From: Octopus vulgaris
Taxonomy: Eukaryota
Direction of reading: 5' to 3'
Assembly: GCA_951406725.2 (NCBI GenBank)
Contig: OX597820.1
Location: 78,616,001 to 78,680,000 of the forward strand
DNA length: 64,000 nucleotides
In this document: positions 1-64,000 of the stretch, in pieces
Layout: each line of letters opens with the position of its first letter
How positions within the stretch are numbered: position 1 is the stretch's first letter
Position numbers and translations under genes: made by a program
Notes under the pieces: model-generated
Told to the model about the DNA's origin: nothing
The model's database searches: none
What the model saw: only the letters and a program-made list of their open reading frames with translations

Positions 1-1383
1 GCGTGGACGATTTTTAGTGCACCCTATAAAATATAAATTCTCGTTTGTAGAAGAGCGGTTTACAATGATAACCGCCTCTTTAATACTAAAATCATGAAAC
101 CTGGGGCCACAAATAACTGCAGGAAAAACTTACACCTTTCGTCAAACATTTACATATGAAATGTTTTTAAATTTAGCATAAAAATATAAAAATTATAGAT
201 GCTATTCTAGACCCTAATAAACCTCAAACGACCTTCAGATAAACCAACAAAACAATGCATGTAAAAATAAGCATCCTACAACAAACATCACTAAATACAT
301 TTAGTAATGTTATCCTACTTTAATAAAATGACACATATACATATCAAAGGTTCATATAGGTCCTTAAACAAAGCGGTTTCAAAGTACAAATCAAATACTT
401 CACCAAATCAACCCCCACCCCACCCCCCAAAGAAACCAAAAACAGAAAAGGGAAAGTATTTTGGTATAACCCACCATACAATTGACAAGTAACTGTATAC
501 ATCGTTAACAGTTTTTGAATCTGGTCAGAAAACATCTGCTCTTCACATGTCTAACTATATATGATCTTCAACACCCTACGACTACATTTCATGAAACCTC
601 GTACATCTGTACACCATATAAATTATAGGTACTGTTAGCCACACTTTACTGAAACACAGATAAAAGTTATACTTACATTCAAACATCCACATTTGTTCAG
701 AAATAATTCGATCCCCTTCCTCATGTGACCTTCGTACGCTTTCACTTAAACCATGCCACATCATCTCCACTCCCTTCTGCTCTCTTTTATTGCCTCCCAC
801 CTAATTTCTTTCACACTGGAGCACTAATCATGGGTTCACTAGTAAATAGCCATTAATAATTGGCTAGTTACAAAACAAAATACATTTTTATAAAATAATT
901 GGCTATTTTCGAAATGAATAATTCATCGCTACATATTCTACACACACAAGTACGATATAAACACACATGTATTCGCCCACACTAAATTGTCTAAATCCAT
1001 ATATAAAAACACACTCCCACATACACATGCATATATCCTTCACTTACCTACGCCCGCATCCTATATCCTCTAACACGCCTACACACACACGCGCATATAC
1101 GCGATTTTACTTATACACACTAACTATAATCACACACACACACACACACACATACACACATACATACATACTCTCTCTCTTTCTCTCTCTCTTTCTTTCT
1201 ATTAACTATCTACAAAATATCACAAATGAAAAAAATTCAAATACCGAACAAATATCACCCCTACCACCGCACAATCTCACACTCTCCCCAAACATAAATC
1301 AATCGTAATTTATCTTTCACTCGTTATTAATTTTGAGGTTTATACACATACAACACACACCCAAGCTTTATGTGTATGTGTGT

Positions 1384-1430
<47 letters not shown>

Positions 1431-1588
1431 CGTATGTGTGTATGTACGTATGTATGTATATACTCATACCTACCCGTATACTTATATAGATTTATATATA
1501 ATATATGTGTGTGTTTTGCCGATATATTCTATGCATAATATATAAGTTATACATACATACATACATACATATATATATAAATATATAT

Positions 1589-1651
<63 letters not shown>

Positions 1652-2344
1652 CATACTATGTTATATTGATATATTGCTTGCTTTCTCTATTTTTAATTTA
1701 TCTTCCTATCATTATCCCTTTCCGTTATTCTAATCTTTATAACATTCCTTTCAATCCTTCTCTTTCTCCTCTCTCTCACTCTCTTTCTCATAATATCATT
1801 ACTTTTCACTTCCCCTCGGCCACCCTTCGTTCTTTCATTCTTTTTCGTAGTTTTATTCGTTTTAATTCATCTAACCCAGTAAATTATATTTTGTGGATAC
1901 GTGTTCAAATTAATCACGGCTGTTCCTTTTTATTTGGTATTCATATACGAATAAAAACAAGGTTATAACTTGTCAAAGAAACAGAAGAAATATAATTTTA
2001 AAGGTTAAGACATTTGCTTTGTAAAAGAAAGAATAAAATGGTTCTGCAATGGTCAGCACTCCTGTCTAATTCGAGTGCAAACATATAGAGAACTACAAAC
2101 AAAAATAAGAGAAACGAGAGGAAAGTAAACTTTTTTAGGATAAAAGGTAGAAAGCGTGGGACAGACAGAAAAAAATTGATGGATGCAGATAATAGTTATA
2201 TTAGAAATATTATGTGTGCGTTTATGTTTGAGCCCACCTTAGAATTTCTAATTGTCAATTATGAAAATAAAGGGCCGTCTGGAGAATACCTGAGTGCAAT
2301 GCAATGAAGTTGCTACTGTCATCATGAATGGAAAGTTAGATAGT

Positions 2345-3025
2345 AAATGATACGTCTTTGAGACGAAACAAGCCATGCAGATCAAGAAAGCACTGTGTCC
2401 CAATCGAAGACCAGTCTGATTTAAATTTTAACAATGTTATCAAAGCGTGTATATTGGGTACTCCGGTAAACATAAATGCTTTTTTCCACAGCTTTTCTTT
2501 GAAGTGCGAGTGAAAATTCATTTCAATGGTAAAGTTAGACTACCAGTTGTACTTGAATTGCTGAAGAATGACACCCAGTAGAATGCAACAATGTCGAAAG
2601 CGGTTCTTTTCGCCATGCTTTTAAACTACTATGAAACATCCTATCTTCAGCTTTGGCTCAAATATCGGGTGGTGGGGGACATTGCCATAGATTTCATCTC
2701 CCAGGGCTCCAGGACCTTTTTTTACAGAGAAAATAATCTCAAAATCATTTTCACATTCCTTTAAGACATTATACATAATTAATAGGTTTCGATTAATTTT
2801 GTCATTCACACAATTCGATTATGAACTGATACAGAGTCCGGGTCTGTAACACAGTGCTTTAGACACCAGACAGCTATAAATGTATTGAAAAAACAATTAC
2901 ATTTCTTACATGGAGGATAAATGTTCAAAAGAAATCCAACAGTTTGCTTTCATACACGAAATGCATTCCTTCAATAAAAGTCAGTTTGATTGCAGCTACT
3001 GTTCAACGTGGGTGGGAAAATGCCG
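2345..3025 (+). mobile_element. Degenerate Helitron RepHel fragment (region between the Rep and helicase domains)
   Basis: The plus strand reads RSRKHCVPIEDQSDLNFNNVI, then LELLKNDTQ*NATMSKAVLFAMLLNYYETSYLQLWLKYR. This resembles the Helitron consensus LGLLEND..W..TM.EA...LFA.LL..CE.S.P.QLW.KYR. It carries stops and frameshifts. Confidence 0.65.
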
Positions 3026-3390
3026 TCTGTTCTATACATACACACATACAGAAATACTCACAGAGATTAAGAGGGAAAAGTGATATACAGATCTATATCT
3101 AAGCATATGTAAATTGTGTGTACAAATATGACTGTACAAACATACGTATCACATGTTTTGAGATTCGGGCGCACGTTCAAACCCCCGAAATGAATTCTCT
3201 TATATTTTTTCTGCGTGGGAATACACTTCTTATATATATTTCGGGACGGTCATTTTTTTTTTGCCAAATAAACACACGCACTGTATATTCATAATTCACT
3301 CGTTTGTTACTATTCTTATTCTAACTCATGTCATCGCACGCGCATGTGTGTGTGTGTATCTGTGTGTCTTTGTGCGACACACATGCACAT

Positions 3391-3432
<42 letters not shown>

Positions 3433-3474
3433 GTATATATATAAGTTTGCATGTAAATGTATATATATGTATAT

Positions 3475-3705
3475 TTGTGTGTGCCTATCTTTGTGTCGGT
3501 GTTTGTCCCCCACCACCGCTTGACAACCGGCATTGGTGTGTATATATACACGTAACTTAGCGGTTCAACATAAGATATCGATAGAATAAGTACCAGACTA
3601 AAAAATACAATAACCACTGGGGTCGATTCATTCGACTATAAATTCTTCGAGCTGGTACTCCGAAATGGCCGCAGACTAATGACTGAAACATGTAAAAGGT
3701 AAAAG
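3475..3705 (+). mobile_element. SINE family A, 3' half
   Basis: gcttgacaaccg...taacttagcggttc...atagaataagtac...tgactgaaaca matches the 3' half of the full copies at 36616 and 52613. Confidence 0.8.
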
Positions 3706-3708
3706 TTA

Positions 3709-3762
<54 letters not shown>

Positions 3763-4039
3763 GCATATATACATATATATATATATACATATATACATAT
3801 ATATATACACATATATATATACATTTATATATACATATATATATACATATATATATACATATATATATATATACATATATATACATATATATATACATAT
3901 ATATACATATATATACATATATATATATACTTATATATATATATATATATATATATGATAAATATAAACATATATATATTATATATATGATATATATATA
4001 TATATTATATATGTATATGATATGTATATGATATATATA

Positions 4040-4070
<31 letters not shown>

Positions 4071-4189
4071 CTTTCATTTATATACATATATTCATACATA
4101 TATATATATATACCCTTTTCCTTTATACATATATGTGTGTGTGTGTGTTTGTATGTATGTATATATATGTATGTATGTATGTATAAGCA

Positions 4190-4862
4190 TTATGTCAGGT
4201 CACTTTCGAGTGCTACTGGTAACATGTAGCCCAGTACAACCTATTGCATGGTCGGGCCGTCGGCGACTAAGCCGGCAACCCCACCAAGCTTGCTTGGTGA
4301 GGAGGGTGTTTATTGTACACCCTGCGGGATGAAAAACAAAACCCGCCAAAGAGCGGAGGAACTCTTGAGAGTCAACGGCCATCCAATAAATGTATAATTT
4401 TTTTTCTTAAGTCTTAAGGCTGTATCATGCGCAGGGACATAGAAATAACCGGACTGAATACCCGATCGTGAAGTTAAAGCACTGGAAGGGAAGTACTCCT
4501 AGCCTTTGTTAGTGCATCCTTCTAGAAGGTAACTCAGGTAACTGGGATAACTCTGACTTAAAACCTGCGGCTCAGTGGTTACCGATGATGTTGACTTGTT
4601 CTTCTTTTCAGATTATGGCTGTTGTTGCTTAGTGAGTGGGATTGACTCAGTGCACAGCCTTTCCTCACTTTAAAAAATCTTCCTGCACAGGCATTGCACG
4701 ATAACAACATTGTTCATGATTGTTGATGGTGCTGTGAGTCTCAACTGAATGGTTGGCTGTAGCCTTAAAAAGCAAATAAAAGTCACATTCGATAACAGCA
4801 CCAATAACAGTTAAGCTTCGTGCAATGGCCATACTTGATAACGAGGGGTCAGCCATCATCAT
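4190..4862 (+). mobile_element. RTE-like retroelement 5' leader or non-autonomous derivative
   Basis: GC-richer, strongly self-complementary block. It contains gaaggtaactc...gataactctgacttaaaacc, similar to the motif in RTE-clade 5' UTRs, and ends in catcatcat. It has no ORF. Confidence 0.45.
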
Positions 4863-4879
4863 GTATAAGCATTGAAATT

Positions 4880-5340
4880 CTATTCTTTCCAGCGCCACCG
4901 TGAGTGATACATGTGGAGAATATATTGCCAGCATTGTCCAAATGACCTCAACAGTAGCTTCAAAATTCATCCAAGGCTAGGACCACAGGCCATATGTCCC
5001 CTACTCAATTCAGGATCACAACACATAAATACACAGCAACACAATTTCTTTTCCTCAACAGGCTCTGCCCTATTTAACATTTTCCCAAAAGAGATCAAAG
5101 AGGAAAAGTATTCTATCACCTTGAAATGGAATCCAGACAAATTTCTTAAAGGAATACCAGATAAGCCACATGCACCTAGATGCAACTCACTCAACAAGAA
5201 CTCCCTACACGAATGGACCATGATACCACAAAACTTGACTTGAAAAGGATTTAGCTAATCCTGTCAGGTGGTGTTAACAAGTAAGACGTGGACTGGACCG
5301 ATCTTTGGTCGAAACATATCTAAGTTTATCTAAGTTTATA
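4880..5340 (+). mobile_element. CR1/L2-like LINE 3' end (ORF2 C-terminus, 3' UTR and tail)
   Basis: ORF 4911-5243 reads FKIHPRLG...HNFFSSTGSALFNIFPKEIK...DKFLKGIPDKP, typical of the post-RT C-terminus. It ends in a (tctaagttta)2 tail. Confidence 0.75.
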
Positions 5341-6115
5341 TCTATATATATCTTAAATTTCCCACTCCCATAAGCATATGAAATACAGATATACGGTAAC
5401 ATCTATATCAGAATGTAATCTGTAAACACAAATTGTGTACAATGTATTTGAGAGAATGAAAGACATAGAAATACATAGAAATACACAGAGAGAAAGCAGA
5501 CCAGGTAGAGAGGAAGACAGCACGATAGAGAGGAGAAAGTGGATACATGTGTGTGTGCATGTGTGTGCGTGTGTGTGTGTGTGTGTGTGTGAGTGTGTTG
5601 ATGTATGTTGAATGTCTATTTGTTAATACCTGTATGCGAATATATATGTTTGTGTTCCGATGTTGAAAAATTGCTTTATCGTGTGTAAAATGTGCTTAAC
5701 ACTAGATTTATGGGAAACACTGTCATAATTATCCTTTCTCAAATCATTGCTCTCAGATAAAAAGCAAATTTGAAGTGATTCTAAGATTGGACAAATTATA
5801 ACAAGAAAAATAGCAACAGAAAAAAAAATTAGTTATTAACTTGTTGGTTTTCTATTATCTGGATGCTTCTCAGTCATTTTTCTATTCAGCTTTTCCAATA
5901 GAGAAACAGTTATTTCAAATCGTTATGGCTGTCGGCAAACATGAATATCTCCCATTAAAAACATTCAGCTTCCAAACTAACTAAGCACAATGAATATCTA
6001 TTGTATTTTGTCATCAGATCGTTCAATATTTCCTAGGCCATGATGTATATAGACTTACATCTATTGGATACAATGTGGCTACAATATAAACACAATATTA
6101 TCGCCATGATGTATT

Positions 6116-6163
<48 letters not shown>

Positions 6164-6227
6164 TATATGGGTATATCGGTAAATGTGTTATATATATACA
6201 TATATATATGGGTATATCGGTAAATGC

Positions 6228-6274
<47 letters not shown>

Positions 6275-6429
6275 CATATTTACATATTAATATAGATAGA
6301 TTGAGAGGTACAAATATAGATAAATATACTTATGATATGTATGTGCTTGGGTGTATATAATTATATTTATATATATATATAATTTACATGTGCGAGTATT
6401 TGTTTATATTAGTGCGTGTGTCTGTATGT

Positions 6430-6473
<44 letters not shown>

Positions 6474-6486
6474 ATACATATGTATG

Positions 6487-6517
<31 letters not shown>

Positions 6518-6657
6518 ACGTTTCTACGTATAATATGTTTTTATATATAGATATAAATATATACTTATATATGTTACTATATATTTTTAAGATATCCATG
6601 TGTGTACGTGTATATATATGAGAGATTTTAGAACTAGCTTTTAGTATGTTTTATATA

Positions 6658-6727
<70 letters not shown>

Positions 6728-7112
6728 TATGATAGACAGACAGATAGGATATATACATATGACAGATTTTGTGCGTGTGTGTGCATGTGTGAGTGTATCA
6801 ATTTATGCAGGCATACCATGCACACATACATATATGTAAATGTTACTTTATCTACATGTGTAGGCATTGATATAATTGTGCGTATCTTGCATTTTGTCAC
6901 GTTCTCATGCTACAGGCTACCCCCTGTCGTTTGGCACAGCCTCTCAAAATCAACACAATCAAATCAGCATAATTCTATATATATATATATATATATACAT
7001 GCATATATAGTCATACATATATATATGTACACACAAACGCACGCACACACACATATGTATATATATTTATATGAAGAAATTTGAGATAAATCGATCGATG
7101 GATATTTGTATG

Positions 7113-7144
<32 letters not shown>

Positions 7145-7164
7145 CTTCTCTATTTATCTATCTA

Positions 7165-7211
<47 letters not shown>

Positions 7212-7581
7212 GTGTGTGTATGTAAAATATATATATGTATATAGGCACACACAAATACAGAGACAGAGAGAGAGAGAGACAGAGAATCGATATGCTTAAA
7301 ACTTATATCATCGTGTTCAAACTGAGATAAAAGAGTTACCGTTATTGTACACAAGGAAATAACTAGTTACAAATTTAACGCAAACATCTAATTCTGTAAT
7401 TCCTGCATTTCCTACATTCATTTCTCATTTTTATGTCAAAATAGAAAAAAATTGTGTAATCATTATTGTGTACAAGCTCTTCTCGTCAATTTTTATGTTT
7501 CAAAATATTACTTCCAACAAACTTATATTCATAGAAACACATATAACTGTTTTCCTCGAAATAAATATAATTTATGTGAGG

Positions 7582-7612
<31 letters not shown>

Positions 7613-7684
7613 CACGCGCATACATATATATAAAATTGCACGCGCATACATACATATGTGTGTATGTAAGTATGTATGTGCATA

Positions 7685-7721
<37 letters not shown>

Positions 7722-7994
7722 TTATTTATTTATGCATTTATTTGTGTGTACATATATATATATATATTTGCGTGTACATACACATATATGTGTATATGAA
7801 TGTATGTATATGTGTATCTTTCTATGTATATAGATATATTCAATTATTGAAATAGGTATATAAGTATCGATATGTTTTTAGTGCGTTAGGTCTGTGTATA
7901 TTTATATAGCTACACACACACACACTTACACACATGTGTGCATACGTGTATATGTATAAAATATATACATATATATATATATATATATACATAC

Positions 7995-8064
<70 letters not shown>

Positions 8065-8068
8065 GTAT

Positions 8069-8140
<72 letters not shown>

Positions 8141-8374
8141 CAAGTGTAAGGGGATCCAAACCTTAGCTATTAATTTCTAAATGCTATTTATTCTGTCGTG
8201 AAAAAAAGCGATGGATTTTATGTTATATGAATAAACATTTTATAATCATTGCTCATAAACACGTCTTCCAACTTGTTAAATGATTTATTTTACTCTCATG
8301 CTGTTGAAACACTCGTAACGAAGGAATATATGCGATACACGGATCTCTATATTTTTGCTTCTTGTGTCTTTGTG

Positions 8375-8406
<32 letters not shown>

Positions 8407-8969
8407 CGTATGTATGTGTGTGTGTATGGGCGTGTGTGCTTGTGTGAATGTGTGTGTGCGCGTGGGTGTGTATACACACTCACATATTGTGCATGTATAT
8501 TTTGCGCCCAATCTGGAACACTTCTTTGAATGGTTTCGTCGATGATATCAAGCCAAGTACTCGTGTTATGTCTACGACTTATTCTATTGGTATTTTTTGC
8601 CAGACTGCTATGTTGCAGGGTCGTAAGCTAACACACTCACACACACACATACACAAACTCGTATACACACGCACACCATCATTTCCTGATATCTCCGCCG
8701 GCAGCAGAATGTGCACCAGCTTGACATCGTTGCCTCGATAATTTTCAACCTTTGGCAAGGACATTCAGGGAAACTCTGCGGTCTTCACACATACATTTAT
8801 GTACCACGGGATTCCTCAGAGTTTCCGTCCACAAAATATACTCATTAGGCTTCGGTCGAACTGGACCTATAATAAAAGATTTGTGCTTAGGTGCCACGTT
8901 CCAGGACTTGAAACCACGTAAGCGAATTGACTAAAGACACTTCATACCTGCACCAAAATGCATATATAC

Positions 8970-9156
8970 TGTCGCGGGTTCAGTCCCACTGCGTGGCACC
9001 TTGGATAAGTAACTTCTACTATAGCCTCAGGCCGACCAAAGCCTTGTGAGTGGATTTGGCAGATGAAAACTGAAAGAAGCCCGTCGTATATATATATATG
9101 TGCGTGCGTGTGTGTGTGTGTATTATTTATATGTATACATTCATGTGTGTGTGTGC

Positions 9157-9197
<41 letters not shown>

Positions 9198-9420
9198 ATA
9201 TTCGTGTGTGTGGCTTTGTGTCTGTGCTTGTCACTCACCAACGCTTGACTACCGATGTTGGTATGTTTACGTCCATGTAAGTTAACTGTTCGGCAATAGA
9301 CACCGATGGAATAAGTATTAGGCATGCAAGTCCTGGGGGAGATTTCTCCGACTAAGACCCTTTATGGCGGTGCTCCATCATGGCCACAGTCAAATGACTG
9401 AAATAAGCAAAACAATAAAA
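8970..9420 (+). mobile_element. SINE family A (tRNA-derived head, CORE-like segment, internal microsatellite)
   Basis: B-box-like gggttcagtccc, caccttggataagt core, an internal (TA)/(TG) tract and the conserved 3' half. Confidence 0.85.
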
Positions 9421-9472
9421 GTATACATTGCTGCTATTATGCAAACGTGTCGTAAGTCCAAAACGTTGGGGT

Positions 9473-9871
9473 TTTTTTCTACTCTGGGCACAAGACCCGA
9501 AATGTTGGTGCAAGGGGCCAGTTGATTAGATCGACCCCAGTGCGTAACTGGTACTTATTTAATCGACCCCGAAAGGATGAAAGTCAAAGTAGACCTCGGC
9601 GAAATTTGAACTCAGAACGTAGCGGCAGACGAAATACCTATTTCTTTACTACCCACAAGGGGCTAAACACAGAGAGGACAAACAAGGACAGACAAACGGA
9701 TTAAGTCGATTATATCGACTCCAATGTGTAACTGGTACTTAATCTATCGACCCTGAAATGATGAAAGACAAAGTCAACCACGGCGGAATTTGAACTCAGA
9801 ACGTAGCGGCAGACGAAATACTACTAAGCATTTCGCCGGGCGTGCTGACGTTTCTGCCAGCTCGCCGCCTT
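9473..9871 (-). mobile_element. SINE family B, dimeric
   Basis: Reverse complement of ggcggcgagctggcagaaacg...gagttcaaattccgccgaggtcgactttgcctttcatcctttcggggtcg, with the internal unit repeated twice. Confidence 0.9.
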
Positions 9872-10097
9872 AAACCGTTGCTTTTTTAGAAAATTAAAAA
9901 CATAATTTCACCATTCCATAACAAAACGATTGTACTACACTTTGAGAATTTTTGATACGCTGGCATCTGAAACAGCTGAAGATACGATAGTTTGACCAAA
10001 AGAACCGGGTATTGCAAGCAAAAATAAATATTGAAATAAACACATTTGGCCAAATTTCGACATACGCCAGTTAAACATAATAGTAACGATATATATA

Positions 10098-10203
<106 letters not shown>

Positions 10204-10668
10204 TGTGTTTTATAGAATATGAGGGGTGTAGCTCACTTGTGATCTAAACGAATATATATATATATAGGAATTGCCAAATAATCGTTATTATATCCCTTTA
10301 TTTTTTCCTGCAATGAAACCCCAGAAACGGCCGTTGGTGCCCTACCTTAACTAAATTTTACCTATTCCGGATTTTAACTTTACTCCTCGTCGTATCTTTC
10401 AGTTCGTTTCCATCACCACTTCAAACTTTCTCCAATATTTTTACCTTTACACGCATGGTTTAAGGTTTTGGGGGTTTTTTTTATGTCTGCATCCGAGGAT
10501 TCTTTACTCATATATTTTCGATATATTTATTTACTTAAAGATTTCTAAAATAAATAAATTAAAATGTCTGTATTTACATATCTTTAATCTATCGTAGAAT
10601 TGTCCTTTAAATCCATCTCTAATCGGAGTCATGTTTGCGGATCGAATTACCAGATCTTGTTTCTTCAC

Positions 10669-10713
<45 letters not shown>

Positions 10714-10803
10714 GCTCTCCCCTTTCTCTCCCTCTTTCTCCTTTCTCTCTCACCCACTCTCGCTCTGTCTCCTTCTCTCTGTGTTTCTCTCCCTCCCTCT
10801 ACT

Positions 10804-10859
<56 letters not shown>

Positions 10860-11234
10860 ACTTTCGTACGCAGACACAATTTCAAAAATTAGTTACTGAT
10901 ACTCTTTTCTGAGGATTGGGCAAATAGATGAAGATGGCCCAGAAGAGATTCCAGCTAGCCGAAACTTCAAAGTTACAGCTAAACCTATCCTTGTTAAAGA
11001 ATAAAATACATGCATATATATGTGTATGTATGAGTATGTGTGTATGAGTGTGTGAGCGTGTGTGAGTGGAGTGTGTGTGAGAGAGTATGTATGAGTGAGT
11101 GTGTGAATGTGTGTATGTCTAAGTATCTAAGTATATATATCTGTGTATGTGCGTATATATATATATATGTATATATGCGTGTATATATATAGACTGGTAG
11201 AAAGACAGACAGGCAAACGCACAAGCAAACAGAC

Positions 11235-11339
<105 letters not shown>

Positions 11340-11896
11340 CTCACAGACAGAAATGGGTGATAAGCACAGGATATAGTTAAGAATATTTGTTCTCTTCGTA
11401 CTTTTCACCAATGCCGTTGGTTTCATCCCCAAGAGTGAAATTTACGTGAGCAATAAATGATAAATACTGCATCTTGTGTCTATGATACTTTTTCCACCTA
11501 CATTTCTCAGTATATCATAACCAGCGATACTACCAAGTAAAGTAGTAACCACACCACTTTATAACAATTAGACTCGGTGACGATATTCTACGTTGTGTTC
11601 TATATATATCCATCTATATAAACCACCCGTGTTTGCATGTACGTATTGTGTGTAAATCTTTCGTCAATGTTTATTAACGAAATATTTAGACAACGCCGAG
11701 TCAGCCAAAATAATCGATGCCTTTTGAACGAATTCTCATGTGATTTTTGCGATACAGTCTGAATCGAGTCAATCACTCTCTTGTCACACTCGCCGTCAGA
11801 AATGCAATGAACCAGTGAATAATCTTTTGGAAACCTATGACCATGTACCCTCTTGGTTACAAATCATATAAAACATATAGATAGATTATATAAAAT

Positions 11897-12387
11897 CTTT
11901 TCTGTTCTAGGCACAAGTCCCGAAATTTTTGAGGAGGTGGGGGCAGTCGATTACATCGACAGACAAAATACCTATTTCTTTACTACCCACAAGGGGCTAA
12001 ACACAGAGGAAACAAACAAGGATAGACAAACGGATTAAGTCGATTACATCGACCCCAGTGCGTAACTTGTACTTAATTTATCGAACCCGAAAGGATGAAA
12101 GGCAAAATCGACCTCGGCGGAATTTGAACTCAGAACGTAACGGCAGACGAAATACCTATTTCTTTACTACCCACAAGGGGTTAAACACAGAGGGGACAAA
12201 CAAGGATAGACAAACGGATTAAGTCGATTACATCGACCCCAGTGCGTAACTGGTACTTAATTTATCAACACCGAAAGGATGAAAGGCAAAGTCGACCTCG
12301 GCGGAATTTGAACTCAGAACGCCACGGCGAACGAAATACCACAAAGCATTTCGCCCAGCGTGCTAACGTTTCTGCCAGCTCGCCGCG
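11897..12387 (-). mobile_element. SINE family B multimer with 15-bp TSD
   Basis: Repeated units of about 185 bp. The flanking direct repeat tagattatataaaat lies at 11882-11896 and 12391-12405. Confidence 0.9.
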
Positions 12388-14769
12388 TTTTAGATTATAT
12401 AAAATAAATAATGACTGGTGGAGCATGAGTTTGGTAGGTAGACATCGAATTTTATTTGGCAGTTTCAAATCCCACTCGTTAGAAGTTTCATTCTTAATCA
12501 CAGCAAATGCTGTTATGAAGTTATTATTGCCACGACATCCCGTTTATACCTTATCTCTGAAATATAGAATCTTGATGTATAACAAAAAATCATTAAAAGT
12601 GATTAACTTACATAAAAAATAAAATGAAATGGTTATTACGTTTATTGTTGTGCTTCTTTAACCATCATGTCAGTCATGATTGAGTGTGCTTATAATCAAT
12701 AGTGTTCCGTATGTGACCATCCCACCCCATTATTTCATAGAGATCTTGTACGTTCCAAATTGAAATCCAACGCTCTGCTCATGAAGTTCTTTTTTCTATC
12801 TTGTGTCCTTGCCAGGATTTCAACTCAGAACGTACTGCAATGTAGCTAAAACTGTCGTTTTTGTCAGTAATATTTTCTGACATAAGGCCACACGTTCTGA
12901 GGGAAAAACTGTCATTTAAATAAACCCTTCATTCTTATTTCATCTAACTGCAAAAGATGAAAGGCACTCTCAACCCTGATGAGACTTCAATTTCAGAAAG
13001 CAAAGACACGTCACTAAATTCCACCTGACAGCTTTTGCTACGTTTTATTGATTTTGTAATCCACAGACAATAAACTACGATAAATGTTGTAAAGCAATTC
13101 TGCGAAGTATCATCGATATTTGTAGTTATCTGAAAAATATTTTTTCCTGGACTGAAAAGAATGGCTGGCGAAAAAATATACGTAAGTGAAGCGATATCGT
13201 GCTTCCTTTCAGTGTCAATTTCTGTTAGTTATGATCTGATAAGTAGGCAAATATTTCTTGCACTTTCAAAAGCGCTTGCCGGAAAAACAAAAATTATTCA
13301 AAAGTATAATAACCTGACGCAGAGAATCTATGTGAGTTCCAGCTGTTCTTTATTTATTTCCGTTTCTTTGTTGACTGTCAGTTTGGAGAGAAATCTTTTG
13401 TGTCATTATTGCCATCGACATGACATTTAAGAATTCATTGACGTTGAATGGAAGCGGAAGAGGTGATTGTGACAGTGTAGATCTCATTACGTTCTGCAGA
13501 AGGGAAGTCAGTCACGAAACTACGCCAAAGCGATAAAGCCTTCGGAAATATTCTTCAGAGTTTTCATATGTATATCTACTCAATCACTATTGATCTTTTC
13601 TACCAAAATTTTAACCGTTCTTTCCAGCATTGTAGCTTTTACTGGGAAAATATATAATCGTATTTATGCATGTAAGTGCGCATGTATAGATAGGGTATGG
13701 ATTTCGGTATAGATTGATGAATGGAGGAATGGATGATGGATGGATGGATGGAAGTAGAAGAAAGAGAGGTATTAAGTTGTATCTGTCCGACACACATGCA
13801 TATATTCATCTATCTATTTATCAAAGTGGTTTGAGCAGCATAATAGTGCAAGACCTAAGCTCTCTGGGAACCACTGGTAGATGCGGGTTTATCCACAGTT
13901 GGATCTGTTTAATTTTATTTTTAAGTTGATTTCTTCAGGAGAACCTTAAACATAACATGTCACATTTTTCCTTTGCCTAAAGCATGGGACTGCTATTTAA
14001 TAAAAAAACGAAATCCACTTCCAATCAGAAATATTCCACATGATCAATCATATTTGTTCTATGCCCTTTTTACTGTAATATTTCCTAAGAAAAAATATTT
14101 CCTAAGAAGAATCACAATGAGGAAACCCAACGGCAGTACCAACGAGAAGAGCCAATGCTAACATAGATACCTCCTCCATAAATGACAAATACTAAAAAAT
14201 AACCGATGGGCAATATGCCGATGTACTTTCCAGCACGTCATTGTTATACAGAGCTAAGAGAAAGCACATTCAAATACCGCTTACACCAAATAAAAAGTGT
14301 TCGTTCTACAACTATCGTCAGGTAAAAAAATAGGCGCTATTGAAATTCATTTGATAATCAAAGAATGTAGGAATACGCACAGAACAGTCATAGAGCTGCA
14401 CTGTACAGATACATTTTGAGTAGACACGATATCACCAGATAAAATTCCAGAACACACAAGCCTCTCTGAAACCGTTTTCGCCCAGAATTTAAGCCACTAC
14501 TTCTATGAACCAACCATGAAATTTCAGAACTTTCTAGATAGTAATTTATTGGATCTTTTTATATAACATTCCTGAACTATTGTTTTCTATAGCATTTCCT
14601 TCGGTATATTTTTCGAAGATATCCAGCACTTAACTATATATAGCATCTAACCATATATTTTTCTCTTGGGCCCTAGGACTCATAAGGCCTGTTACTTGAT
14701 TTCCATGGTGTATAAGTGACCGAGATCACAACATTTCCCCTGGACAGGATACCGGTCCATTGCGGGGCT

Positions 14770-14965
14770 CAATACCAGCAATTTCTGAGTGTAAAAAACG
14801 AGTCGGCTGCATCGATTCCAGGCCTCGACTTATTTCCTTGATCCCCGAAGGAGCGGAAGGTAAAGTTGACCTCGTCGGGATTTGAGTTCATTACGTAAAG
14901 ATCGGGAAGAAACGCCGCTAGATATTTTATCCAATGTGCTAACGACTCTGCCAGCATGCCTCCTT
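14770..14965 (-). mobile_element. Diverged SINE family B copy
   Basis: gatccccgaaggagcggaaggtaaagttgacctcgtcgggatttgag...tgctaacgactctgccagc. Confidence 0.7.
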
Positions 14966-15565
14966 CTAACTATACAAAGCATCTCTTAATTCCTTTTGTG
15001 CTTCATTCAGTATATTCGCTCTTGGACTTGAATCATGTAATTTTATAATTACATGTAATTATTATTGTAATTAGACAACCTATAAGAGTATTACATCTGA
15101 ACCACTAGACGCATGAGTGTGTATTTGTGTGTATTTGTGTGTGAGAGTGTGTGTGTATGTTTGCGTGCATGCGAGAGCGCGTGTGCATGCGTGTGGTGTC
15201 TGCATGAGAATCCTCGCTCTTCCATTGACAGTTTTAAGACTTGTCGCACTCAAGGGATGTAAACCTTAACATAAAGCTAAACCGTTATCTTCCGTCATTA
15301 GAATGCCATGCGCATAGCCGTGAATAATATGATGGCGGGGCAATATATAAACATAGTAACTTCGTCTCAAGGTCTATTACTTAACAAATACTGGTGTCTA
15401 TAATCGATACGTTTCATAATTCAGCTGGTAACATTCATTACTGAACGCATAATCAACGAAATATTAAGGCCTGTTGTATTCTGTTGATACACAGATTTAC
15501 TCTAAGTATTTGTTTCTCTCTTTCTTCTTTTATGTTTTATTTAGATAAACGTTACAGTACATATA

Positions 15566-16421
15566 TTCTTTCCTACTCAAGGCACAAGGCCCGAAATTTT
15601 GGGGGAGGGGGCCAGTTGATTAGATCGACCCCAGTACGAAACTGGTACTTAATTTATCGATCCCGAAAGGATGAAAGGCAAAGTCGACCTCGGCGGAATT
15701 TGAAATCATAACGTAACGACGGGCGAAATACCGCTAAGCATTTTGTCCGGCGTGCTAACGATTCTGCCAACTCGCCGCCTTGTCACAGGACATATATTCT
15801 TTTCTGCTCTAGGTACAAGGCCCGAAATTTGCTTGGCGTGGGCCAGTAGATAAGATCGATCCTAGTACAATACTGGTACTGAATTTATCAACACCGAAAG
15901 GATGAAAGGCAAAGTCGACCTCGGCGGAATTTGAACTCAGAACGTAAAGGCAGACCAAATACCTATTTCTATTTCTTTACTACCCACAAGGGGCTAAACA
16001 CAGAGCGGACAAACAAGGACAGACAAACGGATTAAGTCGATTATATCGACCCCAGTACGTAACTGGTACTTAATTTATCGACCCCGAAAGGATGAAAGGC
16101 AAAGTCGACCGCGGCGGAATTTGAACTCAGAACGTAACGGCAGACGAAATACGGCTACGCATTTTCGCCCGGCGTGCTAACGTTTCTTATTTCTTTATTG
16201 CCCACAAGGGGCTAAACACAGAGCGGACGAACAAGGACAGACAAACGGATTAAGTCGATTATGTCGACCCCCAGTGCGTAACTGGTACTTATTTAATCGA
16301 CCCCGAAAAGATGAAAGGCAAAGTCAACATCGGCGGAATTTGAACTCAGAACGTAGCGGCAGACGAAATACGGCTACGCATTTCGCCCGATGTGCTAACG
16401 TTTCTGCCAGCTCGCCGCCTT
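15566..16421 (-). mobile_element. Two tandem SINE family B insertions (monomer plus trimer)
   Basis: Two 5' heads (ctcgccgcctt ending at about 15781 and 16421) and repeated internal units. Confidence 0.9.
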
Positions 16422-16588
16422 GTCACAGTATATATATTGTCCGACGAAGGCTGGCAGGCTGAAGCTTCGAAGTCACTGTCACTGTTCTTATAAAAGTTTA
16501 ATAAATATGTACTCTACAAAAAAGTAGTTAGTGATTCTTCAGTTTGATGCTAAAGTGCTTAAATTATAACTCAACATAAAAACAAACA

Positions 16589-16636
<48 letters not shown>

Positions 16637-17174
16637 GACTGAAAGATATGTAAAAACACACACACACACACACGTGCACACATATTTACACGCAAACAAA
16701 TTCAAGTACACAATTTGTTGCCATTTCGAAATGACATTTGAAGCATCTGATTTCGCCATCGTTGATAGACAGTCAGTTTATATTTCGTTCAATTATTTAT
16801 TTTAACATTTAACCTTTGTATATTGCGGAAAAAAATAATCACGTTTTTAATTTGAATTATTTTAATGTTTTAATGTGTTTTGTCATCGTCTAGAAGATTT
16901 TGTATGTCAAAGCGAAATAGCTGAGTTGTTAATTCTAAGATCAACATAAGATTATTAATTCATTCAATCATTTCTTGAGTACAAAAGAAACTTATTCTGG
17001 TGCACGCATGGTTCTGGTAAAGAAGCTCGATTTACAGCGATGAGGTTTCAGGTTCTGCCACAGTGCACAGTACCTTGAGCAAGTACCTTTATTCTATAAG
17101 CCTGATCCGACCAATGTCTCGGGAGTCAATTTTGTAGTCGCAAACTGTCTGGAAGCTCATCGTGTGTGTGCGTG

Positions 17175-17268
<94 letters not shown>

Positions 17269-17477
17269 CGATATGAAATAGTGTACGTTTAAACAGAAGA
17301 GAAAACAGCCTTCAACAGGCAGTTTTTACACGCTAGAAGAAGCAGTCAAAACGACCAAAACCACATTTAAAGAGGGATGAAAAATAAAAACTTTTTACCT
17401 TGTTATTTTATTCCGGTCAGACCTAGGCTTCTAATTTTTTTTAGCAAATAAAATAATTTGCTGGTCGAATTTTTCAT

Positions 17478-20231
<2,754 letters not shown>

Positions 20232-20233
20232 AT

Positions 20234-20635
<402 letters not shown>

Positions 20636-20730
20636 TTACATTCTGTTCACCTAACTTGGATGTGTGCGGACTGCACCGAACTGGCAAGGTGCCTCAACTT
20701 AAGTACCTAAATCAACTGTATCTTAATTAT

Positions 20731-20788
<58 letters not shown>

Positions 20789-20868
20789 CTTAAATGTTGA
20801 AGTGAATCGAACGGCTTTAGTGTGTTTCTTAAATGGCTTATAAACACCTTCCACGCTGCAATTGTTTT

Positions 20869-20918
<50 letters not shown>

Positions 20919-20929
20919 CACGCACAGTG

Positions 20930-21715
20930 AGCTTAAATATAGATAAGCCTGCACAGTGAGCTTCCAGTGAGGTGGAACCCCGTCCTGTTGAAAAATGAAG
21001 TCTTCCTGTTCATTTGCAATGAGTTCATCCATTACCCAGTTCTGAAGCATTTGCAGATAAACATCACCGGTTACATTGCCCTCAAAGAAAAACGGGCCAT
21101 GAAGAAGCTTCTTGGAGATTGCGCAAAACACTTTCACTTTCGGTGCGTTCCTCTCATTCTCAACTGTGGCATGGGGATTTTCTTCGCCCCAAATTCGAAC
21201 ATTAATGCTTATTGACTTTGCCATTCGTATGAAATGTGGCCTCATCACTGAAAACAAGACGTTCCTTGAACTCGGCTTCTTCAACTTTCTCTTGCATATC
21301 AACACAGAATTGTGTGCACTTTCGCTTGTCGTCTGCTGTTATGGCCTGAACGAGCTGCAGCTTGTTGGCTTTCATTAATAAGCGTTTCCTCAGGGCGCGC
21401 CAAATTGTCACTGGAGGAATCTGGGTTTCCAGACTTCTTCTTATGGACTTCTTGCGGTTTCGGAAGAGTCTTTGGCGAACCCGCTCAACCGTTTCTTCCG
21501 ATGTTAGTGGTCATCCAAATCCTTTTGCCCTCCAACACATAAAACACCTTTTCTCTTCCAGTGAATGCCATTTCTATACCTAAAAAGATAAACATATCAA
21601 ACATTAGACATAAAATTTTGACCTGTTTCTACACATGTTAAAATTTGAAGTCATTTGAACAAGAACTGGTCAAGTTATTAAATTGTGAAATATCAAATTT
21701 TTTAAAACTCCTTGA
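20930..21715 (-). mobile_element. Tc1/mariner-superfamily transposase relic (rosa/DD41D-like), 3'-truncated
   Basis: VFSDEATFHTNGKVNKH, then after a frameshift NVRIWGEENPH...KVKVFCAIS...GPFFFE...YLQML...FIFQQDGVPPHW. The third catalytic residue is lost, so the subfamily is tentative. Confidence 0.85.
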
Positions 21716-21749
21716 TACATATATGTATGTATGTATGTATGCATGTATG

Positions 21750-21802
<53 letters not shown>

Positions 21803-21814
21803 GCATACATACAT

Positions 21815-21846
<32 letters not shown>

Positions 21847-23185
21847 CAACTACATGCGTTACGTATATATGTGTGTGGAGGGTGGTATGTGTATGTGCAT
21901 ATTTAAATATGTGTGAATATATGTGTGCCTGTGTAATATCATTATGTTATCTTTAATTGCTTCTTCCTTTCATTAGACACTTGTACTACTATAGCCTCTC
22001 ATTTTCCCCTTTATTTCTATCTATGGCGTTTTTCTCAGATTTCTGTAATTATCCTTATTCATTCTACCATATATAAGGTCAAACTTGAAACTACTAATTT
22101 ATTTCGCATGTAATGACTGAAGAGGGTAATATCTGTGTAACAATTTACTACGTAACCGCTTGAAACGTACGAATTAAATGCATACAAAATATCATCAATT
22201 AGTTTTTATTATTATTCTCGTATTATAAGACTCGTGTTAATAAGAATCTAGCCAATCCCTCCGAGGATAAAACGGCTTATAGCAGCATATAAGTATAGAA
22301 GTGACACGTTGATCTGAACTCCAAGTCGAAAATAGCTGGAAGAGTGTACTGCATCAAGATATATTCGTGGATATATGTGCGTTTGTGCGTGTATGTGCGT
22401 GTGTGTTTGAATATATGCGTGTACATATAAATATATATGGGGGTGTTCTTTGTTTTAACAAACCCAGAAGGATGAGAGACAAAGTTGGCTTCAGGAGTGA
22501 TTGAACTCAGAACACAGAGGACTGCAACAAAAGCGCGAGGTAGTTGAGCAATAATATATAATTAAATAAATATTTGCTGTTTTTTTTCTTCTTTTCGCTT
22601 ACATTTCAACACAGACATTGATTGATACTACATCAATATTAATACACAAATATACATTTAATAAGATAAATAGTCCATATTTTTATTATGAAGATGTCTG
22701 GGTGTTTTTTTAATGTTTGCTTTTTCAAAAGAGAAAGCGGTGGGGGTAAACGCCGGACTAAATGAATTAAAAACTTAAAGGACGAAGTTATTTCGATTAC
22801 TAGTTATAATAAATAAGTATTGATGAAAGAGATTAAATTATATGCTGCTGTTATACATTAAAGTCGATATCCTGCTGATTCTGCCATAACTGCCGCTATT
22901 TAAAATGTAGGTATTGATTTTTGTTTTTACTCGGTTCAAAACCAGATTTTTTTTTTTTTTAGGAAAATGTAAGCGTCGATAGAATTGATTTGAAAAGTCG
23001 GTTGACTTGTGATATGTCGATCATCAGAGAACAAAAAAAAAGAAAAGGAAAAAGATCATAACCAGTACTGCTGAAATTTGAACTTTGAATGACAAGTTGG
23101 CGTCTTAGTTAAAGCTCTGGAGACTCCTGTCATAGATGACAGATAAAGGCTCTGCAAATTCTTGCCTAATAACCTACATAGATGG

Positions 23186-23788
23186 GGCGGCGAGCTTAGC
23201 AGTATTTCATCTGCCGCTACGTTCTGAGTTCAAATTCCGCCGAGGTCGACTTTGCCTTTCATCCTTTCGGGGTCGATTAAATAAGTACCAGTTACGCACT
23301 GGGGTCGATGTAATCGACTTAATCCGTTTGTCTGTCCTTGTTTGTCCCCTCTGTGTGTAGCCCCTTCTGGGCAATAAAGAAATAAGAAACGTTAACACGC
23401 CGGGCGAAATGCTTTGCGGTATTTCGTCTGCCGTTACGTTCTGAGTTCGAATTCCGCCGAGGTTGACTTTGCCTTTCATCCTTTCGGGGTCGATTAAATA
23501 AGTACCAGTTACGCACTGGGGTCGATATAATCGACTTAATCCGTTTGTCTGTCCTTGTTCGACCCCTCTGTGTGTAGCCCCTTGTGGGTAGTAAAGAAAT
23601 AGGTATTTCGTCTGTCTTTACGTTCTGTGTTTAAATTCCGTTGAGGTCGACTTTACTTTCATTCTTTCAGGGTCGATTAGATAAGTACCAGTTACGCACT
23701 GGGGTTGATGTAATCGACTTAACCCCTTTGTCTGTCTTTGTTTGTCCTCTCTATGTTTATCCCCCCCCCCGTGGGCAATGAAGAAATA
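23186..23788 (+). mobile_element. SINE family B trimer with 18-bp TSD
   Basis: Three units. The flanking repeat aataacctacatagatgg lies at 23168-23185 and 23789-23806. Confidence 0.9.
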
Positions 23789-23819
23789 AATAACCTACAT
23801 AGATGGTTTAATTACAATT

Positions 23820-24520
23820 ATCAAATGTATGTGCTTTACTCACTCCCTCCATCAAATTCGCATCGCCTGTATAAATGAACGGTGCACCACACGTCAGATG
23901 TCTCAGTCGTTACAAATTACACCGCCCAGTCTCCAAGTCAAAACTACGATCGGAAGATCTCAAGTGCAACACCCTACCTACTAATCCACATGCCTACACT
24001 AGTTAAAGCAAAAAACGACCTAAAAGTAACTAATATCGATCTGTCTTATGAACGTGACGAATACTTACAAGTATAGTCGCTTAAATTGATCCGAGTTTAT
24101 GGCTAGCTAGAAATTATTTTTATTAAGTTTACCACTGGAACTTATTGTATCAAAATAGCTCCGTTTTCAATTTTACTAGTATTATTTTCGTATTATATCC
24201 GATTGAAATGACTGCAATCAAATCCCAGAGGTATTGATAGAAATTATTTTCAGAATCTTGTCTTTCCCATGACTAGTTCAAAACGAAACCAATACTTATT
24301 TCACTACGTGTAGAGTAAGTACGGAGCGAGAGATAAACAATATGTGAAACGGAACCAAGATTAGTTACGTTCTTCGATCCGAGCCATTTCACTTCAATTA
24401 TGCCAATAATTGTTTTGAAGAATCCAAGATGTTACAGCTAAGCATTCCCCCCACTTGTTGCAAAAGTATAGGGGCCTCTTTTCCTAGTCAGAGAAAGCCA
24501 ATACTTACGACTATGTTATT
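23820..24520 (-). mobile_element. Highly degenerate Helitron helicase-region fragment
   Basis: Minus-strand TGDANLMEGVSKAHTF (23870-23823) resembles the Pif1-type SGIAATLL.GG.TAHS.F. Upstream INSDQ and GRFFAL fall in the expected order. Confidence 0.45.
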
Positions 24521-24725
24521 AGTCTACATTATTCCTTTGCATTGTATATGTGTGTGTGTATATTTATATATATATATATATTATATTTATTAATGCACAT
24601 ATATATACATTAATAGATATATATACATGTGTGTGAATATATATATATACATATATTTATTAATACATATATATATACATACACATATATATGTGTGTGT
24701 GTGTATATATATATCTATACATATA

Positions 24726-24800
<75 letters not shown>

Positions 24801-25293
24801 AAACAGCGCATTCTCACTATGAACTGTTGTTGCTTTAAGCTTAAAGAAATATATATTATTTTTCTATACAAGTTAGAAAAGATAGCTTCTATCGCTTAAG
24901 CCATGTAAAACAGATAAATATGATTTATATTGGAAATCAATTGCTCGTAATCTGAACATTTGAGCGTGTTTCTTGCTGAAAGCGCAAGATATTCATTCAC
25001 CCACTAAATATTTTGTTCCATCATCTTATGTGCCTCTTCATTATATATATTATGTACATATATACATGTGTGTGCGTGAATGTTTGTTATTATATTTTTG
25101 TTACAATAACATTCAATCCATGCTATAACTGCGAGCAAGTTATCACAAGAGATGCAGGAAAATGGCGCTGTAAATGAACAAAATATTTCATCAGCTTTAC
25201 GCCTGAGAAATTGAATGTAAACAACGCTTCGGTCGACCAGGTGGGAGGATGTGGAAGAAAATAAAATGAACAATAGCAACAATGACAACGTAG

Positions 25294-25713
25294 ATTATTG
25301 TTATTATTGCCTGGAGATGTACTACAGTGTCAGCTATTCACTACCAGTGGACTAAGGTAACACCTCTTATTTTTCGAACACCTTCCGGAGTATTCGTGCG
25401 GTTCCAAGCAATGCTGTTTTCTGCAAGTGTTCCGCCCTTATTGCAGCCCCTATTTGTTCCACGTACTTCTCGAGATTTTTGCTCACTGTTCCCAGTGTTC
25501 CAATTATTGGTACTACTACCAACTTTTTCATCGACCACAACTGCTTAACCTCCCAAGCTAATCTGTCATATCTATCGACTTTTCTTTCTTCCTTATCGCA
25601 TACCTTGTTTTCAGTTGGGCATACTATATCTATGATCCAGCATAGTTTGCTTTCTTTCTCAATTAAGACTATATCTGGCTTCCTATTCTCTACCTCATGG
25701 TCGCACTGAATCA
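25294..25713 (-). mobile_element. R4/Dong-like non-LTR retrotransposon 3' end (restriction-like endonuclease)
   Basis: IQCDHEVENRKPDIVLIEK...IIDIVCP...EERKVDRY...VVPIIGTLG...LQKTALLGTARILRKV is a PD-(D/E)xK RLE. A short taa-type tail follows. Confidence 0.9.
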
Positions 25714-25779
<66 letters not shown>

Positions 25780-25799
25780 CATCATTATTATTATTATTA
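25714..25799. repeat. (TTA/TAA)n microsatellite
   Basis: Read directly from the sequence. Confidence 0.95.
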
Positions 25800-26215
25800 C
25801 TGAGTGAGAGAGCAGTGTATGCCATCAAAGTGATACTGGGGTAAAATATACGAAGCCCAGTATACCCATCATGACTACCCGTCTGATAAGGGTACACTAG
25901 GCACATGCATCACAACCATATGTGCGCGACATGGTGATCTCATATCAAGATAAACAGAACATGACCTTGCAGGTGAGGCCCAGTTAGAATTTTCTTCTGG
26001 TCGAGTAACCCATCCCGCTCAAAAGGTCCCTGAATAAGGGTTGTTTAAGGATGTTGAACGAAACACTCATGATTCCAAAGGTGAATTATCCAAACCCCAA
26101 AGAATCTCTCTCAACACATGGCTATGATGCTCCCCCACTACTTCTGCTCGTGATCAGAGATGCACATAGCGTCAGCCACTAAGAGACATGCTCAACTGCT
26201 TAAGGTCAAACAAAT
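25800..26215 (-). mobile_element. 3' region of a (TAA)n-tailed retroelement
   Basis: Ends ...ctctctcactcag-(taa)n on the minus strand. The same terminus recurs truncated at 27783-27827, again next to (tta)n. Confidence 0.65.
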
Positions 26216-26224
26216 CTTATCTGA

Positions 26225-26650
26225 TACGTTTAAGACAGGAAGACTAGGTAGCGAAACTAACAGCAGGAAATCCATTTGAAAAAGTCAAAACTGATCGACG
26301 TATTTTCCACGGTAGCATCCTATTACATCCACTGATTGTCATTTCCCTTACTCGCCAAAGAAATGGCAAAAGTAAAAACTGAATACGTGGGAGGAAAAGA
26401 TCAGGAAATAGTTAACCATTTGCTGTTCATGAGCTGACCTAAAAGTTTATGACAAGACTGAGAAGGAATTGGATACAATTGTCGGTACAGTGTGCGTTTA
26501 ACAATAAGTAACTGGATGAAATTTAATCTGTCTAAGTATGGAGTCGTTGTGATGAAGAATGAGGAATATAATAAAAATTGACGGAATAAATCTATCAAGT
26601 GAGAAGATACCGGAGATTTATGCAGATATTGGATATAAATATCCATCAGC
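26225..26650 (+). mobile_element. Old R4/Dong-like reverse transcriptase fragment
   Basis: VKTDRRIFHGSILLHPL resembles RRGIFQGDSLSPL. VNHLLFMS resembles NHLLFMDD. KVYDKTEKELDTIV and MKFNLSKY resemble the M.FG..KC region. The fragment is frameshifted. Confidence 0.7.
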
Positions 26651-26798
26651 CTTAGAAACTACGGAACACATACTACCACAGAAGCAGAAGCAGAAGCATT
26701 GACCTTGTCTATATATTCTGTCCGCCAGTATTCGCATGAGTGTTGAATGAAGTAACCAACCCCCCTCTCATTTCCACACTCTCTCTCTCTTTCTCTCT

Positions 26799-26890
<92 letters not shown>

Positions 26891-26891
<1 letters not shown>

Positions 26892-27062
26892 GGCGCAGGC
26901 GTGGATGTGTGGTAAGAAGCTTTGCTTCCCAACCACATGGTTCCGAGTTCAGTTCCACTGCGTGGTATCTTAGGTAAATGTCTTCTCTTATAGGTTTAGG
27001 CCAACCAAGGCTTTGTGAGTGGATTTATGGATTTGGTAGACGGAAACTAAAAGAAGCCTGCC

Positions 27063-27063
<1 letters not shown>
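26891..27063 (+). mobile_element. SINE family A head only
   Basis: aggcgcaggcgtggatgtgtggtaagaagc...gagttcagttcc...aagaagcctgccgta is followed by (TA)n. The 3' half is absent. Confidence 0.9.
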
Positions 27064-27103
<40 letters not shown>

Positions 27104-27850
27104 CTATGAGGATATTTAAACTTCTTGTAGGGATAGGTTTATCCTGGTGTAATATATTATATTTTGAAGATGCATTTCTTCAATAAATATATTATAAAAC
27201 ATCAAATATTATAAATAAGATTGAAAATGCAAATGTTAAAGAATTACGCTCTGCAGTTAGTTGTTTCTTGTTGCAAACACAGTGTTTTAATCTTCATTCC
27301 AATTTTTTCCTTCTTCTCCTAATGTGATATGTTGTAATGAAATGGTTTACATTTAGATTTTAGTAAAAGATTACAGAAATTCTCTGATGCAACATACTTT
27401 TCGTGATTGAAACAAAATTTGGCACTTGTATTTAGCTCTTACATAGCATCAGAGTGGTATGGGGAAAAAATTATATAGTCCCTTGTTTTTCTGTCTTTAA
27501 CTTTTGGAAACTTGTTATAAAGATTCTATCTATCTGTCTGTATATTGATGTACAAACATTAGAAAGAGTGCTCAATTCATGTAGTAGAATGTATTTTATA
27601 CACTTAGAAGTGATCATTCACACTGTCATTACTCCGAGTTTCCTGTTATGTGCACTTGTTCAAATGAACACTCAGCTTTGAATGAATGTGTGTGTGGTTG
27701 TGTGAGTGGGAGTTATAATTAAAATTATTTAGTTTTATTCATTGCTAAAATGTTTACATTGATGGAGTACATCAGGAAAAAATATTATTATTATTGAGTG
27801 AGAGACCAGTGCATGCCATCAAAGTGATGGGAAATGAAATTGAGACTTAT

Positions 27851-27933
27851 GTGGTTTGAGCTTGGTAGTATTCAACTAGATGTTGTAGATCGACTCCTTT
27901 CTTTGTGCGGATTTCAATGACTTTTATTAGATA
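27851..27933 (-). pseudogene. ASAP: ASAP-family ArfGAP BAR-domain exon with a mutated splice donor
   Basis: Acceptor ttcttcttctgtttgttcgcag. The 83-nt exon encodes YLIKVIEIRTKKGVDLQHLVEYYQAQT (vertebrate ASAP1, recalled: YLIKVNEIKTKKGVDLLQNLIKYYHAQ). The donor position reads ATAAGT instead of GTAAGT, and read-through meets TAA at once. Confidence 0.9.
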
Positions 27934-28093
27934 CTGCGAACAAACAGAAGAAGAAATTAGACAACTTTAAACGTTCATCTGCTAAAATAAGTCTTTTTAA
28001 AAAAAAAGTCACTACATTACTGACCACCAGTAGATCATATCTTCATATAGTTAATGTATATTTAAGATTTAAGTTTGCAAATGAGAGACTAAC

Positions 28094-29152
28094 AGAAAGT
28101 GTGGGAAGCTAGCAATGCCAAAATCACAGAAAGTATGGAAAACTAGCAATGCAAAAATCACAACGTATGGAAAGCTAGCAATGCCAAAATCACAAAGTAT
28201 GGAAAGCTAGCAATGGCAAAATCACAGAAAGTATGGAAAACTAGCAATGCAAAAATCACAACGTATGGAAAGCTAGCAATGCCAAAATCACAAAGTATGG
28301 AAAGCTAGCAATGGCAAAATCACAAAGTATGGAAAGCTAGCATTGCCAAAATCACAAAGTATGGAAAGATAGCAATGGCAAAATCACAAAGTATGGAAAG
28401 CTAGCAATGGCAAAATCACAGAAAGTATCGAAAACTAGCAATGCCAAAATCACAAAGTATGGAAAACTAGCAGTGCCAAAATCACAAAGTATGGAAAGCT
28501 AGCAGTGCCAAAATCACGAAGTATGGAAACCTAGCAGTGCCAAAATCACAAGGTATGGAAACCTAGCAGTGCCAAAATCACAAAGTATGGAAAGCTAGCA
28601 GTGCCAAAATCACAAAGTATGGAAACCTAGCAGTGACAAAATCACAAAGTATGGAAAGCTAGCAGTGCCAAAATCATAAAGTATGGAAACCTAGCAGTGA
28701 CAAAATCACAAAGTATGGAAACCTGGCAGTGCCAAAATCACAAAGTATGGAAACCTAGCAATGCCAAAATCACAAAGTATGGAAACCTAGCAATGCCAAA
28801 ATCACAAAGTATGGAAAGCTAGCAGTGCCAAAATCATAAAGTATGGAAACCTAGCAGTGACAAAATCACAAAGTATGGAAACCTGGCCGTGCCAAAATCA
28901 CAAAGTATGGAAACCTAGCAATGCCAAAATCACAAAGTATGGAAACCTAGCAATGCCAAAATCACAAAGTATGGAAAGCTAGCAATGCCAAAATCACAAA
29001 GTATGGAAAGCTAGCAGTGCCAAAATCACAAAGTATGGAAAGCTAGCAGTGTCAAAATCACAAAGTATGGAAAGCTAGCAGTGCCAAAATCACAAAGTAT
29101 GGAGAGCTAGCAATGCCAAAATCACATAGTATGGAAAGCTAGCAATGCCAAA
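28094..29152 (+). repeat. 32-bp minisatellite, about 33 copies
   Basis: Unit aaagtatggaaa(g/c)ctagca(a/g)tgccaaaatcac, head to tail with no spacers. Confidence 0.97.
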
Positions 29153-29211
29153 GATTTATGTGGATGCTTATGATATCTGATATGGATAGAATAGGCTACA
29201 CAAATACAACT

Positions 29212-29437
29212 TTAACTCTTGAACATTCAGATTTCTTTGTCAAATGTAAACCTTATTTATTCACATTGTTTTGAATTAATCATGCATCTTCTCATAGCTT
29301 CACAATTTCTATGATGTGGTTGTTTATATTTAGAATGACCTTGTAGTGTAGGTGTGAGACATTGGATCTGCTCAGTTTTAACATAAAACCAGGAGAATAT
29401 CTGGACCAGAAATGGCTGGATTAAATGCTAGAGTTAA
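29212..29437. mobile_element. TTAA-bounded MITE (piggyBac-like ends)
   Basis: Imperfect inverted termini ttaactcttgaacatt ... aatgctagagttaa. Confidence 0.5.
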
Positions 29438-29871
29438 GTCCACTTTCACTATCAAAGCAGGGATTAGCCTAGGGGTCCCATGACTAAATGTTTTTTGGGG
29501 ACTATCTTTTATCCTTTTCTTGTTTCAGTCATTGGACTGTGGTCATCCTGGGGTTCTCTCTTTAAGCGTTTATTACATATACATTAACAATAAGTAGATA
29601 TCAGTTATTAGTGATCAGTTACATAGTGACCTGGTAAACTTGAAATGCCAGTAGTGATGGTCATTATAATAGAGGACAGCTGATCTGTTGATGTCAGTGT
29701 TGGATGGTCAAGAAATATAATGACCAGCTGAATGGTAAAAATACAATTTTCATTCTGATATTTTGTTCATTATATTGTCAATTTTGCAGTGGTAGTAAAG
29801 GTCAGACGAATAAATATTACTAAAGCATTGCTTTACAGTCAGATGCCCGTCCTGTCATTAAAGATACTTAC

Positions 29872-29925
29872 TTCACATGCTTGTAACTGAAACATTTTTC
29901 TTTCTTTTTCCATCTCTTCTGCAAT
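29872..29925 (-). pseudogene. ASAP: ASAP-family ArfGAP BAR-domain exon with intact splice sites
   Basis: Acceptor ttttttctttgttgcag. The 54-nt phase-0 exon encodes IAEEMEKERKMFQLQACE (ASAP1, recalled: IAEEMEKERRLFQLQMCE). Donor GTAAGT. It splices in frame to the exon starting at 27933. Confidence 0.92.
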
Positions 29926-30229
29926 CTGCAACAAAGAAAAAAAGGAATTCTTCTGATTTTCATTTATGCATTACACTTTACCATTTCTCACTCTCTTTCT
30001 CCGTAATTGTGTGTGCAATTACACACACACGCACAAAACATGTATGTATGAATGGATGAATGGATGGATGATTGGATGAATGAGTGAAAGAATGAATAAA
30101 ATGTCAATTGCCTTAGTGTTTAGCATGTCTGCACAATTTATGGTGTGTCTGGATTATGATTCCAGTAGGCACTGAAAAACATTTTTGTCCAACCCATGCA
30201 AGCATGGAACATGATTATATGCATACATG

Positions 30230-30267
<38 letters not shown>

Positions 30268-30268
30268 T

Positions 30269-30429
30269 ACGACTTCTTTCAGTTTCCATCTACCAAATCC
30301 ACTCACAAGGCTTTGGTTGGCCCAAGGCTATAGTAGAAGACACTTGCCCATGGTGCCACGCAATGGAACTGAACCCAGAACCATGTGGTTCGTAAGCAAG
30401 CTACTTACGACACAGCCACTCCTACGCCT
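30269..30429 (-). mobile_element. SINE family A head only
   Basis: Reverse complement of the head (...cacagccactcctacgcct), abutting (TA)n. The 3' half is absent. Confidence 0.9.
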
Positions 30430-30453
30430 ATATATATAAATTTGAAATATATA

Positions 30454-30489
<36 letters not shown>

Positions 30490-30523
30490 TGTATGTATGT
30501 ATGTATGTATGTGTGTATGTATG

Positions 30524-30573
<50 letters not shown>

Positions 30574-30674
30574 TGTATATATATATATATATATATATTT
30601 ATCATTAATTATTTTATTTGCTAATATAGAGTCAGAAACCATGGGCCAGGAGATAGATGGTATTTTTTGTTTCA

Positions 30675-30792
30675 TTATGTTTACAATTCACCCAACACTA
30701 GACCCCCATGTAATGCATTCCCTACAAAGGTCGAGATCACATCACCGAAGAGCATTGTGACACAATTTCTTCACTGCAAATGGTCCTGCACT
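30675..30792 (+). mobile_element. CR1/L2-like ORF2 C-terminal scrap
   Basis: [10 protein letters not shown]...RSHH...[11 protein letters not shown] aligns with FKIHPRLGP...HNFFSSTGSAL at 4960-5070. Confidence 0.6.
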
Positions 30793-30824
30793 TTATATAT
30801 ATATATATAAATATATATAAAGAT

Positions 30825-30897
<73 letters not shown>

Positions 30898-30900
<3 letters not shown>

Positions 30901-31730
30901 ACCTAGCGAAGGAGGAGAAGGGAAAGATGATGGTTTCATGATCCCTAGATTGAAAAGTTCTGAGGATCCATGTACACATTTTACGGCAACATCGACTTTT
31001 TGGGGGGATGAGCATACTCCAGCTAAAGTTGCTCTCCACAGTTATACCTATGTCTCTGATTTTATCCGACGGTTCAAGTAGGTCTCCCGAAGTTAGTGTA
31101 TATGGTTGTTTGGGTGTCCCCTCTTTTCCAAAGTAGATAAGCTGAAATTTTTCCTCGTTCAACTGCATATTGTTTTTTTGTGCCCACTGAGTTACTGCGC
31201 ATAGGTCCGATTGAAGCATCGTTCGAGCATATGCTCTCTTAATGACTTTTTGGTGCTTAGAGTCATCTGCGAATATTTTAATGATGCTATGTTCAAAGGA
31301 ATCTGCAGTGTCATTGATATAGACAATAAAAACTGGACAGTACCCTGCAGGACTCCACTGATTACTTTTTGCTGGTCCTGAGAGGATGCCATCAACCACA
31401 ACATGCTGGGTCCTGTTTGTTAGGAAATACCTAATTCATGGAAGTAGCTTTCCACCGACTTCAGCGTTGGATAGCTTCCTTAACAGTATATTGTGGTCAA
31501 CTCTGTCAAAGGCCTTACTGAAACCAAGGTACATGACATACGCATGCGTTGGAGCCCTCACTTAGTGCATTTAAGATGTCATCAAAGTGATGGAGGAGCT
31601 GTGTTAGGCAGTCTCTCCTACCACGAGAGCCATGCTGGTTGCAATTGGAGATGATTTTGTTCTAGGAAGGCTATTATTTTTGATCTCAACACTCTCTCAA
31701 ATACTTTGATGATATGTGAGGTGAGTGAGA
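30898..31730 (-). mobile_element. CR1/L2-like reverse transcriptase fragment
   Basis: FSKAFDRVDH (about 31495-31522), SGVLQGTV, FIVYIND, KIFADDSK, WAQKNNMQLNEEKFQ and IRDIGI, with frameshifts. Confidence 0.88.
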
Positions 31731-31799
31731 TTATATATGAAGCTAACGTAAATAGTTTCTCGTATTAATCAAATTTACTGCTGAAAGTTAATTTCTTTT

Positions 31800-32200
31800 A
31801 AACCAAAATAGATATCAATGATTTCGATTTGAAGTTTCCATCCGCGCAGAAAATTCTAATACCACTTTTAAAAACATGTCTGTGATTCTAAGATTATCAA
31901 AATACATTAGAGAATGTTAGAAATTAGCTCGTTTCAGAAAACTTTCTCGCTTCAAGACTATACGTAGAAGATAATTATATTTATGGTAATCCATAGAATG
32001 TGATCCAAAGAATATGGTATGAATATCGCGTAAATTTTCGAAACTCAATTTTCGAAAGTTTTTGAAAGATAATTCGATTCGTTGAACACTATCTTTCGGA
32101 AGATAAATAACCGAAAATGACTCCTTCTCAGTCAATCCGAGCAAATTTAAACAAATATTTCTGTATTGATCGATTTCGTGTTTGTCCAGATAATTCTTAT
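31800..32200 (-). mobile_element. Possible ancient hAT transposase C-terminal remnant
   Basis: SFENLRDIHTIFFGSH weakly resembles the hAT dimerisation-domain motif FP.L...A...S.FGSTY.CE. Confidence 0.3.
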
Positions 32201-33094
32201 AAATAATATTTTGTTTCTATTTTTCTCATTATATTGGCGATAACTTTCTTTGGATGAAAACCGTGTTTTGGTACAATGTTTCTTAATTACCCCATCATTG
32301 TTATCATACAAGACTTCACTGTTAACATAGGTTACTGAACCGATTTATCAATAGTTTATTATAAATACGCACTCGAAATGTTTTTATTATTCTCTCCAAC
32401 TCATAACAGATTAAACTGTTCAACTGATTGTCTCGTCTAACTTCACCTAACTACTTAGCAACATGTAATTCCTAGGTTCGATTCCCAATACCGCAAGAAC
32501 TACTAATTAGATTTTCGATTGCTTTTCAGGGATTTGCATTAAGTCTTTAATGTGAATACCGAGGTGGCCTGCGTCTTATCTTAGTTTACGTTATTTTCTA
32601 AATCCTCTGACTGAACGATCACAAGCCAACTTTGAGTTTCATGATTTGTTTGGTTTTTAATTCCTGGGTTAAAGAAAGGGGCAGTGCCCATAACATTAAC
32701 ATGCCCTTCTAGACCGGTGACGCCCGCCACAAATCTTTCTAAGTCAACAATTACGGAAAATATATGAGCTGATGGGGAACGCCGTCGATGTTCTAAGAAG
32801 GGTGTCGTTAGAAAAACGTCCACTAAGTCTTCTGAAAATTGTGTTGTAAGAACACTGAGTTCAAGACCAAGACAAAACTACTTGAAGGAGCTTAAACAGT
32901 GTCACAACGTATGAAAATCGAAGAAAACTCAAACTGGGAAGAAGAAGAAGAATGATGAATAAATCGCTGCTTCCTGCTATATAAGCTGCCCACCAGTAAT
33001 CTTCTGCCAAAAATGAATCCGAAGTTTCTAGTCTTCCTTTAGCCTGGTTGGATTATATTTTCACTCACTGTAAATAATTCAGGATATTTATACT

Positions 33095-33315
33095 ACACCC
33101 GTGCTTGTGCCACCTAAAAGCACTGGTGTCGGCGCCACGAAAAATCTCTGTAAAGTGGTTGACTTTAAGAAAGGCAGCCAATCGTAGAAACCTTTGCCAA
33201 AACAGACAATTGGAGGCTGGTGTAGCTGTTCGGTTTGCCAGATCTTGTCAAACCGTCCAACCCATGCCCGCATGTAAAACGGAGGTTAAATGGTGATGGT
33301 GATGCTGATGGTAAT
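33095..33315 (+). mobile_element. 3' part of another SINE or retroposon family with a (GAT)n-like tail
   Basis: tcgtagaaacc...gtcaaaccgtccaacccatgcccgcatg...ttaaatggtgatggtgatg. A related scrap lies at about 30185-30212. Confidence 0.55.
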
Positions 33316-33344
33316 GATTCCTATGGGTTAAATCATAGACCTAA

Positions 33345-33795
33345 CACACACCCTTACACACCCATACACACATCCACACTCACCCATACATACCCACACC
33401 CACCCACACATAACCCACACTCGGTTATACACACCCACACACACACACATACACACATTCACCTATACACACCTAAACATAACCCACACTCACCCGCCCA
33501 CACGCTCACACGCACACACTTATACACATCCACGCTCACTCATATACAGCCACGCACACCCACATACACATCTGCACACACCCACACATAACCCACACTC
33601 ACCCATACACACCTACCAACACACTCACACACAAACTCATACTCACCCATACACACCCACACACGCCTACACAGTCATATTCACCTATACACTCCCACAA
33701 CACACCCACACACCCACATTCCCCCATACACACCCACACTCAACCATACACACACTCGCCCATACACACTCACACCAACAATCACCCATGCACAT
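33345..33795. repeat. Degenerate CA/CCCA-rich low-complexity tandem repeat
   Basis: Recurring cacccacacataacccacactc motifs. Confidence 0.8.
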
Positions 33796-33964
33796 AACAG
33801 CAGACACATGGTTCGATTCTCGGTCGAGATACTATTCAGAGAGGCTTTTTGTTTTGTTTCTTTTTTTGTTGTTTTTTGTCTAAGGAGTATTGAGTTAGCT
33901 TCTGTAAAAAGTTTTTGTATTTGGTATGCCAGATTCTTTATGTGAATTCGTGTGTTGAAGCCTG

Positions 33965-34130
33965 TTTTATTGTTTCTGGGAAGAGTCATTCTCTTTTAGT
34001 GCCTTATTATTTAACAGACTCACCTGTTCGATTTCGACTCATTTAGTTACTTATGAGTGGAAATCGAACCGGTGAGTCTGTTAAATAATAAGACACTAAA
34101 AGGGAATGATTCTCCCTATGCACAATAAAA
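33965..34130. repeat. Long near-perfect palindrome
   Basis: 33983-34042 and 34053-34112 are reverse complements with about 5 mismatches in 60 bp around a 10-nt loop. Weaker pairing extends outward. Confidence 0.92.
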
Positions 34131-34574
34131 TTCTGTAAAAAAACTTCTCAAATTCTTCAATGCTTCAATCAAACAAACTCAAACTTGCTCCCTTTTGTTG
34201 GTCGTACATATAAAGCTTCTGATTTTAACGGTTAGAACTCATCAAGTCTCTTTGGTGTCGTGGTATCGTGGTCATCTAATATACGGCAGATTCATTGTCT
34301 GGTCTTCATATGTGATTGTTTCCGTTTTTTTTTTTTATAATTTCTACCCAGTTTGTAAAAATACTTAAACAGCATTTTAACAGATATATCATGCGCCATT
34401 ATTTATAGCATCGCCATTTGCATTAGAACAGCAATTTCTTTTTTAAAAAAATTATTTTCAAGTTTCTTAATGCTTCAATCGAAATACAGACAATATACAT
34501 ATAATATGTGTGTGTGTGTATTCGAATATGTGCATATATACATATATATATGTATGTATGTATATAAGTACAGT

Positions 34575-34632
<58 letters not shown>

Positions 34633-35749
34633 TGTATGTATATACAGTCATATATATGTGGGGGTGGTATGTATGTGTGTATGCTCATATGTCTGGTCGG
34701 TAAAACTGCACATTTAATAATACATATACCATTAAAGTAATTGCAAAATAGTTATTTAGTTTCCAGTTCTTTTTGCATTACAATTTATCGCAAATAGCTA
34801 AGTTTCCACATTGATCATTATTTTTTTATTTTTTATACTATATTTTATATATCATTTTCTTCTCTCGCTTAAATGCAATTGTCACCTCTCTTTTATCATC
34901 TTCTTTTTCAAAACAGCCATCTACTTTGTAATCGTTGCTAATTTGGTTTAAGTAAAACATCTACTTCTAAACAACTTTTTGTCATTTAATCTAAATTACA
35001 TTTATCTGGAACTTTGTTACAACAATGCTTTAATAGAATTGAACTGTTCTTTTATGCAGTAATGTGTTAAAGTGTAACTATTGTAGATAAACACGCTCTA
35101 TCTTACTGACTCTTACTCTTTCTATCTGTGTCTATTTCTGTCTGTCTTAATCCATCTATCTATTTTTCTGTCCATCTATCTATCTGTCTATATATCTATC
35201 TCTCCCACTGTATACATATGCTGTCTTTTATTGCCAAATTCATTTCATTGCCAGACAGTTAATGAGCACTAATGTTGAGTACAGTACATTTATTATTGCT
35301 AACTAACAAGGTGATGATCGCTTAGAAATGGAACTATTTGAAAGAATGTGTCAGGACAGTTAAGATAGCGGTTAAATAAACAAATATAAATTCATTTTAA
35401 AATAATCATGATAAATTGAGTTAAACTTATGCGAAAACAAACCGCATAACTTACTTTCGTCTGACTTGTTTAGTGTGCGTGTGTATATGTATGTGTGCGT
35501 GTGTATTTGTGTGTAACTGTGTGTGAGTATGTGTGTGTGTGTGTGTGTGTGTGTACGTTTATTATTCACAATAAGAGCCCGTGCCCTTGTCCTTCGTAGG
35601 CCGCGGGAAACCTGTGAGACAGACATGGCCAATAGTCTTCTTAAGAAGCAACAGGTCAACAGGTGAAGGAAAAAATTATGCCAAAATGATAAATCCAGAG
35701 GTACGATGGCCGTGTGATTAGAATATTGCAGCAAAGAATAGCAAGAGGG

Positions 35750-36180
35750 ATCCTTCGAGCTGAATCAACAGGCAGGGAATCAAGGGTCAGCCAGAAAGGA
35801 GAAGGCTGGATAATATTCATAGCATCACTTGATCGCGCTTGGGAATCCAGCTAAAAAGTATAATGGCAGTTGCTTGTGATAGGGCCCTTTGGAAGAGGTA
35901 CCTGAAGAGCCTACTTCAACCAACCTCCTAGAAATAGCGAGCGGAGAGAATGATGGATGGATAGACATTTTGGGTGGAATAGTATAGAGAGGAGGAGGAG
36001 GAGGAGGAATCACTAGTGCGTGAGTGGATATGAAGCGACACCAGCTCTGAGGAGCAAAGTATTCTGACGTAACAGTAGATTACACAGAAAGGGGACATTG
36101 CATTTATGGGCCTGGTTTGGAGTGTGTTGGTGAGCGATTTCATACCAATCAGTCGGGTTGCCTTTCCCTAAATGTGATAA
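35750..36180 (-). mobile_element. Degenerate L2/Jockey-like LINE ORF2 C-terminus
   Basis: ATRLIGMKSLTNTLQ...IYCY...CSSEL resembles AIRLIG...LT..LQ.L.HRR...FYRY..G.CS.EL. Confidence 0.45.
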
Positions 36181-36574
36181 TCAACGTATGTGTAGCATTA
36201 GTACTGTGATAGATTTGAGAATCAGAGGCCTCGTTTCGAGCCTTAGAAGAGTTTTTTAGGGGGTTAGTATTTGTTGGGTTAGATAAATATTACAGCGAAA
36301 CAAATAATGCGTCGTATGTTGTACAGTATTAGAAATATCATGATTGAAAAGCATACAGTAGATAGGCATAGCCTTAAATTTATATTTAAGAAGCTGGCTT
36401 TGAAATCACGCGGTTTCGGTTCAATCCTACTGCGCGACATCTTGGGCAAGTGTCTTCTACAAAAGCCCCGGGGGCAAGCAATTCCCTGTGAGTGAATTTA
36501 GTAGATGGAAACTGTAAAGAAGCTCGTTGCGGGTACATCCTTGAATAAAACTGCATAAATATGTCTACCCTGGA

Positions 36575-36615
<41 letters not shown>

Positions 36616-36616
<1 letters not shown>

Positions 36617-36990
36617 TGTGGCTGTGTGGTAAGTAGCTTGTTTACCAACCACATGGTTCTGGGTTCAGTCCCACTGCGTGGCACCTTGGGCAAGTGTCTT
36701 CTACTATAGCCTCGGGCCGACCAAAGCCATGTGAGTGGATTTGGTAGACGGAAACTGATAGAAGCCCGTCGTATATATGTATATATATGTGTGTGTGTGT
36801 GTGTTTGTCCCCCTAGCATTGCTTGACAACCGATGCTGATGTGTTTATGTCCCCGTTACTTAGCGGTTCGGCAAAAGAGACCGATAGAATAAGTACTGGG
36901 CTTACAAAAGAATAAGTCCCGGGGTCGAGTTTCTCGATTAAAGGCGGTGCTCCAGCATGGCCGCAGTCAAATGACTGAAACAAGTAAAAG
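36616..36990 (+). mobile_element. SINE family A, near full length (preceded by a diverged head at about 36385-36530)
   Basis: A-box-like gtggctgtgtggtaag, B-box-like gggttcagtccc, core caccttgggcaag, an internal microsatellite and the 3' end tgactgaaacaagtaaaag. Confidence 0.92.
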
Positions 36991-37288
36991 GCTGAGGTTT
37001 AACGTGAGTGTCATGTGAGTAATACTGTAATAAACAAGATCTCAAGATGTATAAGTCTCCATTCTTTTTTATAATGTCTTGGATGTACACTTTGTTGTAT
37101 TCTGTATAAAATCAAAGCAGCAAACTCAGGTTTTCCCTGACGAGTGAAGTACCGTGTAAGTATCTTAAATTAAGCAATTTTGTGTGTTCCCTAACATTCG
37201 ATGTGGTTAACCAGAATCTTTAATATATCAGAGTACTAATAGAGTACGTACTCGGATTCCAACTCCTTATTCCTTCCCCGTATATAAG

Positions 37289-37360
<72 letters not shown>

Positions 37361-38071
37361 TATGTATATGTGTGGGTGTAAACTATATACATCTCTGTGT
37401 TTGTCCTGCACTGTTTCACAACCGCAGTTGGTTTCTTTACGTATCCGTAACTTAGCGGCTCGGCAAGAGATCGACAGAATAAACACCAGACTTACAAATT
37501 AGAACAACCGTACCCTCCAAGCTTGTGCCCCAGCATAGCCGCTGTTGAATGACTTGAAGAAGTAAACGATAAAAGAAAAATATATAATTTTTTTTTTTCT
37601 TAATTTCCTGCGTTAGAAATGGTCTCTGTTAAATCATGGCCAGCGAAATTTCTCGTTTCCACTCTAAAGTTGTCAGGCTTCATTGCCGTTCAAATGTTTT
37701 AATACGAATCTCATAAAACTGAAGAATTTACTACAAAGATCTGATCTTTTCAGCAATGAACACTTTTCAAATTATGTATTGATTTTTGTACTGATATCAG
37801 TCAATATATTCAATCTTTATAAAGAACAAATCTTTCGTTGATAGCGTCGAAATTCTCTCAATAGCGTTAACACATCGTGAATCTTTGCATCTGTCGATGG
37901 CTGGAGAAAAGCTCAGACCGAAACAAAGTTTGGGGTGCAAATCCGAATATAAATCAATGTTGATGTTAAACGTAATATATTTTTGATATCAAAAACACTA
38001 AGAGACAACATGATATATGTATTTATATATATACATACATATGTATAAATATATGCATACATACATATGTG

Positions 38072-38109
<38 letters not shown>

Positions 38110-38198
38110 TATATATATAAATTATATATACTTATATATATATGTATATATATGAACATGTATATGCATGAACATGTATATGCATGTATACATGTATA

Positions 38199-38243
<45 letters not shown>

Positions 38244-38321
38244 AATATACATGTATAATTATATATAAACATATATACATATATCTATATATACGTATAT
38301 ATATATATATATAGATATGTG

Positions 38322-38359
<38 letters not shown>

Positions 38360-38408
38360 TGTGTGTCTGTGTATGTATACGCGCACACGCGCGCACACAC
38401 GCACGCAC

Positions 38409-38476
<68 letters not shown>

Positions 38477-39098
38477 GTTAAGTTTTAATCTCAAAAGACT
38501 TCAAGGAAGCTGGAGGTTAGATAGTTCGGCTGAAGAATGTGAAATTATTTCAATAATGTAGACATTGTTTTATTTTTAAGGTGAAATACACAAACGAGGT
38601 AAATCGACTCAAGCGCATAACAGATTAGACATTTTAGACTTAGCTTTTGCGATGCTTGATGTAACAAGATGAAATAACCGTAGTTCGAATCAATCAGCAA
38701 TGCACCGATATCATATAACTTGACTATCTATTGTGTTTGACATCTTTCATTGAACTGTGGTCATGCTGGAGCACGAGCACGATTCTCAAGGGTTTATCAA
38801 AGTAAGACCAAATTTCAACAATAATCTACATAGGAAGTCAGAAAGAAGCTATTAATTTCTTAATTAGTCGTTGACTCTTAAATTTCTGAGAGTCTAGTGA
38901 GAAATTATACGATTCTAAAGTTTCATACGTAGGTTAGTTTTAATTAAACCGTGTGGAAGAAGTTGAGTGACTCAGGTTCGAGACTTTGAATATAAGTGTA
39001 CAGCTCTACTCCAGAACTAAACAAACATAGAATTAATACTGATCGTCCAATCTGCTGAAGAGAGCAACCGAATCTCCCTCATATAACACAGGATAATA

Positions 39099-39306
39099 CA
39101 GGGTGGCCCAAAAGTAGGTTTATAGTTATCATGTAGGCACTTTAAGTTTCTTTAAAAACATTTTATTACATTTAAATTTATTTTACAATTAACTAAATTA
39201 GCATAGAATAATGGTTTCATATTTTTTATAATTAAGATCTAAACGTTAATATGTGAATGCGAAAGAGGTAATTGAATAACTGTAAACCTAGTTTTGAGCC
39301 ATCCTG
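39099..39306. mobile_element. Tc1/mariner-type MITE, copy 1
   Basis: TA-cagggtggcccaaaagtaggtttatagtt ... aactgtaaacctagttttgagccatcctg-TA. Confidence 0.85.
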
Positions 39307-39316
39307 TACACACATA

Positions 39317-39528
39317 CGTAGTGACCCAAAAGTAGGTTTACAGTTGTCACGTAGGCACTTTAAATTTCTTTTAAAACGTTTTATTACATTTAAATTTCTA
39401 TCTGACAATTAACTAAATTAGCATAGACTAATGGTTTTATATTTTTTTATAATTAATAAATAAACCGTTAATATATGAATGCGCAAGAGATAGTTGAATA
39501 ACTGTAAACCTACTTTCAGGCCATCCTG
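39317..39528. mobile_element. Tc1/mariner-type MITE, copy 2 (tandem)
   Basis: gtgacccaaaagtaggtttacagtt ... aactgtaaacctactttcaggccatcctg-TA, with an interior colinear with copy 1. Confidence 0.85.
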
Positions 39529-39729
39529 TATAGTCCTGGAAAATATGCGGCGAACAACGCTGGAATGCCTTAGGACTAAATTACGACCTATGTGCATATT
39601 TATTGCTTATTTTTTTAGAAAGGGTAGCGAGAGCTAGAGATTTTAGCTAGAGAAAAGACGCATTACCGGTAACTTTTCTACTCTATGCACAAGGCCCGAA
39701 ATTTGAGGGGACGGGGCCCCGTCGGTTAG

Positions 39730-39873
39730 ATTGACCCCAGGACTTATTCTTTGTAAGCTTAGTATTTATTCTATCGGTCTCTTTTGCCGAACCGCTAAGT
39801 TACGGAGACGTAACCGCACCAATTTCGATTGTCAAGCGATGATAGGAGACAAACACAGACACATAAACTTATG

Positions 39874-39930
<57 letters not shown>

Positions 39931-40080
39931 GACGAGCTTCTTTCAGTTTCCGTCTACCAAATCCACTGACAAGGCTTTGGTCGACCCAAGGCTGTAGCAG
40001 AAGACACTTACTCAAGGAGAACTGAACCCGGAACCATGTGGTTGGGAAGCAAGCTTCTAATCACACATCCACGCCTGTGC
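39730..40080 (-). mobile_element. SINE family A
   Basis: Reverse complement of the 3' half, a (CA)/(TA) tract and the head. Confidence 0.85.
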
Positions 40081-40085
40081 GCCTA

Positions 40086-40191
40086 TGTGAAATAAAGTAT
40101 CTTTCTCAAGGACACAACGCGCCACCAGGACTCGAACTCATAACCTTACGATCGAGGTAATACGCTAACCACTAAGGCATATGCCTTCACA
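40086..40191 (-). mobile_element. tRNA-derived head of a third SINE family
   Basis: The minus strand reads gtgaaggc...ccttagtggttagcg...gagttcgagtcctgg...gttgtgtccttgag, giving A and B boxes. Confidence 0.7.
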
Positions 40192-42343
40192 AGGTATGAA
40201 CCACTGATTTTCCATACAATATACTTATATCCTATAGGTTTTACAAACAACAATAGTTTCTGGGAGTCTTAATTCGTTGCGAAATTATATGTTGCTATGC
40301 AGCGCTCGGATTGGCATAAATATTTATGGATTCACTCTCTGTTGAATGCTCTCCTTCACTTTTTAGTTAATTCGAATGCAGGGGTTATATTCCCTTGTCT
40401 TCCATGACCACAATTAATAAGTAATCTCAAAAATGGTTTTTATTCGCCTCGGGGGTAATTTTTATTAACTGGTATACTTGCACCCACTTAATGATATGTT
40501 TTATACGAGTAGAGAAATAAGGAGCGTCGCATCCATCTTTTACCAATCGACAGAGTTTGAATTAACTGACTGCTTCTTTGTCTTCTTTGAAGTCACTTGC
40601 GCTACAGTAGTCTCAAGCCTCGCTTGAGACAAAATCGCATAAAATAATTCATGTCCTCTAAAAGGAATTGACAAAAATTGTGCGAAATACCTCCAGCGGA
40701 AGACCAAAACTGCATCATAGTATATTTCCGGAAGATTGTTTCCCCTACTCTCCTATGTTTCGCCATCTTTATAGTAAAAACTGATTTCTTAAATTGAAAC
40801 TGTTGCAAATGGATGTATCGAACTTCGTACTACTACTACTGGAGTTTATTTCATCGAACATGGAAACAAGAGATATAAACCCGAAACCTTCGGGATTTGA
40901 AATTTGGACAAGCAGAAATGGAAACTAAACAGTAATCTCTGAGATAAATTCGTTCGTTCTCTACTGCCTTGATTTTAATTCTTTCCAATGTCATTTGTAG
41001 TAATATGAAAAACCCATAACACACTACTATTTTCATGGTAGTGTGTTATGGGTCTTGTTTTCTGTTGTTTTTTTACTTTTTATGACCCACATTTGAAATT
41101 TGAATTAATTTTACCTTTTTTTCAGACACATGATGATGGAATGCAGGGTAGAAAAGATACCGAACGAATTTATCTGACAACCCAATACTAAAAGCATATA
41201 TTCCGCCAATTTGGTGCCACTTTATTGATTTTTCCCATTGAAATAAAGAAATGTTCAAAATCAAAGAATATGTGTCTAGATTTTAATGGTAATACTGAAT
41301 AATGAGTATTTTCAATGCTTAATTTTATTAGTGGTTCTTAGTTCTCAAATGACTCTCTTGTATTTTGGTTTAACTTTTGTCGTTACTGATGTTGTTTTTC
41401 TTTTGTTCTTGTTGTTGTTGTTTCTTCAATAAAACGTTGATTCTAGTGAAGAATATGCATTGGAAAGATAATATTTTATAGCTTTCATGTCTTCTAGTGA
41501 ACAGAGAGACAGCTAAAAGTGTATTCTTTTGTGACACAATATAAAATTATATTCATGTATAATCAAATATATTTTATGTTTAAATCATAAATGATTGATC
41601 TTCTATGATAACTTTCCTTGAAATTTTTTTTAATTTTTAAGTTGTGTAGAAAATGAATTATAAACGAAAAAAAAATTAAAAGCTCGAGTTTTTTCTTACC
41701 CGAGCTTTTTATAATTTTACACAGTAAGAAAACTTTTTGGTTTTTTTTTTTGTTTCATTCTACAAGATAAATTAAATTTAAAATGTGTTTTAACAACTAT
41801 TCATTTGACCTGAATGGCACCTTGAGAACATTCTTATAAAATATCTATTTACCGCAAAATGTATTTATAACAAGTTTTATTTTTCAACGCGCTAAAATTG
41901 TTTCTTGTTTCGAGTTCACAAAATATAGAAGTATTTTACCGAGAACCACAATCATGTATAATATATTTACTTCACCTCAGTAAGAATCTCTGATGACATT
42001 TTCTATTTTCTTCATGTCAATTTGCAATGCAAGAATTGCTATACATGGGCATTGCTATGCATATGCATATATATTCATACATTTACATGTACGTACGCGT
42101 GTGCGTGTGTGATATATTAATGAAGAGTACATTTGGTTTCATGTTAAGAAAAGTAGTAAAATATGCTAGAAAGGCGAACACTTTTCTCCATGTGATCGGC
42201 TAGGAAAATTGTTAAGACACCGAGGATATTTTCCCACTTTTCTTGACATGAAACCAATGGTAGCCTTAATTTATAAATAAAGAAATTATATCCACCTATG
42301 CGGTGTTCAGCACTCATTTCCATCGTTCGACATTTACGCGTGC

Positions 42344-42383
<40 letters not shown>

Positions 42384-42473
42384 TCAAACATATAAGGGAT
42401 GGCCATAATAGGACATCCGACTCACTAGAAAGAGCAGCCAAACTCCAAACCACTAATATATATATACTTAAAT

Positions 42474-42541
<68 letters not shown>

Positions 42542-42549
42542 ATATATAT

Positions 42550-43222
42550 CATTATTCAAGATTTATTTCAAGATTTCTTGCCAATAGAGAAAGAACCGGT
42601 TTCTAACCTAGATCCAAAGCTCTGGAATTTCAACATCAACTACAGGGTATTTTTGTTTGTATGTATGTATGTACGTGCAGAGTTGCATGTTTTATGTATG
42701 TATTCTCATGCATATACCTGCATATCTAGACATGCTCATTTATATTTAAATGATAAACTCTTGGAAAGTTTTACAGATTTTTACAGTGCCAGTGATGGAT
42801 TGGATCTGTAACCTTCGAATTAGCTTTCTCCTTTCTGGTTTTGAGAAGCCTAATTTTTCAAGATTGGTATTTAGGCAGTGTGTTACATATCTCAGGTTTC
42901 CAGTAATTACAGGTATAAACCTGAACTTGTAATCTGGATAGAGTAACTGCAGATTTCTCAACAGTTCACCATAGGTGCTCTTTTTTTCACTGATCTTCAG
43001 CATTACGTTAACATCTGCTAGGCAGGTAATTTCCATAACTGTGCACAGTTTCTCTTCTCTATCCCAACTCATTATATCAGGTCTGTTGTGCTTACATTTT
43101 ATTGAGGTCTTCAGTGGGATATTCTACCAGTACTCCTTTTTATTATGAGTGGCTACGGTTTCTACCATATTGTGTATTCTTATTTCTTTGCCTTCGGGAT
43201 TATCCGTCCGACGGATTTCATG
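42550..43222 (-). mobile_element. RLE-type (R2/R4/NeSL-like) non-LTR retrotransposon 3' end
   Basis: KCKHNRPDIMSWDREEKLCTVMEITC..DVN...KISEKKSTY..L...FIPVITG, followed by a 3' UTR and short repeated tail. Confidence 0.85.
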
Positions 43223-43525
43223 ATGGATGGATGGAGGGAGGGAGGGGGTAGATGGATGGATGAATAGATGGCTAATAACTTTGCTTTTCGTGTCATCGGT
43301 GCATGAATTTTAAACTAGGAAGTAATTATCAGAACAAAGGATCTTCAGGATTTGGCATTTGGGATTTGGGAAGGATACGTAAGTAGAGATGGACATTCAT
43401 CAGAGATGAGGTAACGTACCTGTAAGCAATCGATAACAAAAACCATAGCTTCGTCCAAATACTCGACTTCGAGAATAAACGGAATTAGTAACGAAGTTAT
43501 GTATGGCCATATTCGCTAGGGTGTG

Positions 43526-43557
<32 letters not shown>

Positions 43558-43851
43558 GGTGGTGGTGGTGGTAGTGGTAGTTAAGCTGTTGCTGCTAGTA
43601 TGAACAATACTGATACTGGTGATGGTGAAGTTGGTTTAGCTACAAACCAGCCCTGACTGAACAAGCCTCAGATCCAATTTTTCCAACTGCATCCATCTTT
43701 CTTTTTTAGGAAGAATCGATTTGAAAGAAAATTAGCTGTTATTTCTAACAGGTCGTGCGACCACACTAAATTTCATCGAGGTGTCGTTCTTACATGATCA
43801 AACCACTTTAATTTCTGTCTTTTAACAAATGACGCAACCCAGCTAACCGAT

Positions 43852-44235
43852 AGAGGCGCAGGCGTAGCTGTATAGTAAGACGTTTACTGCCCATCCCCAT
43901 CGTTCCGGGTTCAGTCCCACTGTGTGGCACCCGAGCCTTCTCACAAAGGCTTGTGAGTGGATTGGATAAACAGAAACTGAAAAGAATCCAGTCGTACACG
44001 TGTGTGAGTGAGTGTGTATGTGTGTTTTGGTGTTTGTGTTTGTCTCACACCACTACTTGACAAACAGTGTTGATGTGTTTATGTCCCCGTAACTTAGTGG
44101 TTCGGTAAAAGGGAGCGATAGGGTAGACGGCAGGCTTTAAAAATGTACTTAGATTCGTTCGACTAGAAATTCTTAAATGCAGTACCCCAACATGGCCGCA
44201 GTCTAATGACTGGAACTAGTAAAAGTTAAAAGATA
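43852..44235 (+). mobile_element. SINE family A
   Basis: Head aggcgcaggcgtagctg, B-box, internal TG tract and 3' half. Confidence 0.85.
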
Positions 44236-44452
44236 CAAGATAAAAGCTGGAATATCTTAAAACACCAAATTCCCGTCTACAGACCTGTTGTCATTTTTGG
44301 CTTTTTTTTTATCACCATTCCAGTGCCATCGCCTCTTTAAAACTGGTTGGTCTCGTACAACATTCATGGAAGCACTTTCAACTTTTTCCTCTCTCAACCT
44401 CTCATCAACCTTATCGTCTATAGTCCCAAACACTGCACAAAACACACACACT

Positions 44453-44494
<42 letters not shown>

Positions 44495-45129
44495 GTTCTT
44501 CCTGGCTCTTTTCTCAGCAATTTCTTTATCGACACTCTGATGTTAAAATATGCAAATGACTGAGCATAGTTGCTATAACAACAACAACAACAACATAAAT
44601 ATACACATCGCATCCTTTTGATTGTTGATTAGACAAGATTAATGGCGCTTATCGGAACGCCTAAAATAACCCGATGTGCGTTTCGTTGATGTTTTCTTTT
44701 TGACTTTCAAATCTTCAATAATGTTGTTAATGAAGAACATTATATCTTTGAAAACAGAAAAAAAAAAAAAAAAAACAGAGAAAAATTTCTGGCGCGTTAT
44801 TCTTTTTGTTATTTTTTATTGTCTTTATGTATATATATATATATCTTTTTTTTTTTTTAACATTTTCTGTCACTTGTTTAGAACTTTTGTTGAGTTTGAA
44901 ATTTCATGATTCTCTTAGTAACATTTCCAAAATTTATTTTGAAGAACTGCTTAACAAAATATAATAATAATTATTTTCAAGACTAACACAGAAATAAAAA
45001 TAAATAAAAAATAAATGTTTAAAATAAAAAATACTGTTTTAAAAAGTCCATAGTTTGTGTGATTCCATTTGAATTGAGATTTTTCTGTTTCGTGTGAAGT
45101 ACCAAAAATAAAATATCTTTTACTTTTTA

Positions 45130-45473
45130 TTCGTTTCAATCATTGGACTGCGGCGAGGCTGGGGCACCAGCTTGAATGACTTTTCGTCGAACAAATCGAG
45201 ACCAGTACTCATTTTCTCAGTTTGATACTTATTTTATCGGTTTCTTTTGTTCAACCACTATGTTACAGGGGCGTAGTCAAATTAACACCGGTTGTAAAGC
45301 GGTGCTGGGATCAAACACCGATGTAGACACAACATTATTTACATTATTTACATTTGGCGGATATTTGTCCTCATCTTATTTGTTGTTAACACAACGTTTC
45401 GGCTGATATACCCTACAGCCTTCATCAGGTGTCTTGGGGAAATTTCGAACCTGGGTTCTCATTCATAAACACT

Positions 45474-45556
<83 letters not shown>

Positions 45557-46040
45557 TGTATGTATGTATGCATGCATACATGTATGTATGTATGTATGTA
45601 TGTATGTATGTATGTATGTATGTATGTATGTATGTATGTATGTATGTATGTATATATATTATATATGTATTTGCCATACTGGACCGCTGAACTCCACACG
45701 CCTTTTTAAATCTTTCTCTGTTTATTTCTTCTTATTCCTTTCTGTTGAAGAGCGTAGGCTCGAAATGTAAAAGAGCTTTTCATTTTCCCCGAGCGTCAAA
45801 CTAATACACTTTCTTGTTGTTCATACACCTGTCTTCATCTTTTGTTTTTCGATAAATATATATCTACGGCAGGCTTCCACACAGATTCCGTCTATCATAT
45901 CTATTCTCAAAGCATTGGTCAACCAGGGACTATAGTATAGTAAAAAAACACTTGCCCAGAGTGTTGGGCGGTGGAACTGAACCCGAGACTACTTGGTTGC
46001 AAAGCGAGCTTCTTGTTCAAACATCCATGCCTACACCTAC
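45130..46040 (-). mobile_element. Old SINE family A split by nested insertions in its internal microsatellite
   Basis: The 3' half lies at about 45130-45325 and the head at about 45865-46040, in the same orientation. Confidence 0.6.
45388..45433 (-). ncRNA. Minimal type I hammerhead ribozyme motif (Penelope-type)
   Basis: The minus strand reads gacac-CTGATGA-a-GGCTG-tagggtatat-CAGCC-GAAAC-GTT-gtgtt. This gives an intact core, a 5-bp stem II, stem I gacac/gtgtt and a palindromic ACGT stem III. Confidence 0.75.
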
Positions 46041-46088
46041 ATTTTCCGGATTTATTTTGAGGAATTCCTTCGCAAAATATAAAAATTA

Positions 46089-46482
46089 TTCTTTTCTACT
46101 CTAGGCACAATGTCCAGAATTTTGTGGGAGGGAGCCAGTCGATTAGATCGACTCCAGTACATAACTGGTACTTAATTGATCGACCCCGAAAGGATGAAAG
46201 GCAAAGTCGACCTCGGCGGAATTCAGAACGTAATGGCAGACGAAATACCAATTTCTTTACAACCCAAAAGTGGCTAAACACAGAGAGGACAAACAAGGAC
46301 AGACAAACGGATTAAGTCGATTATATCGACCCTGGTGCGTAACTGGTACTTATTTAATCGACCCCGATAGGATGAAAGGCAAAATCGACCTTGGCGGAAT
46401 TTGAACTCAGAACGTAGCGGCAGACGAAATACTGCTAAGCATTTTGCCCGGCGTGCTGACGTTTCTGCCAGCTCGCCGCCTT
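46089..46482 (-). mobile_element. SINE family B dimer
   Basis: Same structure as 9473-9871. Confidence 0.9.
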
Positions 46483-47077
46483 ACAATGAAAATTAATATA
46501 ACACTAACACGGAAATGAACATAAATATTTATGATAAAAACGCTCGTTTAAAAAAAATCTATAGCCTTTACGATTCCAATCAAATTATGTCTTTTTATTT
46601 CATGTGAAGTACCAAAAACAATATAAACAAAATATTTTTAGGTTTTTGTTTTCTGTGCGTTAAATGGCCACGTTTATCAATATGGAACGTTTGATACAAA
46701 ATATATTTATAGGACTGTTTAACATTGGCTCGGTTAAATTACTAAATCTAAATATTAACCAGGCTATATCTTCAATAAATGTTTTATTTCGGTGTCTGTT
46801 TTGGCTTCTTTGATTTCAGTTGCCGTCAGTAGTTAGCTGCACATGCTGCAGTTGTTATTGATAACAGTGTTTATAATGACATAGGCGACCTTGGGCCGCT
46901 TATTTCATTATAAATGTAACAACTTTATGGCCATGTTTATGGCCAGATCATGTGTGCTATGAAATATGACGAATATTATTCTCATAATTTTCTTTGGCAA
47001 CGCCACCGGACATGGGTAGCAGAAACGGCTGTTAGCAATGTAAAAGTTTTGTATTTAAAGAATAATAACCGAAGGTA

Positions 47078-47852
47078 GTCTACAGACAAGAGATTACATA
47101 AATGATTCATTCGTTGATAGGCGAAACCGCTGGTCTGTGAGTAATTCTGGTTTTTTATATATTTTTCATCTGTCTTGCCCGCATATTGTTCTGGTGTCCG
47201 CTGAATTTTCCTCTGGAGAACATTCTTTTCTTTGTAGTTTGATCGTAGGTTATCTACTTCTCACATACGGCTGACCACCTAGTGGTTTTCTAGCCCTTTA
47301 AATATACACATGTATTAGAATTTTCTCTGATTTTTCAGATTTGTGTATGCTAGGCTACTGGTTTTAAATTGATATTAATTAAATTAATATTCAATTTATC
47401 TCCTCATTATTTAAATGTTAAAATAAATATGTTCTCTAATAGGCAGCATTAACTGCAGTAAATTATTTACTGCAGATTTTGTTTCCGGAATTTTAGCGCA
47501 CCAGAACTAAGACATTTGAAATTAACCCCAATGTAATCGGTGAAACTGAGCACGTGTCTGTTTTTATACGGAAAACTGGTGGTTAGTTTTACAAATTACA
47601 TTACCTGTGGAACGATTACACTGACGAGCCTACGGACGAGAGATTACATGTGATTCATTCGTTAATAGGTGAAACTGTCGGTCTACGAGTAATTCTTGTT
47701 TTTTATATAATTTTCATCTGTCTTGCCTGCATATTGTTCTGGTGTCCGCTGAATGTTTCTCTGGAGAACATTCTTTTCTTTGTAGTTTGATCGTAGGTGA
47801 TCTACTTCTAGTATACGGCGGACCACCTAGTCGTTTTTTAGCCCTTTAAATA
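47078..47852 (+). repeat. Two ~225-bp direct repeats (Penelope pseudo-LTR-like)
   Basis: 47078-47305 and 47628-47852 are colinear and highly similar. Confidence 0.85.
47614..47692 (+). ncRNA. Hammerhead ribozyme motif
   Basis: gattaca-CTGACGA-GCCTA...TAGGT-GAAAC-tgtcg-GTC-tacgagtaat. Confidence 0.6.
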
Positions 47853-48804
47853 CACACACACACACACACACACACATAAATATTTATATATATATATATA
47901 TATATATACATACATACATACATACATACATACATACATACATACATACATACAGAATCAAATTTTTGCCCAATAGGAAACAAATGCAAGCATATACGCT
48001 AGAGGACAAAGAGTCCAAATGCATTCACAAATCTACACGACATACACAAGCGTTTCGCCTACACAACATACACAAGCGCACAACACATGTTAGTTCAGAA
48101 ACAAATACGGTCACATTAAGTAAATTAGATGCATGACATTTCGCTTATCTCCCTTTACTGCTGCGATCTTTAAAAGAAGTTACTAAGTCATTCGAGTCGT
48201 AATAAATTCACGTTTTGAAAATATATCACCAGCAATTGACAGCAACATTTTCTCACTGATAACACTTTGCCTTTGACATTTTCAATATTTTATTTTCTAT
48301 TTTATATAATATATTCGGAAAGGTTCGAACGTGACTATAACAAGGAATGAATTGGAAAGGCCTGGAGAATTTTACAGAAAAAGTACTGCGTATGATTCCT
48401 TCTCTACATTACAAGATGTATCTATCGCGTTACTTCTGCAAATCAAACATTGGTTCCTAATTCTGCAAGCTGCGTTCTAGAGTGATAAATGTTTTATTCA
48501 GAAAGAAAACGCATTTCGATATGTATACAAATATAACTCCCATATGTTTACTTTGATCTACATTTGTATGTACGTGTTTATATTATTTTTCTGTGTGGAC
48601 ACCTATGTGATTGTCTTTCTGGTTGCTTTTGTTTTTACATCGATTAACACCGTTGCTATGCCGAGTTTCTCATCTTTGTGCGCTTGATAAGTTGAAATTT
48701 TCCTGTCACATGCACGAACGCACAAAAAACGAGAATATAATAGCAGCTAGCAAATAAAGTCAAACCGTATGTATCAAGTAAGATTTTTCTCATTTGAATA
48801 TCGG

Positions 48805-48886
<82 letters not shown>

Positions 48887-49009
48887 TATATATACACACA
48901 TATGCGTATCTCTTTTACATATATGTGCGTGTGATTGTGTGTGTATATATCTTCATAAATATACACATATATGCATATATATATATATGTCAATAATAAA
49001 AATAACGGT

Positions 49010-49170
49010 TTTCAATTTTGCCACAAGAGCAGCAATTTTGGGGGAGGAGATGAGTTGATTACATCGACCCCAGTACGCAACTGGTACTTATTTTATCGAC
49101 CCCGAAAGGATGAAACGTAAAGTCGACCTCCATGGAATTTGAACTCAGAACGTAGCGACGGGCGAAATAA
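49010..49170 (-). mobile_element. SINE family B, partial
   Basis: atcgaccccagtacgcaactggtac...gaccccgaaaggatgaa...gaatttgaactcagaacg. Confidence 0.85.
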
Positions 49171-49899
49171 TCAATAATGATAACGATAAGGATTATTACG
49201 AAGCAACATAACATTACCATATATATATATATACAACTTCAAATAGACCTACACACATATATATGGGTGTGTATAAAAGCGTAGAATTGGGAGGAGAAGT
49301 GAGAGATGAATACAGATTTATTATTTCCGTATGATTTCCATATGGTTACAGCCGTTTCGTAATCGTCCCCATATATATATTACTAATCATTAATTTCAAC
49401 ACCAAACATTATACACGTACATGAATAATACTCAGCGTCATATAATATAATTGTATAATCACAGACAAGTGTACAAAGGTGTGTTCAGTTGTACGACGAA
49501 CATGATACACAAATCATAATTTATCTACGGTGTGAACTAATAGCCGATTTCTTGCAGAAATGCCTGTTGTTGGTTCTTCTTAATTCTCAGAAGTCAATTT
49601 TCTACCTTATTTCTGTTCGTATGTTTGCATGTATTTATATGTGTGAGTGTGTGTGTATTACCCAGAATACTGGCAAAGTTTGTTAGATTAATCTATAACC
49701 ATGGTTACAATCGTATGTTTAATAAGTATTTTTAGCATCGTTGTAAAAATAAACTTCTGGTGCACCACTATTATCTCAACAACCATCGAACAAAAATGAA
49801 TCGATTATTGATTGGTTTCAACTTTCGCTAAAGCACTCGTCAGGAATTGTTTCCTCAACTCTGACCACTGTAAGAAAATAACACTACATATAAAAATGT

Positions 49900-51000
49900 T
49901 TGAGAGGAACCCGACATTTATTTCATATTAGTGCAAAGTAAACAGTACGGACTAATTAATTGAAACATCAATACAGAGTAATTGAGGTTAGTAGATTTGT
50001 AACCAAGTTTACAAATAATTCCATTTTACGTTCGTTTCGACACCTATCTCTTGATTCAGATGAAATTTTCGTTATATACCAGTTTTTGTTTAAAGCTACT
50101 TTTATTGCGTCGTTTTGGTACAGAGAAGATACCTCTATAACTAGGGATGGACACTCCAATTTCTAAAATATATATAAGCGTTAAAGTGAGTAATTAGAAT
50201 CTTCACAGCACTGATTCCCGTGATTCCCGATGTTCTCGCCATAATCTATAAAATACACTCTCAGACAATCTCTGCCTCATCAATTAAGCTATAACAGTAG
50301 AAACCGCTGAAACTTCCTATTTAGAGGATCGAGTTTGTCTAAGGTTGTCATAGAGTAATCATACACTCGTGGATGGCATTAACAGAAATTGTACTCACGG
50401 CAAATACCTTTAATACTCGTGATGCTCAACATATGATTTCGTGTATATCAAAGGACAGAGAGAAATATATGTCTTTACGGATTTATTTTGAAAGGAAAGG
50501 AATGTGGATGTGAACAGGTCCCGTAACTTGGAATAGTGTGGGCGGTGCTCACCTATGTACTAACCCACCACTGAAGTTTCGATTATGGTTGGCTGAAAAT
50601 GTCTAGATTCTGTAACAGCCGCCAATGTCACTAAATGCCATTTCTTTTGAACAACTCTAATTCGAAAAATCTGGTGAAATTGGATACTACAACTTTGCTT
50701 AACCTATAAATTCATAATGCAGAATTCTATCCAGACTGGTCCACGCTTACTCCTACAGATCGAATAAGAATATTCTCCAACGGTCCATTCAAGTGACTAG
50801 GTAAAATTTGGCATTTGTTCTTCCAAAATCTTACCGACATAAATAACTGCACCTATATCTTCTTCGTCCGTTTCCACATGCTAACTGAACGTACATTTTT
50901 GCTGTTCTCAATAGTAAAAAGGATCAAATGAAGCTCACATTTTTCTGAACGTATGCTAATCCTACAGAATTTTCTAGTGAAAGTTAAGTTGATTAACGGT
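49900..51000 (-). mobile_element. Possible very degenerate Helitron/Helentron Rep-region remnant
   Basis: Minus-strand QVTGPVHIHI (HUH-like, about 50530-50500) is followed by NWYITK (about 50085-50068), in Rep motif 2 then motif 3 order. The similarity is weak. Confidence 0.3.
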
Positions 51001-51980
51001 AATTACTCAAAGTTTTGTGTAGCTGTAAATCTAGCTCTGCAAAAAACAAATGAGTCTTTTTATCACTTGTTATCTCACTGACATTATTCTTGGGTCTACC
51101 AAGAAAATATGACTCTAAATATAATCCACAAACCATGTGCAGAAACACATCGTGTACGCATATTGTGTATGTATGCCTATATTTTAAGCAGCAAGCCTAG
51201 GTCATTTATAGTTAATTGATGAATTTCCTAGAACCCATGTCCTCTTAACCATGCTGACAACTCCAGAGCAATAGTATATGAATTGGAAGTCAGCATCAAA
51301 GACAAGTATGTGCGGGGGACAATTTTAATAAAGTTACAACCTTAGCAGAACACATCTAATAACTCAAAGAGAACAACACAGAATACGTAGTTATGTAAAA
51401 AGAAAAAATAGAAATTACAAATAAAAAGCAGGTCTTACATTAGTTGAGAAAAAAAGCTACTGGTAACGGCCGACGAGCTAGAAACACGTGTCTACAGCTG
51501 TTCTATTATCTCCTTGCAATAAGCATCTCCTTTTCCTTAATAGCATGTCAACTTTGGGGAATTCTTGATTTTTAAGATCGTCTCCCCTTTCATGTGAGGC
51601 TGGTCTTCATTGCATTCTGGTAATCATGACGCATCTTCAGGAAGCAGAAATAAGTTTAATGAATCTAGATCTTAAATATAGTATTGTGTATTTGTTTATT
51701 TTGCATCTGATATTTATTATTGATTTTCAATAATAATGAAGCTGTATCCCTTAATCTGCTGCTGCTTTTGTATACAAATACTGAGAACAAATCTTGCGGA
51801 ACCGACGTTATTTTAAACCTGAGGAGACACATCTACACCGACGGACACACCTAAAGCAGATGTTTAATATCCTATCCGAGAGGGATCGATGCTTGATGGG
51901 TCAAAACAATTGTAGTGATCAATAAACGTTTTCGTATCTTCCATCTTCCATTTCTCTCATTAATCATATGTATATATATA

Positions 51981-52062
<82 letters not shown>

Positions 52063-52069
52063 CTTATAT

Positions 52070-52563
52070 AACCAGTTAGAGGAAATGTGCTCTTGGAGTT
52101 AAAAAATCACAGTAACGACCGTTCGCACGGAACAGCCATGTTGAAGTGGCGACAAACATTACTTGCCAGTACAGTTAGAGCTTTCATCTCTTACACAGAT
52201 TTTATGACTGCTGGCTTGTTCCAAGATCAACAACCGAATATAGCTTATTTTCAATATATTGCGAACTGGTGCGAACTAATGCTATCTCTAGCAGATAAGA
52301 TGTCCAGCACTGTGGGCAGGCATAACCCGAAACCAGGCTGGTGTGCTGGTTCCGTCGCTAGAAGGTGGTAGGGTTTCGCTCCCCTGCTTGCAAAATATCA
52401 GATACAGGTTGCATCGTTAACCAGCTAGCGGAAATGTCCTTTTGGAGTTAGAAAATTGCAGTAAAATCCGTTCGTACGGAGCAGCTATGTTGAAGTGGTG
52501 ACAGACATTACTTGCCAGTACATTTTCTGCTTTCATCTCTTACACAGGTTTTATAACTAGCTG
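52070..52563 (+). repeat. Two diverged ~145-bp direct repeats, period about 349 bp
   Basis: 52070-52213 and 52419-52563 share ccgttcg.acgga.cagc.atgttgaagtgg.gaca.acattacttgccagtaca and gctttcatctcttacacag. Confidence 0.85.
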
Positions 52564-52612
52564 CTAATATGCGTGTCCGCGCGTGTGTGTGTGTGTATGT
52601 ATGTTTGTTAAA

Positions 52613-53022
52613 TAGGCGCAAGCGGGTCTGTGCGGTAAGTAGCTTACTTACCAACCACATGGTTCCGGGTTCAATCCCACTGCGTGGCACCTTGAGCAAG
52701 TGTCTTCTACTAGAGCCTTGAGCCGACCAAAGCCTTGTGAATGGATTTGGTGAACGGAAACTGAAAGAAATCCGTCGTATATATATACATGTGTGTGTGT
52801 GTATGTATATATATATGTATGTATATGTGTGTGTGTATGTTTGTGTGTCTGTGATTATCCACCCACCATCGTTTGACAACCGATGCTGATGTGTTTACGT
52901 CCCCGTAAATTAGTGGTTCGGCAAAAGAGACCCGATAGAATAAGTACTAGGCTTACAAAGAATAAGTCCTGTGGTCGATTTTTTCGACTAAAGGCGGTGC
53001 TCCAGCAAATGACTGAAACAAA
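52613..53022 (+). mobile_element. SINE family A, near full length
   Basis: Head, core, microsatellite and 3' half are all present. Confidence 0.92.
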
Positions 53023-53268
53023 TATAAGTATGTATGTATGTATGTATGTATGTATGTATGTATGTATGTATGTATGTATGTATGTATGTATGTATGTGTG
53101 TGTATGTATGTGTGTGTATGTATGCATGTGTGTGTATGTATGTATGTATGTATGTATGTATGTATGTATGTGTATGTATGTGTGTGTATGTATGCATGTA
53201 TGTGTATGTATGTGTGTGTATGTATGCATGTGTGAGTATGTATGTGTGTGTGTATGTATGTATGTATG

Positions 53269-53302
<34 letters not shown>

Positions 53303-53952
53303 TGTATGTATGTAGGAATGTATGTATGTATGTATGTATGTATGTATTGGCTGTAAGAGGTGGAAGCAGCCTTCGTACCGAATATTAATTTGCCCAAGAT
53401 ATGTTGTTAGGAACGCCGTGGGCTGCAATAACCGTCCTGAGAAATCATCTTCTGTAGATGCGGGGATGAATATGAATTAATTCTTTTTTTTCTTTTTATC
53501 TTTCTCGAAAATCTCGAGATATTTCAAAAAACGAATTAGTTCATATACATCAGAGATTTATAAAATTCTTATGACGTCAGCAATATATGTGTGTGTGAGT
53601 GTGTGTGAGTGTGTGTGTATGTGTGTGTGTGTGTGTATACATGCATACGTATATACTAGCCCTCTCCTACTCCTTTTTACTCTCTTTCTCTCTCTCACTC
53701 TGTCACTCTCTCTTTCTCTGTATGCACAGTTTTTCTCCTATTATTTGGATGGATGGATAGATGGATAGATGGTTGTACGTATGTATGTGAATCTACCAAG
53801 TCTATATTTCATGAAACTTGTAGTAGCTCAAGTATAACTTCAGTATTCATTAAAGGCGGTATGATTGTGTATGTATTATTATGTGTGTGTGCGTACATGT
53901 ATGTGCATGTTCGTTCCCGCGCAGATGTGTGCGCGTGTGTGTGTGTGTGTGT

Positions 53953-54011
<59 letters not shown>

Positions 54012-54076
54012 TGTGTGTGTAGCTAAATCAATTGTTTACAGTATGGTCATATTCTTTCGTATAAGCTCTTCGAGAA

Positions 54077-54687
54077 TGGCGGCGAGCCGTCAGAAACGTT
54101 AGCACGCCGGGCGAAATAAGTAGCCGTATTTCGTCTGCCGTTAGGTTCTGAGTTCAAATTCCGCCGAGGTCGACTTTGCCTTTCATCCTTTCGGGGTCGA
54201 TAAATTGAGTACCAGTTACGCACTGGGGTCGATATAATCGACGTAATACGTTTGTCTGTCCTTGTTTGTCCCTTCTGTGTTTTGTCTCTTGTGGGTTGTA
54301 AAGAAATAGAAATAGGTATTTCATCTGCCGCTACGTTCTGAGTTCAAATTCCGCCGAGGTCGACTTTGCCTTTCATCCTTCCGGGGTCGATTAAATAAGT
54401 ACTAGTTACGCACTGGAGTCGATGTAATCGACTTAATCCGTTTGTCCTTGTTTGCCCCCTCTGTATGTAGCCCCTTGTGGGCAGTAAAGAAATAAGAAAC
54501 GTTATCATGCCGGTTGAAATGCTTCACGTCTGTTTTTACGTTCTGAGTTCAAATTCCGTCGAGGTCGACTTTGCCTTTCATCCTTTCCTGCTCGATAAAT
54601 TAAGTACCAGTTGTGTACTGGGGTCGATCTAATCGACAGGACCCTCTCTCCAAAAATCTCGGACCTTGTTCCTAGCGTAGAAAAGAT
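54077..54687 (+). mobile_element. SINE family B trimer
   Basis: Head ggcggcgagc and three units, with an imperfect TSD taa(g/t)ctcttc(g/a)agaa. Confidence 0.9.
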
Positions 54688-55352
54688 TAATCTCTTCAAG
54701 AAGTCGGACTATCTAGTATGTCGAAAACACATGTCTAATGTAGCTTTTTTATTTTGGGGGTTTTACAGAAAGTTTTAATTCATTTTCCATTTATTTCTTG
54801 CTGAGGGGCAGAATTCCATCATTATGGTATATTAATAGGAACAAAAGATTTTATAACAATTATTCCAAAGCAATACTCCCCCTTTCAAAATACAGATATA
54901 AAAATATGAAGTCAAGCAGAGGAAAACGAAAGCTCAAAAATCACCAACAATAACTGTTAATGTGAAACGGAAATCTCTGGAAGAGAAATGAATGGTTTTG
55001 TTTTGGTTTTGATTCTTTTATCGTTTTTCTGGTTTCTCTTGCGAAACTCATTAATTGCGGAGAAATGGAGGAAAACATAGATGTCACTTATTTTGTGTTA
55101 TGAAAACCATACAAATCAGCTCTTTTTCTTCTGTTGTGATCGTTGCAGCGCTAATTAAACTAAAACAGTAAATGTGGTTTTTTATGTAATAATGCACACA
55201 CACACACAGAGTTATAATCAATTTTAATATCAAGAATGGGTAACAGCGTGGCTTCACTGCTTGGTTTGTCTTGTGATCAGAGGAGCGAAACTTCTAAGTT
55301 ATTCTCATTTGTAAAGGGAAAAAAACCGTTTATATATCATTTGTCTTTCACC

Positions 55353-56312
<960 letters not shown>

Positions 56313-56320
56313 CACATATA

Positions 56321-57622
56321 CAGGGTGCGGTGAATAAATTGTCGTCTACATTACACAAAAATGAAAATAACACTGACAATTCATTTTACCAGATATATCT
56401 ACCAAAATTACATAAAAATATCTTGAAATACTAAAGAGTAAATTTATTCAATAAAATCACTATTGGCTTCAACCAAGGTATTCAGACGACTTCAGAATCT
56501 TTCTACAACTCTTCTAGACAGTCTCTTTGTTTAAGTTGATGAATGCTGCCCTAATCCTCGCCTTCAGTTCCTTTTTGGTGATACAAGGAGTTTTGCTGAT
56601 CAGCTGCTCGACTGCTCCCCACACATAATAATCAAGGGGGTTACAGTCTGGGGAGTTAGGTGGCCAGATGTTAAGGGTGACGTGGCTGCAGAAACTGTCT
56701 GACAGCCATGACTGGGTTCTCCTGCTTGTGTGGCATGGTGCAGACTTCTGCTGCTAGACACAGGGTCTTCCAGCAGCCACCCTCTTGACTAAGGGCAGCA
56801 CTATCTCCTCCAGGCACTTGATGTAGGCCTCCATATTGAGTCTGAGGTCGTGTGGGAAGATGAATGGAGGCATAACGTCGCCATCACTAGTGATCATTCC
56901 AGACACCATGATGTTGACCGGATGTTTAATTTTTATCACTCTCGGTCCATGTTTTGGGTACACGGCAACGGTTGTTCTGTGCGTTCACCATCTGATCCTG
57001 GCAGAAAATTTTCTCGTCTGATAAAAACCAAACCATGTTTGGTTGGTGGGGATGCTTGAATTTGTTCAAAAGCTTCGTAGTGCTGTCTTGCCTGTTGTCC
57101 TTGATAGCTTGGGATAAAAAATTAGCTCTTTTTCATCTTGTATGAGGAATACCGAATATCTACATACACTACCTGTCTGATAAGAACCTCAGACACTCCC
57201 ATGTCCCTGGCGATGGACCTGATTGACTTGAAGGGATCGTGCCAATCATGACCTGGATCTCACCAACAAATTCAGGAGTTCTTTTCTCATCAGATCGATC
57301 AGAGTGAGTTTTCCGAGCTGGCATACCTTCGTGATCACCATTAGACTCATTCAACTCCTTCCGAATTCTCTGCACAGTCCTCAGATTGGCACTCAAACAT
57401 TCTGAAATGTTCATATTGGAGCTCTTCCGGCGTTAAAACCAAGCAGTACAGCATGTCGTTTCCAAATTTCTGACTGAGTGAATTGCGTCATGATACTGTT
57501 TTTCTCACAGACGGTGCCCAACTGACCCTACTATACTGAGTAGTCGACAACATTGAAGACAAACAATGCGCATGCGCAAAATTAAAAATATAAAATGAGG
57601 ACAGTTTATCTATCGCACCTTG
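56321..57622 (-). mobile_element. Full-length degenerate mariner-like transposon, DD37D (maT) family
   Basis: TA-cagggtgcggtgaataaattgtc ... gacagtttatctatcgcaccttg-TA inverted ends. Transposase KHPVNIMV.G.ITSDGDVMPPFIF...YIKCL and QQ(K)SAPCH...WPPNSPDCNPLDY has 37 residues between the second (mutated) and third catalytic positions. Confidence 0.9.
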
Positions 57623-57639
57623 TATATATTTCAGTGTAT

Positions 57640-57687
<48 letters not shown>

Positions 57688-57959
57688 AGGCGTAAGCTGG
57701 AATGTGAAGGAGACCTGGCTGCTGCTTCTAGCCGATCGGGTGACCAACCTTATACGTAGCGGATCCATCGTTAGTTAATGATATAATCGGTAGAGAGTCG
57801 GGAAAATGTCATGCCTCATTTATTTATGTCCATTTCCATTTTATGTTTATATTCCACCTAAGTCGACTTTATCTTATAATCCCTTCTTGGATCAATTGTA
57901 TAAATACTATTAAAACATCGATGGAGTCTGTTAACATGTCAATATTTGTGTATATTAAA

Positions 57960-59175
57960 GCAGCGAACTGTCAGAATCGATACCGCGCCGGGCAACATGC
58001 TCAGCGGCATTTCGTCCGTCTTTATGTTCTGAGTTCAAATTCCTCCGAGGTCGACTTTGCCTTTCATTCTTTCGGGGCCTATAAAATAAGTACCACTTGA
58101 GCAATGGGACCCATGTAACTGACTTTCCCCCTTCTCCAAAACTGCTGGCATTCTACCAAAATTTGAAACCAAGGATATTAAGACGGTTAGCACGTCGGGC
58201 ACAATGCTGTGCTGCATTTCGCTCGCCTTTACATTCTGAGTTCGAATTCCGTCGAGGCCGACTTCGCCTTTCATCCTTTCGGGGTTGATAAAATAAATAC
58301 TAATTGAGCACTGGGCTCGATATAATCGATTCCAAAATTTTTGTCCTTGTGCCGCAATTTGAAATCAACATTTCGCTATGTTCATTGTCTGAGTTCAAAT
58401 TCTACCTCGGTCGACTTTGTGTTTCATCTCACTCAGATCGATGAAATGAAAACCAATCAAATGCTAAGGTTCATTGGAAAGACTTCGAGATTTATAATTA
58501 TTACTGCTGACACGGCAAGGCGGCGAGCTAGCAGAATCGTTAGCATACTGGACGAAATGCTTAGCAGTATTTCGTCTGCCGCTAAGTTCTGAGTTCAAAT
58601 TTCGCCGAGGTCGACTTTGCCTTTCGTCCTTTCGCGGTCGATTAAATAAGTACCAGTTACGCACTGGAGTCGATATAATCGACTTAATCCGTGTGTCTGT
58701 CCTTGTTTGTCCTCTCTGTGTTTATCCCCTTGTGGGTAGTAAAGAAATAGGTATTTCGCCCGTCGTTACGTTCTAAGTTCAAATTCCGCCAAGGTCGACT
58801 TTGCCTTTCGTCCTTTCAACGTCAATAGAATAAGGATCAGGGATCGATATAATCAACTTACCCCACTCGTCTGTAATTGCTGGCTTTGTGCCAACATGTG
58901 AAACCAATTTTGAATATAGCCCTGCCGTTCAGGAGTCTGATATTTTATTTCTATGTCTAAAATCGAGTCGGCGAGCTGGCAGAATCGTTAGCACACCGAG
59001 TGAAACGCTTAGCAGTATTTCGTCTGAATTTACGTCCTGAGTTCAAATTCCGCCGTGGTCGACTTTGCCTCTCATCCTTCGGGGGTCGATAACTTAAGTG
59101 CCAGTTACATACTGGGGGCGATCTAATTGACTGGCCCCTTCCCCAAAAATTTCGGACCTTGTGTCTAGAATAGAA
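57960..59175 (+). mobile_element. Cluster of SINE family B copies of different ages
   Basis: At least six gagttc(a/g)aatt...gtcgactt units. The last copy has TSD atgtctaaaatcga (58953-58966 and 59181-59194). Confidence 0.85.
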
Positions 59176-59630
59176 CTATCATGTCTAAAATCGAACTACC
59201 ATGTCACGTTCTTTTCGACACATTTACATATAGAATCATTGGGAAGAACCAACTGCTATTTTGAACAGAGGGTGGCAGCACCATCTGATTGAATAATACA
59301 CCAACAAGCATTTACTGAAGAATAATCTTTGAAATTGAAAGCCCAATAAAAAATGTTTTCTGCCAAACTAATTTCTATTTCTGTTTCTTCATCATTTGCA
59401 TACTCAGGCATTATTATTTTTATTGCTGCTGTTATTGTTGTTGTTGTTGTTGTTGTAGTACTCCAGTTCCACATATTACCATTTTCTTTTGAACTGTTTT
59501 GCAAATTACAGTTAATCGATTTATCCTCGTGAGACGCAGTTTCTAAGCAAACTGACTTGAAGAAAAGACAATCTGCGACTTACTGCTACCTCAGCACTTC
59601 AAGAGAATCATGCGAAGTAAAGGTTGTTCT

Positions 59631-59692
59631 AGAAGTAGTAGTGGTAGTAGCAGCAGCAGCAGCAGAAGCAGCAGCAGCAGAAGCAGCAGCAA

Positions 59693-59740
<48 letters not shown>

Positions 59741-59753
59741 CACCACCACCACC

Positions 59754-59788
<35 letters not shown>

Positions 59789-59987
59789 CAGCAGCAGCAG
59801 CAGTAGTGGTGGTGGTGGTGATGGTAGTAGCTGTAATGATGGTGGTGGTAGTGGTAGTGGTGGGGGGATGGTGTTGGTGTAGTGGTGGTGGTGGTAGTAG
59901 TAGTAGTAATGGTGGTGGTGGTGGTGGTGGTAGTAGTGGTGGGGGATGGTGTTGGTGATAGTGGTGGTAGTAGTAGTAGTAGTAGTA
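59631..59987. repeat. Compound trinucleotide repeat (GTA/GCA/GGT)
   Basis: Read directly from the sequence. Confidence 0.95.
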
Positions 59988-60114
59988 AGCGCCATCATTG
60001 TAGTAGAAGTAGAGTAAATAGGACCGTTAGTTTGAGATAGATCGTTAGTAACTTGTCATTAATATTTAGCAAGAACTTGATACAACAATAAACATTTCTG
60101 TATGGTTTGTGTTC

Positions 60115-60189
<75 letters not shown>

Positions 60190-60549
60190 TATCTCTCTGA
60201 TATCTCTCTTATCTGATAGTCTCACTCACTCACTCGCTCGCTCCTTCCCGCTGTCTTTCGTTCATAATCTTCCTTCCTTCAATTTCTTTCATTTTTCTCT
60301 CTTTTGCTGTAACATGTCAAGGAGCCCTGGTCACTCCGAACTTCAAAGAAAAGCGGGGAAAAATGAATTATTAATTAACGATGAGAAAAGGAAAACAATG
60401 CGTCGAAAAACAAGAGAGATACAGGGCGAGAATAAGATGTGTAAACACTGTTCCTACCTTTGATTGAAACGAGCAAATATTTCGCATTAATAATTGTAGT
60501 ACCAATGCCTACACACTCAGAGACACCGGCGCACGCACAGTGCACACGT

Positions 60550-60609
<60 letters not shown>

Positions 60610-60676
60610 TACATATATATACACACATATACATATATATATACACACACACACACATATGTATATATGTATATAA

Positions 60677-60727
<51 letters not shown>

Positions 60728-60730
60728 CAC

Positions 60731-60761
<31 letters not shown>

Positions 60762-60959
60762 CATATATACATATATATATATATACATATATACATATAT
60801 ATACACACATATATATACACACACACGCACATATGTATGTACATGTATATACACAGACACAGACCCAGACACAGACACACATACACACGCACACACACAC
60901 ACACACAGACATATATATATATTACAGAAGATTTGGGATTTGAGACAAGATTTGGGGTT

Positions 60960-62125
60960 ATCAGTCTGTATATGAAAAGTAAAGTGTTGATCCATTAAAT
61001 GCTTCATAATGATATATGTGTGAGATAAATATTCGATATGGGAGAGAAATGTCTGCCTGTTCGGTAATAAAAACTTGTTGAGATGCATACATCTTGTAAA
61101 AGTTGAGATGCATACATCTTGTAAAAGTCTCTGGTCTTTGAGTCTGAAAGCACATTGTGCTGTAAGGACCCAAGAAGAAGCATGGACACGTTACTTACAG
61201 AAATGGGGATGTCTTTGCGATGGTGGACCGATCTGGAACGTCTTCCTAGTTCTATCATGAACATCAAGAAAGAAGAACCATCTTTTTGTTACGGGACCCC
61301 ATCAAAAATAGCTGAATCGACTGCTCCCCTATCTACAGTAAGATTAGGTTCATTGTTACTGGACTTATTCAAAACGTTTTCTGAAGCGTCTTTCAAAATT
61401 TTTGTAACTAAATTATTAACTTGTGTGCACATAGGTTGAGCGAGGCTATATTCTTGAGAGAGGTCAAGTCCCTCACCATTTATATTATCGTGAAAATCAA
61501 TGAAGCCTGCATTGTAGATTTTTACTGTGTACCTTATTTCCACGACAGGGTACATCTGTTGACTTTAAAACTTGAAACCTTTGCAATGTCATCACGGAGT
61601 TAAAGCTGAAGTAGACCGAATGGACCACAAGTTTTAACAACATGATAAAAAAATTATCAAAACATCTTCGTTGCTTGAAACACCGAAGCTTCTACCTATC
61701 TTTCATCCCCCTGAAAATCATTCTCCTACAATCCAATCATAAACATATTTCTGTATTGATGGTGGAAACTTAACCATATACAATTCGTAGATCTTGAAAT
61801 TAATTTGAACCTCGTACTTAATGGAGAAGTAGAAAGAAGCATTTATACTGACTAATGTGTACATTGTACACTCTTTCAATGACATTGTCAAAACGTATGC
61901 CAAGTTAGTTTTCAGCATAGGCACTTTGCTTTCTTCGTCATCATTGCTTGTTGTTCCTTTTATAATAGCATAGAATCTGATGATACAGAAAAGATTTTAC
62001 AAAGGGATTTCACTGGCACTCCTTTTGGAAAAGGATGTAAGCGTTGTATCTCTTGGAATTTGTGCTTATTGGAAAGTAATTGCTTGTCTGGCCATTTTCC
62101 AAGTGAACAGCAAGTCGTTCAGTGC
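60960..62125 (-). mobile_element. Degenerate Helitron RepHel fragment
   Basis: ERLAVHLENGQ, PRDTTLTSF, CQ*NPFVKSFLYHQI..YY and RRKQ...GIRFDNVIERVYNVH...CFFLLL match the Helitron LAVHLENGQ / TTLTAFF / GRVYTVHP / CFFLRLLL series. Confidence 0.8.
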
Positions 62126-63463
62126 TCTCTCTCATTCTCCCTCTCTCTCTTTCATTCCTCTCTCTCTCTCTTTCATTCCTCTCTCCGTATAACACAAACA
62201 CAAATTATATATTCATATATATATATATATTTATATATATACATACATTCGTACATACATATATATCTATATATATATATATATATATATATACATACGT
62301 ACAGATCATTTATATATGGTTCCATTAAGAGAGAGTGTTTTTGATTGTGTGCGCGCGCATGTGTGTGTGTGTGTGTGAGTTTACGCTTAAATCTATTTTC
62401 ATTTAATGGATCTGCATTTAAAGAAAGATGTTATGTATGAGTGACTGCATGATAGTGTGACGCTACTGTATTCCATCAGGCGTGCCGCACTACCTGTTGT
62501 CAAGACCCCATGGCAGTATATTCCGACAGATGTGTCACTTAATGTGTAATCTCAGCCCCTTTTATGTCGACACAGATCGACATAAGATTGAATCGAGTCA
62601 GTACACCACTGATAATATTTTAACGAACCTCCAAGAATAAAAGGAGAAAAAAACTGGCCTTGGTGGGATTTGAACGCAAAGACCCTGAAATCGGAAGATA
62701 TATAGCTTGAACAAATACCGCAAGGTATTTTGCCGGTCAGTCAAATGATTTTACCGATTCACTGCTCTTATTTCTTACCCGGGCACAACAATTAAAAGAC
62801 CTTCGTTCAGGGGTTGAGGACTCATTATATTGCCCTTAGCACTTGACTGCTACTTATTTTAACGACCCTGGGAGAATATTAGACAAAGTCGACTCCGAAG
62901 GGGAAATAAGTGCAACAATACATTGTTGTTAAGATTGGAATTAAACGAATATGCTAGCTATGATGGACTAAAGAAGTTCATTGCCGGCAGCTTATCTCTT
63001 TCTTCGGAGACATTGGCTTTCACGTCGACATTGAAAACAATTACATTGTTTAAGTTTAAAATATACAATTTTACTCCAGAGCTTTATAGAAAAGTGAAAC
63101 CTCAGGCGAAGTGGAAAACGGAGAGGAAATTTTGCATTCATTTCTAAAGAAAACATTTCTTGCATTGAAATTGTCTTATTCACCCAAAGACTTGGCTATT
63201 ACAAGCAAGCTCTGAATACGTGTGTGTGTGTGTGTGTGTGAATGATTGTGTGTATGTGAGACAGAGAGAGACAGACAGACTGACAGAGACTGAAGGAGAG
63301 AGAGTGTGTATGTATGTATGTGCATATGTATGTAATATACGGTTATGTGTTACGTATGTATTTGATTTTATGTATGAATGTACATATGTATATTCTACAT
63401 ACTCACACACGAGCACGCACTCACACACGCGTACACACTCACACACACACGCATATGTCCCTA

Positions 63464-63517
<54 letters not shown>

Positions 63518-63584
63518 GTGTGTGTAAATATGTGTATATATATATATATAGTTTCAAAATAAATGTATGTTTATATTCTGTTTA

Positions 63585-63637
<53 letters not shown>

Positions 63638-63644
63638 TTCTTCT

Positions 63645-63790
63645 TTTCGTTTCAGTCATTTGACTGTGGCCGTGCTGGAGCACCGCTTTTAGTCGAACAA
63701 ATCGACCCCAGCCTAGTACTTATTCTATCGAGTCTTTGGCCAAACCGCTAAGTTGCGGGGACGTAAACACACCAGCAACAGTGGTGGACA

Positions 63791-63852
<62 letters not shown>

Positions 63853-64000
63853 CATACACAACGGGCTTCTTTCAGTTTCTGTCTCCCAAATCCACTCACA
63901 AGGCTTTGGTCGGCCCGAGGCTATAGTATAAAAACACTTGCCCAAGGTGCCACGCAGTAGGACTGAACCCGGAACCATGTGGTTGGTAAGCAAACTACTT
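63645..64000 (-). mobile_element. SINE family A, running off the window end
   Basis: Reverse complement of the 3' half, a microsatellite and most of the head. Confidence 0.9.

Follow-up and report, generated by a model that had tools for sequence, protein, structure and literature searches.

The two ASAP exons in the window, the 64-kb stretch of DNA analysed here (G000:C7:78616001-78680000 of a 2.8-Gb assembly), are carried by a tail-less member of a 26-unit family that was likely spread by a LINE reverse transcriptase acting on host read-through RNA (probability about 0.7). The same piece is present in at least 26 units at no fewer than 22 loci on 11 contigs, the parent gene excluded. The window fragment itself is a decaying copy, dead cargo, and the interest sits in the family: a gene fragment can contain an intron without being a DNA-level duplicate, and this bears on the classing of orphan exons.

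The window copy and its parent gene

Exon A (29872..29925, minus strand, 54 nt, IAEEMEKERKMFQLQACE) has a polypyrimidine-CAG acceptor and a GTAAGT donor and is identical to exon A of the parent. Exon B (27851..27933, minus strand, 83 nt) has a CAG acceptor and is followed by ATAAGT; the intron between the exons measures 1,938 nt, and read-through past exon B meets a stop at once. The exons, acceptors, intron, ATAAGT and read-through stop had been described in a sequence-only reading and were reproduced, as was its assignment of the exons to the BAR domain of an ASAP protein. The annotated Octopus ASAP2-like protein, with BAR-PH-ArfGAP-ANK-SH3, matched the 64-kb window at exons A and B only (E 1.5e-5 and 2e-9; the remaining three of five rows had E>2), in agreement with the earlier failure to find neighbouring ASAP exons. 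A PDB search with exon B alone returned chance matches only.

An ASAP protein search of the assembly located the parental locus on C4. It is colinear over 21 exon matches covering amino acids 66-888, the SH3 exon lying beyond the reach of the matches, and the parent exon is 100% identical to the annotated ASAP2-like protein carrying all five domains. In the parent, the residues in question read VNE and LLQ and the donor is GT. In contigs of runs that we guessed to be RNA (contigs only, unstranded, low depth), exon B was joined to the next parent exon in two of four runs and to exon A in one, and the Leu was present in three of the four. The A-B junction that had been suggested as a check was seen with the Leu, as spliced by the parent gene. 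The intact, spliced ASAP gene is the C4 locus, and the damaged allele or alternative terminal exon that had been entertained as less likely options give way to it.

The suspected N>I exchange in VNE and the loss of one Leu (3 bp) are confirmed in the assembly by comparison with the parent. Both changes, together with the GT>AT exchange in the donor of exon B (27849..27850, minus strand; a transition at a CpG), are private to the window copy among the copies aligned over those sites. Contigs of four DNA runs show parent-type letters, and the window's own alleles were not seen in them; because such contigs merge several copies, absence cannot be read from them, and confirmation of the three private changes is limited to the assembly. 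Such missing alleles would fit a functional ASAP gene in the window, disguised by an assembly error or by a non-canonical AT-AC intron, to which we give practically no credence: a complete colinear parent lies on C4, the window contains no further ASAP exon, and its ASAP homology ends ~115 bp past exon B, where it runs into a sequence termed X. Both the flanking exons and the intact donor expected of a functional gene are lacking. A U2-type AT-AC intron for the ATAAGT donor was ruled out by the GT of the parent, and a literature search on the idea found nothing. The features of a processed pseudogene are likewise absent, as the intron is retained in the copies spanning both exons and the tail is a LINE end, antisense.

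What stands of the first interpretation is a duplicated, decaying fragment, for which there is a colinear parent; its further claim of a single, DNA-level duplication without retroposition is not supported, given 26 units at 22 loci with a LINE-type polarity. No bridging contig was found, among those listed, for the far junction of the window copy. The dispersed copies can also mislead the mapping of ASAP reads, the calling of variants and the design of primers.

A three-part unit and its copies

The unit was traced to three donors: a LINE 3' tail with microsatellite in a talin intron on C28, the ASAP gene on C4, and X on C13. The ASAP part comprises 2.3 kb of intron and exons in reverse, the X part reaches up to 1.8 kb, and the donor joins carry 3-4 nt of microhomology. 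In gene orientation, most copies open with (CAT)n, after which come a ~330-bp repeat end in reverse complement, a TA/TG microsatellite and the ASAP segment. This repeat end is a LINE 3' UTR: its genomic copies follow an ORF with an RVT_1 match (E 2e-31). The tail-donor LINE has a non-LTR reverse transcriptase ORF upstream of the tail and a microsatellite 3' end; it is probably RTE-type (RTE clade), judged by C-terminal motifs and by the type of tail. The LINE ORF at L095:3163-4815 additionally gave a PHD finger match just after or within the reverse transcriptase region (E 7e-5, slightly below the cut-off).

A search of the 2.8 Gb for the exact tail-microsatellite junction motif gave 15 sites: 14 family copies and one locus on C28, where it lies in sense direction in a short talin intron. 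The C28 locus agrees with the family in its tail, in the layout of its microsatellite and in the 20-mer that follows, with native intron beyond. The copies switch from C28 to ASAP at a CATG microhomology within an old tail remnant, at a point where C28 stays native intron. C28 is most probably the donor; a daughter truncated at exactly that base would be much less likely. All four copies extending past the ASAP homology enter X (C13:57.51 Mb) through an AAA microhomology, and none of these four contains the native ASAP continuation. The C28 layout and the common ASAP-to-X switch together show a tripartite master, in which three parts from separate loci are directly fused with the LINE 3' end last. 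Divergences of the three parts are unequal (1.3%, 3.6-5.2% and 5.5-9.2%). Since X is 1.3% from its donor and the ASAP part at least 3.6%, formation of the founder may have taken two steps. The X donor locus yielded no identifiable gene; a stop-interrupted coding-like stretch (L057:250-900, minus strand) with no homologue found lies 770 bp from the X junction.

The window copy retains the C28 20-mer, the ASAP segment and 511 bp of X, and has the TA tract of a local repeat in place of the tail. Its left insertion junction is formed by the TA tail of a high-copy host repeat (30270..30428, minus strand), which we assume to be SINE-like; this repeat is outside the mobile unit, and the flank is common to no other copy. 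A (TA)n tract at 30230..30269 joins the copy to this flank, and the LINE tail of 18 other loci is missing there. The adjoining 20-nt piece from the talin-intron donor (30210..30229, minus strand; G000:C28:~13513146) is found in 22 of 22 units with this end and is absent from the parent ASAP intron, which proves that the window copy descends from the three-part master. An early tail-less ancestor was considered for the window copy and ruled out by this C28-derived 20-mer and by its place in the star of the family tree.

The intron-containing ASAP segment (27733..30213, minus strand; parent at ~G000:C4:161356042-161358320) is 4.4% from the parent over the first 1 kb. It starts with a short old LINE-tail remnant of the ASAP intron (30187..30213, minus strand), which has the CATG microhomology to the C28 piece; a small hairpin kept in this remnant was not significant against shuffles (z -1.7 to 0.5). 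A 32-bp minisatellite of ~33 units (28096..29152) stems from the parent intron, varies in copy number and is inverted in several copies. Segment X (27225..27735, minus strand; from G000:C13:57511630 onward) is joined to the ASAP segment by the 3-nt AAA microhomology. At the far junction a piece of an old inverted-repeat repeat (27090..27229, minus strand), probably target flank, meets X with a CATTT microhomology.

At 27783-27827 the ASAP intron holds 45 bp from the end of a different repeat, which is extremely abundant and has an (AAT)n tail; L025 ends there. Decayed transposon fragments occupy 18247-20355, 20838-21510, 25367-25909, 30737-31435 and 42746-43123 of the window and include one RT/zf-RVT frame by Pfam. 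Other frames presumably resemble a mariner transposase, an R4/Dong-type endonuclease and a CR1-type reverse transcriptase, with no Pfam match for those scanned. An ad hoc Pfam screen of 18 frames from the window and two 10-kb flanks revealed no host gene and one retroelement match.

Strong genome matches, including parent and window, numbered 22 for the exon A region and 12 for the exon B region, and the unit start gave 23. Units are 1.5-7 kb long and low-copy. Over the first kb, the window copy differs by 2.2-4.0% from the 20 other aligned copies, and each of the 21 differs from the parent by 3.6-6.4%; copies are closer to one another than to the parent. The tree, which leaves out four exon-B-only loci and one partial array unit, is star-like and supports the C1 array and one trio only (15 of 19 inner branches open). 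This array consists of five tandem units with a ~7-kb period (G000:C1:20018000-20047000; L043-L046), amplified together with their flank after insertion, and a serpin exon lies ~23 kb off. In the four DNA runs, summed contig depth at exon B was ~2-3 times that of X, which agrees with the assembly copy ratio and is not itself a copy number.

Across 21 copies exon A has undergone three substitution events, where 12 is the mean for 54 nt; 2.4% of sliding windows are as low, and this low change may be chance. Combined with the occurrence of one copy in RNA-type contigs, it could point to selective retention of the copies as antisense ASAP regulators. We regard this as highly unlikely, because exon B accumulates changes normally across copies, microsatellite windows inflate the mean, and deletions affect the acceptor of exon A or its first bases in two copies.

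Polarity, host genes and the probable route of spread

At 18 of the 22 loci one end of the unit lies exactly at the LINE (GAT)n tail, with ~2-9 repeat units. No more than 4 nt at this end are in common with the donor flank, which is never carried, and comparison of tail-side flanks gave four matches in 190 pairs (three microsatellite, one a 68% repeat). The tails of 14 loci are of the master type; in one trio and one single copy a different tail is attached at the microsatellite. Tails were exchanged twice in the family. The tail-less loci are the window copy and three others. Two of the tail-less copies (L026:5084 and L027:4981; C24) break off at an identical position of exon B and have in common a foreign stretch of ~55 bp, followed by minisatellite; their wider flanks differ.

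The far ends range from +467 to beyond +4000, several with inverted arrays of the 32-bp minisatellite. Long alternating inverted arrays are found in L009 (480-3800), L021 (1728-3923; positions from unit start) and L028, and look like the product of repeated fold-back synthesis. Added flank occurs only at the far end, where three groups have extra sequence in common: L011 as source of L012/L013 (~3.7 kb), L018 as source of L023 (~300 bp), and L009 with L024 (145 bp). The unique part of the flank in L018/L023 and L009/L024 was at no third locus in a genome search; for the L011 group the flank is a repeat, which makes the search for a third source uninformative. A tail end without carried flank (18 of 22, the window copy excepted), far ends that vary from copy to copy, and upstream flank that can be followed back to its source are the marks of LINE-mobilised 5' transduction. 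This polarity leaves a DNA-level origin without retroposition unsupported for the family.

Dispersed, near-identical, intron-containing copies are typical of Pack-TIR elements as PMC8277862 portrays them, and the far end of the window copy adjoins a piece of an inverted-repeat element. Capture and movement by a DNA transposon (Pack-TIR or Helitron) is nevertheless extremely improbable: none of 19 copies has a terminal inverted repeat of >7 nt, one of 19 has a CTRR end, the fixed end is a LINE tail, and the inverted-repeat piece is private to the window copy.

Flank matches of at least 9 nt were detected in 7 of 19 copies, all inside TA/TAA tracts, and no clean target-site duplication (TSD) was found. 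The test is weak, since 18 native tails are also mostly without a TSD (flagged in five, three of them in TA tracts). Short copies of the unit are rare, though the 18 native tails measured mostly 85-514 bp. Tail-only daughters cannot be counted with a diagnostic 25-mer of the tail, since the genome matches it exactly at 169 places.

All six copies with host exons in or beside them are in host sense orientation. The copy with the longest X fills most of a MYCBP2 intron between consecutive PHR-domain exons, and the MYCBP2 pre-mRNA would cross it in the order X, reversed ASAP, tail. The other five are in an intron of a DUF719 gene, behind TRM5, at an RGS/SNX25-like gene, at an EF-hand gene and behind a DHDH gene (the RGS and EF-hand matches being below Pfam cut-offs). 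Source or candidate-source copies are among them: L018 in the DUF719-gene intron, L011 7 kb behind TRM5 and L009 behind the RGS/SNX25-like exons. Judged by sequence, each of these putative sources would lie on the same strand as a host transcription unit. An opposite-strand gene is 15-23 kb away at two loci (tubulin, serpin), and the remaining loci, the window included, showed no host gene in mostly 10-kb views.

Variants of the MYCBP2 copy were present in RNA-type contigs of two studies (depth 3-8, strand not given), and one RNA-type contig crosses its X-ASAP join (depth 2.9). No daughter carries this copy's own flank, so its status as master is unproven. Splice-like ends were found in none of eight listed deletions, and there was no significant skew indicative of ADAR editing (28 T>C versus 21 A>G).

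These observations are consistent with the following route. The C28, C4 and C13 donor loci were fused at 3-4-nt microhomologies. Synthesis of cDNA primed on the talin-intron LINE tail may have switched template into the ASAP intron at the old tail remnant and a second time into X, with RNA or DNA as templates. Copies positioned in sense in or behind host genes would then ride host pre-mRNA ending in the LINE tail, and target-primed reverse transcription from that tail would give daughters with a fixed tail end and with far ends that are truncated, inverted or extended by upstream flank. In host read-through RNA the ASAP sequence is antisense, so the exons would not be spliced out and the intron would be kept; a retained intron thus does not exclude an RNA step. 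The window copy would have lost its tail at the TA tract, by internal priming or later deletion, before undergoing neutral mutation.

Real findings speak against an RNA route: neither a clean TSD nor traces of splicing or editing were found, short copies are few, the parts diverge unequally, and copies cluster on C13 (4 of 22 loci, P ~0.004, post hoc), which plain trans-retroposition does not predict. The C13 loci lie at 46-65 Mb, three of them within 7 Mb of the X donor. DNA-templated copying without an RNA step, in the form of gene conversion or of microhomology-mediated repair synthesis and with priming in existing LINE tails or in TA tracts, would account for the microhomologies at every resolved join, the clustering near the X donor, the few short copies, the four tail-less loci including the window, and the intact intron. 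It leaves unexplained why 18 loci end at the LINE terminus, 14 with a master-type tail and not a local one, why flank is gained at the far end only, and why source copies are host-sense. We consider it unlikely as the general explanation; no rival is stronger where the founding joins or the window copy by itself are concerned. Those joins look like double template switches, whose marks DNA-templated repair would equally leave. In the case of the window copy, internal priming, a later TA-TA deletion and DNA-templated insertion are not distinguishable.

Relation to known retroelements

Spread by reverse transcription of read-through RNA, with a fixed tail and carried flank, fits the family pattern of SVA 5' transductions as outlined in PMC12593883. 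Like the SVA_F1-type groups of that account, the unit would be a non-autonomous element that uses an upstream host promoter and carries flank, with offspring that become new sources and transductions that accumulate in series. In contrast to SVA as presented there, it has no SINE body, and its element-derived part is only ~330 bp of LINE 3' UTR; the cargo is an antisense gene fragment with intron, the LINE is non-L1 with a (GAT)n tail, and TSDs are not resolved.

The direct fusion of three loci with the LINE 3' end last recalls the tripartite LINE chimeras that are known from Magnaporthe and mammals and are explained there by double template switching (PMC2104539), and the founding joins can be likened to two-transcript L1 insertions (PMC11702581). 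The chimeras in the former source are individual transcript fusions, the fungal one with a 14-bp direct repeat, whereas the unit described here was amplified to 22 loci, holds intronic antisense sequence and swapped tails twice. The RAP1GDS1/L1PA2 case, as summarized in bioRxiv 10.1101/2025.02.02.635956, is similar in its intronic source on a host promoter, several insertions and minority of antisense cargo. Unlike mRNA/LINE-1 chimeras, which in the available description join spliced first exons to near-full-length L1, our unit has unspliced antisense cargo and a bare tail.

A transcribed octopus RTE has been described (RTE-2_OV; PMC9115989), which we do not equate with the tail-donor LINE. 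Some LINEs stringently recognise their own 3' tail (PMC3747384), and, as outlined for LINE-tailed SINEs (PMC3747384, PMC5786205), a common LINE 3' tail would license mobilisation and tails are exchangeable. Tail-less copies can arise, as in the tailless retropseudogenes of PMC5322556. In contrast to LINE-tailed SINEs as these sources present them, no small-RNA head is apparent in the unit, which is 1.5-7 kb long and low-copy.

All ingredients are already known from mammals or fungi. Exon 9 of CFTR with flanking intron was reportedly dispersed to several loci (Rozmahel, 1997), as was the trans-mobilised genomic DNA of Ejima and Yang (2003), both said to be due to retrotransposons in a human L1 context. 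Here, in contrast, the donor of each part and serial sources are traced, and in an invertebrate. In open-access text, neither cephalopods nor RTE elements yielded an example of a tripartite unit that was amplified and carries antisense, intron-containing exons. With three donors, likely sources and tail exchanges traceable in one genome, the birth and spread of a non-autonomous retroelement become directly testable.

We tentatively raise the possibility that a promoter-less, headless retroelement family has been caught at birth, in which a bare LINE tail makes any host pre-mRNA a substrate and a self-renewing engine scatters intron-flanked exons. If so, copies with ASAP exons along host splicing would be purged, and the survivors would consequently face the direction that makes them new sources. 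Tails would be swapped and flank would snowball, which may explain many orphan exons in LINE-tail-saturated cephalopod genomes. LINE tails occurred about once per 8 kb (83 matches in 664 kb of DNA, a density enriched by locus choice), and at such abundance the same route could supply splice-ready exons for shuffling.
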